Assembly (NCBI GenBank): GCA_044892525.1 | Contig: CM097887.1 | Coordinates: 10,912,001 to 10,976,000 of the forward strand | DNA: 64,000 nucleotides | Reading direction: 5' to 3' | From: Schmidtea polychroa | Taxonomy: Eukaryota | In this document: one piece after another, positions 1 to 64,000 of the stretch | How the letters are laid out: every line of letters starts with the position of its first letter | How positions within the stretch are numbered: position 1 is the first letter of the stretch | Translations under genes and position numbers: made by a program | Notes under the pieces: model-generated | Told to the model about the DNA's origin: nothing | What the model saw: only the letters and a program-made list of their open reading frames with translations | Databases searched by the model: none

Positions 1-10906: not shown

Positions 10907-11051
10907 TAATAATTCAATAAGATATATTTTTCAAAAAAACACTAAAACGAATATTATTCAAACAAAACTTTACATAACTTTTACAAAAGGAGTTTCAAAA
11001 AATCCTTTTTAAATAGAAAAGAAATCAGAGGTGAAAATGAAAAGAAGTTCT

Positions 11052-11052
<1 letters not shown>

Positions 11053-11137
<85 letters not shown>

Positions 11138-11160
11138 TAATAAAGTAATAATAATAATAA
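11053..11160. repeat. (AAT)n microsatellite
   Basis: Direct reading. Confidence 0.95.
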
Positions 11161-11163
11161 TAA

Positions 11164-14100
11164 AGACCGAAAGCTTTGACCCATATTGGTGAGCACAATA
11201 AGGGCTGTAAGATTGAAATAGGTATGTCTGATTTTAAAATTTTATTAAAAAATTTCGATAATTATTGCGAACGTGTGATTTGTGAGGCGTTGTTGATAAA
11301 ATAATTGAATCCGAAAATTAATGTGCAGAATGCAGTAGATACTTGTGTTTTGAGTGTTTTTAATAAGTTTTTTATATTGTATGTATTGATTGTTGTATTA
11401 AATTAAATAATTAATAAAAAATTTTTTAAATTATTAAATTAAATTTTAAATGTTAAAATTTAAAAAAAATAATATATTTTTTATAAAATAAAAAAAATTT
11501 ATATAATTAATAAATTTGTTTAAAATCCTTAATTTAATGAGTTATAATATCCCACCGGATGATGACAGGAAAACTGTCGAAATTAATCGCGAAAAGAATG
11601 TTTGATTGGCGTTATCTTATAATTAAATCATTGCCATAAAATCATGTTTCTGCTGTTCCAGTATTCAAAAGATTATTGGAGACTTTTAATGCACTTAGAA
11701 GAAAAGAACTAGACATTTGTTTTCTTGAGACTTGTCTAGAAGAAAAGATGATTCCCTCGTTCATTTTTAAAATGAAACTTAGTGATTGTCTTTCAAGTAA
11801 AGATGTGCAAATAATACATAAAAGAACGTTAAGAAGAATGTTGGAATTAGAGAAGATAAGGAGAACATCCTTGGATAAAAAACTATTGAATATTGGATTT
11901 ACTTTGAATCAAATAACAAATGAGTTTTGTTTGCAGGTATGTGTTGAATGGTGTATTAAAAATTCAATTTCTCAGTTAAAATCAAAAGAGAATGCTCATA
12001 TCAATAAATTAAAAAATTTGAGAAAATTATTTGGGATCTCTAAATTTAGTGTAGAGAATACATTAATAAACATGAGTAAAGTTGTTTTGTCTGAAGAGGA
12101 GGAGCGTATTTTGAAATTTGGTCCCAATCATTCCATTAAGAAAAGAATGGATGAAACAAAATTATGTGCGAAGATTGAAAGTTTATACTTTCATATACTT
12201 AGATCGATGAAGGATATTAATACTAATTATGTGAAGAGTGTGTTGAGTTCGAGTACGATGGAGTATATTGATAAAAATTAAAAGCAGAATATTTAAGATT
12301 TTACTGTATTAAAAAATTTAGCTAAAAAAGACATCAATATATGCAAGTTTGACAAAGGAAATGGATTGGTAATTCTCGACCACAATGTATATGTAAATAA
12401 GCTTTGTGATGTTTTGAACGCTCCCCAGTTTGTGAAAATAGAGATTTCTCGAAAAAATGGAATACAGCCTCCTCTTAAGGAGGAGAATTTGTTGAAAGAA
12501 ATACTAAATAAATTAATTAAAAATAAGCAAATTGATGAAGAGTTGTTTAAATCTATTCGCCCAATGGGATCACAACCATCAAAAATGTGTGGGCTTCCAA
12601 AAATCCATAAAGATGGCGTGCCTATGAGACCTGTTTTATCCATGATTGGCACTGCCCAGTAAAAAATAGCCAAAATTTTGGATGGATTATTGAAACCATT
12701 AATACGATCAGAATTTGAATGTAAAGATAGTTTTGACTTTGTTTCCTGTATTGCACAATATGATAGACAAAGTATGGATGAAATTATGGTTTCGTTTGAT
12801 GTCTGTAGTCTGTTTACTAATGTACCATTGGTTGAAACAATTGAATTATGTTGCTTGTTATGGAATGAAAATATTTCTGAACATCATATTTTGGATAGAA
12901 CAGCATTTCGTGAACTTCTTGTATTTGCAACTTCAAAAATCAATTTTCTTTTCAATAATGAATGGTATCAACAAATAGATGGAGTTGCTATGGATTCTCC
13001 TTTAGCACTAACGATGGCTTCAATTTTTTTAACAAGCTTAGAAAAGAAAATTGCATCTTTCCAATGTATGAAACCCACTGTTTATAAACGGTATGTGGAT
13101 GATATTTTTTTCTTATATTTGAAAATCAGAGGCATGTTGACCCGTTTTTGCATTATATGAATAGTCTACATAAAAACATTGTATTCACATGTGAAACGGA
13201 GAAAAAATCATCGCTTGCTTTCTTGGATCTGTTAATACAACGCAAAGAGAAACACTATGAGACAGAGATTTATAGAAAACCAACTGATACTGGTCTCTAT
13301 ACTTCTTCCGAAAGTTTTTGTGAATTCAAGTATAAAAGAAATATGGTGAAAGGGTTGATTTATCGAGCATGGTCTTTGTCTTCTACTTTTAAAAATTCAG
13401 TAAAAAGTGTTGATATATTGGTTGAATTGTTAATGAAGAACGGTTATTCAAAATCCTTTTTAGTAATTATGGTGAAAGAGACTGTTGACAAATTTATTAA
13501 AAATCCTAAGGATCCATGTTTGAGAAAATCTGGGTGTGATCTTGTTGAGGTGTGTGAGTCTGATGAGTTAAATAAATTAAATAGTGTGAGCAAGGATGAT
13601 GAGCCTAAATTTGTGTTAGTATTGTCGTACTCAGAAGGTTTTAAGGATTATAAAGTGAAGATAAGAAAGCAGTTAGGGAATTTAAACTATAGGATAGTAT
13701 CAACTTCATGGAAAGTACGCAATATGTTTATTAATAAGTCAAAAACTCCGGTTGAATTGTGTTCCGATCTCGTTTATCAGTTTACATGTAATGAGTGTAA
13801 TGCCACATACATTGGAGAGACTTCCCGTCATCTCTGTATTCGAGCTCGAGAACATTGTAGACCGAAGGTTTTGACTCATATTGGTGAGCACAATAAGGGC
13901 TGTAAGATTAAAATTTATATGTCTGATTTTAAAATTTTATTAAAAAATTTCGATAATTATTGCGACCGTGTGATTTGTGAGGCGTTGTTGATAAAATAAT
14001 TGAATCCGAAAATTAATGTGCAGAATGCAGTAAATACTTGTGTTTTGAGTGTTTTTAAATAGGTTTTTTTATATTGTATGTATTGATTGTTTTATTAAAT

Positions 14101-14294
14101 TAAATAATTAATAAAAATTTTTAAATTATTAAATTAAATTTTAAATGTTAAAATTTAAAAAAAATAATATATTTTTTATAAAATAAAAAAATTTTATATA
14201 ATTTATAAATTTGTTTAAAATCCTTAATTTAATGAGTTATTATATCCCACCTGATAATGACCGGAAAACTGTCGAAATTAATCGTGAAAAAAAT
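11164..14294 (+). mobile_element. Near full-length Penelope-like retroelement with two pLTRs (disrupted)
   Basis: pLTR 11164-11637 and about 13860-14294; RT motifs (GLPKIHK, SFDVCSLFTNV, GVAMDSPL, RYVDD) and GIY-YIG (VYQFTC..C.ATYIGETSR). Confidence 0.95.
11598..13999 (+). pseudogene. PLE RT plus GIY-YIG endonuclease ORF, broken
   Basis: ATG 11598 is in frame with ORFs at 11676, 12366 and 12678; in-frame stops at 11637, 12279 and 12660; frameshift near 13110 into ORF 13148-13999. Confidence 0.9.
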
Positions 14295-14789
14295 NNNNNN
14301 NNNNNNNNNNNNNNNNNNNNNNNNNNNNNNNNNNNNNNNNNNNNNNNNNNNNNNNNNNNNNNNNNNNNNNNNNNNNNNNNNNNNNNNNNNNNNNNNNNNN
14401 NNNNNNNNNNNNNNNNNNNNNNNNNNNNNNNNNNNNNNNNNNNNNNNNNNNNNNNNNNNNNNNNNNNNNNNNNNNNNNNNNNNNNNNNNNNNNNNNNNNN
14501 NNNNNNNNNNNNNNNNNNNNNNNNNNNNNNNNNNNNNNNNNNNNNNNNNNNNNNNNNAATGTTGATTAAAACTTTGAAAATAATAATAATTCTAATAATA
14601 CATCTTCCGCGCGGGCGTTAATATCTTTCCCAATAATAATGATAAATTAAATTATTGTGTAATAGATAATTAAAACAAAAAATATTATTATATAATCAAC
14701 GATTAAAACAAAATTAAATTATTACGTAATCGATAATTAAAACAAAAATAAAAATATTATTATATTATCAATGATTTAAACAAAAAGTA

Positions 14790-16170
14790 ATTATTATGAC
14801 CTTCAAACTTGGACCATCATACTCATCATTGAATTACCTTTTGTTTGATATGTATATTATAAGGTTTTAAAAAATTTGAACCTTGGATCCTTTCGAGGTT
14901 ATGATCTATGAGGATATGACCATCTTACTCACCTTTATATTACCTTTTATTTGACATGTATATATCTATATGTATAATTTTGATAGGTTTTGGAGCCTTT
15001 GAAGGTTTGAAGGTTCAGGACCATTCATAAACCTTTGAAAGTATGACCACGATACTTACATCTCAAATACCTTTTGTTTGATATGTATATTATAAGGTTT
15101 TAAATTTTTAACCTTGGACCCTTCGACCCTTGGACCTTTGAACTCACCATCAAAAATAATATGGTTTGAAAAATATGTAATTTTGGACACCCTTTGAAGG
15201 TTATTGACGCACAATATACCTTCGAGGGTATAACCATTAGATAGACCTCTCAAATACCTTTCGAATGATATATATATATATAATTTTATTATTATAATTA
15301 TTATTATTAATTAATTTTATTATTATTCACTTAAATATTATTATTATTTGTCACGTGTAAATTTAACAAAGACATAAAGATGTGAGTAACAAAGACATTA
15401 TTTGTTACTATGTGAGTCATCGATTACTCATCATTTTAGAACAAAGCATAGAGTATGTGTGCGTTAATTTTTTTTATCCTATCTGTATTCTGATTGGATA
15501 GATATTACATATACTCTATGCTTTTCACATTTTCAAAATGGTCGTGGATGAATAAGTAAATTTTAATTATTATGTTTTTAGGAATTATGAAACCAATTTA
15601 TGAATTATGAAATTTTTTTATGAAATCAATTTTTTATGAAGAATATGAATATGTTTTTATAAAGAAAATTATGACACCTATATCAGAAATGGTAATGTTT
15701 TTTTTATGAAATTACTATGTAATTACTTTGAAAAAATAATAATAATAGTAATAATAATAATTATAATAAAATAATAATATTACATTGAAAATAATAATAG
15801 TAATATTAATAATAATACTATTGATAATATCACCTTTGTTCTAGTGGAGTCTGTTCTAAAAAATAGATGATGAATCTTGTGATGAGTCTTTGTTCTAAAA
15901 GGATGAGTCATCGATGAGTCATACACAGGAGGGTAGTATGCAAAAAATCCCCCCCATTTAAACGATGAGTCATCGAAGAGTCTTTGTCTATATGCCTTTG
16001 TTTAAATGTCTTTGTTTAAATGTCTTTGTTTTAATGTCTTTGTTTAAATGTCTTTGTTTAAATATTTGTTTAAATGTCTTTGTTTAAATGTATTTATTTA
16101 AATGTCTTTGTTTAAATTTCTTTGTTTAAATACTTATTTGAATATTTATTTAAATGTCTTTGTTTAGACT
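14790..16170. repeat. Complex repeat family (gacccttcga/ggaccatcatactcatc subunits, GATGAGTC clusters, 14-bp aatgtctttgttta array at about 15995-16170); related copies at 22590-22870 (inverted) and 24900-25912
   Basis: Shared blocks such as ttaccttttgtttgatatgtatattataaggtttt and tagacctctcaaatacctttcgaatgat. Confidence 0.75.
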
Positions 16171-17229
16171 AGATGGTAAACTAGATGGTTTGCAAGTGGC
16201 CTTCATTTAAAATTCTTGTTATCAGCCGTAAACGAATTTGAGTTATGCAGTCTTTCAGCTGATGCTCAGATTCAGATTGAATCATTTAAAAAATATTTAT
16301 CACCATTTGAATGTGTCTTTATGTGTACAATTTGGATGGAGGTTTTGGTTCTATTGTATGAAACAAATTTCATTCTCCAAGCGCGGAAATCAATATTGAC
16401 AACAGAAAAAATTAATATTGATAAACTTATTGAAGATATAAAGGAAATTAAGTCAAAAAAAAATTGCAGCAGCTAATAGCGTTGTTACAGAATTTATTAC
16501 AAATCGTCAAATAAAAGATCAAGTATCTGCAGAAGCATATTTTCACAACCACATTTTTAACGAGATCATTGATTCTATAATAAATGGGCTTACGCAAAGA
16601 TTTAAAGCTGTTTCCTCAATATGCAAATTATTTGAAGTTTTATGGAATTTTAATGAAATGGAAGAGAAGAGCTTAATTGAAACAGCAAGAATTTTACAAA
16701 CAAAATATGAAAATCAAATAGATGAAGAAATTCTGGAAGAATTTAAATTTCTTAAAAGAGTTTATAAATCAAATTTTAAAAGCTACATGAAACCGTGTGA
16801 GCATTTAAAAGAAATAATCGAAATGGGGTTTTTAAATATTTATCCAAATATTGCTATTGCTCTGAGAATATTTTTAGCCTTGCCAGTTAGCGTAGCAGAG
16901 GCAGAGAGGAGTTTTAGCGCATTCAAACGGATAAAAAATTATTTAAGATCAACCATGATACAGGATCATGTAAATGGTCTGGCGACGCTAAATATTAATT
17001 GGGATATAGCTAGAAATTTGGACTATTCTGAAATTATAATTTCTTTTGCAGCTTTAAAAACTCGAAAAGCGCATTTTTAAATTTTAATTAATATTACTTT
17101 GATATTTATACTTTGATATTCGGAATATATTTTTTTATTTTTGAAATAATAAATTTTTTATCAGCAAAAATTTCATTTTTTGTATATTTTTCATTATATA
17201 GGGGGCCACATATAATGTCAGACCTGGGC

Positions 17230-17232
<3 letters not shown>
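16170..17232 (+). mobile_element. hAT DNA transposon 3' half (transposase pseudogene with dimerisation domain and right end)
   Basis: YPNIAIALRIFLALPVSVAEAERSFSAFKRIKNYLRSTM is the hAT C-terminal dimerisation motif; broken frames; terminus ..GGGCTCTG. Confidence 0.88.

Positions 17233-17315
<83 letters not shown>
17233..17315. repeat. (TA)n microsatellite between two inverted hAT right ends
   Basis: 17145-17232 is the reverse complement of about 17316-17420. Confidence 0.9.
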
Positions 17316-17319
<4 letters not shown>

Positions 17320-17699
17320 GCCTGTTAGAGCCTTTTGGAGGCCCAGGTCTGACATTATATGTGGCCCCCTATATAATGAAAAATATAAAAAAAATGAAAT
17401 TTTTACTGATAAAAAATTTATACAATTAAAATAACAATATAAAAAATGAGAGAATACATTATTGATGACGTTATTGAACATTATTGAACATGAATTTATT
17501 AAGGCTATCTGTGATTTATGTGAATTTGTGTGACGCAAACGTGTTCTAAGCAACAGTGCCGATGTGTTCGACACTATCCTCAACGACATTGTGGTTTTCT
17601 GGCCACCTGGATGACCATTTACAAACTCTTTACAAACATTTGCTGAGTTTGTAACTGTGATTTAGAAAATAAATATAATAAATATAACTTTCCACCATT

Positions 17700-19514
17700 T
17701 TAAACTTACTCCACAACAAAAACTTCGGGGGTGGCCTTCCCAAATTCATGGAGACAATCAAACGAAATGGAGTTAAGAAGGTGAGTAACGGTAACTTGAT
17801 ATATCTCCAGAAACAGAACTCATGTGTCACATAACTGATTAATGAATGGTATAAAAATAAAAGCAATATTACTTTCTTTCTCCTGAACTGACATTGAATG
17901 TTTTTGCACTAAACGATACATTCATTAGGGAAAATGTCACGTTTAAACAATTTGCTGGAATAGAACATGTAATCAGTGTCATCCCAGACGGCATGAATTT
18001 GAGTTTTTATCTTTTCTCCTTCGTTTTAGGAATCAATTACATTTTCAACCGAATTCTAACTGAGAGACTAATCGGCATAGGAGAAAACATAACAGACTAT
18101 ATGAATAAATTTTCTTTTCTCAAACGAAAATTAATTTCAATAGTCACCACAACATCAACCACATTTCCATCACATCTGGCGACCCACACGTATTTGCTTC
18201 TGCTTTCATTGAATTGATTGAAAATTTAATTTTTGACAATCAGGTTTGTCGCACAAGTATTACCGAGTCCCTTAAATCTTATAAAATTCAGCAAACAAAC
18301 GAGATCTCCAGGAACTTAAACTTAATTAACTGTAAAATTAGTGATGAAATCACATCAAAATACATTCATAATTTAAAATTACCCACAAAACTCATGTTTT
18401 TGAATGCTACAATGTGCGCTGCGATTCTTGACGATTGCATTGGATATTTAAATGAATTTTTAGATTGTGAATCACTGATCAAGGCACAAATCATATTTGC
18501 CATCGTAGCACCACAAAATCACGGAAAACCTTGTTTATCATTGATTACCAAACTGATGAGCACTATCTTCTAAATCCAACGACACTGAGTGAATTTAAAA
18601 TGTTACCTACTAAAATGATAAGCAATATAACATTCGATCAGAAATCTGTGCTTCGAATCGGAAACGAATTAATATTCAGATCCTTTGATCAATCTGAACG
18701 CCTGGAGAAATACTACAAAGCCTACCGAAGGCATATATCACAGTTATACAGGCCATTCAAATCCTGCCTAAGCGACAGGATAGCGTCAAAAATCATGAAA
18801 ATTGAATCTGCTATGCTCACCGATCCTGAGCACAAATACTCTGGAGTCCTGCCAATGCTAAAAACCCTTCATCAAAGAAACCAATTATGTTCCCACATAA
18901 CAATCACGTACAACTAAAATGACCCGGAGATGGATATCAACACAAAATTATTCTATAAACTCCTGGCGCGGCAGTCTGACCAGTTTGAGTCTTTCGACAG
19001 CGATTTCTCCATGGACTGGGAATCCCAATCTTACACGCTACTATCTCCTGATGAAAAGATAAATGCTGCGAACTGGCTGAATGCGTTGGGGCCCATGCCC
19101 TTCTCATCTGAGCCACTGGAAGACCACGATGTCCCTATACTTGGAATCAAAGAAATACCAGAACCCACTCCAGATGCCATCACAAATGGAAATAATTTAT
19201 GTATTAATAAATCAATCTTGAACGAATCAGATAATGATCCTTGTGAAACCAGATTAATTTGAAAGACATATATGAAAATGAGAATAAAACTCAACATGCC
19301 CAACGAAATCAAAGCTATGGCAACCAAGAAACTGGAAAATGAACGTAAAACACGGATCGTCGTCATAGCACCATGCATGAATGAATCCAACCATCATCAC
19401 TGCGGATCTATGGAATACCAGAAAGTAATTATGCAAATGAAAACTCGAAAAGAATCTCCCTACAATTATCATCTAAATCCTTTGACCCAGGAAAAATCGA
19501 ATTTATTTATCTGA
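17700..19514 (+). pseudogene. Degraded coding-like region, unassigned (possibly the C-terminal part of a non-LTR retroelement or a viral relic)
   Basis: Chain of same-strand ORFs (17894, 18214, 18531, 18930, 19272) separated by single stops or shifts; weak LLHNKNFGGGLPKF motif. Confidence 0.3.
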
Positions 19515-19662
19515 TGATCAGTGATAGTGTTTGTTGTTTATTTTTGGTTGTATCTCTATTATGCTTAATTTACGCAAATCTTTTTGAGTAATGCATTGAA
19601 TGCTAAGCGAAAATTAATGATTTATTAATAATTATGTATAATTGTCATATGTATATATGTTA

Positions 19663-19957
19663 CAGTGAATTTGTATTACCAGTGAGAATATATTTTCACT
19701 AACGTTTCAGTGAATTCATATCCGAACATTTATTTTGAACTTACACATTAAATATAATTACATATTTAGAAAAATTAAAAAACTTTTAAAAACACTTCGC
19801 AGCTAGATGAAAGGGCGACATATCAATGAATACAAACTCACTAAATGTAACCAGTGGATTTGTATCTTCATTGTTAGATATACATTCACTGACCGGCTTA
19901 GCGAAAATATATTTTCACCAGTGAAAATATATTCTCATTGGTAATACAAATTCACTG
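19663..19957. mobile_element. Tc1/mariner-type MITE
   Basis: TA-CAGTGAATTTGTATTACCA...TGGTAATACAAATTCACTG-TA; TIR about 40 bp. Confidence 0.75.
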
Positions 19958-20141
19958 TAACATATATATATATATATATTTAAAAGTAAATTAGATAAAA
20001 ATATTAGTTATTTATAAAAGTTGAACTAATTATCTTATATATAAAGTATAATACTAATATTTATAAAGTTAAAGTAATAATGTTAAATTAATGAAGCAAA
20101 TTTGTTATAATTTGGTGATATAATAAACTTGGCAAAATTTA

Positions 20142-20501
20142 AGGTACTTCCGTGTTATCTTACCCCCAAAAATTAAATTATGAAATACAATTAAAATAAC
20201 AATATAAAAAATGAGAGAATACATTATTGATAACGTTATTGAACATTATTGAAAATGAATTTATTAAGGCTATCTGTGATTTATGTGAGTTTATGTGGCG
20301 CAAACGTGTTCTAAGCTACAGTGCTGATGTGTTCGTCACTATTCTCAACGACATGGTGGTTTTCTGGCCACCTGGATGACCATTTACAAACTCTTTACAA
20401 ACATTTGCTGAGTTTGTAACTGTGATTTAGAAAATAAATATAATAATTATATGTGTTCTTTTTTAATTTAATTTTTGGGGGTAAGATAACATGGAAGTAC
20501 C
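20142..20501. mobile_element. MITE with about 38-bp TIRs; internal part also present at about 17430-17676
   Basis: ggtacttccgtgttatcttacccccaaaaattaaatta ... taatttaatttttgggggtaagataacatggaagtacc. Confidence 0.7.
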
Positions 20502-20659
20502 GAATTTAAAATAATACCTACTTAAATTTTATACGCAGCTCATCGGCCTATCGGCCGATTCGCTTGACCATAGGACAGTTTGGCATTTGCATTACTGTAT
20601 TTGTCCTCTATCATATACACCATAATTTATAAAGGTATAATTTTTATTCTATGTTTATA

Positions 20660-22362
20660 TATGGTGTCTCAAATCTCCTCATTCAAAGCCCTCCCGTCAG
20701 GACTACAAGGACTTTAATATCCTGCCCACTGAAGGCATAACAATTGCCCACTACATCCTCAAGAAATTTATCACCTGATTGCACCAACGATTCCAGTTGA
20801 AAATTCCTCGAGGCCTCAACAAGACAACTCATTGCTACGCATACAACAACCCATGAACGACGCCAACTTCAAACAGCTATAACAAAGTCCTATCTGATCC
20901 TGCATCCCGTCATAAATAACTATCGATCCGGAGGAATCCCACAGAAAATAAATACCGTCATTGGTAAACCGCAACACAGAATCGAATAACGAATTTGTAA
21001 TCCTGAACTGTTTGCAGCGCTCAATGTGGTGGTGTTCACTGAGTTATCTACTATCGTGCCTGCTTTTGTCCAAAATCTTCGATTTTGTCGACTCTCTGTG
21101 TTTATGGTTTTTACTGTGATCGTTTTCTTTCTACTTGAACAGGTGCTGTTTGTGTGTCTTAATATGGTTAACTACAGCTGTTTCCTATACATGATGCTCA
21201 AATCTGGAAACCTGTCCCTTAAACTGATCTCTAGCATCACTCTTGAACCGAACCTCAGAGGCCGACCTTCGAATTGCCAACTCAATCACGAACCGTGATA
21301 AACCGATAACAAATGGTGAAATTCTGCTACGTTTTGGTGTGCTCTAACAATCCATAACCCCGGCTCCTCAATCACTTGATTTATACCAATGCAATAATAT
21401 TCCCAAACACACAGATGCAGCTCGAACATCACAATGATCCAGTACCAATCCGGTGATATCCCCAATCATTTTCCCATAGCTGGCTATGGAAAAATTTTGA
21501 AAAATGTTTGACGCTTGAGTCCTAGACTCGGCGTCCTATGATTGTTATATAAAAACTCTTTAATGAAGGTTCGAGAATTTCTCCCCTTATGCCTTAATTG
21601 CCCTGTCATGTATTTGATCTTAAAATAAAACTTTTCCAAAAAGTTATCTCCCTACCTGCAAAATTCTTAGAAACAAAATTAATGAAATCAGTGAATCACT
21701 TGGCCGTGTATTATATACTGGTAATTGTCTTCATGACACTTGAGGATCAGGTCTAGTCAGTAAAATCTTGGTATGCGCGTCCATCCAAAACTATGCCAAA
21801 GACTTATCGCTTACGAATTTGAACCTGCGCGAAATTCGTAATGTCGTCAGCTCATTTATCCCAATTGTAAATGATTTTAATAGGAAAAAGACTATAAGAC
21901 CAACCAAGAGTAATAAAAATAAAGAGGGGAATGCAAATTTTGAATTGCGTAAGCTCAAAGTATTAGAATTACTGAGAAGAGTGACAGATATCAGTGTTAA
22001 TGAAATCATTGGCGTTATCATTGAGCAATTCCCTGACAAATTAAAATCAACTCATAAGCCAGTTGGGAAATAAAACGAAATTACCTTCAAAAATCAACAA
22101 GGGTAAATTAATCGCAAAATTCATGACTGATATGAAATCAGCAGTCAATAAAATCTTCAACAATATAAATATCACGGTGATACCAAAATTTGTTATGCAG
22201 TTTATGCACAAAACACCTTTAGGTAAATCATGGGATAAAATATTTGAGTTCTGTAAACGTTCCCAAAATAAACTTTATTTAATTTTGCTCACATGTGATG
22301 AAGTACTTTTCGAACTGAAAAAAGATGACAACACAAGTCTTGGTATTGATGGAATACAATAT
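20660..22362 (+). pseudogene. N-terminal part of a degraded non-LTR (possibly R2/NeSL-like) retrotransposon, cut by a gap
   Basis: TCDEVLFELKKDDNTSLGIDGIQY resembles the pre-RT S-x-G-x-DG motif; long stop-riddled frames upstream. Confidence 0.45.
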
Positions 22363-25300
22363 NNNNNNNNNNNNNNNNNNNNNNNNNNNNNNNNNNNNNN
22401 NNNNNNNNNNNNNNNNNNNNNNNNNNNNNNNNNNNNNNNNNNNNNNNNNNNNNNNNNNNNNNNNNNNNNNNNNNNNNNNNNNNNNNNNNNNNNNNNNNNN
22501 NNNNNNNNNNNNNNNNNNNNNNNNNNNNNNNNNNNNNNNNNNNNNNNNNNNNNNNNNNNNNNNNNNNNNNNNNNNNNNNNNNNNNNNNAGGTCTATCTAA
22601 TAGTCATATCTTCGAAAGTATATATTTCGTCAATAACCTTCAAAGGGTCAAAAAGCTTCAAATTTTTTAAAATCTTATAATATATATATATATATATCAT
22701 TCGGAAGGTAATACAAATGTGAGTATGATGGTCCAAGTTTGAAGGGTCGAAGGGTCCAAGGTTTAAATTTTTTAAAACCTTATAATATACATATCAAACA
22801 AAAGGAAATTCAAAGATGAGTATGATGGTCCACGTTTAGAGGTCAAAGGGTCAAAGGGTCGAAGTTTCAAATTCTATATAATATAATATACATATATAAT
22901 ATACATATCAAATGTATATAATATACATATACATATAATATAATATACATATCAAATATAATATACATATAATATACACAATATACATATATAATATACA
23001 TAATATAATTTACTTATAATATACATATCAAATAATATCATAATATATTATCATGTAAATTATGAAAATTTTGAAAATCATGAAATCGATGCAAAAATTA
23101 TGAAAATAATTATGAAAATGTTGAAAATAATGAAAATGGCGTCAAAATATGTTTTGAACATAAGATTTTAACATACCACAACGTAATATATTTTTATCCT
23201 ACACCTTCATTGATTTTCATTGGTCAGAATTTAATATACCCTTTGAGACATGTTGAGTGTGACCATTACCCATAGAGGGACAAAATATCTTTTCGGATAA
23301 ACTCTGAGTATATATACAAATAATAATATCAATATTTACTCCGCGCGTCAANNNNNNNNNNNNNNNNNNNNNNNNNNNNNNNNNNNNNNNNNNNNNNNNN
23401 NNNNNNNNNNNNNNNNNNNNNNNNNNNNNNNNNNNNNNNNNNNNNNNNNNNNNNNNNNNNNNNNNNNNNNNNNNNNNNNNNNNNNNNNNNNNNNNNNNNN
23501 NNNNNNNNNNNNNNNNNNNNNNNNNNNNNNNNNNNNNNNNNNNNNNNNNNNNNNNNNNNNNNNNNNNNNNNAGATATTGTATGTGAGCAGTACCTAGCTC
23601 GGTGACAACATATGTTTTTAAATAAGACTTTAAAATACCGCAACGTAATATATTTTTGTTTTACTCCTTCATTGATCAGAATTTAATAATATGCCCTTTG
23701 AAACATGTTGAGTGTGTGAGCTTGTGGTTATAATAATAATAATATTAATACTCTTGTGAGATATTTTATGTGAGCTGTACTTAGCATTGTGTAAAAATGT
23801 GTTTTTAAAATATATTTAAAATACCGCAAAGTAATATATTTTTGTTCTACCTCTAAATTGATTTTGATTGGTCAGAATTTAATAATATGCCCTTTGAGAC
23901 ATTTGAGCAGTGGCCCTGCGAGTAGCACCCATAAGGGGGACTAAATATCNNNNNNNNNNNNNNNNNNNNNNNNNNNNNNNNNNNNNNNNNNNNNNNNNNN
24001 NNNNNNNNNNNNNNNNNNNNNNNNNNNNNNNNNNNNNNNNNNNNNNNNNNNNNNNNNNNNNNNNNNNNNNNNNNNNNNNNNNNNNNNNNNNNNNNNNNNN
24101 NNNNNNNNNNNNNNNNNNNNNNNNNNNNNNNNNNNNNNNNNNNNNNNNNNNNNNNNNNNNNCGTGTTAATCAAGGCATGTGCAATACTTGTACAATACTT
24201 ATCGAATGTGATTGTGTGTGTAATTATTGCTTCTTCTTGACAATTTTCTGTACAGGCACACAAATTTTTCATAAATAGTAAAGAAATTTGACAAAACTTT
24301 TTACAACCACATAGATTTTTTAAAGAAATTTAAATGTATTTGATAAAATTTCATATTTTTACACACACACACATACTCTACCCTATAGCAAACACACATA
24401 GATTTTTTATAAAATTTAAAGAAGTTTCCGTATATTTGATAAAATTTCATATTTTTACAAACATATAGTGTGTGTATGTGTGTGTAAAACTTTTTTCCTT
24501 AATTATTGTAAATACACAATAATTCTCTACCCTATAACTTGTATGTGTGTAAATATTTTAGGTTTTTCACTAATATATGCAATAATAATAAATAATAATA
24601 ATAATGGATTGAGTATGTGTGTAAAAAATAAAAATTTTATAATATCAGAGTATGACTTATAAATTTGCAATACAAGTGCATAATTAACAAAGACATGAAT
24701 ATAATAATAAAGTTTAATAGGTTGAGTATGTCTGTAAAAATATGTTAGGTTTTTGACTAATATTTGCAATAATAATAATTATAATAATATTAATAATATT
24801 AATAATAATAAAAATAATAATAATACTATTGATAATAATAAATAATATTGATAATAATAATAATAATATTTGCAATAATAATAATTTTGATATTAATAAT
24901 AATAAATCTCATAGGCGCGTCATTGTATTTGTTCTGAAAACAGATGTCTTTGTTTTAAAAAGTGATGAGTCATTGTTTTTGTTCTAAAAATAAATGAGTC
25001 AGCGATGAGTACCTTTGTATTACCTTTTGTTTGATATGTATATTATAAAGTTTGAAAAATTTGAACCTTCGACCCTTCGACTCTTCAAACTTGGACCATT
25101 ATACTCATCTTTGAATTTCCTTTTTTTTATATGTATGTTATAAGGTTTTTAAATTTTGAACCTTGGACCCTTCGAGGGTATGACCTTTGAAGGTATGACC
25201 ATCATACTCATCTTTGAATTACCTTTTGTTTGATATGTATATTATAAGGTTTCTAAAATTTAAACCTTTGACCCTTTGACCCTTTGACCCTTTGACCTTC

Positions 25301-25935
25301 AAACTTGGACCATCATACTCATCTTTGAATTACCTTTTGTTTGATATGTATATTATTAGGTTTTTTAAAATTTTTGAATCTTGGACCCTTGGACCTCCGA
25401 ACTCACCATCAAAAGTTTTTTTGAATGATATATATATATATATATATATATATATGGTTTGAAAAATTCGAAGGTTTTTGACCCTTTGAAGGACTCACCA
25501 TAAACCTTCTACCCTTGGACTATCATACTCACATTTGTATTACCTTTCGAATGATAAAAAATTTGAAGGTTTTTGACCAACCATATACCTTCGAAGATAT
25601 GACCATTAGATAGACCTCTCAAATACCTTTCGAATGATATATATGTTCAAAAATGATGAGTCACATGACCTAGTTACTAAAAAAAGAATGAGCTTGATGA
25701 GTCATCGATGGCGCCGCGTGACCATGTTACTAAAAAGAGAATGACCTTGACCTAGTTTCCATGGTTACAACCGCTGTGGATGAGTCACATGACATTGACC
25801 TGGTTACCATGGTTGCTATGGATGAGTCATATGTCTTTGTTTAGAGATAAGTCATGGGGGGTAGTGCAAAAAATGACAAAAAAGATGAGTCATGGAGCAC
25901 TCTTGTCTCTACTGTGAATGTATTCTAATTTTTAA

Positions 25936-26184
25936 CCACTTCACAGGAAAATAATTTTCGTAATAGTCGGTATAAAACTATTTTTTTATTATGAGAAGTT
26001 CTTTCAATTTTCAATACAATATTTTTTATGTTTATAATTTGTGATATATAGTCAAAATAACAATGATTTTTTTTAATTTTTCTTTTCCAAACACTTGTTA
26101 TTTACAATATGGAGAATCACGTGTGAATGTCCGAAACGGCACAGGTTTTTTTCACGCATATACATGCGATAGCCTGGGAAGTGG
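25936..26184. mobile_element. piggyBac-type MITE
   Basis: TTAA-CCACTTCACAGG ... CCTGGGAAGTGG-TTAA (11/12 TIR match, TTAA TSD). Confidence 0.75.
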
Positions 26185-26852
26185 TTAATACTGTTTGCTG
26201 AATTCCTTATTTATACATTTCTATATTGAATGAGAAGGTTATTATTTGAATAATAAAATTTCGTTATAATTTGTCTTTGATTATTATCAATACGAAAATC
26301 ACTGTAGCTGATAAATTATTTTTTTTTAATTTATAGTAAATTTTAACTTAATTATGTTTTCCATTATAAGTTAACCCCAAATTTATTTTATACTATAATC
26401 TAGTAATTAGAAACATTTCAGAAACAAACTGTGTATAAAAAGAGAGTGAACCTGGTCCTATATGATTTTGGTACCAGTTCTCTAAAATCTATAAAAATAA
26501 TTAGTACACCCGTAAAATATATAATAAAATGAGAGTATAATGAATTATTATTTATGAATTTATTAAAGAGAGATCTTGAAGACTATAAATCAGTAATGTA
26601 TCGATGTTTTTCGGCACTGAATTTTGTCATTATTGCATTTGACAATTGTTGGGGGAAAATAAATTTATTTCGTATTATATAATAAATTTATTGGTTTAAT
26701 TATATTTTATTTATATTTTATTTTAATTACCAAAATAATATTTTCTATTTTTTAATTTTATAATTTAATTTTTAGGAATGCACATTACTGTCTACTCATA
26801 TATTAAAATGATTAAATTTTCTTTCTTTTCTGTAGTGGGAAACGATCCTTGT

Positions 26853-27190
26853 AAAAGGAAAAGAGAACAAAAGGATTTCAGAATGGAAACATTCTTATCG
26901 AAAAGTATTTTTACAATTGTACAACTTGTCGGTTACCTTTTACACAAAATGTTATAAAAGAAATTGATAAAGATACTGAATGGCCGATATTAAGATGTTG
27001 AATGGTATTGTTATTTGGGTTAAAAGGAAAAGAGAACAAAATGATTTCACAATGCAAACATTCTTATCAAAAGTATTTATACAATTGTACAACCTGTCGG
27101 TTACCTTTTACACAAAATGTTATAAAAGAAATTGATAAAAATACTGAATGGACGATATCAAGATGTTGAATGGTATTGTTATTTGGGTTA
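26853..27190. repeat. Two-copy tandem duplication, about 170 bp
   Basis: aaaaggaaaagagaacaaaa...attgttatttgggtta occurs twice in succession. Confidence 0.85.
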
Positions 27191-29833
27191 AATTTAAACC
27201 CTTTTTAATTTTGTTTAAATGAAGTGAAATTATATGATAAATAACGCACAAATAATACAATGATCAAGACAACACCAAAAAGGCAATGTATAAGATTGAA
27301 GTAACTTTAACAGTCGAATAAAAGAGCAAAGAGCAATATATTGAGATGGAAACTGGAAAGCAGATCATGAATAGAATCAGTGTCAAACCCTACGGAGCAC
27401 ATTTAGGTTGAAAGGACCTAAGATTTGTGTTGAAAGAACAGAAATGGAGAGTTGATAATTAATTAACAATCAAATTTATATTTTGAAAGATGACTCAAGG
27501 AAGGTTCGTCAAAAATGCAGCAATGATTGTGAACAACACAAAAATACACTAAAACATAAAACTAATTTACCTAACAAACGAGTAATTGGGAAAGCTATTT
27601 CATGAGAGCATGATTAATGGGCTCTAGTGGGAAGCGATTATCATGACGAAAGTGCATAGTAGAACAAGTATTTATATTGAACAACAATATTAATTAAAGA
27701 TTTCTTTCATTGTGTGTCCTATTTAGTGTCCTATACAGTAGGTAGATATTGGTCCTCTGCACCCTACCAACTATAAAGAGTATCCCTTCTCTCTTAGGGT
27801 CCTGAGAACTAATTGGTTTTTTTCTTAAATCATTTGAGATCAAAATGAACTAGAATGCCGTTTTCGGATTTGGTTTCTAACAATCTGAAGCACTTAATTT
27901 ATTGGGTAATCTTTGTCCCAGGATTTTTGTATATGGAAATCAGAGCTCAATAAAAAACCCTAAATATGTTTTATGTCTCTGAGATATTTCTTACTAGATT
28001 TAGGTCCTCGTTAAAAAGCCTAAGTAAATTTATTCTCAATATGTTTGTATAGGAATTTATGGTAATATATTTTGAAGAATCTATGTCTCATGAGAAATTA
28101 AGATAATAATTTAAAAAATAAGTAAATAAAGATAATTTTAAGTAAATATGCAAATTAAAGTAATAATTTTAAATTAAAAATTTATGAATAAGTAAAGTAA
28201 CAATTTAACTAAAGTAAATTTAAGTAATAATTTTTAAAAATGAATGTATTGAAATGTAATATATGTTCAACAAACGCTAACATCTAATAAATAATGTAAT
28301 ATAATGAAATTTTGAATGTAAATTTTTATAAAAAAATTTCGAAGGTAATTTTTAAACGAAATCTTTACGAAATAATATAAATAATAAGACTAATATTAAT
28401 GATAATAACTTACAACCAAGAACTCATAACGAGGTACCAACAAACAAGTACTAACAAACCCATAATAAGATACACCTAAATCCAGAATATAAAAGTTTCT
28501 ATCATCTAACAAAAAATCGATAAAATTATAATATAGGAACACACAAACTTACCTGTGTGCAAAAATTTAATGTTCCGAATGTTAAAAGTTTTATTATAGG
28601 AATTGAGAAAGTGACAGAAAAATAATTTTACATACAAACACAGCACACATAATATAAAATACACGTAAATTTAATATAGCTTTTTTTATTCCGAAAGTAT
28701 AAAGTCATTAACATATTGTTAACATATCATTATTTTTAATATATTAAAATTCATGGCAGAAAAAATTTTGGATTTTCAATCGGACAACTCTACTTTGAGT
28801 TTTCGATAAAAGGACGACAAAACATCGTAAAATCTATTTATAAAATATTTTTGAAGTAATTATTTCTTTAGATATTTAGATATTTTTCTGGAAAAAAATT
28901 CGAAAATCGTAAATTTTTATAACTTGTATAAAAATATAATAATTTCATAGAATTACATAAAATGACAAAATTCGCCATATAAATGAGCTGGATAAAGAAC
29001 ATTACAAAAACTTTAAAAAAAATACTCCACTTCTTTTTTAAATGTCTTAAAAAAATAAATGTTTTTGGTGATTTCTTTATTTATTCATAGTTAAAAATAT
29101 TAATCTAACTTACATTTTATTGAAATAATTCCAAATAAATTCATAGTCATAAGAATCCTATAAAAATCCTGAAAATTAATTAAAATTAATTTATAATCAA
29201 AATGTTGACTACAAGTAACATTTAAAAGCTTGAATGTTGATCTCATAATTTTATAAAATCAAAATTCAAACCTTAAAGTTACTTAAATTAAAAAAACTTA
29301 CTTCTAAAATTGAATAAATGAAATGAAGTAAATAACTTCACATTCTCATAAATGGTGAGTCATCGACTGATGAACACACCAACGTGTATTATAGAGACTT
29401 TTAACATCTGGATTTAGGTGTACAATACACGTCTGAATATAAGGAAACAGAGAAACAATACAAATTTATTTAATAAAAATCACAATAAATAAAAATCGAT
29501 GATTGAGTATTGACGAATATGGCTCGGTTTGCATTCAGGTTGGGAATTTTATCTAATAGGAATACTCTGAATTTAATTAGTAATTAAAACCTTACTCCAT
29601 TATAATTTGTTTCCAATGTTTACTTCATTTACACTATGTTCAAACCAATATTGATCGATTTGCAGTCATTTGTATTTCTCTTTCGAATACTCCGTATATT
29701 ATTAGATAAACCAACACCTTGAGTGATTTATTAAACTTTACACTCAATTTTAAATTTTTGTTGATTCAAATCGAAATCTGTATATATGTTGGTGTCAAGG
29801 TTTTGTGTATCTGTTTCTCGATAGTCACAATTT

Positions 29834-31257
29834 TTGGCTAAGGTTAATAATTTTCAAAAGCAATTACTGATTTCAGCAGAACTCTTATTAATCAATAATT
29901 ACACTGGAGCCAAACAATATCATCAATTAATTGGTGAAGAATGTGTTTTTAATTTTCTCAAGAAAGTGGAGGAATTAGCAGAAAAGGTGGTATCACGTTA
30001 TTATATGCAAAATTGTATGAAACCAATGGTCTAGATCAGGGGTGGCGAACCTTTTTTAGATTGCGTGCCAATATTTTAAAATTGAAAAATAAAAACACGT
30101 TGGCGTGCCAAGTACATTTTTTAGCATTTTAATTGATTCCGTTACATACCATGTGTTCACATTAAGTGTTTCAAGTCTAGTTTAGTCAAAAAGAATAGTT
30201 ATCGTTCTCCATATCATTCACTCCACCAATCTTGGAATTCCCTGCCACTTCCTTCTCCTGAAAGTTTTTTTTTTGCTTTGAACACGACATTTTATTTAGC
30301 AAAATTTCTATTATTAAATTATTAAATATTTACAAAAAAATTAAATCTTTCACCAATAATAATGTCAACAAGATGTCTGCGTCATCGAATTCGTGCGCAT
30401 CTTAACTTGTTTATTTTTACTTGTTAAAACAAATGCGGAATATACAAAAAATGATAGAAAATAATTTATAGATTTAATCATAAGAAATATATATTCTGCC
30501 ATCTGAAAATGACCTATTGTTCGATTCCTAGTTAACGGTTTCTAAAATATTTGCACAATAAAATCATGCTGAAGTGTTAAATTGCGATTTCAATGATTTT
30601 ATACTACTAAAATTTACACAAATTTGTTTTATCTCAAAGGTTTAGCGTGCCACTTTGGGCACGCGTGCCATAGGTTCGCCAGCGCTGGTCTAGATCAATA
30701 CTCCAGATCATCAAGTTTCATTTATCTTGGCAACATCGTAAAATCAGAAAACTAATAAAAACTTAATTAGAGATCATGACCATTTTAGTGGGAAATATTT
30801 AGGAGTGATCTATTCAAAATGCAATTTATCTCCACAAATCAGACTTTCATTTCCTGTTGTATTTCATAACATGCGAGGTTATAACATCCACAATGTATTA
30901 AAATATATAATAAAACGATTTCCTAAGTGGAATACTAATTGTATTCCAACAACATCAGAAAAGGTTCTCACACTGATCGCCCATTGCAAGAGGATAACTA
31001 TAAAATTCATTGATTCATATCAGTTCATCAATGATTTTTTGGCTCGAGCAGTGAAGACTTTGACCAACTTACCTTTAACAAATTCAGTCTTCCAAGCATC
31101 AATCGTTGACTCAAAGGGTATTTTCCCTTATGATTATGCAGAAAGCTTAGAAATTCTCAAAGAAACCCTTGAATTGCCATCAATTTGGAATGGAGTCAGT
31201 GTAGATGAATATGATAAAGCCAAAAATATATGGAAAATTGTTGCGAAACATTGTTGA
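29834..31257 (+). pseudogene. Polinton/Maverick-type DNA polymerase B N-terminal relic (endonuclease VII-like plus exonuclease region)
   Basis: RDHDHFSGKYLG..YSKCNL, PVVFHNMRGY, KFIDSYQF, KGIFPYDY; split by a hAT MITE and ended by a PLE fragment. Confidence 0.8.
30037..30687. mobile_element. Non-autonomous hAT (Charlie-like) element, 651 bp
   Basis: TIRs CAGGGGTGGCGAACCT / AGGTTCGCCAGCGCTG (14/16); 8-bp TSD GTCTAGAT at 30029-30036 and 30688-30695. Confidence 0.92.
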
Positions 31258-31282
31258 AGTACATGATGGTATATTTAAAGCA

Positions 31283-31810
31283 ATGAATAGTCTACATAAA
31301 AACATTGTATTGACATGTGAAACGGAGAAAAAATCATCGCTTGCTTTCTTGGATCTGTTAATACAACGCAAAGAGAAACACTATGCGACAGAGATTTATA
31401 GAAAACCAACTGATACTGGTCTCTATACTTCTTCCGAATGTTTTTGTGAATTCAAGTATAAAAGAAATGTGGTGAAGGGGTTGATTTATCGTGCATGGTC
31501 TTTGTCTTCTACTTTTAAAAATTCAGTAAAAAGTGTTGATAAATTGGTTGAATTGTTAATGAAGAACGGTTATTCAAAATCCTTTTTATTAATTATGGTG
31601 AAAGAGACTGTTGACAAATTTATTAAAAATCCTAAGGATCCATGTTTGAGAAAATCTGGGTGTGATGTTGAGGTTTGTGAGTCTGATCAGTTAAAATCTG
31701 GGTGTGATTTTGTTGAGGAGTGTGAGTTTGATGAGTTAAATAAATTAAATAGTGTGAGCAAGGATGACGAGCCTAAATTTGTGTTAGTATTGCTGTACTC
31801 AGAAGGTTTT
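31283..31810 (+). mobile_element. PLE internal fragment
   Basis: Near-identical to 13157 onward of the full-length PLE. Confidence 0.9.
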
Positions 31811-33373
31811 CTATAGTTCAACCTCTTTATTAAATTCGAATTTCCTATATGGATTTAAGGTAGATTATTTGAATAAGTTTCGACATTATTTCACAACAAT
31901 CAAAGGCTTACAGATTCATTTTAGTCATGTCAAAACAATTGTAAAACCAACTTTAAACAGTTTATCCATGGTTTCAAATATTCCATCAGGTATCCATTTC
32001 ATCGAAGATATATTTCTTTGGAAACGATTAAAATTTGAAGGGACTTCTAATTCAAATTCATTGAATGATTTAGATCTTACATTTCTCGACGATGATTCAG
32101 ATGTTTTATTAATGTAACATTCGGATATAAATATTCTTAAACGCATTTCGTCTCATTGGAAAGATTTTATCAATCGTCATTCAGATATTGAAAATTCCTT
32201 ATCAGTCATGAAGGACCAAACCACAACGTACATCATCAAAGATATATTTATCAATCAAACCAAGATATTCTATTCTTTTTTCCTGAAATTAATAAATTTG
32301 GTCAATTTTTAGGATTTACAAAACAAATCTATAGTTCAAGTTCATATGGCGAAAAAATTGTAAATATTTCAAACACTACTTTAGTAAATTTAACATGTAA
32401 TTTAATACAAAGAACATATCAAGATGGAAAAAGGGATAATTGTTTATATAGTTTTCCTTATGGAACAGTTCCACCTGGTTTTGGAATTATACAACAAGCA
32501 TCAACCTCACTTTATTTACCAATGATTACAAAATGCATTTCGAACATAAATTTTAAAATGATTTGTAACTCTCCATATTTTGAAAAAAGAAATTTCCAAA
32601 CATCTCAAAGGTTCTTTTTCTATTCAAGTTTTTTTCTTTGTAAAATTAAAATTTTCGTCATAAAATCAATGTTTTCACTTTTTAATCAATACTTACACTT
32701 TAAAATCAATACTGAAATTTCTTTTTTGAAAAATTTGCACTTAAATAAATGAAAATAAAAATTTTCATTTTGAAGGCTGGGGAGAGGAGGGGGCCTTTGT
32801 TCCTAACCAGTGCGTAGTAACTAATAGTGGCGAAAGTGCCTCACATCTACCTACTAGTGCCCAAGAAATGCTTTATCAATAAGTTTCATAAAATGGAAAG
32901 TATAAAACTGGAATATAACTAGGAGAGAGGAGAAAAATTTACGACTAGAGAAATTTGCAAAAGGAGAGATATCCTAGTAGATTTAAATTTGCGAGGAGAT
33001 TTTAAATAAATTTTTGAGAATCAGGAAAACAGTTGGAAGAGAGACGATAAGAAAGCCTGCGAATTGAATTATTAAGAATTTGGAAAACTCACATCAAGTT
33101 AAAGGCAATCAGATCAATTTTACGTATCGCTCGTTACCGGCAGTATTCAAGTGGTTGTGTTCTTAGAGTACTATTATTGATGTTCTCGTAGTCAAGCCAG
33201 AAATTGGTAATTTACTAATCAACGACCAACTACAATATGCCCAACACTTTGAAATAATGCAAACAATATAAAATTTTATAATTGATGTTTATATTGTGTA
33301 ATGTTAATTTGTGTGACGAGGAAATTTTCGAGTGAATATTACTTGATAAATATAAAGTTTCTGAAGGGAATTC

Positions 33374-34162
33374 CTAAATATAAAACATTGTGTTCACATA
33401 TTCTCCAGAGATTTCAAGATATTTCAATGGCCTTTCATTTGTATTCCACAAATCCGAAGTTCTCGCATTGTTTAAAACATACAATATCTGGGGGTAGGTA
33501 AAACTTGTCTTATTTGGCCATGTGTAGCAATCCATTTTTGACGTTACTATGCCGAATATTCCAGAATCTGTATAGCAGTCGTTATTTATCTGATTTATAT
33601 AGAAGCTCATTCCAAAATATGCCCCAATAAGAGAGAAATATTGATAGTTAATAGATTGTAAGTAATTAATATCCCAAGGAAATGAATAGTTGAAATTGGA
33701 TTTGGTAAACCACGAAGTTATACTGTCCGTTTGAAAGACATTGAATTCAAGTTTGACCGCGACTTGGTCATTGTAATCGAATGCAGTTAAGGTGAGTCTT
33801 GATGGCTTGGCATTGTTCCATTCATCAAGGATTATGCTTCTGAAGTTCAATAACTTGTTTTCAAGATCCGCCACTGTTTGTATGGAAATGTTAGATGTTG
33901 ACCAATAACCATACGGATCCACTCCACTTCCAGAGACAAATCTAAACAAAACAAAACTATTATTCAATTTAATATAGGACCTTTGTTGCAATGTTGACTT
34001 TATAACAGATGAAGGCGATTGGGGAAGATAGCAAACATTATTTATCACAGCAAAATACATTCGGCCATTCAAAGTGTCCAGCCCACATTTTACAGCGAGG
34101 TTGCCCGCGGTATTTATCCAGAAAATACAATTTATACCAAATATTTGCAAAAACTGAAACAT
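33374..34162 (-). CDS. Putative secreted protein of unknown function (262 aa; 3' end may be spliced)
   Basis: Long ORF in AT-rich DNA; hydrophobic N-terminus; aromatic/Cys pattern (FRFVSGSG..Y.YW, FNVFQTDSITSWF, DC..D.G...I....DC.TW, PQILY). Confidence 0.7.
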   Translation of the reverse strand: MFQFLQIFGINCIFWINTAGNLAVKCGLDTLNGRMYFAVINNVCYLPQSPSSVIKSTLQQRSYIKLNNSFVLFRFVSGSGVDPYGYWSTSNISIQTVADLENKLLNFRSIILDEWNNAKPSRLTLTAFDYNDQVAVKLEFNVFQTDSITSWFTKSNFNYSFPWDINYLQSINYQYFSLIGAYFGMSFYINQINNDCYTDSGIFGIVTSKMDCYTWPNKTSFTYPQILYVLNNARTSDLWNTNERPLKYLEISGEYVNTMFYI

Positions 34163-34727
34163 TTCAATTTAATTTAATCGCAAATGATAAAAATTCAAAT
34201 GAAATTCTATTTTGTTAATTGTTTTTGAATATTAACCAATGAAAATCGTTTGGGGAAATTAAATTTTATTGTTAATTACAATTATCAATAGACATTAAAT
34301 TTATTAGAAGATTGGCTATGAATCAGTAAACATATCGATGTTTTTTATATTCACGAATTTTCAACACTGCCTTTTAAAATGGTTTTGATGATCAAAAATT
34401 CGATAGATAGAAATCACTTGAAAAAGGCTGTGCCGATATCTTTACTGATTTATAGTAAATTTTTTAATAAATACAATGTCAATTGAAAAGAAATCACAGG
34501 TGAAAATTGAAAGAAGTTCTTATAATTATAAATAAAAAATTATTTATAAGTCATATATCATTTTATTCATATTTGAATTTTATTATTTGTTGAATTGTAA
34601 TTATTGTTAGTTAAGCTAGAACCACAAATCTAATTCCACTTTTACTTGATCAGAATATTCACTCAACACAATATGTAGTGCCTCTATTTTATGTGTATTT
34701 AGAAATTTACATAAATAGATAATATTA

Positions 34728-34950
34728 CCGTATATACTCGCGTATAAGTCGAGTAAACTTTAAGAGTTTTTTAAGTCCTAAATTAGAAACCTGCTTGTAA
34801 GTCGAAGTAACAAAAATAAAAAATAGGTTTAATGATTTCATTAAAAATTAATTTGTACGTTTTTTGACTCGCGTATAAGTCGAAGTCGCTATTTTGACTT
34901 GAAAATTTGACGTAAATTTCTCGACTTATACGCGAGTATATTATATGCGG
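34728..34950. mobile_element. Tc2/pogo-type MITE
   Basis: TA-CCGTATATACTCGCGTATAAGTCGA ... TCGACTTATACGCGAGTATA..GCGG-TA. Confidence 0.75.
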
Positions 34951-35155
34951 TATATTATATTATACTAAATTATTATAAAAAAATAAAAGATTTAAAAAAA
35001 AACTTTGTTTAAATAAGAAAATAGAAAAAACCCACGTTCAAAAAATGGACCATGTTCATCATTCACCACCAGAACTACGATACTGGCGATATCATGAACT
35101 AATCAAATTCCGATAACAGCTGTATAAAAATTTCGTATTTAATAAATCTTTTATA

Positions 35156-35296
35156 GTGTTAATTTCTTTGTATGCTTCAGGTCGTTGCTCAGGTATCGTT
35201 TTAGATTCTAGTGATCATATATCACATACTATGGCAATTTATGAAACCTTATTAAGTGGTTCGACAATGTATCCTGGTGTTGCTATTCGAATGCAT
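35156..35296 (+). pseudogene. act: Actin relic with an internal in-frame deletion
   Basis: [30 protein letters not shown]|[17 protein letters not shown] matches actin [27 protein letters not shown] and TVLSGGTTMYPGIADRMQ. Confidence 0.8.
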
Positions 35297-38200
35297 ATTT
35301 CAACTCCACTTCAAATTTGTATGAAAATTTATTAAAAATAGTTTATAAAGAAATTTTTTCGAATAAAATTGAAATCTATTGCAAAATTTAAATTTTCGAT
35401 TAATTTTGTAATGAATCATTGACAGGCTCACAGATCTGATAAATTATTATTAATATTTGGACAGCCATTTCTTAATTATTGCCTCAATAACGTTTTGGGA
35501 ATTCAATGTAATGGCATTAGTTTCTTTATTCAATAAATTTTGAAGTTATCTAAAGGGAATAAAAAAATAAAATATTATTATTAACTGAAAATAATAAATG
35601 TAAAATGGTGAAATTTTCAATTTTGTTTTTATTGCATGTCAATAAAAATTTATTTTTTTATAATTAAAATATTAAAGTCTGGAAATATTAAGTGCTGTGG
35701 GAATATTTTTTTCTTCACACTCTACATAGCTTTGACAAAAGAAATAGAAATTATTTTTTATTTTTAATAGTGAATTTTTGTAACATTAATTTATAACAAG
35801 ACAAATTAGCAAAAATACTTGGATAGAAAATTCAGGAAGGAAGTTAAAGTAAATACCAATATGGCTGCCATCGCATATGTTTTCATGGATAAAGTCATTT
35901 GAAACCTAGGGGCAGATATTTAGGAGTAAGCCTCGGTTTTGCATTCCTTATTTAAAATACACATAAATAATTTAAAATGTGAATTTTCCCTGATTTGTAA
36001 TAAAATCTTCACAATAATTAATAAGTAGTAAGAACTCATTTTGCTTAGTACACCAAACACAACTGAGATACATTCTCTATAGTGGTGGTTGGCGTGTAAA
36101 GCAATTCACCCACCAATTAATTCTGCCAACACACTACATAAAAGTTTTATCAAATGCAACGCGGTTTATGTGACCTCCACAATCTTGTACACCAAACACC
36201 ACTAAGATAAATTTTACTTTTAGTCAACATTATAATTATAAATTATTTTTAATTAATTTTCAGGGATTTTTGATATTTTATGACAAGTATTTTGGAATAT
36301 TTTCGAAAAAATGTGAATTAGATATGTTTTTAATTATAATTAAATAAATGAATTACCAAAAATATGTACTTTTCTAAAACATTTTGGGAAAAATCCCCTA
36401 ATAATAAAAATAAAATAATTTTTTATTTCTGAGCTCAATATGAGGAGCTTCTTTCAGGAAAGCAAATCTGGATTGAAAAGACATTGAATTAAATTCATCT
36501 GCTCTTGAAAATTTCATTAAAAGTATATTTTTAAAAATTTTCAGTGATCTTTTTTTATCTAAAAATTGTCTAAAATAGAATTATTATAGAAATGTATCTC
36601 AGCGGTGCATTTCGATGAATCAAAGGTTTGTATGCATTTTTTAGTATGTGTTGCGCTTGTGTGTAGTTTTTAATTTTTCTACCACTTTTCAGATTTCTAT
36701 AGTATAAGATGTATCTGACTGCACTCTAAATGAGAACATCAACATGAAATCAAAGTAAGTATGTATGTTTCTATAATGTAAGATTATTGATTATTTTGTT
36801 ATATTATAGGAAATGGTTCTCAGTGGTGTTTGGTGTAGCTTTTCTCAATTTTCTCAGTTAATGTTAAAATTTGAATGCTCATTCATAATTTTGGTCTTTA
36901 TTAAAAATTGGTCTTTTAATGTATTGTCGAGGTCTGTAAATTCAAATAAATAAAATTTAGGTTGAAAATTTAAATAAAAAGTAGGTTAAGGAAAAAGACA
37001 AATAAAAGCGGGATCATGCACAGAATTGATAGTAAAGGAAGGTATGATGGAAGCAGTATTAGGAAATGGCAAAAGCAGTTGCGAAAGGCAAGAATCCGGA
37101 AATCCGAGAAAAATTTAAAAATTGTAAATTCATTGAAATCGAATTGGGAAAACAGGACAGGTATAGATTAGCTAATGGTCAACAAGATACTGATTAGGGA
37201 TTTATCAGAGAATGGTTAGAAAGGGCCGAAAAGCATTCAAATGTGTTAAAACAGAAAATGTTAATTAATTAATTAATTGGCTAATAGAAAACCCGAGCAA
37301 ATGGGAAACCCGAGCCAATGCAGAGCCTGGGAGATGAAGAAAACCCGAGCTGGATAAAAAATAGAAAAGTAAATAGAATGAAGATTTGGGACCATTAGCG
37401 TGACACAATGATTAATGGAAAAAGACCAAGGAGAAGATAGTACGTGCAGAAAGGTCGGACGTGCCATTAATTATCTTTGTTCTTGGACCATTATGGGTGA
37501 CAGCCGAAGCAGATATGTGGAGTCAAATGTCAAGTGAGAGATTGGCTCGGCAATAACCATTTGTCATCTCGATTTCGAAGATTATATAAGGAATGGGAAA
37601 ATCAGAGAAAATTGGCATTTTGCCTCAGTTAGGGTAAGACGAAACGAGAATAGGCGAAAGGTGAAAACGAATTAAGGAGATTAGAGAAAAAGAAGATATA
37701 CTAGGAAAAGGTGAAAATGAATCAAATGAAATAGAAAAGGAAAACGTTAGTCAAGAGAACCGAAGCAAATAAAAAAGGTGAATATTATCTTTTGTCAAAG
37801 CATCAACACCGAGCGGAGAATCGGTCAAACTTAACTTTGATTATTGATTGTGTATTGTTGAGAAAAGAATAGATTTTGTGATTCAAATCTACGTTGGGTA
37901 GTTTATTGTTTTGATTAAAAGGACACGAGGAGTTAGAGGTTACCGACATAAATTACCTAAAACCCAACAGTATGATAAAGTTGAAGATCTTCTCGAAATA
38001 TTTTTGCAGTAAGTTAGGACCGTTCGTTTACTTCATTTACTTTTACTTCATTTACTTCGTTTACTTTACTATTATTTTCTCGATCTTTAACCGGATCCAA
38101 TAATAATCCTATAATATCATTATCACTTAAGGGTTTCTTAATTAAATGACCATCTAAAGGAATCATTTTTTGTTAGATCTTCCATGCAAATTGTCAGCCC

Positions 38201-39378
38201 TTTTTCGGTTTATTCTATTAAAACACTTCATGAATATGATGACAATTTAATGGCCCTTATAGTAGATTCGCCAAGCCGAAATGCTTACCAACAACTATAG
38301 ATCTTTCTCCTTTCGCTAAGCGATTTAAAAGTGCAATTTGTAATTCCAAAGAATTTTTTTCTAGTTGCTGTTTCTTTTTTTCATCAGATAATATCAAATG
38401 TTTATTCTAAAATTGGAAAGAAATTAATCTTCTAATAATAAACAGTCAAAAACTTCATATTATTTACTTTACAAATACTTCATTATAAACTTTTTATATA
38501 AAGAAAATAATATGAACTTTAAATGACCGCCGAGAAAATAATAATGAGCATTGCTAGTATGTTTTGCAAGAAATAAATGAAAACTATTTATCTCGTGGAT
38601 TCCTCATAGAAACCGCATAAAAAAGAATTGAGTGAAATTGTAATCAATGTTTTGTAATTTATCATTAGTAATATTTTTGTGATTTTTATCTACTAAATGG
38701 TTCTTTACCTAAACACACACGCACCCCAGGCTGTTCCGAGGCAATTTTACTGGAGACTCGGCTGAGTACTACAAATCTCTTACGCATGCGCTTGATATAT
38801 AACACGATATATAAACTACAGCTAATTGTCTTGCGATTGACCACAATGAAACATTAGATTCCTTCATAACATATTGGGCTTCGAATTGTACGTTTATTAA
38901 ACTAGAACTACAAAGAGTAAACGAATAATACTTCTTTTCTAGATTATAAAATTGGGGAAATGTATAAATTGTGCTTTGATATTCAAGTATAGATTTTAGT
39001 AAATAAATATTTTTCACTTTATTATCACTCAATCTTGATCAAATCTTTGGGACCTGATCTTTGGGACCTTCCCTGGGAAAGTGTATCAGGGCAGCTACAA
39101 CCAGGTTAGTGTATCAGGGCAGCTACAATCAGGGCAGTGTACCAGAGAAGCTACTATTCATTTCTCTCATATCATAGAAATTTCTGGCCGTGCTGTCATA
39201 ATGAAAATAAATGAAACGTGAAGACGCAAGCATGTGCAAAAGGCTGATTAGAAATATTTGTCACTATTTTGGGCCCCTCAAATGAATACAGTTTGCATAT
39301 GATAAATAAAATAATAATGAAAACATTAAAAATTTCAACATTTATTTGATTGCATTTAAAAGATCCCAGGCAAAAAAT

Positions 39379-39648
39379 TTATCCCGATTTGAAAAGGAGT
39401 ACCGCAACTTGGCCCAAATAAAAGTAAATGAAATGTTTTGTTTCATGAGTTACGTAACTTCCGAAATTTCTACCGACAATCGCGTGCCAACTTGGATTGT
39501 ATTTTCTGTCGAATTCTTTTTTGATGTAAGCAGCAATATCCTTTTCAACGTTAAATTTCTCCATCGCTAGAGCTGCGCACTCGATTGCGTCTTGTTGCAT
39601 ATCTTCGGACATGTCTGCGTTTTTAATGATGGCTTTTTGGTCTGTCAT
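39379..39648 (-). CDS. DYNLL1: Dynein light chain LC8, single exon, 89 aa
   Basis: [15 protein letters not shown]...[55 protein letters not shown]. Confidence 0.98.
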
Positions 39649-41092
39649 TTCCGGTTCAGTGAATCTCTGATTTCTCGACCTATTAATTTCATATTTATAT
39701 AAAATTTGTCGTCCGAAGCATCGCTTGTGTCTATGTCAGTTTTTATGTGCTTTATTCTATTAGATTCGCGCTGTGATTATGAAATCAGCCTTTCTATTGT
39801 CTTTTATGATTACGTAATCTAGCATTCTCGGTCGGATCCATTGTAGTTTTTTTATTATTATAAATTAATATTTGTGTTTATTAATTATTTCCTTATTATT
39901 ACAGTCTACTTCTTATTAATCTGAAGCAACCCCTGTTTGGCCAACCCCTAACATTAATGTCCAATATCCTGCAGAATTATTGGAACTGACTGAAAATATT
40001 ATTTATGTTAATTATGTAATCTTAGTGTTTTTTGTTGGTTGTAATTTGTTGATTAACTTAACATTTATGTTCATTTATATATTTTTTAATTAATTAATTT
40101 TAATTAATTAATTTAAATTTAATTTAAATTTAATTTAAATTTAATTTAAATTTAATTTAAATTTTTATCGAATTGTCGTTTTGAATAATTTTTGGAAATG
40201 CTAGGGCTTGGCTTGCTGTGGGCTAGCTTATTAGGTTTAATGCGTAAGGAATAATAGTGTAGTTAGGTAATTCTAAAAACAATAATAAGAAAGATTTAAA
40301 ATTACAAAAATGTATTAAAGGAGGTGAATAAATAAGGGCCAATTTAGGTGAGAAAGAACAATAACAAAGCAAACAAACAATAAAAATAGAATTCGTTGAT
40401 TATTCATTAGATGTATTTTCAATATTGGATCTTGTCAATTTGGCTTCGTTAGGTCAAAGTTTCAAATTTGTTTTAATATATAAACATTTGAGGGAATCCC
40501 GAATTGAGATACATCATCTAGGTGAGAGAAACTACTGAGTAAACTATAATTAGAAAATGCTTCCAAAAGTGGATTTTGTTTTGGAAATTATAGGTCAGGT
40601 TGCAATCATTTCTGGTAACCCGCATATACTTTATCCTATCATCATAATGCGGATCTGTCGGAAACCAATTAATTATCAGAAATAATAATTTTAAAGATCA
40701 ATAAAAAAATATTATTTATTATTCAATAATTAATATTAATAAAATAATAATAATAAAAATAATTTATAACGGAGTAAATTTTTTTACGGATGTCTAACAT
40801 TAAAATAATAACAACATTACAAACTTTGTGATACTCAGTGCAAATCCCAATAGTAGACTAGTTTCGAGCTTTTGGCTCCCATCGGTACTATACAGGAGAC
40901 GCGAAGATTTGTCTTCGTGCCAGGTAAGTATACAATATTGCTGATTCAACTCTATTGCATACTTTCCCTGCTATACTGGATATCACATCACTTGCAAATT
41001 AGCTAAATCACAGAAAACAAATATTTGCAATGGGTATCACAAAGCTTGTAATGTTTATAAAGATAATTTAAACAAAATATTTTTTTAATTAA

Positions 41093-41221
41093 CCCTCTGA
41101 CTTAGTATCCCGCGATTTCCCGTTCAAGATGTCTTTCTGGGATTATAATTTTATGCATCTCGATTTAATTATGTTTATATATTTTTTCAATCAAATTTTG
41201 ATAAAAAACGCGGTCAGATGG
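41093..41221. mobile_element. Short piggyBac-type MITE
   Basis: TTAA-CCCTCTGAC ... GTCAGATGG-TTAA. Confidence 0.55.
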
Positions 41222-42126
41222 TTAAAAGCAATTTCATTAAATAAAAAAAACAATTTTTTATCAAATTAAATTATCAAAAATAATAATTTCAAAGATCAAT
41301 AAAAAATATTTATTACTTATTATTCAATAATTAATATTAATAAAATTGAATAATATAAGAAATAAAAATTAAAAATAAAAAAAATTAGGTAATTTAAGAA
41401 TGTTAATTTAATTAAAAAAATAAATAGAATTAATAATAAAATAAATAACAAAAAAGATATAAAACTTAAATTAATAATTTAGTCTTAATTTAGACAAAAT
41501 ATTTTTTATTTAAAAAGATTTTCATTGCACTAATATTAAAAAAATATTAAAAATTTAGTTAATTTAAAATTTAATTTAAAAAAAATTAAAATATTTAATA
41601 ATTAAAATAAAATTTAAAAAAAATTATATTAATTTAAAATATATTTAGGCGATTTAAGAATATTATTTAATTAAAATAAATAAATAGAATTAATAATTAA
41701 TTTAATAATAAAAATAATAATTTTTAGAGCATAAAATATTATTATTTATTATTCAACAAAATTATCAAAAATTATTATTTATAATTAATAATAATAAAAT
41801 AATATAAATAAAAAATAGGCAATTTACAAATATTTTTTACATTCGAAAATATTAAAAATTTAGTTAATTTTAAAATTATAAATTAAAAAATTAAATTAGA
41901 AATAAAATAATAATTTTAAATATCAATAAAAAAATATTATTTATTATGAAAAAAATTAAGATTAAATTTAAAAATTAAGTTAATTTAAACAAAATATTTT
42001 TTAATTAAAAACATTTTCAAAATTAATTTAAAAATAATTAATAGATAATAATTAAAATCAAATAAAAAATAAATCGATAAAAATTTTAATCAATAAAATA
42101 AAAGACAAATCAATAATATAATATAT

Positions 42127-44647
42127 TTATATTGACAAATTATCGATCGGAACGAGGCAGAGCATCTCCTTATCGGACCCAGCAACAATCAATGATTCAC
42201 TGACATCGAGCGCTGTCACCGTGGAGGTCTGGTTACCGATTACGCTCTTCATTTGCAGCGATGACAAGCTCGAGTTGAAATCCCCCCAGTCAAACCCGAC
42301 ATCTGTACCGGAAATATTGATTAATCCTCCACAAGAGGAGGCAATGAAGAGATTTTGTGGATTTGTCGGATGGAATTTCACTTTCCAAACGTCGCTGGCC
42401 TCGAGGCCTGTGTTCAGCTGGACGGGGCCGCTCCTGTCAGTGCTGCGCAAATCCCAGATGCAAACGCATCCGTTACAGCCACTGGCAATTATATTCGGCT
42501 GTCCTGGATGCCGGGAGAGGCTGTGGATGCTCGTTAATTCACTGCCGTACCTAATTTGGATTCACGTTATTTGGTATTTATTAATAATCAATAAATAAAT
42601 ATAAAAAATTATGCGTCAATATATTAATATTTATTTGAAATTGCATCGATAAATTTATATATTTAAAATAAATAAAATTAAAAAAATATTTTAAAATAAT
42701 TTATTATAATTAAATGTAAATTAATATATTTAAAATAATTAAATTTAATAATCAACATATTTTTATTGTAAATTAATATAATTGCATCGATATTATCAAT
42801 TAATATATTTAATATTATGAATCAATAAATTTTAATTGAAAATTAATCAATAAATATATTTAAAATAATTAAAATTATATTTAAATTTATTAATTATTAA
42901 ATTGTTATTGTAAATTAATATATTTAGAATTGCATCGATTAATTTATATATTTAAATTAATCAATTACAAATAAAATTTATTCAATATATTTTAATTGTA
43001 AATTAATATAATTGCATCGATAAATTAATTTAAATATTATCAATTAATATATTTAATATTATGAATCAATAAATTTTAATTGAAAATTAATCAATAAATA
43101 TATTTAAAATAAATAAATTTAAAATATTTAAATTTATTAATTAATAAATTGTTATTGTAAATTAATATAGTTAAAATAAATAAAATTAATTCAATTTTAT
43201 TCAATATATTTAAATTGTAAATTAATATAATTGCATCGATAAATTAATTTAAATATTATCAATTAAAATATTTTTTATTATGAATCAATAAATTTTAATT
43301 GAAAATTAATCAATAAATATATTTAAAAAAATTAAAATATTTAAATTTATTATTAATAAATTGTTATTGTAAATTAATATATTTAGAATTGCATCGATAA
43401 ATTAATTTAAATATTATCAATTTAAAATAAATAAAATTAATTCAATTTTATTCAATATATTTAAAATGTAAATTAATATAATTGCATCGATAAATTAATT
43501 TAAATTTTATCAATTAATATATTTAAAATAATTAAAATTAAAATATTTAAATCGATAAAGAAAACCGATAACCCTTACATTACCACTGAATCACTGGCCT
43601 GATACTGTTATATAAAATATTATAATATAAATTTGTTAAAGGGGCCCCCTGGTTATCTTTGGCCCCCCCCCTTATAATATATGAATATTGCATATAAATA
43701 ATATAAAAAGGGCATTCAATCAATGGAGGAATCTCACAAATATTGAAAGGAAATATAATAATAACCCTAGTGGAGCAATTAAGCCCCTTTGTTACCCTTC
43801 CCCCCCTTTGTTATCATTGATAATATTGACCAATCAAATATAATATTAACAAGCAAAATAGATAATGAAAGAGTAGAAATACAAATTCATATAAATGTTA
43901 CATTATTGCAAATTAATTATTAATTAATTAATTAAATTTAAATAAATCATGAAAAAGTAATCTCACCTCAAATAACTCCACTGGGGCGTTTTGATACGCA
44001 TTCTATTATCCCATAATTTCACTTGGCCGAATGCATTTGCCGTCAGGAATGTGTGGCGATCAATTCTTTCAATTGCGTTGATTGCAGTAGCATCTTGCAC
44101 GCGGAAATCAAAAACTGCATTAGGGTCATTAACTTCTAGGCGATTAAATGCAAATTAATTAATTAATCAATTAGATATTGATTTAATACTTTTATCTAAT
44201 CTAATTGACAGCATAGTACCATCTGTTGATACGGCAATAATTCTCTCATCGGCAAACAATGAACCTGTTATTGGTCCAGAGCATACTTTATCCCAACCGA
44301 CATCTAATTCTAATTTCCCACCGTCGTCTGAATTAACATTATAAATGTTTAAGGAGCCATTAGAGCTTGATGTTAAAATTCGATCGTGAATTTGATTGAA
44401 CTGTATATCCATGACATCACCATCATGGGCAATTGTTGATAAACAAATTGGTTCAGTAATATCACCACCGTATTCCATTATAGATATTGAGTTTGCCTTA
44501 AAAACAATTGTTAAAAATCAAATTAAGATACTGTATTACTGGTTCGAAGCATGTTCCAACTGCAAAATATGCTTCTGTATCTAGAGGTTCAGATATGAAT
44601 TTGATACAAGAAATTTGCGAACAAAATGGTTTGAAAGTTAATTCCAT
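42127..44647 (-). CDS. NUP43: Nucleoporin Nup43 (WD40), 335 aa; exons 44647-44540, 44496-44190, 44135-43967, 42550-42127
   Basis: HDGDVMDIQF, TANAFGQVKLWD, SRHPGQPNIIASG, VWKVKFHPTNPQNLF, TALDV...LIVAGSD match Nup43; GT-AG introns of 43, 54 and 1416 bp keep the frame (1008 nt). Confidence 0.9.
42600..43560. repeat. AT-rich imperfect tandem repeat in NUP43 intron 3
   Basis: Recurring aattgcatcgataaattaatttaaatattatcaatt blocks. Confidence 0.8.
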
Positions 44648-45134
44648 AATTATAATTATTAAATAATAAGTTTTTGAAAGTGATATTTAAATGTAAGATA
44701 TTTAAACAAACTAAATCTTTAAATTGTAAAGTTAAAGAATAAACCAAAAATATTATATTTTGTTGAATTTTTATTTAATAATACATTAATATTTCGAATA
44801 AATGTTATGTTAAAAAATATGTAACTTAATATCTTACAGATAAATGATTGAAATATTAAGTTAAATTATCAGCTCAAATTCAGGAATTAAATTGATAATT
44901 AGTTGTCACTTAAATAGTAAATAAGCAGAACAAAAACAAAATAAGTACAAACAATAAATAAAATTGACGAGACAGCTTTAAAATGCAGAAACTGAAAAGA
45001 GACCAAAGAAAGTACTACGGTTGCCAACTCCTTTTCACTTTTTTGGTTTACACATGTTAGTGATTTTAACTATATGATAACTAATACCATAAAGATTTAA
45101 ACATGTTGAGGTTCGTAAATTAAAATAAATTTAA

Positions 45135-45212
45135 GTATGTGGCTATTTATATATACAGTATGTATACGCAATTGACTATTTATACATACTGTATGTATAA
45201 ATAGCCACATAC
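45135..45212. repeat. 78-bp inverted repeat (MITE-like hairpin); related ends at about 45257 and 45541-45553
   Basis: gtatgtggctatttata..tatacagtatgtata / reverse-complement arm with one mismatch. Confidence 0.75.
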
Positions 45213-45567
45213 TAAACCGATTAAAACCGGCCTTATAATTTATGAATAATTATTGGATGTGGCTATTTATACATACTTATTTTTATTATTATTATATAGT
45301 CAGAGTTTATCGGACAAGATATTCTGTCACTCTATGGGTACTGCTCGTAAGGGTAATAGTAGCAAAGGTACTGCTAAAAATATTCAAGGCAAAACTTTAA
45401 CAAAGAAATTCTCAATATTATACTTTAAATATACACTCAAACTAAAATTTATTAACACATTCACATTTGTCATCTCCGCATTTCATATCATTTTCAACAA
45501 CATGATACAGTAAGTATAAAAAGCCAACATGATACAGTAAGTATAAATAGCCAACATGATACAGTAA

Positions 45568-48500
45568 TGTTGGGCTGAGTCGAAAATTTAATCGTTGAAA
45601 AATAGGAAAGTAGGGAAGTAGAACATTAAGAAAAATAATAATAAAATAAATAAAATCAGAAATAAAATAGAATAAGATATAAGGAAAATAATAAGTAAGA
45701 CATAAGAATTAAAACAAAAAATAAAATTAAGAAAAGATTAAAATAGAACAAGTTGACAAATAAATAAAGAGGAATTCAAGAAATAATAAGGAAATTAAGG
45801 AAATAAATAGAAAAACATATTAAAAATAAAGAAAATAAGGAAAAAACAACCTAAAAACAAGAAAATTATATTAAATTAATAGAAATAAGCGGTACTCAAC
45901 TCTGATTGGTCCGCACAAATAAGAATTTGATATATATACAACTACCAAAAACATTAAATTTACTGTTAACCCCGAGCATTTCATAGGTAAGAAAAATGTT
46001 TACTGTTGTTTACGGTTAACCCCGAGCATTTCATAGACATCTACAACTCACGGAGACTTATTTCAAGGATCAGCAATACAAGTAGAGCAACAGTTAATTC
46101 GAAAAACTTCACAGCAATTCGAAATCAGTCACAGCAATCGACATTCAACGAACCATCATCAGACTAATTTGGAACGACTAACGTTAATTTTCCGATTCAG
46201 CCTAATTCCATAGTAAGGGATTTTTATTTATGATATTGTTTTTCGAAGTTAATAGTAAATATGTATATTTAATGAGCAATTAAACTTTTAAATTTAACCA
46301 GACTCTCTTTTCATTTGGTCCTGAATAACGATTTTGATAAAGTAAATAATTTAAATGTTTAAAAGTATTTATTGGTAACAGGTGAACTCTTACATAATTT
46401 TTATGGATATTTATTTTGAAGTGATAGTTTCATGATTTCTAATATTAACGAGAAACGTGGCGTTGAGATACTCCATGTCATGGTGTGAGGTGCCTTCGGG
46501 AGCTCAGCCGGTGGACATGGAGTATTTCAATCACGCAGCTAGATTGGGCCGAAATGTGAAGGCTTCTTCACGGGTCCAATTGCTGAAGGACTTAAAATCT
46601 GTCAGAGTACCGAAATATAGACCGAAAGGAAACCTTCTGAAAGTTTCGAAAATAGGATATGTGCTTCACAGCGACTGAGGGAGTTCTCATATTAACTCTG
46701 TATTGTCCAGAGTCGTCTTACAAGACATTCATGCCACTTCTGTCTATAAATCCGAACTTACCATGTGGGGGAAAATACCATTAAACATCCATCGCTGGTT
46801 TTCTAACATATCGAGAAGTTGAAATTGCATTCGGTAGATTTTTGAAAAAGTAACTCTAATTTAGGTCATCTCTTTCAGATGCGACATCCAAATCTTAGCA
46901 TATGATGAGGAATTTACAATAAAGGAAAAGTAAAACATAAAACCACAATAATACTGTATTCAATCACATATATTAACAAAATCTGGTAATACCCATTGAA
47001 TAATTTTCATGCTGTTGCGTCGAAATATCCACTACTGAAATATGCTTCATAGAGTCTAGTTGGCTGGTTCGTAGAGATCTCCCATCGTTCAAAAGCATCC
47101 AATATTGAGGAAATTACGAGTCGTAGTAAATAAATCCGACATCATAAGCTCAGATGGGAATCGACACGCGATGTAACATTTGCAGTTCGCTCAGTACGGT
47201 TGATAGTTACAGATAAAATTTCCATCGAATAGGCACCCATACATACAGACATACTGCTAACATAACTATGAGTAGCGTCATCCGGTCAGAAATATGCATG
47301 AGAAACAGCAGAATCATTCCGAGTGCCTCTCACCGCAGGGAATGCCGCCATGTGTCACCCTCTCTAGGATTCTTAGTGTGTGAGTAGTAATCAGTGGTCC
47401 TATTAGATAATGCTGACATGAGATGTGACTTCCAGATGACTGACTCTTAAATTTCACTACTGATAAAGGCCATTCGTACCACTAAAAAGATAAGCCAAAT
47501 AACCAGTAACCGACTACTAAGATAAGGGACTCTCTAAAGTGCACCCATTAAAGATAATTTTGCTTAAATTAAATATGCTAAATAAAAATCGAAATTGTTG
47601 AAGGGGTATTTTAATTAATAATCGAAAATTCAAACCAAACTTTATAACTAAACCATAGGAAGTTTTACCTAAGTGTTGTAGAGGTTTATCGTAATTCTAA
47701 TTAGATGTTACAAATAATAGTAGTAGCCTTCGAGCCAAATTTAAATTAACTAAAGTATCTACAGGAATTTTTGGGTTATAAAATAGCTAGTAATATTGTA
47801 GTTAAATTTCTCATATTCCCTGTAAATGACGTATTGTAATAGAAAACTAAATCCGATAACAAATTATTATGTAATTACAATATTTTTACGATGCTATATT
47901 TCTACGACGATATCACCGTATGGTATGGATAAGGGGTAATCATAAAATAGTGACGTATAGTTTATACGAAATTACGAGTTGTTACTTATTCCGCTACTTG
48001 AGGTAAGGGTGCAAGTTTTTACTAGTTGCATTTGGTCCAAAAACCTTATTTTGCATTAGAATAACAACAAATAATCAGCGAAATTTAAACGAAGTGTAGT
48101 ATAGTGTATTTGTAATGAAATAGGGTTATTCGCTCCGGCATGAATAAATCCGTAAATTGCCTTTATGTGCGATAGATAGAAATCCAACTCGAACGCGATA
48201 GACGAAAATTAAAATTTTTACAAATAATTTGCATTCGTCAGGGAAGCAATCAGGGCGTTGGGGAATAATTTTCTGTAAAGGATACGTAAAATATTAGTAA
48301 TCAAGGGTGAAGGGAGGGATCCTGTTTCATCGACTCGTCTTGTTTTCTTCCAGCACTAAGTATCCAATAGCGAATAAACCGTATATCTGATCCGAAATTT
48401 TTGGATATAGTCATCATAGTTTTCTTCTTTAGCCATCCATATGTTATCAAACCACAAATCAGCTCTACGTCCCTGCTTCTCCTGCTCAGATAAAAATGCA

Positions 48501-49727
48501 GTGATTAAAGATCTTCAAGCCCAGATCGGTCGATATAAACGAAAAATCGACGAACTGGAAGGGACATGGTTTAGTCCCGCTCGGATGAAGGAGATCCAAA
48601 AGAAGCTCGATCGTAGCGAGCATTGCCGGGACGCGCTAATATCTGAGAGCCGTGCCCAAAGAAGTCTAATCAGAGAACAATCCGAGGCACTGCATAAGGT
48701 TTACGTGCAGGCGGCTACAACCCGAAAAATAGTGCAGATTCCCATCCGAGAGGCCGATGACATCTTTCCGCCTCATCACAACCTTTCCTCGAATCCATCT
48801 CCACCGTTCAAGAGACCGTGCCAAGACTGCGTCGAAAACGAATTGTCCCCCAAGCGACCAGATGTTGTCGTCACGGGTACCAGTAAGCCCCCCACTGCTA
48901 GTCCATCTGTATCAGTCACCCCTCTGCAAGTGGCATCTTCAAGCAAACCCAAGCGCAAACAACTCTCTCGTGCAGAGCGCAAGAAGAGACAGCGCGAACG
49001 CGCCACTACCAAGCCAAACATCCCATCAATAGAGGACTCAACCAACGGTGGCAACTCTCACGTGTCCATCGACCTAACAACGGGACCCTCAGCACGAATC
49101 ATATCAGCCGCTGGCGTAACGTGGGAAGAGAACGCTTCCGAGTTTTTTAACCTCGACGAATTATTCGCCGACGCTGAATGGGAGAAACAATAGAACCCCA
49201 GTGGCGGTCAGGACGAAGAACAAGGATCCGATCTATGTTGATTATGATGTTTTCTCTTCTTTCGACAAACATTAGTAAAGTGTACAGCTGAATCCTTGTG
49301 TCATAACGTTGAAATTAATAAATCTTGTTGTCTTACACGTTTTCGTTCATGAATAATTAGACTTTAATTAAGTGGGTTGAGTAGAGAACCCGCCAGATCT
49401 AGTGAGAAATTCCCAATTTGTATTCAGCGAATCCTGATAAGTGGTTGTGTAAGGAAAAGGACGTAAGCCCTTCTAACGGCAGTCGTGAATGGGAAGTCGA
49501 GGCCTCAGCAAGGAGTAGTTTTAAGGCAGAAGCTCACCTGCTTGCTGGCGTCTCGCCTGCATAGTGCAGTACCAACGTGAAGTGATTCACGGGCACTATG
49601 TTGGAAGAAAGTTATGTGGGGTTTCACTCCAGGTTGACAAATCGGTGGCACCTTTTATTCGAGATGGACAATCAACCCTTAGACCCGTCAACATGGTAGA
49701 GTGGTCAGCCGAGGTGTAACCCCAACA
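45568..49727 (+). repeat. Candidate 5' LTR, 4160 bp
   Basis: Starts TGTTGGG and ends CCCAACA (perfect 7-bp inverted termini, TG..CA); PBS 7 nt downstream; AATAAA at 49317-49322; partner LTR not in window. Confidence 0.7.
48441..49193 (+). CDS. LTR-encoded protein of unknown function (250 aa; CxxC, coiled coil, basic patch, acidic/aromatic tail)
   Basis: Intact ORF with higher GC than its flanks; preceded by TTTCTTCTTTAG (48421-48432), followed by AATAAA. Confidence 0.65.
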   Translation: MLSNHKSALRPCFSCSDKNAVIKDLQAQIGRYKRKIDELEGTWFSPARMKEIQKKLDRSEHCRDALISESRAQRSLIREQSEALHKVYVQAATTRKIVQIPIREADDIFPPHHNLSSNPSPPFKRPCQDCVENELSPKRPDVVVTGTSKPPTASPSVSVTPLQVASSSKPKRKQLSRAERKKRQRERATTKPNIPSIEDSTNGGNSHVSIDLTTGPSARIISAAGVTWEENASEFFNLDELFADAEWEKQ

Positions 49728-49734
49728 TGATTTT

Positions 49735-49752
49735 TGGGGGCTCAGCCGGGAT
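49735..49752 (+). promoter_or_regulatory. Primer-binding site, tRNA-Pro
   Basis: TGGGGGCTCAGCCGGGAT, 16/18 to the classical tRNA-Pro PBS TGGGGGCTCGTCCGGGAT. Confidence 0.85.
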
Positions 49753-50065
49753 CTACAATCGATCGAAATTTCTATTAACGAATGCGAAATTCACCGGGAT
49801 TTTCATAAAAAATTAAAGGGATTTATCACATCGATTTTCTGTTTTCGACCGACCATTGCTTGACGAATGCCAATTAACTATTGATTATTAAATTATATTA
49901 GGAACTAAGTAGAGAAAATCAAAATGTAGATAATAGAAAAATTAAGGATATAAATAAAGGAGATAAAGTAGTCAAATTAAATAATTAACAATGGTTAAAG
50001 AAACCAATTAACGAATTAACTATTAATTTACTACATATTATTAAAACATTACTTTTCCAACAGCT

Positions 50066-50551
50066 ATGACAGAATTCGCGAACCAAATGCAACAACTGCT
50101 CAAGTGGATCGATATAGAAAACGACTCCCTAACAACACTGACGCATAAAAGAGAAAAAATCAACGCGATATTACTGCAAGCAATCGGACAAACACCAGTC
50201 GTACCTAATCATATGATATTAGCCACAGGCCTAAGTCGCCCAGATGGAAAAATAAACCCCGAAACCGTATATCAGTGGTATCAAGAGAGATTGAACCACC
50301 CAACATTAAATCTAGATTATCAGCGTCTAAAAGACTCACTAAATACAATACCAGATGCAATCGAACAAAAAATACAGGAAAAAGTTAACCAATTACGAAC
50401 TTGTATAGCCTGCAAACTCCGTCCTATTCGCGTATTATTCTTGCCGTGTGGACACCTCAGTCACTGTGAAGAGTGTGTAAAAGACCTAAAAAGATGCACG
50501 ATGTGCAAATATGAAATAAAAGAGACCCATATGGTCTATTATGGCGAATGA
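50066..50551 (+). CDS. RING-finger protein (IAP/MDM-type C3HC4_3 RING at the C-terminus), 161 aa
   Basis: CIACKLRPIRVLFLPCGHLSHCEECVKDLKRCTMCKYEI; acceptor-like TTTTCCAACAG just before the ATG; AATAAA at 50656-50661. Confidence 0.85.
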   Translation: MTEFANQMQQLLKWIDIENDSLTTLTHKREKINAILLQAIGQTPVVPNHMILATGLSRPDGKINPETVYQWYQERLNHPTLNLDYQRLKDSLNTIPDAIEQKIQEKVNQLRTCIACKLRPIRVLFLPCGHLSHCEECVKDLKRCTMCKYEIKETHMVYYGE

Positions 50552-51129
50552 AACGGCCGGCGATGTAACAGCAAGTATACGATGTTTGAACAAGAATGCA
50601 TGAAATTGTTGAGGTAACACGTACTGTTAATGATTCAATCTTTATGTTTATGATAAATAAATTCGTCTTTAAAAAGTTTTGATGATTAGGACTAATAAAA
50701 TTTGCATGACGAATGAATATTTGCGTGTTTGTTTTGTTTTATTTTTTTTTCGGAATCAAATGAAGAGAGGGTTGAATAACGTGGAATTAGTCCCAATATA
50801 GACTGCAGGGGTACAAACCGAGCCACCTTCGGGCGGTACGTCTTATTGTAAGAACCCGTTGGGAGGGGATAACTGATCAACCCAAGTAAGAAGCGTAGGG
50901 CGGGGTACCATCGCATATGATGAGAAGTTTTTGCGACATGACTGATCACCATGCAAATGTAGAAATGGATCATCGCGATCGTCGTGCGTTTTGAGCAAGG
51001 GGGGAAAGGGGAAACACTCCCAAGCGGTAAAGATTAAGTCGACAAATTAAAAGTAGATAGAGAAAATGGTAAACTAGAGTAAAAGAAGAAAAGAGAAATA
51101 GAAGCATGCAGAGCGAGGAATATTAAAGC

Positions 51130-51719
51130 CGAGCTGTCGAATAATCCAGCCGGTCAAGGAGGAAGATTGAGCTGTTGAATAGTGCCAGCCAGTCGTAAGG
51201 TCGAGTTGTGAAAAAGTCCAACCGATCAGGAAGGAGGAAGATTGAGCTGTTGAATAGTGCCAGCCAGTCGTAAGGTCGAGTTGTGAAAAAGTCCAACCGA
51301 TCAGGAAGGAGGAAGATTGAGCTGTTGAATAGTGCCAGCCAGTCGTAAGGTCGAGTTGTGAAAAAGTCCAACCGATCAGGAAGGAGGAAGATTGAGCTGT
51401 TGAATAGTGCCAGCCAGTCGTAAGGTCGAGTTGTGAAAAGTCCAACCGATCAGGAAGGAGGAAGATTGAGCTGTTGAATAGTGCCAGCCAGTCGTAAGGT
51501 CGAGTTGTGAAAAGTCCAACCGATCAGGAAGGAGGAAGACTGAGCTGTTGAATAGTGCCAGCCAGTCGTAAGGTCGAGTTGTGAAAAGTCCAACCGATCA
51601 GGAAGGAGGAAGATTGAGCTGTTGAATAGTGCCAGCCAGTCGTAAGATTGAGTTGTTGAATAGTCCAACCGATCAGAAGGAAGAAGATTGAGCTGTTGAA
51701 TAGTGCCAGCCAGTCGTAA
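51130..51719. repeat. 74/75-bp tandem array, 8 copies plus a degenerate lead-in, in the element leader
   Basis: gagctgttgaatagtgccagccagtcgtaa recurs at about 51170, 51245, 51320, 51394, 51468, 51542, 51616 and 51690. Confidence 0.95.
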
Positions 51720-52975
51720 AGGCCTAGAAAAGCGAGAGATAGCAGTTAAGCTACAATGAGATAATATTTAAATTACTAGTGATATGGAATATTAAAGCTA
51801 GCTAGAACAAATTGAATGTAATTTTGAAAATTCGAGTTTAGAGAGGAAATAAACGAGCTCGTGGAAAAGAAAATAGGATTATAATGAAAAAGGAAAGGGA
51901 AGAAGGAAACGAATTAAAGAGATAATAGAAAATAAAGAATAGATGAAACGATGATAATGAGTAAAGAGGAAAGTAACTAACTAACTAAAGGGATCCCAGT
52001 GAAGTAGAGAAACTCTACGGAATATTTTTTTTGGTTAAACCGGGAAAATGCATTTTATTGGTTCCAGAGTAGAACCGAGCGTAATAATAATGAATATGAA
52101 AAGTAAAATAGCGACAACAGCGCAAAAGGATTAGGAAAATGAAAGGGGGGTAATAAGCAGAGACCGACAACGACCTATTTTTACTATAATTGATAACGAA
52201 TAGATAATTATTACGACTTTATAGATAATTGTTACTACCCCATATAGATAATTTAAAATCGACGGAAAATACGGGCTGATGGGATATTATAACCCGCAGA
52301 AAGGATTTCACAAAAGATAGGGGAAGCACAAACAGAAACCTAAAAGGTGTCTGTTTTTGAACGTTGTAGAAAGAATGATGAAGTCGTGTAAGCAAATGCA
52401 ACACGAGATCATTTTTTCATTTTAGATATCAAGCCAATCCAGCCAACCAAGACAATCCAGAACCTGCACAAAAGGAATTCGAAGAAATCGACAATCAACC
52501 AAGGATAAATCCATTCAGAACCCGCACCGAGAGACACAGCAACCGGAAGACTCCCGAACGGAAGAAGTATTAGCAGCCATCTGCCAAGGATTAGAAACAC
52601 AATCAGAACCGAACGCGACCAATTCAATAGCCGCTAATTACCAAGAAGCGTAAGAAAGGAATCACGGATAAACCCAATCTTAGATCTTCAAGTAAGCCAG
52701 GAGACGTATTATTTTCAGGAGACGAATTACAACAACTCAAAAGAGGACGATCCATTAAACATCAAAGAGGAATATCACAAGGATCCAGAAGAACCAATCA
52801 AGTACCCATATTTGACCAAGAAAATCTCGGATATACCCCTAGTCGATCTCGAAGTAGAGAAAGTCTGTCCGATATCACTAATAGTTTAGCAACGTCAACC
52901 GAAGAATTATCAGCCCAAAGTTTAGTCACATCGTTAGACAATTTAAAAGAAACAGACGAACCTAGAACACCAATC

Positions 52976-55900
52976 ATGACGAATGTCGTAAAAACCGACG
53001 AGTATAAAGAGAAGTTCAGAGGAGAACCGTTCAACGGAAATGCAAACAAGCTAGCAACGTTCATAACTAATTTTGAAGTTTATATCACTGTGTGTGGATG
53101 GACACCCGAAGCAATTAGTAAAAGGATGCCGTTGTTTTTGTGCGATAGTGCATTAGAGGTATATTTAGAAGCTAAAGAGAGAGACACGAAATTAGAAAAG
53201 TGGGAAGATATTAAAACATTCCTGAAGAAAACCTTCGGAGCCAGTAAGCCAATCAACCAGGCGTTGGGCGAACTAGCAAATAGGAAACAAAGAGCAAACG
53301 AATCGATAACATTATATGCCAGTGAATTGCGGAGATTAGCGAAGAAAGCAATGAATGGAAAATTACCCGAAGAAAATCTGATCGGTTATTTCATAGAGGG
53401 ATTACGCCGAGAAGAAGTAAGAGCCTCAGTAGGTTGTCAAATGTGCAAAACATTAGAGGAAGCCATAGATTGGGCTACAAGATGCGAGCTCCACCTTCCA
53501 GCTCAAATGAATATTATGCAAGAGGAGGGAAGGATAGCGACAGCAATAGCGAAAGCGGATAACGGAGATAACAACAATCAAGAACCGAAAATGAATCAAT
53601 TTATACCAGGAGCGCACCAAATTTTCAAACCACCACAAGGACGATCAAACGGGAATAATGGTAATCGTAACAACCCGAATAATGAGAACAATTTCAATAA
53701 TCGGCGAAATATGAACGATAACAAGCAGTGCCGAACATGCGGTAAACCAGGACACTGGGACAGAGATTGTTATAGAAATTCAAATTGTAATCGTTGCGGA
53801 CGGCGTGGACATACCGAAAATGTATGCCAATTGCGAGGCTGTTTTAACTGTGGTCAGCCAGGTCACATCTCCAGAGATTGCCGAGAAAGGGGCCAACAAC
53901 AACGACCACCACAGCGAAATAATAATTGTATAGCGAATCCGCAACGACAAAGTAACCCTAACGAAGGAAAACAAATGAACGTTATGCAGGAAATTTCGCA
54001 GATGAAACAGATGATGCAACAAATGATGAGACCAAGACAAGAATCAGCACCACAACAAACCCAGAATATACGTATGATGAGGAGTACCGAAAATCTCAAC
54101 AATTATGAAGTGCATCAACATGTACAAGAATGGCAAAGGCTACAGGCCGAGGAAGAGAGGATAAAACAAGAACGCAACCAACAACGACAAGAACAACCAT
54201 TGCGAATAAATATGATGAAGTTAGTAAAAGACATGAAGAGCCAGTATTGCTACAATTACGGGAAAAGCCCAAGGGTAGTACCCACGACTGAACCAGAAAA
54301 GGTAAAAGAAATAACAACGGAAATGGAAACAGAGAATTCAACCACGATTTTAAAAGGAAACCAGAGAATTCAGAAAATATTCTGGAAAAAGATAAAGGAT
54401 AAAATCGAAAAAGAACATAATAAAGCGAAAACCGAGACAGAAGATGAAAATAACAAGAGCAAGGAACAAACCAGTCAACTAAACCACCAAATGCTACAAG
54501 AATCAGAATCAGAAGAAACAACAATATTCGAAAGAAAGAAACTAAAGAGAGTACCAAGGATGAGAAACTTGCAAATCAATATGATGAAAAGGACAAAAGA
54601 TGTAGCATCGTCAGACGAAGAAGAAGATTATGTAAGTAGTTTGGGTGGAGAAATACTACAGCCGAATGAAATAAGCGAACCCCCAAAAGGGGAAATCAAA
54701 GAGGAAGAAAGCGGAAACGAGATAACCAGTGAAAGTGAAAACGAAGATATCGAAATAAAGTTGAGAAAAGCAAGGGAGGAAGCGATAAAACAGGTAGCCG
54801 AAATACTCCCAGTAGTAGTGAGAAACCAAGAGTTCATCGACGTAATACCATTCAGGCGATTCGTGCAAAAAGTGATGAAATTGGAAAGAAACGAGAAAGA
54901 TCTAATACCAAACGAGGAAAAATCAATTATAAAAAATTATATGGAAAAAATGAAGCAGGCCGATACCACGCGGTATGTAATAAAAATTGGAACGAGTAGA
55001 GGACTTGAAAGAATGTGGATAAAAAATACAGTCACCGACGAACTTTTCGATTGGATACGAGAGCATTTGGGAAGTTCGAGAAAGAAAGAATATCTGTATC
55101 AATACCAAGGAGAACAGATCAAACCAGATATGCACTTAGTAGATGCACTAATATGGCCAGGAGAAACGCAAATACTGAAGTTGCATAAAGAAAAACAACC
55201 AGCCAACCTTTACGATTGGGCTAAAGATGCCAAGGCAGAATATGATTTTAATATCAAATTGAAATTAGAACAAATAAAACAATGTACTCTGAGACGAAAC
55301 CTGGATAAGCTGATCAAACAAATTCAAGAACAAGTAGAAGACAACTGGGATTTACTCATCACCAGACGAGCCCCAGCCATGTACGAACTAATGAGCCGGT
55401 TGCGAGATACAGAAATGCTCCGAATGAGTGATTGGAGAACCATAAATTTGATCCACAAATATGGAAGGTTAAAAGAAACCCAGCCACAGAGGTTAGAAAT
55501 AACCATATGGTTACCGAACGAAGAAAAACGACGAATAAAAATGAGCAATCAGAGTACAGTAGATGACTTGGTATCAAAAATAAACCAAGAGATAACGGAA
55601 AAGGTACGTAGCGAAAGTAGTGATGGTATGGTGGATGATGTAGTCATGATGTACGATAAGATAATATTACGAGCGGAGGACGACACCTCGTTAAGCGAAA
55701 TGGGTATGTGGGACAATCACCAGATAATCAGGATAGTACCAATGGATGAATTTCGAACAAGAGATGTAACCTATCAAAAAGAAATACGAGACCGGATGAA
55801 AACGTTATATCAAAAATCTACGGAAATAATTAAAATCCACCAACAATGGTTAAAAGAAAAAGAACTACAAGGAAAAATCACGAAATTAAGCACCAGATCC

Positions 55901-58900
55901 TGCAGACGAACCCCATGGGAAAGAGTGTGGAATGCAGAAAGTAAGGAATGGGAAATCCGGAAAGGAACCTTCGTGGAAACAGACATTGGTGAGACAGAAA
56001 GTGAATCGGAGGAAGAAGAAGAGGAACCTCCAAAATATGAAGAGGAAGCAAGGGAACAGACATCAGATGACGAAGGCGAGACGGATGTCACATCAGAAAG
56101 CGAAAATGAAGCGAGACATATTCATGCAATGAGGAAAAAGGAACGTGAATATGCTGATATGGACGGCGAGGAAGCGACGGAAGCAAGAGAACGAGAAGAG
56201 AAAGAAAGATATAAACAATTAGGCGATATCTTAGCAATGGGAGCGAAAAATCAAAAACGCCAAGTAGTAGCGTTGGCTAACATCATCTTAAAGACATCAG
56301 AGAATATCCACAATCTGAGAGGAATGGCAAAGGCAATAGAGGAATACCGGCAATATAATGAATGGTATCCAGAACAGCTAGAACAAATTATTCGAAAATG
56401 GAGAAATCAGGAATGGGCACAAGACACCCAGGAGAGGTATCACATCCGAATCAAGTATCCGGACAAGAGCATCGAGGAACTAGAGGTGCATCCAACAACA
56501 AAAATTAGAGAATTAAAAAAGAAATTAGCATATGAAACTCCATTCCATCTGCAACTGTTCGGAAAATCACTAGACGATAATGCAGACGTCGGGATAACAC
56601 CCATGAGATTGGAAGAGACAAATGTATTAACAATGGCAGAAACGTTGGGAAAACCGTTAAAAAGGAAAAGTAAAATTATTAAACCAACAAAAGGCAGTTT
56701 GAGTACTCCAAGTCCGAACAAAGCACCAAGTAAATCTAATGAAACTGAAGAAGTTGAAGAGATAATCCTGGAAGATAGTGACGATGAACCAGGAGAAAGA
56801 TCACCGCTATTAGTGAGATGGCCGACAGGAGCCGAAATGTGGACTAATAACCAGCCATCAACGAGTTATCAACAACCAACGAAACTGAACATCAAAGAAA
56901 TCATCGACAATACTACGGAAACCGAAACGGATGAACAATTCCAGAAGCAAAGAGAACCAACGAAAGTAACACCAGAAAGTCAAACCGACAAAATAATAGA
57001 CGAATGGAATGAGTGGCTAAGAAATAACGATAGCTCATTACCCAGAACGGATAACGAAAGAAATCCGAATTACGAAAATACCAGAGAAGCCGGAACGATG
57101 ATGGAAAAACGGGCAAAAGGAAGACCGAAGAAACAAGGAGAAAAGTCTGAGTTCAAAACCAAAGAACAATTAAAGCAAGAACAAGGGCAAGTTCGATTAG
57201 AAAAATTGGATAAAATAGTATGGGATCTAAAGGAAGCCCAACCAACGATCGAAAGAGGAGAAAAATGGATACGAGAATTGTTAAAAGATATGTTAATAAT
57301 AACAAACCCACAACTTAGACGTTTGTGGCAACGGAAAGTAGCCAGTACGGAAGCTAGACAATTATGGCACACCATTTCGGGGATAATCCCAAAGTTAATC
57401 AAAGAGAAAACGAAAACCACCAAAACGGATTGGGACGAAACAAAGAAAGTGATTGAGCAGCTCACGACAAATGCAAACGATGACGAACATCACCTAGTGG
57501 TAATCACGTATTTGATGTATAATTTGATGGGACTAGCTGCGAGGAAAATACCAAATAAACAATTTGCAAATCATGTGGAAATGACCGTTTCAATCATAGA
57601 GAATACTATTGAACCACATATTATTCGTGCCGGAGGATGGAAAAGACTGATACAAGCGCCACGGAAAAATGAGCAAGAAAGGTCGATGCAAGTTAGATTG
57701 AAAAAACTGTTAAATGAACTAGAATGGGAACTACCGATGAAAGATCCCGCAAGCAGAAAAGCATCAATAAATTCGTTAATGATGACTATGATGATATGGA
57801 TGTTGTGCACAAGTGGAGCAACGGGTTTCACCATCTACGATTGTGATAACATGATAATGAGAGATAAATACTCATTGAGAGACATAGAAGAATGCAGACA
57901 AGCCTCACCCAACAAATTGGACATCGTGAGAACAAAAGTTACTTACCATGTATATCAAGAATCAGACTTCATCAGAACGCAAGCAAGGGAATGCGTAGTA
58001 TCAAAAAAGGTACTCGCATATTACTGTGGACAATATTCGTATTCGACTCTTATACTACCCGGTCTGGATAAAGAAATCGTATCAATACAACGAGAGGATT
58101 GTAAAGAGCTATTTAGAACCGGAGCGCTAAAAATGCATAACGGAGTGACAATTCACGGACAAACTGGAATGATTAAAACCGAAAGTGTTTACGTATCCGG
58201 AAAAGTAAAATCATCAGATGGGTCATGTAACGGGGGGACGTATACGATCCGAGGCGAGGTAATATCGGGAGTTGTAGTGATCGAGTCTTACACGGTCGAA
58301 TTAAAAGAATACGAAGCGCAATTTGACGCAAATAATTACCAAATGAAGACCAACCCAGCGTGTAAAGCTACAGAAAACGTATGCAGGACAGGAGTATCAA
58401 CTATAATCTATGAAGCTAATACCCAAAAATGCCGACTCCAACTGTTAAAAAGTGCTTTGTTCAATGAAGTAAAAGGAGAAATATATGAGAACGAGAACGA
58501 CGAGGATGGAAACGACAGAGTGAGAATGCGAAATGGAAAACCAATGCCACCATCTCCCAGAGAAAAGAGACTTTCAACGCAGAAGACACCAACAGCATTA
58601 ATCACAGACGATCCAGATCTAGGTATGAGATTTATCAAAGAGAAAGAAACCACCAAATGTGACAGTATAGTATATAAAACCAATTACGCAGGTATCTACA
58701 TGTCGAGACAAATAATCGATAGAGCAGTGGGAAAGATAGCAACGGAGGACGTAAAACTATACTTATATGCAAATAATAAAATGGATTTTCTATTTCATCG
58801 TGGACAAACGACCTTGCAAAAAGTATATTACGATCTGATACAAAACGATTGTTCATTGAATAAAGAAATATTGAAAACAAAGCTAGCTATTGCGATAACG

Positions 58901-61900
58901 CACCCCGATAACACGATGCCATCACTCCCATTACCAGATGGACACTTTGGTAGAATGGTAGGAGAAGTGATGTACACATACCAGTGTACCAAGACGTATG
59001 CACGAATGCCAGAAAAATCCATACTACCCGAAAAGAGATGTGCAAATGAATTAGAAATTCGTTATAAAGGACAAAATCGATTCGTCCAACCAGTCACTAG
59101 AATTATGAATCCAGTGGGTTTCTACCCAAATCTCTTTAACTGTTCTAATGCATACGGACCTTTGTATGAAAGACCCGATGGGAAATGGATGATGTTACCG
59201 GGAAAAACCATATCCGAGGAACCCAAGAAATTTGGATTAATAGAACTCGCCACAGAGCTGGATTTCAAACCTATAGACGTGTCAAACGGTGGTATGTATT
59301 CCCCAGAAGATCTAGAAACAGCACGACTTAACGTACTCTTCCCAGCCAGACGAGAATCCATTTTGTCTAATATGGTCACAATAACTGGGGGCACAAACTA
59401 TCAATCAGGCCCGAATTACGAGCTGCTATTATCGCCAGACCATTTTCAACAAGCTACGTCAAACATGATGAAAGCAATGTGGGGAAGATTCTTAGTTTTT
59501 GGACAAATGATGGCCGGGATATTAGGGATCATACTCATAATTCAGATAGTCAGAGTAATACTAACACAAATGTTAGCTTGTTTCGATATATACAAGCGGG
59601 AAAAGAAAGTTAATTGGAAAATGATAGTAGGTTTCTTACCATTTTTAGCTAAGACCATGGTATTACATGGCCACTCAAAAGACATCCATCGGATAAAGCG
59701 ATTGATAAAAATATTAACAAAGATTAAAGGAACCGACGAAGAAGTAGGCAGACGATTCCGGAAAGTAATGTACGATGAAGCAACAAGACGACAATTGAAA
59801 AAGAATAAGCCAAAATTCTTGGACCGATTTAGAAGCCAATCATCTAACAGCGATAGTGACGACGATGATAACGGGAACGATAAATGTCTTTATCCAAACA
59901 GAAACCCAAACGAAAAACCAATGGAAACGGCACCATATTGGGAAAAGGAAAAGACAAACACCTGGATCGCCAATGGAAGCTATATACCACCGGATATCGT
60001 GGGACCACAAACAGCTTTGACCATGACACAAAATATGTATCCGCAATTACCGAGTCAACCCGGTATGCATTATATGCCAACACGACGTACCAAAAGTGTA
60101 GATCAAGCAGATGACGTAAGAACAATAGCAGCGATGAGTTTACCTGGAGGTCCAGCAGTGACAGTCATGATCCAAATCAATGGTAAAGAAACCAATGCTA
60201 TGATAGACACAGGAGCTAATGTATCGGCGATAGCGATTAATCAAATTCCCAGTAAACACTGGAAAGATATCGAATCAACAACAATTCACATCATAGCATG
60301 TAGTAAAGAAACAGTGGACGTGGTCGGAAGATGGTGGACTACATTGAGATACCAGGACAACGAAATTGAAACGTATTTGGCAGTAATACCAAAACTTAGC
60401 GTACCATGCATAATCGGAACGGATTTGATGCCAGAATTGTTAAAAGAAGTCGTAATTGACTTAACAACCATGTGTTTAAAAGACAAAACCGGTAGAATAT
60501 GCAAAATGAATGCAGTCATCAGATGTCCAGAAAAAATAATAGTACCAGCAAAATCGCAGATGATTTGTCAGATAAAAGTGGATACGGGTATGGAAGGAGA
60601 AGTTATCTTTGAACCAAGCAAGTCATTCGAAAAGCGACGAGAATTACCACTCGCAAGAGAAATAATCACAATAAACCAAGAAGGAGTGATACCGCTCAAC
60701 ATCACGAATTTCGAAGAGGAAGACAAAATCATTTATGAGAACGAAAAATTGGGAAGATTGACCCCAATGATGGACATAGAATTACCGAAAGTGACCAACG
60801 AGATGATCAAAGATGATGAATTATGGACAATGGATAGTATGTTGTTGACGAATGATGAAAAGAAAAAATTGCACCGATTGTTGGTAGAATATAAAGATAT
60901 ATTCGCCATCTCAGACTTAGACTTGGGTACATGCGATGTTACCCTACATGCAATACCCCTCATAGATGAAACTCCAATTGCATTAAGACCATACAAGCTA
61001 GCAGAAATGCAAAAAGAAATAGCCGAAGCAGAAGTACAAAAGATGCTAGACGCAAAAGTAATCGAACCAAGTTGCTCACCCTGGCAATTCCCAGTGGTCA
61101 TGGTAAAAAAGAAAGATGGCACCCAACGATTCTGTATCGATTATCGGAAGTTAAACGCAGTGACCAAGAGAGATACCTATCCATTGCCGGACATCAATGA
61201 GATGTTATTGATGTTGCAAGGGGCAGCATATTTTACTTCTCTAGATCTAAAAAGTGGATACTGGCAGATTAAAGTCAAAGATGAGGACAAAGAGAAAACA
61301 GCTTTCACGTTGGGACGAGATCTATATCAATTCAGGAAAATGCCATTTGGACTGACTAACGCACCAGCATCATTTCAACGGTGTATGAACTTTGTCACCC
61401 ATGGAATCAAACAATGTATGGTATATATTGATGATTTACTAATCTATTCAGCGACATTTGAACAACATCTAGAAGATATCCGAAACGTATTTATTAGATT
61501 AAGACAGTGGAAACTCAAACTCAAACCATCAAAATGCGATTGGGCAAAGGAAAAAGTCACGTTTTTAGGACACATAGTGTCAGCTAAAGGAAAGGAGCCA
61601 GATCCAAGAAACATTGAGAAAATAAAAACATGTCCAGCACCGAAAACTGTCACCCAAGTTCAGGAATTTCTAGGATTATGCGGATACTATCGCAAATTTA
61701 TCAAAAATTATGCAGGAATTGCAAAACCAATCCAGGAACTAGTAAAGAAGGACATTTCGTTCTTATGGGGGAAGGAACAACAAGAGGCGTTTGAAACGCT
61801 GAGAGACAAACTAATCGAAGCACCTATCCTCGTACACCCAGATTTTAAGAAGCCATTTCTATTGGCAACGGATGCAAGCGGGTACGCGGCAGGCGCGATT

Positions 61901-64000: not shown

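Follow-up and report, generated by a model that had tools for sequence, protein, structure and literature searches.

What is a single open frame that joins Gag, an envelope glycoprotein, the whole of Pol and modules resembling regulators of apoptosis and ubiquitination: an enveloped retrovirus, or a retroelement that copies itself within the expressing cell and carries its extra domains as passengers? The question is raised by a 64,000-nucleotide stretch of the Schmidtea polychroa genome (GCA_044892525.1, contig CM097887.1, positions 10,912,001 to 10,976,000, forward strand), hereafter the window. An earlier note on this DNA had proposed a giant, intact retroelement, starting at position 45568, in which an envelope glycoprotein precedes Pol. 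The LTRs, target duplication, frame and catalytic motifs described below support a giant Ty3/Gypsy element that is both intact and young, and 45568 is the exact start of the 5′ LTR. The best explanation, which we consider probable as a whole, is an intact, very recently inserted, Burro-type Ty3/Gypsy element in whose single frame Gag and Pol are joined with a predicted gB-like fusogen, and whose replication is likely that of an enveloped endogenous retrovirus.

The element runs beyond the window into a neighbouring genome stretch (L001), whose 2,000 bases of overlap with the window match it without a difference, and its far end lies in L002. Following it to the stop codon and the 3′ LTR, as the earlier note had asked, gave these boundaries:

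45564..45567, plus strand: target-site duplication GTAA, with its second copy directly after the 3′ LTR
45568..49727, plus strand: 5′ LTR of 4,160 bp with TG...CA ends
49735..49752, plus strand: primer-binding site, 7 nt past the LTR, complementary at 18 of 18 positions to the 3′ end of host tRNA-Pro(UGG) plus CCA
51156..51719, plus strand: tandem array in the leader, 7.6 units of 74-75 bp
52976..64000, plus strand: polyprotein ORF, part within the window; its stop is at L001 4829, 2,829 bases past the window
L002 862-5021, outside the window: 3′ LTR, with 0 differences from the 5′ LTR over 4,160 bp

The total length is 30,454 bp, where more than 22 kb had been expected, and the internal region measures 22,134 bp. 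Insertion took place within a 27-bp tandem repeat unit, and the GTAA duplication restores the flanking copy of that unit. The tRNA-Pro primer site and its 7-nt spacer (window 49728-49734) recur in 11 of 12 other copies. Genes for tRNA-Pro stand in long tandem arrays with a period of ~475 bp (L003, L004; G000:C515; C1:130.90-130.95 Mb), with more than 2,200 pattern matches across the genome, and these arrays are a likely supply of the primer. The 61 nt preceding the 3′ LTR, searched for a polypurine tract, contain no long purine run, and the pentamer TGATT is present both directly after the 5′ LTR and directly before the 3′ LTR (L002 857-861). Taken with the 7-nt spacer, these features suggest that end processing may be unusual in this element. 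The LTR also contains a 50-nt GT...AG segment (window 45987-46036), whose 3′ end repeats the bases preceding its donor site, and, shortly before it, a TATATA at 45931, both noted by reading the sequence.

Other genes and elements surround or resemble this locus. On the minus strand, a gene for a WD40 protein (Pfam WD40 E 3e-4), which we take to resemble Nup43, likely has exons at window 43963-44686; the giant element lies ~0.9 kb upstream of this gene, head to head. A second, ordinary Gypsy element occupies window 6540-10930, minus strand, with a gag of 427 codons and an overlapping pol of 1,054 codons, both open, and an RT ~40% identical to that of the giant element. The same genome also houses a smaller sister family (L054-L057; G000:C1:210858979-210878978; C1:6413985-6433984) with the order Gag-Bcl2-Env-Pol-membrane protein in ~3,050 codons and a 722-codon downstream ORF without a Pfam match; its Env is ~80% identical, by eye, to the Smed_errantivirus_3 sequence given in PMC13524379, which by itself already makes a host close to Schmidtea likely.

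The core claim of the earlier note was a single stop-free frame of at least 3675 aa with Gag, Env, the whole of Pol and ankyrin repeats. Translation and Pfam confirm it: the open frame 52631-64000 comprises 3,790 codons with no N and, on machine translation, none of the stops named as evidence against it. From the ATG at 52976 it encodes 3,675 aa within the window, and the whole ORF encodes 4,617 aa; from 45961 up to this start there are 106 ATGs. Pfam gives the domain order Retrotrans_gag, zinc knuckles, weak Bcl-2, Monjiviricetes fusion glycoprotein, protease, RT, RNase H, integrase and ankyrin, which, with the parts assigned by other means, resolves as follows:

53129..53881, plus strand: Gag, with a retrotrans_gag domain (Pfam) and three CCHC zinc knuckles (counted by motif)
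54773..56665, plus strand: three helical-plus-ubiquitin-like units with an acidic linker
57353..57655, plus strand: Bcl-2-like domain (Pfam Bcl-2 E 0.03, below cut-off)
57758..59563, plus strand: predicted internal signal peptide, class III (gB-like) Env ectodomain and TM helix, the helix at 59507-59563
60164..63550, plus strand: Pol, with protease (DTGA), RT (YIDD), RNase H and integrase (H2C2, D-D-E), catalytic motifs present
63845..64000, plus strand: beginning of the first ankyrin-repeat block; this block and a second one run past the window end
L001 ~3828-4829: C-terminal signal-ectodomain-TM membrane protein of the polyprotein

The Pol order PR-RT-RH-IN with intact catalytic motifs, the TG...CA LTRs, the target duplication and the tRNA primer site are those of Ty3/Gypsy elements (Metaviridae). 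A spacer separates protease and RT at the place where Burro has a dUTPase-like segment; the 127 aa of spacer tested gave no Pfam match.

Env matches the Monjiviricetes fusion glycoprotein with a Pfam E of 2e-67, and an exhaustive search of 1.84 billion representatives found 995 relatives. The best of these are other Env-bearing polyproteins (26-46% identity), and public relatives carry Env and Pol in one frame; next come proteins of 600-800 aa with ~20-29% identity, and the three of these that we checked are all stand-alone glycoproteins of the same Pfam family. In word-indexed protein searches, neither Env by itself nor the accessory region gave a match at E 0.001, a result made uninformative by the length limit of these searches. 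A profile of 116 Env sequences, across which the Env cysteines are conserved, matched herpesvirus gB and nothing else in 30 of 30 rows of a PDB search, albeit weakly (best E 0.03). Modelled with AlphaFold, 549 residues of the ectodomain reach a pLDDT of 88, and all 37 Foldseek matches listed for the model are again herpesvirus gB (best E 9e-13, TM ~0.4). Because profile and structure comparisons both point to gB, Env is predicted to be a class III fusogen, preceded by what is likely an internal signal peptide and followed by a TM helix; signal peptides in the polyprotein were placed from hydropathy and alignment only. It thus shares Pfam fusion family and class III fold with the chuvirus-type Monjiviricetes glycoproteins and herpesvirus gB, but whereas the Monjiviricetes-type relatives checked stand alone, this Env is embedded in a retroelement polyprotein. 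Several aspartic-protease domains were seen in the polyproteins of the public relatives P0152, P0003 and P0005, with up to seven such stretches in P0152.

The polyprotein ends in a second membrane protein. A hydrophobic signal, an ectodomain, a TM helix and a Leu-x-Pro motif close it in five of the six lineages with sequence past integrase (the giant element, the sister family, P0003, P0007 and P0152, and not clearly P0016). A profile of motif-selected stretches of this ectodomain matches FN3 proteins, the best single stretch reaching E 0.01 among the alignments listed, a value biased by the motif selection. Its structural model has a pLDDT of 49 and resembles unrelated beta-sandwiches at a Z of 4.4 at best, a fold too poor to classify.

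Around the polyprotein lie further ORFs, two upstream of it, as the earlier note had seen, and five downstream:

48441..49193 (frame given also as 48420-49193), plus strand: 250-aa ORF within the LTR, so present twice; no known family
50066..50551 (frame given also as 50045-50551), plus strand: accessory ORF with a C-terminal IAP-type RING finger and no BIR (Pfam zf-C3HC4_3 E 4e-11)
L001 4963: ORF of 128 codons, no known family, downstream of the polyprotein
L001 5387: complete TRAF with RING, zinc fingers, coiled coil and MATH (TRAF3/2 E 1e-27)
L001 6966 and 8163: two charged ORFs, likely coiled-coil
L001 8980: likely signal-peptide plus TM protein, last of the five downstream ORFs

The likeness of this cargo to apoptosis and ubiquitin regulators, as previously suggested, is supported, in the case of the ubiquitin-like and Bcl-2-like parts by weak or profile matches. 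Of the modules that had been placed in the polyprotein, the ankyrin repeats are there (Ank_2 E 5e-19, in two blocks) and the Bcl-2-like and ubiquitin-like domains are present below Pfam cut-offs, but the IAP-type RING is a separate ORF. Among the ubiquitin-like units, Pfam scores the third as ubiquitin (E 0.004) and the second as PI3K_rbd (E 0.07), both below cut-offs, while the first has no ubiquitin match; one relative adds an E of 0.03, atlas searches gave only leads below 0.9, and the three units share no significant similarity with one another. For the Bcl-2-like region, a single-sequence PDB search returned no Bcl-2 structure, whereas a profile of 10 such domains from these elements, six of them from one sister family, matches BCL-XL over BH1-BH2 (E 4e-4). 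The GGW of BH2 is invariant and the NWGR of BH1 is lost; because BH1 is degenerate, an anti-apoptotic role is uncertain. The RING ORF matches the cIAP2 RING structure (E 4e-11). Neither Pfam nor a zinc-signature scan found a BIR in the element, and Pfam found no MATH in the polyprotein. The TRAF frame appears well kept, with ~130 of 150 scored matches, a hand count and a lower bound, in frames of 478-483 codons.

Two observations adjoin the Bcl-2-like domain. A motif before it (window 57107-57133), which we label AT-hook-like, also occurs upstream of Env in relatives P0005 and P0017 and in the sister family. Elsewhere in the genome (L061-L065), many short Bcl-2-like matches are dispersed in repeated contexts without similarity to the giant element; several contain TAG, and the match in L062 adjoins a 990-codon ORF.

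How much of this was already known? The earlier note had suspected a relative of Burro, and length, ORF1 layout, env position, ankyrin repeats and TRAF cargo bear this out. Novelty is not supported, on a ground that the note itself had named: the architecture has been in print since 2019, along with the provirus and apoptosis/ubiquitin reading, in the part of PMC6431247 devoted to Burro. There, Burro/GYPSM1 elements are described as planarian giant gypsy-like LTR retrotransposons of more than 30 kb, with an internal region of up to 25 kb and an ORF1 of 4,873 or 5,140 aa that holds Gag with 2-3 CCHC knuckles, MATH, Ubi/SUMO-like and BCL2 domains, env in frame between gag and pol, PR-RT-RH-IN, BIR and ankyrin. 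The Burro env is reported to match mononegavirus fusion proteins and is likened to gypsy Env, and the elements are proposed to be integrated proviruses that meddle with apoptosis and ubiquitination (PMC6431247). Set against this description, our element shares the length above 30 kb, an ORF1 of ~5,000 aa, Gag with knuckles, ankyrin, accessory ORFs, tandem repeats, the in-frame position of env between the BCL2-like domain and protease, and, by sub-threshold but consistent scores, a ubiquitin-like region before BCL2. It differs in an ORF1 of 4,617 aa against the published 4,873 and 5,140, in a whole separate downstream TRAF gene where Burro carries MATH within ORF1 or in an ORF upstream, in an upstream IAP-type RING ORF and no BIR where Burro is reported to have a BIR, and in an Env whose model is gB-like rather than gypsy-like (PMC6431247). 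Judged by domain content, it is not Burro1 itself, because it has no BIR and no MATH in ORF1; it is possibly the counterpart of Burro-2, -3 or -4. An RT tree with public relatives is unresolved at its base and does not resolve the relations among families.

A second body of work concerns Env. According to PMC13524379, flatworms, nematodes and bryozoans harbour gB-type GAG-ENV-POL elements; the six from S. mediterranea (Smed_errantivirus_1-6) share gene order, gB-type Env and multicopy intact elements with ours. Like such errantiviruses with HSV/gB-type Env, the giant element has its predicted class III fusogen upstream of Pol, flanked by a signal peptide and a TM helix. Our Env is closest to that of Smed_errantivirus_5 (~54% identity, 102 of 188 positions by hand count) and identical to none of the six. 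The six entries give no LTR or primer tRNA, and the words 'Burro', 'accessory' and 'fibronectin' do not occur in the main text of PMC13524379. Section 7 of PMC6431247, for its part, does not contain the LTR ORF, primer tRNA, C-terminal membrane protein or cassette swapping. In the literature searched we found neither the primer site, the selected ORF within the LTR and the five downstream ORFs including a whole TRAF, nor the second membrane protein common to five of six lineages and the cassette swapping, although the figures or repeat library of Grohme 2018 may already contain some of these, and the family itself. As to effects on the animal, the passages of PMC8532177 on BURRO1 report that its transcripts rise on PIWI knock-down and that the smedwi-2 phenotype is not rescued by BURRO1 RNAi or RT inhibitors, so they lend no support to a large cellular effect; PMC11410931, in its accessible text, has a single mention of Burro.

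The family is young. In a search with the LTR, 40 of 1,243 candidates were scored, and all are 98-100% identical, many of them paired ~26 kb apart. In a search with Env, the best 150 of 1,924 candidates were scored, so that counts of intact copies are lower bounds: for at least 59 of the 150, among them the window copy, the frame measures exactly 4,732 codons from stop to stop, and for at least 64 it has 4,700 codons or more. This answers the call for a count of intact copies, and the 59 loci sit on four long contigs. We estimated selection from 12 copies picked by hand from the best 150 Env matches to span the TRAF identity groups, pooling pN/pS over 10 young copies against the window copy; the comparisons share one reference and hence are not independent, and copies were ranked on 200 Env residues. 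In the core, pooled pN/pS is 0.020 for RT, 0.018 for IN and 0.003-0.027 for Env, where pN is biased low over 200 of 627 residues because the copies came from the 150 best Env matches. The polyprotein cargo gives 0.017-0.062 for the ubiquitin-like units, 0.11 for the Bcl-2-like domain and 0.10-0.12 for ankyrin, with 0.055 for the C-terminal membrane protein and 0.18-0.29 for linkers. Values of 0.11-0.18 were obtained for the RING ORF (0.18), the TRAF RING, MATH (0.18) and the two charged ORFs, and 0.39-0.48 for the last downstream ORF and the TRAF coiled coil. Against an older copy (L036), dN/dS of Env is 0.04-0.05, higher than that of RT (0.005). In the 128-codon ORF, pS exceeds pN in 12 of 12 copies. 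An alignment of the LTR ORF was obtained for 11 of 12 copies, covering no more than half of it in three, and the ORF has no stop in 10 of the 11; in its diverged group, pS is 86% and pN 17%. The data show that core and cargo are under purifying selection, which for Env is comparable to that on RT, and the LTR ORF is under purifying selection as well.

The copies are also mosaic. Eleven young copies are 1-2% apart in RT and 1-3% apart in Env, but form three groups, between which the RING ORF differs by 18-23% and the LTR ORF by 24-35%. The RING ORF of one young group is closer to that of an older subfamily copy (10%) than to that of the window copy (23%); the RING tree joins this group with the older copy (support 100), whereas the RT tree separates two older copies from all young ones (support 97). 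Because these trees conflict, and because cores are near-identical while cassettes are diverged, the simplest reading is that LTR and accessory cassettes recombine around one near-identical core. Positive selection as the source of TRAF divergence among copies is rejected on a pN/pS of 0.18 and a synonymous divergence that rises alongside, which point to recombination.

Could the long frame be an assembly artefact, or its Env serve no virus? Consensus collapse could in principle produce identical 4.2-kb LTRs, but the target duplication restores the flanking repeat unit, the LTRs of other copies differ from those of the window copy, and 59 of the 150 loci have equal frame length, the fetched copies having their own differences. 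The many colinear copies thus exclude a chimeric assembly, and we regard a chimera or collapsed repeat as having a negligible chance of explaining the frame. A more serious alternative is that the element copies itself only within the expressing cell, Env being retained as an ER or vesicle anchor for Gag and Pol or for the sake of an open frame to Pol. Env shares a frame with Gag before it and Pol after it, which fits this, because stops and frameshifts in Env would then be purged whatever its function. So do the access that planarian stem cells give directly to the heritable lineage and the lack of a particle report among the literature matches listed. However, an open frame does not suppress amino-acid change, yet pN/pS of Env (0.003-0.027) is near that of RT and far below that of the linkers (0.18-0.29), and both the conserved cysteines of the 116 Env sequences and the prediction of a whole gB-like fold speak against this reading. 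We therefore consider purely intracellular copying unlikely, and enveloped cell-to-cell spread of the giant element rather likely on these sequence grounds. The earlier note's suggestion of a possibly infectious element thus gains indirect support from selection on Env.

The cargo calls for a similar weighing. If its modules were passengers or structural spacers without effect on host apoptosis or ubiquitin, the parallel with the toolkits of DNA viruses would be a likeness only. The sub-threshold scores of the Bcl-2-like and ubiquitin-like domains, the lost BH1 motif and the variation of cargo between families are what such a reading would predict. It does not account for the RING, TRAF and LTR ORFs, which as separate ORFs need not stay open for Pol and nevertheless are under purifying selection, the TRAF and LTR ORF being open in most copies examined, nor for the strong matches of RING and MATH to cIAP and TRAF2/3 structures. 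This makes inert cargo distinctly improbable in our view, and a real effect on host signalling probable.

How, then, would an enveloped Burro-type element work? In the mechanism we propose, internal signal sequences would thread the polyprotein through the ER membrane in a multi-pass topology, and signal peptidase would cut it so that Gag, the ubiquitin-like units and the Bcl-2-like domain face the cytosol and Env the lumen, with Pol hanging from the Env tail until released by the element's own protease. One frame would yield equal output of Gag, Env and Pol, and enveloped particles would bud, for which the second small membrane protein at the C terminus may serve the fusogen as attachment partner. 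Through its Bcl-2-like, ankyrin, IAP-RING and TRAF modules, the cargo could keep the producing cell alive or damp signalling of the TNF-receptor/NF-κB type, and template switching between co-packaged genomes could leave near-identical cores joined to LTR and accessory cassettes that are deeply diverged. Cell-to-cell transfer has its working model in the Drosophila gypsy/ZAM errantiviruses, Env-bearing Ty3/Gypsy elements with the same 4-bp target duplication. Unlike in the giant element, their env is F-type and follows pol as a separate spliced ORF, and their genome is about a quarter of its size and is not known to carry such cargo. A bolder and rather doubtful extension would see Burro-type elements as active enveloped planarian retroviruses with a two-protein entry machine, in which one polyprotein is cut into a gB-like fusogen and, at its C terminus, an FN3-like attachment protein. 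A single, recently swept Gag-Env-Pol core would then recombine with a swappable pool of LTRs and accessory genes (IAP-RING, whole TRAF, LTR ORF), much like an immune arms race run by a retroelement.

What this locus adds is a fully delimited, very young copy, and numbers behind two ideas left as hypotheses in the Burro section of the 2019 review (PMC6431247): that Env is functional, from selection near RT strength and a predicted full gB-like fold, and that the apoptosis and ubiquitin cargo is maintained, from selection on free-standing ORFs. Should particles be found, planarians would be home to one of the few retroviruses active in invertebrates other than insects, and a retrovirus with a multi-pass membrane polyprotein would be at work in a major model animal for stem cells.

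Follow-up and report, generated by a model that had tools for sequence, protein, structure and literature searches.

The window analysed here, that is, the whole stretch of 64,000 nucleotides from Schmidtea polychroa, contains an LTR element of 30.45 kb, which runs from 45568 to 76021 in extended coordinates (the window plus 29 kb of the neighbouring contig) and shows a 4-bp target-site duplication, GTAA. Since its two LTRs are identical, the insertion is taken to be very young. The features of the element considered in this work are the following:

45568..49727, + strand: 5' LTR, 4160 bp, TG...CA
45960..46220, + strand: candidate leader exons, with putative GTAAG-type donors at about 45987 and 46213
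48441..49193, + strand: LTR-internal ORF, with a coiled-coil start and a basic low-complexity end
49735..49752, + strand: PBS, pairing with the 3' end of tRNA-Pro(TGG) as encoded in this genome
50046..50063, + strand: pyrimidine tract and CAG acceptor-like site (CAG at 50061-50063, 2 nt before the ATG)
50066..50551, + strand: RING gene ORF, 161 aa, its frame open from 50045
50066..50395, + strand: N-terminal domain, residues 1-110, five predicted helices, the last, long one entering the RING
50396..50551, + strand: C3HC4 RING of the IAP/IDOL/MDM2 class, C-terminal tail and stop
50656..50661, + strand: AATAAA, candidate internal polyadenylation signal (a second one at 50694-50699)
51156..51730, + strand: about 8 tandem repeats of 74-75 nt each, separating the RING gene from gag
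52631..64000, + strand: polyprotein open frame, 4732 aa stop to stop, ending 2.8 kb past the window
G000:C3:10983862-10988021: 3' LTR, beyond the window, letter-for-letter identical to the 5' LTR

The element belongs to the known Burro class (Burro/GYPSM1 type), as it exceeds 30 kb, has long LTRs, encodes a single polyprotein and carries env between gag and pol. The Pfam families found along the polyprotein are, in order, gag, CCHC, a mononegavirus-type fusion glycoprotein (env), PR, RT, RH, IN and ankyrin. The same arrangement has been described for Burro/GYPSM1 of Schmidtea mediterranea, which is also longer than 30 kb, with long LTRs, a gag-Bcl2-env-PR-RT-RH-IN-ankyrin polyprotein, MATH/TRAF and accessory ORFs (available text of PMC6431247). 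It had been suggested from the letters of the window that Ubl and Bcl-2-like domains accompany the RING gene. In the polyprotein, Bcl-2 is matched only weakly (E 0.032, which misses the cut-off), and Pfam yields nothing ubiquitin-like at E<=0.1; for Burro, both domains have been described on the basis of HHpred or previous work (PMC6431247, same text).

Beyond the window, the polyprotein is followed by a full TRAF gene (RING-ZnF-coiled-coil-MATH) and then by coiled-coil genes. In this TRAF gene (G000:C3:10979435-10980823, L031) the RING has Cys-Arg instead of the usual His, in 12 of the 12 copies printed, and Burro TRAF copies may inflate planarian TRAF gene counts. In the 3' accessory region of these elements, the TRAF, IAP and coiled-coil genes (L031, L206-L216, L106-L107, L110-L111) often have a YAG directly 5' of the ATG and an AATAAA beyond the stop, a layout that resembles the serial, separately processed genes of a virus or an operon. 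The LTR-internal ORF at 48441-49193 also has an acceptor-like TTTAG shortly 5' of its ATG and AATAAA 3' of its stop, and a similar-looking ORF occupies the same place in a sister lineage. The window's element contains no BIR gene, which sets its lineage apart from the BIR-bearing Burro sister and from Burro1/GYPSM1; no IAP gene was found in it or in the related 3' regions (12 fetched, 11 with TRAF).

The IAP-type RING gene predicted between PBS and gag is found exactly at 50066-50551. Its ORF starts 331 nt from the start of the PBS (49735), and the first in-frame gag ATG, at 52976, lies about 2.9 kb beyond it. The protein matches Pfam zf-C3HC4_3, the family proposed for checking it, with 43.2 bits against a cut-off of 27 (E 3.4e-11, residues 111-153), and all eight zinc ligands are in place (C113, C116, C128, H130, C134, C137, C144 and C147), the last Cys of the RING being followed by 14 residues before the stop. 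In a PDB sequence search, the best matches were the RINGs of cIAP2 (E 2.4e-10) and cIAP1 (5.3e-10), followed by BIRC7, XIAP, CGRRF1 and IDOL. Together with the Pfam score, these cIAP matches bear out the XIAP/cIAP/MDM-type spacing that had been read from the sequence. The C3HC4 ligands with IAP spacing, the C-terminal position of the RING, the aromatic residue in the tail and the preceding helix are those of dimeric RINGs of the IAP/IDOL/MDM2 class. The tail aromatic, Tyr158, aligns to cIAP1 Phe616; it is invariant (22/22 aligned, 41/41 copies) and has 2-3 residues after it, as in cIAP1.

As had been stated, the protein has no BIR domain: PF00653 gave no match at E<=1, either in it or in 14 N-terminal variants. 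The 161-aa ORF, as read from the genomic ATG, thus lacks the domain that defines the IAP (BIRC) family, a genomic reading to be taken together with the acceptor directly 5' of the ATG, which bears on a possible upstream coding exon. Judging from the models described below, "IAP-type" designates here a structural class and not a demonstrated origin, as IDOL/MYLIP fits equally well.

The N-terminal 110 aa, expected to be helical, are modelled by AlphaFold2 as a five-helix bundle, confident in 4/5 models, and the helix preceding the RING spans residues 79-110. For the full-length protein, the best of five models reaches a pLDDT of 91 and the other four 57-72. The model RING with its preceding helix superposes on IDOL with Z 8.9 and an rmsd of 1.2 Å over 63 residues, in agreement with Foldseek; BIRC7 is on a par with IDOL/MYLIP (Z 8.8), and the cIAP RINGs also match. 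A homodimer prediction, run without alignment, scored 0.01, which tells neither for nor against a dimer. For residues 1-110, no Pfam family came near its cut-off, the PDB sequence search gave nothing below E 0.28, and Foldseek with the N-terminal model gave no match at E<=0.001. The best fold-comparison result for this model (VIA) has a Z of 5.3, with spectrin-like repeats and generic helical bundles; none of the matches listed is a UBA, BIR or CARD, which does not amount to excluding these domains.

The protein therefore combines a familiar module with an unfamiliar one. Zinc spacing, pre-RING helix, tail length and aromatic are shared with cIAP1/2, XIAP, BIRC7 and IDOL/MYLIP (rmsd about 1 Å over about 60 residues); unlike in these proteins, no BIR, CARD or FERM was detected, and the helical N-terminus is unrelated to theirs. 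The same RING class has been captured by large DNA viruses (baculo-, irido-, entomopox- and giant viruses), with many BFVD matches at E 5e-5 to 1e-3, but their TM-scores over the query (0.27-0.38) are consistent with a RING-only fit, and none of them shows a common N-terminal domain.

The acceptor-like site and the AATAAA attributed to the gene are both present and kept. The ATG is preceded, at a distance of 0-2 nt, by an AG in 70/70 selected copies and in 35/35 unselected intact copies. In the window lineage, AG stands at -4 in 41/41 sequences (the window and 40 divergent copies), with no AG from -21 to -5, and the tract before it is 81% pyrimidine, versus 35% further upstream. AATAAA falls at +98..128 after the stop in 37/41 copies, versus 0.07 per copy in shuffles, the interval having been picked after inspection and the copies being related. 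Between the likely LTR start and the RING ORF there are 61 ATGs, which makes ribosome scanning of the genomic RNA implausible, and donor-like sites are present in the LTR. From these signals, we infer that the RING gene may be expressed from a separate, subgenomic spliced mRNA. Trans-splicing, which occurs in flatworms, would be an alternative route to this message. Among the joints listed for assembled contigs of four runs that are not on record as RNA, no GT-AG junction falls at the acceptor, and one contig is unspliced across it, a result that bears neither way on splicing.

A genome search with the RING protein returned 3594 candidates, of which the 150 scored were the top-scoring and hence are biased to intact copies; all are full-length, with 71-100% identity, and 144/150 have no internal stop. 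The leader RING ORF of the sister lineage is free of stops in 150/150 scored copies. A sample not selected for the RING was taken through the PBS, which has 1058 exact matches in the genome, and comprises 60 of the first 63 sites listed on C1 (three tandem duplicates were skipped). The RING ORF is intact at 35 of these sites, frameshifted at 6 and absent from 19. Wherever gag was matched within 4.2 kb (33 elements), the ORF is intact; among the 27 gag-less elements, 25 have it in decayed form or not at all. The six frameshifted copies have no gag, and TG replaces AG upstream in 6/6. These copies (L161, L170, L181, L183, L191 and L192) look like a sister-type subfamily in which the RING ORF, without acceptor AG, was already broken before amplification, the frameshifts being common to the four copies translated.

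Three lineages (11, 16 and 8 copies) can be told apart among the 35 intact unselected ORFs; in an almost gapless alignment, the window protein is about 26% and 40% identical to those of the other two. Pairwise dN/dS over the window and 40 copies picked for divergence is 0.114 for the whole ORF, 0.116 for the N-terminus and 0.076 for the RING (753 of 820 pairs with dS>0.1, mean dS about 0.95, pairs not independent), and 0.175 within each of the two other lineages. The eight zinc ligands are complete in 67/70 copies. Conservation across copies had been named beforehand as a check, and it points in one direction: the RING gene is a real, long-kept, selected accessory gene of Burro-type elements. 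A recent passenger insertion is rejected by the intact ORFs of gag-bearing elements, loss of zinc ligands by their completeness, and a pseudogene by purifying selection (dN/dS about 0.11) together with intact ORFs.

The RING gene does not follow gag in its history. Over 36 copies and 630 pairs, RING dS and gag dS are uncorrelated (Spearman 0.015); 21 pairs combine gag dS <0.05 with RING dS >0.5, and 8 pairs RING dS <0.05 with gag dS >0.3, in a set picked for RING divergence, whose frequencies are not a population estimate. Thus, L061 and the window have gag dN 0 and dS 0.047 and RING dN 0.149 and dS 1.25, and their LTR ends are only about 80% alike, over part of the length. It appears that recombination moves the LTR end, the leader and the RING gene as one block. 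Between the window's element and the BIR-bearing sister, identity is 90% for RT, 59% for env, 47% for gag, 35% for the Bcl-2-like region and 26% for the leader RING; the high RT value against those of gag, env and RING (window polyprotein versus L108-L111) makes a pol exchange between lineages possible.

In cIAP1, the RING dimerises via helix, RING and tail, with Phe616 contacting ubiquitin in trans; Val573 touches the E2, and Arg606 is the linchpin (PMC6349121, in the part available). When these positions are transferred by sequence alignment to cIAP1/2, at about 30% identity, the Burro RING turns out to have diverged from the cIAP-class ligases at Val573, at the CPxC proline and at the linchpin. 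The proline is absent in 35/35 unselected intact copies, from the three lineages, which carry at the linchpin Arg (1), Lys (10), Asp (16) or Val/Thr/Ala (8). In the 41 copies of the window lineage, the linchpin is Arg in 5 and Lys in 34, and the Val573 position is Ala/Ser in 40. The two other lineages have no linchpin Arg (0/24), Asp being seen in the Burro1-like one, and mostly keep Ile at the Val573 position. A hydrophobic residue is kept at the position of cIAP1 Ile604. For comparison, Pro and Arg are retained in 6/6 other planarian RING exons and in 2/2 rows of the Burro IAP (B-IAP, see below), and only 6/34 public comparison RINGs are without both. The E2~Ub-activating residues of the cIAP1 type (Val573 core, linchpin Arg606) are therefore not those of the Burro RING, a result that leaves activity possible. 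Concerning the "E3-ligase-like" character first proposed, the RING class and the zinc ligands stand, and the claim is weakened by the erosion of these residues in all three lineages. Roughly half of the RINGs in human and yeast carry a residue other than Arg at the linchpin, and certain E2s do not depend on this position (available portion of PMC7667886), so erosion does not show inactivity.

The eroded E2 face, together with parallels in MDMX and viral IAPs, favours a reading as partner or pseudo-ligase, to which we give slightly less than an even chance: the RING protein would dimerise with ubiquitin ligases of the IAP class, much as MDMX does with MDM2, would be no efficient ligase by itself, and would have its own spliced, internally polyadenylated mRNA. 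MDMX has an intact RING and tail, Lys at the linchpin and changed first-loop residues, and works only in the heterodimer (PMC6465955, as far as its available text goes). The Burro RING resembles it in RING, tail, Lys linchpin and first loop; there is no homology beyond the RING class, the Burro zinc pattern is C3HC4, and the likeness serves as a working model. An acidic linchpin left Hrd1/Doa10 with almost no E3 activity with Ubc7 (PMC7667886, in part), and viral IAPs reportedly bind host IAPs and thereby stabilise them (PMC4966970, in the accessible text).

According to the partner model, a leader exon in the LTR would be spliced to the AG before the RING ATG, and the transcript would terminate at the AATAAA that precedes gag. 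Dimerisation would involve the pre-RING helix, the RING and the tail, as their conserved features suggest. In the heterodimer, the partner RING would bind E2~ubiquitin and the Burro RING protein would lend its tail tyrosine in trans, changing the stability or activity of the partner ligase, while the helical N-terminal bundle may bring in a target. As the window lineage encodes no IAP of its own, the partner there would have to be a host RING. The canonical binding of cIAP to TRAF2 was rejected as a model, as it uses BIR1 (PMC3972657, available part). Several data argue against a partner role, namely the Arg present in 5/41 window-lineage copies, the Ile mostly found at the Val573 position in the other lineages, the stronger constraint on the RING than on the N-terminus, which also fits a working ligase, and the single full-length model of five that reaches a pLDDT of 91. 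A role in cell death, for which the RING protein, without BIR, provides no direct support, is plausible by neighbourhood only.

Viral RING accessory ligases mark host factors for degradation, and by analogy the protein could be a self-sufficient homodimeric E3, whose bundle would bind a host restriction or silencing factor and whose RING, with a linchpin-tolerant E2, would mark that factor for degradation. This has an appreciable probability, below even and not far behind that of the partner role. The complete zinc ligands and invariant tail tyrosine, the hydrophobic residue at the Ile604 position and the low RING dN/dS fit it well, and a separate conserved N-terminal domain suits substrate binding. 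Moreover, some non-Arg linchpins of human and yeast RINGs are functional (PMC7667886), and BURRO1 is under PIWI control (PMC8532177, both as partial texts). However, Pro and Arg have been lost together in three lineages, with Asp at the linchpin in the Burro1-like one, and the N-terminus, under purifying selection on average, offers no obvious arms-race signal in pairwise dN/dS.

The relation to the element-borne IAP of the sister lineage has to be considered separately. The BIR search returned mostly a gene of 392-393 aa, downstream of TRAF in that lineage, encoding BIR and RING, and this 393-aa gene is most likely the B-IAP of Burro1, for which a protective effect on planarian stem cells has been reported (Lee et al. 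2026; PMC13465017, partial text). Two sister-lineage copies carry a leader RING gene (160 aa) as well as the BIR-RING IAP, and the leader RING gene, present in lineages with and without B-IAP, is distinct from it. Both are element-borne IAP-class RINGs, B-IAP with a proposed link to host cell survival (PMC13465017, same text); B-IAP joins BIR and RING, lies 3' after TRAF and keeps Pro and Arg, whereas the leader RING lies 5' of gag, is BIR-less and has an eroded E2 face.

Taking into account that residues 73-153 are locally similar to the C-terminus of the sister IAP (31%), and that the window lineage has no 3' IAP, it could be supposed that the leader RING arose from the element's own B-IAP by duplication and truncation, as a UBA-RING remnant with the same anti-apoptotic job. 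In a tree over 63 RING columns, the leader RINGs form one weak branch (68/85), and B-IAP groups apart from them with three other planarian RING exons (97/86); a joint clade of leader RINGs and B-IAP is not rejected by the AU test (p 0.114). Three BIR and one non-BIR proteins were dropped from this tree for RING pattern mismatch, and its six "host" rows are RING exons and not demonstrated IAP genes. The best tree, the presence of both genes in sister-lineage elements, and an N-terminus without BIR by Pfam, whose best fold matches are generic helical bundles, make the duplicate very improbable. The phylogeny against host RINGs, recommended at the outset, thus brings the leader RINGs weakly together and singles out no donor. 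The only relatives that public protein searches found with strong similarity over the full length are of the sister lineage (P0001, P0151), the other matches being mainly RING-only, with BIR proteins accounting for 25 of the 38 scanned. Quite unlikely, too, is that the RING acts as a zinc-stabilised scaffold in the life cycle of the element itself (assembling particles, regulating the polyprotein or TRAF) and leaves host ligases unaffected: the eroded catalytic face and the retention of the RING in gag-bearing but not in most gag-less elements suit it, whereas free reshuffling against gag argues against tight co-evolution with Gag, and the IAP-type tail is kept exactly.

Returning to the partner role, a bolder version of it can be formulated, which we hold to be rather unlikely as a whole. 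The Burro pseudo-ligase would heterodimerise with host IAP-type ligases and retarget or stabilise them via its new helical domain, would be swapped as an LTR-plus-RING cassette, and would belong to a set of accessory genes organised as in a complex virus, each equipped with an acceptor and a polyA signal. If so, Burro would carry a retrotransposon-borne, MDMX-like regulator, which could complement B-IAP or replace it in lineages without it.

Publications already cover the Burro class and connect it with apoptosis and ubiquitin; the BIR-less RING gene between PBS and gag is apparently new, prior annotation being possible. For Burro, the available text of PMC6431247 names BIR, MATH, AIR1, Bcl-2 and Ubl motifs, and mentions no RING gene standing by itself between PBS and gag. 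The ORF was not found described in the literature searched on Burro and on RING ORFs in LTR elements, where Grohme 2018, Lee 2026, Byers 2015 and Jurka 2007 may annotate it. The leader RING is more widely kept than B-IAP, being found in all gag-bearing elements sampled, including lineages without B-IAP, and a small gene with three natural lineage variants is amenable to in vitro tests and RNAi. Should the protein tune host IAP-class ligases, this would be a further mechanism through which a retroelement controls ubiquitin signalling in its host; should it be an active ligase, nature would here provide an example of catalysis that dispenses with the canonical proline and the linchpin arginine.

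Some further observations concern the PBS and the surroundings of the element. The usual gap between LTR and PBS is 0-3 nt; here, the PBS begins 7 nt after the terminal CA of the LTR (49728-49734), a spacing repeated in related copies. The tRNA-Pro(TGG) genes form a long tandem array with a 475-bp period, from G000:C1:130901009 onward (L219), and their pattern has 1580 matches in the genome. At 19/60 PBS sites (L148, L155, L157 and 16 more of L146-L205) there is a family with a different LTR end, variable internal sequence and neither gag nor RING within 4.2 kb, which probably consists of non-autonomous elements mobilised by Burro. Finally, exons of a host WD40 gene are found at 42127-44517 on the opposite strand (-), about 1 kb to the left of the 5' LTR.

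What the first reader, a model, noticed from the sequence alone, without database searches (positions are those of the whole stretch)
57190..57660. Bcl-2-like domain in a retrotransposon polyprotein
A helical segment of about 150 aa ends in IEPHIIRAGGWKRLI (57608-57652), matching the BH2 signature (e.g. Bak IARWIAQRGGWVAAL). It is preceded at the expected distance by a degenerate BH1-like NDDEHHLVVITYLMYNL and followed by a hydrophobic stretch, like a Bcl-2 tail anchor. Viral Bcl-2 mimics are established in large DNA viruses; I know of none in an LTR retroelement. It could keep host cells alive during particle production.
Basis: partly seen in the sequence, partly recalled or inferred. Interest (0 to 1): 0.85.

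Follow-up and report, generated by a model that had tools for sequence, protein, structure and literature searches.

The report
Bcl-2 fold in planarian giant retrotransposon
A giant virus-like jumping gene carries a divergent copy of the cell-death regulator Bcl-2 just before its envelope protein, likely to help keep its host cell alive, and a Bcl-2-like motif at this place has already been reported for the planarian "Burro" elements.

Summary
The segment lies in the 4,732-codon Gag–Env–Pol frame of a 30.45-kb Ty3/Gypsy element with identical 4,160-bp LTRs, the layout of planarian Burro elements, whose BCL2-like motif is in print (PMC6431247, citing Grohme 2018).

A model built only from element sequences (pLDDT 68) matches Bcl-2 folds: all 31 chains with Z>=8 are Bcl-2-type, best Z 13.4, first unrelated 6.2. 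Five divergent families in this genome keep the domain directly before Env; GGW was present in 10 of 10 loci picked without reference to Bcl-2. Purifying selection is strong in this family (pN/pS 0.065).

Two corrections. The BH1 NWGR signature is gone in all five families, so canonical BH3 binding is not shown. The hydrophobic tail is registered to Env, not BH2: likely Env's signal peptide, doubling as an ER anchor.

Most likely it is an ER-tethered, non-canonical survival factor (about 50%); a structural or innate-signalling role remains open. This scan found the same thing before on another piece of this genome (e1-8073723).

The parts
45568..49727 (+). 5' LTR, 4,160 bp, TG...CA ends; the 3' LTR lies beyond the window (G000:C3, ending at 10988021); 4-bp target duplication GTAA; element 30,454 bp
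   Evidence: 100% identity to L011:8862-10000 and L012:1-3021; junctions
50045..50551 (+). Accessory ORF ending in a C3HC4 RING of IAP type, without a BIR domain
   Evidence: PF13920 E 3.7e-11, no BIR hit; 30% identical to the RING end of the BIR-RING ORF of family E
52631..64000 (+). Single Gag-cargo-Env-Pol-ankyrin frame, 4,732 codons stop to stop, first Met at 52976, ends beyond the window (L011:3829)
   Evidence: Pfam Retrotrans_gag, zf-CCHC, RVP, RVT_1, RT_RNaseH, rve, Ank
56120..56131 (+). Last candidate cleavage site for the element's protease before the Bcl-2 domain (inferred)
   Evidence: [IM][NH][MVIA]M occurs 6 times versus 0.23 in shuffles; pattern chosen after inspection; other copies fall near the capsid/nucleocapsid and integrase/ankyrin borders
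56435..56650 (+). Ubiquitin-like domain upstream of the Bcl-2 domain (weak)
   Evidence: PF00240 E 0.0033, below cut-off; 45% identical in family E
57110..57130 (+). Basic GRP[RK] motif (AT-hook- or NLS-like; label recalled) 155-174 residues before BH2
   Evidence: present in families A, E, B and in P0002; not found in C, D
57248..57664 (+). Bcl-2-fold domain (predicted): alpha1 57260-57304, alpha2 57347-57403, degenerate BH1 zone 57458-57514, BH2 57608-57652
   Evidence: AlphaFold2 model pLDDT 68, pTM 0.67; VIA-align best Z 13.4, rmsd 3.0, 136 aligned
57764..57820 (+). Internal signal peptide of Env (predicted), likely left behind as membrane anchor of the Bcl-2-bearing product
   Evidence: basic n-region, 13-residue hydrophobic core, constant spacing to Env in five families; assigned by hydropathy, no signal-peptide predictor was available
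57821..59563 (+). Env: Monjiviricetes-type fusion glycoprotein ectodomain and transmembrane helix (about 59483-59563)
   Evidence: PF24664 E 1.4e-70; hydropathy peak at 59507
60200..63600 (+). Protease, reverse transcriptase, RNase H and integrase in Ty3/Gypsy order (bounds approximate)

Best explanation
This is a divergent Bcl-2-fold domain (fold predicted, homology shown by profile) inside the polyprotein of a Burro-type giant Ty3/Gypsy element, likely captured once from a host gene, and it likely works as an ER-tethered factor that keeps the element's host cell alive by binding host BH3-type helices through a non-canonical groove. Shown: position between a ubiquitin-like domain and Env in one open frame, conservation in five families, purifying selection, loss of NWGR. 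Inferred: the internal signal peptide sends Env into the ER lumen; signal peptidase cuts near 57820; the signal stays as the C-terminal anchor of the upstream product, as with hepatitis C virus core; Env's transmembrane helix returns Pol to the cytosol; the element's protease frees a product of about 560 residues (Ubl-linker-Bcl-2-anchor) from Gag. Untested: binding to host Bak/Bax-type or Beclin-type helices, and protection from death. Identity as a Bcl-2-fold domain of a Burro-type element about 0.95; anchor topology about 0.7; survival function about 0.5.
For: Fold: 31 of 31 chains with Z>=8 among 48,161 are Bcl-2-type; best Z 13.4 over 136 of 152 residues; first unrelated Z 6.2; the alignment behind the model held only element sequences, no templates. 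Sequence: element-only profile ranks Bcl-xL/Bcl-2 constructs in all 60 shown of 139 PDB hits (best E 3.6e-5). Without family B, which was found through Pfam Bcl-2, best E is 0.0014 on the BH2 end. hhalign to 7 Bcl-2-type ORFs of the genome gives P 95.6, E 1.1e-8. Conservation: GGW just before Env in 10 of 10 loci found by Env or BIR searches, at 15-33% identity to the window. Selection: A versus A' pN/pS 0.065 (95% bootstrap 0.031-0.11), B 0.21, E 0.056. Context: the element also carries an IAP-type RING ORF and a TRAF-like ORF, and a BIR-RING protein of Burro1 is reported to protect stem cells from caspase-mediated death (PMC13465017 passages citing Lee et al. 2026). Precedent for binding without BH motifs: deerpox DPV022 lacks recognisable BH motifs yet binds Bak, Bax and Bim (PMC11209288 passage).
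Against: NWGR, which supplies the Arg that pairs with the BH3 Asp (PMC7719400 passage), is absent in 5 of 5 families; in the window it reads D-D-E-H, acidic where the groove should be basic. The alpha3 region is short and low-confidence in the model (residues 78-83). The hydrophobic core is short for a tail anchor (best 19-residue mean 1.27 in this family) and points to the ER, not mitochondria. Selection is not specific to the domain: the neighbouring linker is about as constrained (dN/dS 0.039 versus 0.019, both with saturated dS), and in family C the domain is near neutral (0.54, interval 0.25-1.28). Vaccinia A52, A46 and B14, which have this fold but by my recall act on signalling, also match (Z 7-9).
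Confidence: 0.5

Rival explanations
1. Structural co-option: the Bcl-2 fold serves as a matrix-like, membrane-facing adaptor that ties the Gag precursor to the ER and to Env during particle assembly, with no role left in cell death.
For: It sits at the same place, just before the Env signal, in all five families, while the other cargo tested moves or is absent: MATH is inside the polyprotein in E but in a separate downstream ORF in A; BIR is in E, not found in A. Its tree groups A+E and C+D as the Env tree does. NWGR is lost everywhere. The topology anchors everything upstream to the membrane, as for hepatitis C core (PMC5402940 abstract).
Against: The domain diverges faster than Env between families (35% versus 54% for A-E), unusual for a core structural part. 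Candidate protease sites separate it from capsid and nucleocapsid. No virion data exist here.
Confidence: 0.22
2. Innate-signalling inhibitor of the poxviral A46/A52/B14/K7 kind: a Bcl-2 fold without a working groove that binds TRAF, kinase or adaptor proteins on its surface.
For: Groove signature lost; A52, B14, A46 and N1L are among the fold matches; the element carries TRAF, RING, ubiquitin-like and ankyrin parts. The function of these poxviral proteins is from my recall.
Against: It matches cellular and anti-apoptotic viral Bcl-2 proteins better (Z 12-13.4) than A52/B14/A46 (Z 7.1-9.4), and it keeps a BH2 that matches Bcl-xL by sequence.
Confidence: 0.2
3. A decaying relic kept only because it lies in frame between Gag and Env.
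For: Near-neutral pN/pS in family C; the flanking linker is also constrained.
Against: 73 synonymous against 15 non-synonymous differences between A and A'; fold and BH2 kept across families only about 36% identical in Env and Pol.
Confidence: 0.05
4. Chance resemblance of an unrelated helical bundle to BH2.
For: The window sequence alone scores below the Pfam cut-off; the single-sequence model (pLDDT 52) matched unrelated bundles best.
Against: families B and D reach Pfam Bcl-2 E 5e-7 and 3e-5 on their own.
Confidence: 0.03

Closest known systems
Burro / GYPSM1 giant Ty3/Gypsy LTR elements of planarians (PMC6431247 section 7, read in full; Grohme 2018 and Jurka 2007 known only through it)
   Same: Over 30 kb with long LTRs; one polyprotein of about 4,700-5,100 residues; Gag with three CCHC knuckles; ubiquitin-like domain; BCL2-like motif; mononegavirus-type Env in frame between Gag and Pol; ankyrin repeats; RING and MATH/TRAF cargo.
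   Different: In this element MATH sits in a full TRAF-like accessory ORF downstream of the polyprotein and no BIR was found. Family E in the same genome (MATH in the polyprotein, BIR-RING ORF) fits the Burro1 description better. Sequence identity to published Burro-1 to -4 was not tested.
GAG-ENV-POL HSV/gB-type errantiviruses of Platyhelminthes, Nematoda and Bryozoa (PMC13524379; passages and a supplement search)
   Same: Gag-Env-Pol order in Ty3/Gypsy elements; Env ectodomain flanked by a signal peptide and a transmembrane helix.
   Different: That paper shows no occurrence of 'bcl' in the main-text count or in the supplementary files searched; it does not treat the cargo.
Viral pro-survival Bcl-2 mimics without clear BH motifs (vaccinia F1L, deerpox DPV022, myxoma M11L; PMC11209288 passages, PMC2836074 listing)
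   Same: Bcl-2 fold at 8-14% identity, degenerate BH1, carried by a selfish replicon.
   Different: Those are stand-alone genes of large DNA viruses with shown BH3 binding; this one is a polyprotein module whose anchor is likely the Env signal peptide, and no binding is shown.
Cellular multi-BH Bcl-2 proteins (Bcl-xL, Bak, Trichoplax trBcl-2L2)
   Same: Helical bundle around a central hydrophobic helix; BH2 with GGW; best structural and profile matches.
   Different: No NWGR, no BH3 L-x3-G-D motif in alpha2, no free tail anchor.

Membership tests
Burro-type giant Ty3/Gypsy element | Length over 30 kb with multi-kilobase LTRs | tested here: met
   30,454 bp, LTRs 4,160 bp and 100% identical, TSD GTAA
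Burro-type giant Ty3/Gypsy element | Single polyprotein with Gag, in-frame Env between BCL2-like motif and protease, then RT-RNase H-integrase and ankyrins | tested here: met
Burro-type giant Ty3/Gypsy element | Ubiquitin/SUMO-like domain before the BCL2-like motif | tested here: inconclusive
   PF00240 E 0.0033, below cut-off; family C E 0.00019
Burro-type giant Ty3/Gypsy element | dUTPase-like region between protease and RT | tested here: inconclusive
   no Pfam hit for 60470-60820; the published call was by HHpred
Burro1 / GYPSM1 specifically | BIR domain, and MATH inside the polyprotein | tested here: not met
   No BIR hit in the frames scanned; MATH is in an accessory ORF. Both are met by family E. 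Not filed as Burro1.
Burro1 / GYPSM1 specifically | Sequence identity to the published elements | not testable with these tools
   reference sequences not held
Bcl-2 fold superfamily | Helical bundle around a central hydrophobic helix | tested here: met
   predicted model; Z 13.4, rmsd 3.0, 136 aligned; 31 of 31 chains at Z>=8 are Bcl-2-type
Bcl-2 fold superfamily | BH2 motif with GGW | tested here: met
Canonical pro-survival Bcl-2 proteins | BH1 NWGR with conserved Gly and Arg | tested here: not met
   absent in 5 of 5 families; not filed as canonical
Canonical pro-survival Bcl-2 proteins | Pfam PF00452 gathering score | tested here: not met
   15.5 bits against 31.4 for the window; one family-B copy reached 32.2 in the genome search
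Canonical pro-survival Bcl-2 proteins | C-terminal tail anchor | tested here: inconclusive
   hydrophobic segment present but registered to Env and short
Canonical pro-survival Bcl-2 proteins | Binds BH3 helices and blocks mitochondrial permeabilisation | not testable with these tools
Pro-apoptotic Bak/Bax-type effectors | BH3 motif (L-x3-G-D) in alpha2 | tested here: not met
   no match in alpha2 of any of 5 families

The most novel reading that the evidence does not exclude
The Bcl-2 fold has been turned into a fixed structural module of these enveloped retroelements: fused to Env's signal peptide, it anchors the Gag-side precursor to the ER like a matrix or flavivirus-type core anchor. That would explain why it is kept at one position across five families while its BH3-binding signature is gone.
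Probability: 0.22. Interest if true: 0.7.

Novelty: already known. Interest (0 to 1): 0.3.

Why it matters
Known in outline since 2018-2019, so it is not a discovery. What this check adds is modest but usable: fold-level support for a motif call, its presence in compact (3,050-3,330-residue) families as well as giant ones, the loss of NWGR, and the likely double use of the Env signal as anchor. Since Burro1's IAP is reported to protect planarian stem cells, a second, older and more widely shared death-pathway module is an obvious and testable next target. My searches found no structural or functional test of it, but the two papers most likely to hold one (Grohme 2018; Lee et al. 2026) could not be read.

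Tried and rejected
Single-sequence AlphaFold2 model (pLDDT 51.7): best matches were unrelated bundles (Z 9.5), BHRF1 ranked 24th; inconclusive. Foldseek against predicted viral structures: 0 of 318 matches at E<=0.001, though the top named rows are mostly viral Bcl-2 and E1B 19K proteins. Foldseek against the PDB never ran. Protein database searches: none; one relative, P0002, 55% identical and ending before BH2. ESM Atlas: no usable hit. None of these blanks shows absence outside this genome. Complex prediction with a host BH3-like helix: tool not available, no verdict. Expression: no RNA holder listed; contigs of two runs guessed to be RNA lay on the region at mostly 90-95% identity, which does not show transcription. 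Donor gene: a 73-column tree puts the 8 element rows on one side of a branch with weak support (79/81); donor unresolved. A genome tRNA search was not followed up, so the primer tRNA is unassigned. The GGW invariance in alignment A1 (15 of 15) is partly by construction, because the rows were cut around GGW; I rely instead. Rows left out of A1: L044, L047-L050, L052-L054, L058, L060, L034 (near-copies or truncated). Ribosomal_L17 Pfam hit (E 0.02-0.03): rejected, seen in 1 of 15 rows.

Full report
Observation. That frame is 4,732 codons stop to stop. It reads Gag (Retrotrans_gag, three CCHC knuckles), a long cargo region, a Monjiviricetes-type fusion glycoprotein (E 1.4e-70), protease, RT, RNase H, integrase and ankyrin repeats. 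Comparing the two downstream stretches separately with the window gave a 4,160-bp LTR pair, 100% identical, with TG...CA ends and a GTAA target duplication: a recent 30,454-bp insertion. All 150 scored of 898 first-look candidates in the genome match the domain at 93-100% identity, many in frames of the same 4,732 codons. Accessory ORFs include an IAP-type RING upstream and a RING-zinc-finger-MATH (TRAF-like) ORF downstream.

Is it Bcl-2? Alone, the window sequence is a sub-threshold Pfam hit (15 bits), and large protein searches gave only one truncated relative. The genome supplied the relatives. A Pfam Bcl-2 search found family B (frames of about 3,050 codons). An Env search found C (3,334) and D. 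A BIR search led to E. B, C and D are about 36% identical to the window in Env, E about 55%. In 10 of 10 loci of C, D and E, picked without reference to Bcl-2, the segment before Env ends in a BH2-like GGW. The families align almost without gaps from alpha4 to BH2 at 15-33% identity. A profile of element rows only ranks Bcl-xL and Bcl-2 constructs in all 60 shown of 139 PDB hits (best E 3.6e-5). Leaving out family B weakens this to E 0.0014 on the BH2 end. AlphaFold2 on the 15-row element alignment gave pLDDT 68, pTM 0.67. Against 48,161 solved chains, all 31 with Z>=8 are Bcl-2-type, best Z 13.4 (rmsd 3.0, 136 of 152 residues). The first 37 rows are Bcl-2-fold proteins by title or, for some vaccinia entries and row 36 whose title is cut, by my recall; the first unrelated row has Z 6.2. 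The tool warns that helical bundles can reach Z 13 by chance; the whole-domain coverage and the clean run of one family are what carry the call.

What is lost. The BH1 NWGR, whose Arg pairs with the Asp of a bound BH3 helix (PMC7719400 passage), is missing in all five families. B still reads G-V-N-R-D-K, the window N-A-N-D-D-E-H. No BH3 motif is present in alpha2. So it is a Bcl-2-fold homologue, but neither a canonical pro-survival member nor a Bak/Bax-type effector. Divergent viral mimics such as DPV022 bind Bak, Bax and Bim without recognisable BH motifs (PMC11209288 passage), so binding is not excluded.

Selection. Between the window and its 93%-identical sister family the domain shows 73 synonymous and 15 non-synonymous differences; pN/pS is 0.065 (0.031-0.11), B 0.21, E 0.056, C 0.54 with an interval that includes 1. 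The linker beside it is constrained too in A, so selection shows the domain is maintained, not what it does.

The tail. The hydrophobic stretch at 57764-57820 follows a basic patch, has a 13-residue core, and ends 7-8 residues before Env's first conserved YDC motif in 6 of 7 rows (5 in one), while its distance from BH2 varies from 25 to 53 residues. It is best read as Env's internal signal peptide (by hydropathy; no predictor was at hand). In hepatitis C virus, the E1 signal stays behind as the ER anchor of core (PMC5402940 abstract). By that analogy the Bcl-2 domain would end up on the cytosolic face of the ER, with Env in the lumen and Pol returned to the cytosol by the helix near 59507. A repeated motif, picked after inspection, occurs 6 times against 0.23 expected and falls near known domain borders; if it marks protease sites, the mature product starts near 56130 and has about 560 residues. 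These steps are inferred.

Mechanism. I put about 0.5 on a non-canonical survival factor, 0.22 on a structural anchor for assembly, 0.2 on a poxvirus-A52-like signalling inhibitor, and little on relic or chance. For the first: best fold matches are cellular and anti-apoptotic viral Bcl-2 proteins, BH2 is kept, and the cargo is death- and ubiquitin-related. For the second: fixed position in all five families and the same grouping as the Env tree. The donor gene is unresolved.

Prior knowledge. PMC6431247 section 7 (read in full) describes planarian Burro elements: over 30 kb, one polyprotein of 4,873 residues, a BCL2-like motif noted by Grohme 2018, a ubiquitin-like domain before it and in-frame Env after it. 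It calls the anti-apoptotic role worthy of experimental confirmation. Lee et al. 2026 is known to me only through passages of PMC13465017: the BIR-RING protein of Burro1 protects stem cells. Neither Grohme 2018 nor Lee 2026, nor their supplements, could be read; either may already treat the fold or function. PMC13524379 (passages and supplement search) lists Gag-Env-Pol elements in flatworms without mention of Bcl. PMC11463336 (passages) says flatworms keep Bak as their only pro-apoptotic member. That the host is a planarian is inferred from the element type. This element lacks BIR and has MATH outside the polyprotein, so it is a Burro-type family rather than Burro1; family E fits Burro1 better.

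Verdict. Real feature, correct fold, already known; function open. Interest 0.3.

Noticed in passing
L028-L033, L041, L042 (match near 1500-1810) and L035-L040: Two further multi-copy groups of Bcl-2 genes lie in repeated DNA that is not these LTR elements. One appears to carry an intron (76-97% DNA identity between loci). The other is a 152-codon ORF beside a TBP-like ORF (PF00352 E 2e-14). Both lie next to a similar-looking unknown ORF of about 140 residues. Possibly a DNA-virus-like or Maverick-type mobile element.
   Followed up: partly
L062:643-1818 and at least 149 other places: A 392-codon BIR-RING (IAP) ORF downstream of pol in family E, in many near-identical copies; likely the counterpart of the reported B-IAP.
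   Followed up: partly
window 50045-50551: RING-only relative of that IAP, without BIR, placed upstream of gag; could be a stand-alone E3 ligase or a spliced exon.
   Followed up: partly
L011:4387-5823: Complete TRAF-like ORF (RING, zinc fingers, coiled coil, MATH) inside the element, followed by three coiled-coil ORFs and one with a signal-like start.
   Followed up: partly
window 51156-51751: Tandem array of eight 74-75-bp units between the RING ORF and gag.
   Followed up: no
window 48420-49193: A 257-codon open frame lies inside the LTR, so it is present twice per element; no clear Pfam family.
   Followed up: no
window 49735-49752: Primer-binding-site-like sequence 7 bases after the 5' LTR; it resembles a tRNA-Pro site by recall, not tested.
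   Followed up: no
window 54974-55200 and 55493-55747: Two more segments that look ubiquitin-like by eye; the second has only faint Pfam support (E about 0.1), the first none.
   Followed up: partly
window 6540-10930 (minus strand): An ordinary small Ty3/Gypsy element with separate gag and pol frames; also Penelope-like RT and hAT-like fragments at 11640-17080, by inspection of the translations.
   Followed up: no
L013-L019 (G000:C4, about 89.9-90.9 Mb): Cluster of at least seven near-identical Bcl-2-like genes with intact NWGR.
   Followed up: no

Follow-up and report, generated by a model that had tools for sequence, protein, structure and literature searches.

Why should a glycoprotein of viral type lie in the middle of the Gag-Pol frame of a retroelement, and what might it do there? 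The question was raised by a 64,000-nucleotide stretch of the Schmidtea polychroa genome (hereafter the window; contig CM097887.1, forward strand, positions 10,912,001 to 10,976,000), in which a glycoprotein-like stretch, called G below, occupies 57755..59650, or residues 1709-2340 of a far longer polyprotein. We read it as the envelope gene of a giant Ty3/gypsy element of the Burro type, young and present in many copies, with the gene placed in frame between gag and protease. The architecture is striking, but the layout has already been published, and the present element is a further family; the value of the locus is therefore incremental.

Self-comparison of the locus delimited an element of 30,454 bp that starts at 45568 and is bounded by a pair of LTRs of 4,160 bp each, with 0 differences between them, TG...CA ends and a GTAA target duplication (Table 1). 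Just past the 5' LTR lies an 18-nt primer site whose complement matches the tRNA-Pro(TGG) of the host at its 3' end. No clear polypurine tract was found by eye in the 260 nt before the 3' LTR. The Pol order PR-RT-RH-IN, with gypsy-type RT/RH and integrase domains in Pfam, places the element in Ty3/gypsy (Metaviridae). An Anakin-type (BEL/Pao) Pol was also considered and rejected: RT_RNaseH, Integrase_H2C2, and Retrotrans_gag are present, and there is no BEL-type Pfam family. With its 30,454 bp, long LTRs, and 4,732-aa polyprotein, the element has the dimensions of the Burro type (>30 kb, long LTRs, and a polyprotein of about 4,800-5,100 aa). It adds to that type another young family, one whose LTRs are identical and whose primer site fits tRNA-Pro. 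Downstream of the polyprotein lies a separate TRAF-type ORF (RING plus MATH); a Pfam search of the cargo gave no BIR match.

Table 1 Features of the element and of its polyprotein within the window (positions are those of the window)
Feature	Position	Strand	Basis or remark
Target-site duplication GTAA	45564..45567	.	repeated just past the 3' LTR, outside the window
5' LTR, 4,160 bp	45568..49727	+	identical 3' LTR 7.9-12.0 kb past the window end
257-aa open frame within the LTR	48420..49193	+	no family match in Pfam
Primer-binding site, tRNA-Pro(TGG)	49735..49752	+	7 nt after the LTR
Accessory ORF, C3HC4 RING finger	50045..50551	+	PF13920, E 3.7e-11; in the leader
Tandem repeat in the leader	51124..51719	+	unit about 75 bp
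Single polyprotein frame	52631..64000	+	4,732 aa stop to stop; first Met 52976
Gag: Retrotrans_gag capsid domain and three CCHC zinc knuckles	53129..53884	+	Pfam
Ubiquitin/SUMO-like stretch	56444..56548	+	weak, E 0.005, below cut-off
Bcl-2-like stretch directly ahead of G	57419..57640	+	weak, E 0.04, below cut-off
Predicted internal signal sequence of G	57773..57826	+	hydropathy
G ectodomain, Monjiviricetes/chuvirus-type, predicted class III	57827..59470	+	14 Cys conserved in relatives; a single N-glycosylation sequon, at 59138
REKR furin-like motif in a variable loop	58559..58570	+	not conserved in relatives
G transmembrane helix	59507..59563	+	hydropathy
Second, weaker hydrophobic segment, Gly/Pro, probably on the cytosolic face of the membrane	59621..59671	+	13/14 polyproteins
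Aspartyl protease	60164..60439	+	Pfam; DTG at 60206
Reverse transcriptase and RNase H	61103..62155	+	Pfam; YIDD at 61424
Integrase, zinc finger and core	62477..62995	+	Pfam
Ankyrin-repeat region, start	63845..64000	+	Pfam; runs on beyond the window

The frame that carries G is open up to the window end and closes 2,829 bases beyond it, as judged from the ORF list and the adjoining genome stretch; counted from its first Met, the polyprotein has 4,617 aa. Within this one frame, Pfam places Gag, a ubiquitin-like part, a Bcl-2-like part, G, PR, RT, RH, IN, and ankyrin repeats, in that order, the ubiquitin-like and Bcl-2-like matches being weak. Gag is recognized upstream of G by Retrotrans_gag (E 1e-9) and its CCHC knuckles, and all of PR, RT, RH, and IN follow downstream in the frame of G. 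Between PR and RT, where Burro-type elements are described as having a dUTPase-like domain, there is a conserved stretch to which Pfam assigned no family at E up to 1. A second signal-and-TM pair is found at the polyprotein end. Frame and domain order agree on an intact G ahead of the protease, within one Gypsy polyprotein, as had been proposed in an earlier, sequence-only reading of this DNA. The same reading had taken the layout to be unusual; this point was not upheld, as an in-frame env between gag and pol was published for planarian Burro elements in 2019 (PMC6431247).

The likeness to the published descriptions of Burro/GYPSM1 elements is extensive (PMC6431247). It includes a length of >30 kb with LTRs, a polyprotein near 4,800 aa, three Gag CCHC knuckles, ubiquitin/SUMO-like and Bcl-2-like parts (weak matches in our element), ankyrin repeats, RING and MATH/TRAF cargo, and an env in frame between Bcl-2 and PR that matches mononegavirus glycoproteins. 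However, the TRAF ORF is separate and downstream here, whereas it is described inside the polyprotein in Burro1 and upstream in the D. tigrina element, and our polyprotein has 4,732 aa as compared with 4,873 (PMC6431247). GAG-ENV-POL elements with an ENV of HSV/gB type have also been described, in Nematoda and Bryozoa as well as in Platyhelminthes, where six come from S. mediterranea (PMC13524379). These six, Smed_errantivirus_1-6, share with the present element a Ty3/gypsy Pol, the GAG-ENV-POL order, an ENV of predicted gB-type class III, and multiple intact copies. None of the six domain I-II sequences printed there is matched by our G (0/6); the nearest, that of Smed_errantivirus_5, is about half identical as judged by eye. 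That paper lists neither LTRs nor a primer site for the six, whereas LTRs, a tRNA-Pro primer site, and a single frame are present here; the words "polyprotein" and "in-frame" are absent from its main text (PMC13524379).

What kind of protein, then, is G? The family PF24664 (Monjiviricetes_fusion) matched it in Pfam with an E-value of 8.2e-73 and 245.9 bits against a cut-off of 27, so that the match is not due to chance, and this was the sole Pfam family found on G at E up to 0.1. The profile search thus bears out the earlier claim of a chuvirus-related glycoprotein between gag and pol. Identity to the G of Tacheng tick virus 4 was 24% across 604 aa. The four cysteines of the pattern YDC..SLxDxxxC..C..YYCG, by which the protein had been recognized, are in place, in YDC (Cys 1738), in SLRDIEEC (Cys 1755), at Cys 1788, and in YYCG (Cys 1799), and each of the 14 ectodomain cysteines is shared by 90% or more of 103 aligned relatives. 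The C-terminal TM helix was equally upheld (residues 2293-2311, hydropathy 2.53). The signal peptide held up in part: a hydrophobic segment followed by a small-residue cleavage context lies at residues 1715-1727, but it is modest (mean hydropathy 1.62 over 13 residues), and the call, which predicts that mature G starts at 57827, comes from hydropathy only. A hydrophobic segment ahead of the mature N-terminus and a TM after the ectodomain were found in 14/14 polyproteins, and the weaker Gly/Pro segment follows in all but one.

The furin site fared less well. The REKR motif is present exactly where it had been reported, but it is not a family feature, being the only R-X-K/R-R among the ectodomains of the 14 polyproteins examined (1/14, the G of the window). 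Three such motifs occur in the whole 4,732-aa protein, and REKR itself sits in a low-confidence loop of the structural model (pLDDT 58-64). In gB-type Env, including that of Smed_errantivirus_1-6, the furin site is likewise described as not always conserved (PMC13524379). Furin cleavage is probably not required, and we add here evidence that the motif is incidental.

The family is large and its members are very similar. Among matches to the G DNA, the 40 that scored best were 99-100% identical, and counts of exact 20-mers in the 781-Mb genome (128 for gag, 141 for G, and 114 for RT; reversed controls 0) indicate about 114-141 near-identical copies. As the count for G is comparable to those for gag and RT, G is not preferentially lost. 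Among the 20 next-best copies by similarity over G, the whole 4,732-aa frame was open in 14, while three had a frameshift, one had a stop, and two were partial. Distinct variants, counted against the window copy, comprised 41 synonymous, 3 non-synonymous, and 1 stop in the G ectodomain (pN/pS 0.020, p 3e-24). Values elsewhere were 0.064 for Gag, 0.109 for RT-RH, 0.015 for PR, 0.18 for the Gag-G linker, 0.06 for the Bcl-2-like part, and 0.13 for the G-PR spacer, with 3 synonymous and 0 non-synonymous variants in the signal; because the copies were chosen by similarity over G, a ranking of G against the other domains is unreliable, whereas the synonymous excess is reliable despite this choice. 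G is under strong purifying selection, and direct evidence of this selection, and of a G that the family does not shed, is new here. The genome also contains a second family, with the same order in a 3,334-aa frame, a G that is 35% identical, and a weak Bcl-2 match at E 0.011, and G lies in frame ahead of protease and/or RT in 10 of the 19 database relatives scanned.

How could an envelope protein be released from such a frame? The processing steps that we infer would begin with one polyprotein of about 4,600 aa, of which the Gag, ubiquitin-like, and Bcl-2-like parts would emerge in the cytosol. The hydrophobic segment ahead of G would serve as an internal signal, after which host signal peptidase would cut, and the ectodomain would enter the ER lumen, form up to seven disulfides, and trimerize. 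As the TM helix would stop transfer, PR-RT-RH-IN would stay cytosolic, attached to the G tail until freed by the element's own protease; for this stop-transfer scheme, the second hydrophobic segment must remain on the cytosolic side. Since all three would arise from one threaded polyprotein, Gag, G, and Pol would meet in about 1:1:1 proportion at one membrane, where particles would bud. The simplest topology that works would need an internal signal and a stop-transfer helix, one of each, leaving Gag cytosolic, G lumenal, and Pol cytosolic. If true, this processing would reveal how a secretory-pathway glycoprotein can be drawn from the middle of Gag-Pol in a retroelement, and by what means elements of this kind might pass between planarian cells.

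Most retroelements do not make Gag, Env, and Pol in a fixed 1:1:1 ratio, and this speaks for a different arrangement, in which G is colinear but expressed apart, splicing or an internal promoter giving a G-less Gag-Pol message and a separate message for G. We consider this unlikely, as 14 of 20 copies have no stop or frameshift between the parts, purifying selection acts in one frame on the linker, Bcl-2-like part, signal, and G-PR spacer alike, and the in-frame fusion is retained in relatives with only 25-44% identity in G.

With expression as a single polyprotein preferred, the explanation of the locus that we regard as likely is that G is a Burro-type env, a predicted class III fusogen, that lets the element exit and enter cells in an enveloped particle. 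With slightly less belief than doubt, we also advance the broader proposal that these flatworm elements may be working enveloped reverse-transcribing viruses, built, by analogy with flaviviruses, from one membrane-threaded polyprotein, with Gag:Env:Pol fixed at 1:1:1 and no furin step. Selection attests to a function without saying which, and G might instead fuse neighboring cells or internal membranes, or mainly anchor Gag and Pol. Indeed, the Discussion of PMC13524379 states that the entry mechanism of gB-type elements is unknown, and our element also carries a second membrane cassette and apoptosis-related cargo. Such roles seem to us decidedly unlikely, however, as the whole predicted class III ectodomain, with its 14 cysteines and long central helix, has been kept, which is beyond the needs of an anchor, and the family has lost G no more often than gag or RT. 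As to the broader proposal, the youth of the family and the strong selection on it open both its topology and its fusion step to direct tests in an animal that regenerates and is rich in stem cells. Loss of PIWI derepresses BURRO1 in differentiated planarian tissue (PMC8532177).

The age of the association between G and the retroelement can be approached from trees. Twenty-four G proteins were placed in a maximum-likelihood tree, unrooted and with a long-branch warning for P0028, in which a long branch with 100/100 support sets the 14 from retroelement polyproteins apart from the other 10 (chuvirus, stand-alone, or BEL-type-domain-linked). The RT tree of 7 elements contained one well-supported split, P0015 with P0017, which recurs in the G tree; the trees do not fix the donor or the direction of transfer. 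The sequence-only reading had pointed to the reported capture of chuvirus-type G by mosquito BEL/Pao elements. Anakin is such an LTR retroelement, with a Chuviridae-like glycoprotein inside its LTRs (PMC7642597). A recent capture of this kind would be in keeping with the nearest viral relatives of our G, which by both sequence and structure are chuvirus and chu-like glycoproteins. We nevertheless judge it very improbable: G is only 22-28% identical to viral G but 25-44% identical to other retroelement G proteins, the latter form a clade of their own, the RT split is mirrored in G, and an ancient acquisition has been argued for gB-type elements (PMC13524379). Anakin is a BEL/Pao element (PMC7642597), whereas ours is Ty3/gypsy, and the one BEL-type-linked relative in the tree (P0055), which has G after DUF5641, falls in the other main clade. 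In arthropods, an earlier study found no clear case of capture by Gypsy elements (PMC10084718). On these sequence comparisons, an old association would fit better than a recent capture.

Finally, the AlphaFold monomer model of G (pLDDT 88) resembles both chuvirus G and herpesvirus gB in structure comparison, which leads to its assignment to class III. The best structural matches were gB, at a structural identity of about 10%, with Bourbon virus Gp and Chandipura virus G ranking lower; the long central helix is kept in the model; and in a profile search 38/38 matches to solved sequences were gB. The conclusion that G is a predicted class III (gB/chuvirus-like) membrane-fusion protein holds, and model and profile agree with the fold that had been expected. 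G also resembles Jingchuvirales/Monjiviricetes G (PF24664) and herpesvirus gB in its cysteine pattern, length, and signal-ectodomain-TM layout, and differs from them in its place inside a retroelement polyprotein and its low identity to the viral proteins. The 2019 review tied Burro env to gypsy Env, a class I protein, through an HHpred match at 96.7% probability (PMC6431247), but a class I env of the gypsy/baculovirus-F type can hardly be what G is, with PF24664 as its only Pfam family, gB heading both kinds of match, and 6/6 S. mediterranea elements typed as ENV_HSV in the eLife table (PMC13524379). An F-type (class I) errantivirus Env was accordingly rejected for G in favor of the positive gB-type class III assignment, which gives independent support, new here, for class III where the review had read class I.

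Past Gag, G, PR, RT, RH, IN and the ankyrin part, the polyprotein carries a signal-like segment and a TM in addition to those of the glycoprotein (see table), and this C-terminal pair would give a second membrane protein at the polyprotein end, as read from the predicted segments. The region that contains both (L011:2828-3688) is under purifying selection, with a pN/pS of 0.13 for family copies against the window copy, and had no match in a Pfam profile search. The element also encodes several ORFs 3' of the polyprotein, including a complete TRAF-type ORF.

Features of the element and of the sequence around it (L011 and L012, genome stretches that reach beyond the window end)
Feature	Location	Strand	Content
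Ordinary two-frame gypsy element	window 6540-10930	minus	Gag knuckles; PR, RT, RH, IN
298-aa frame	window 13103-13999		weak GIY-YIG match (E 0.004)
Second signal-like segment	polyprotein aa 4400-4418, within L011:2828-3688 (past window)		
Second TM	polyprotein aa 4668-4686, within L011:2828-3688 (past window)		
Complete TRAF-type ORF	L011:4387-5823		RING, zinc fingers, coiled coil, MATH (E 7e-27)
Two ORFs	3' of TRAF-type ORF		coiled coils
Small ORF	L011:7980-8636, 3' of TRAF-type ORF		signal-like and TM-like segments
Two frames	L012:6697-8563, directly beyond 3' LTR	minus	

The primer-binding site lies 7 nt away from the 5' LTR. Genes for tRNA-Pro(TGG) form a tandem array with a 475-bp period (L056-L061, near 130.90-130.95 Mb of G000:C1), and, from sequence matching, the tRNA of this array would be the one that primes the element; the tRNA-Pro(TGG) 3' pattern has 2,186 matches across the whole genome. 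No clear polypurine tract was found by eye in the ~260 nt ahead of the 3' LTR (L011:8600-8861), despite the identical LTRs and the young family.

The ordinary gypsy element, which served as outgroup of the RT tree, had no envelope match in a Pfam profile search. The 298-aa frame is possibly a Penelope-like fragment, and the two frames beyond the 3' LTR resemble exons of a putative tyrosinase-type host gene.

Among the database relatives, four polyproteins that contain G (P0163, P0002, P0005 and P0016) come from metagenome assemblies and have multiple consecutive aspartyl-protease-like domains, with a maximum of seven matched stretches in P0163. P0007 is a G-PR-RT-RH-IN polyprotein annotated as hypothetical, and its entry assigns it to a Flavobacteriaceae MAG; it is likely animal DNA misplaced in a bacterial genome by binning. 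In P0139 (1,000 aa), immunoglobulin domains lie N-terminal to a Monjiviricetes-type glycoprotein within a single fused protein.
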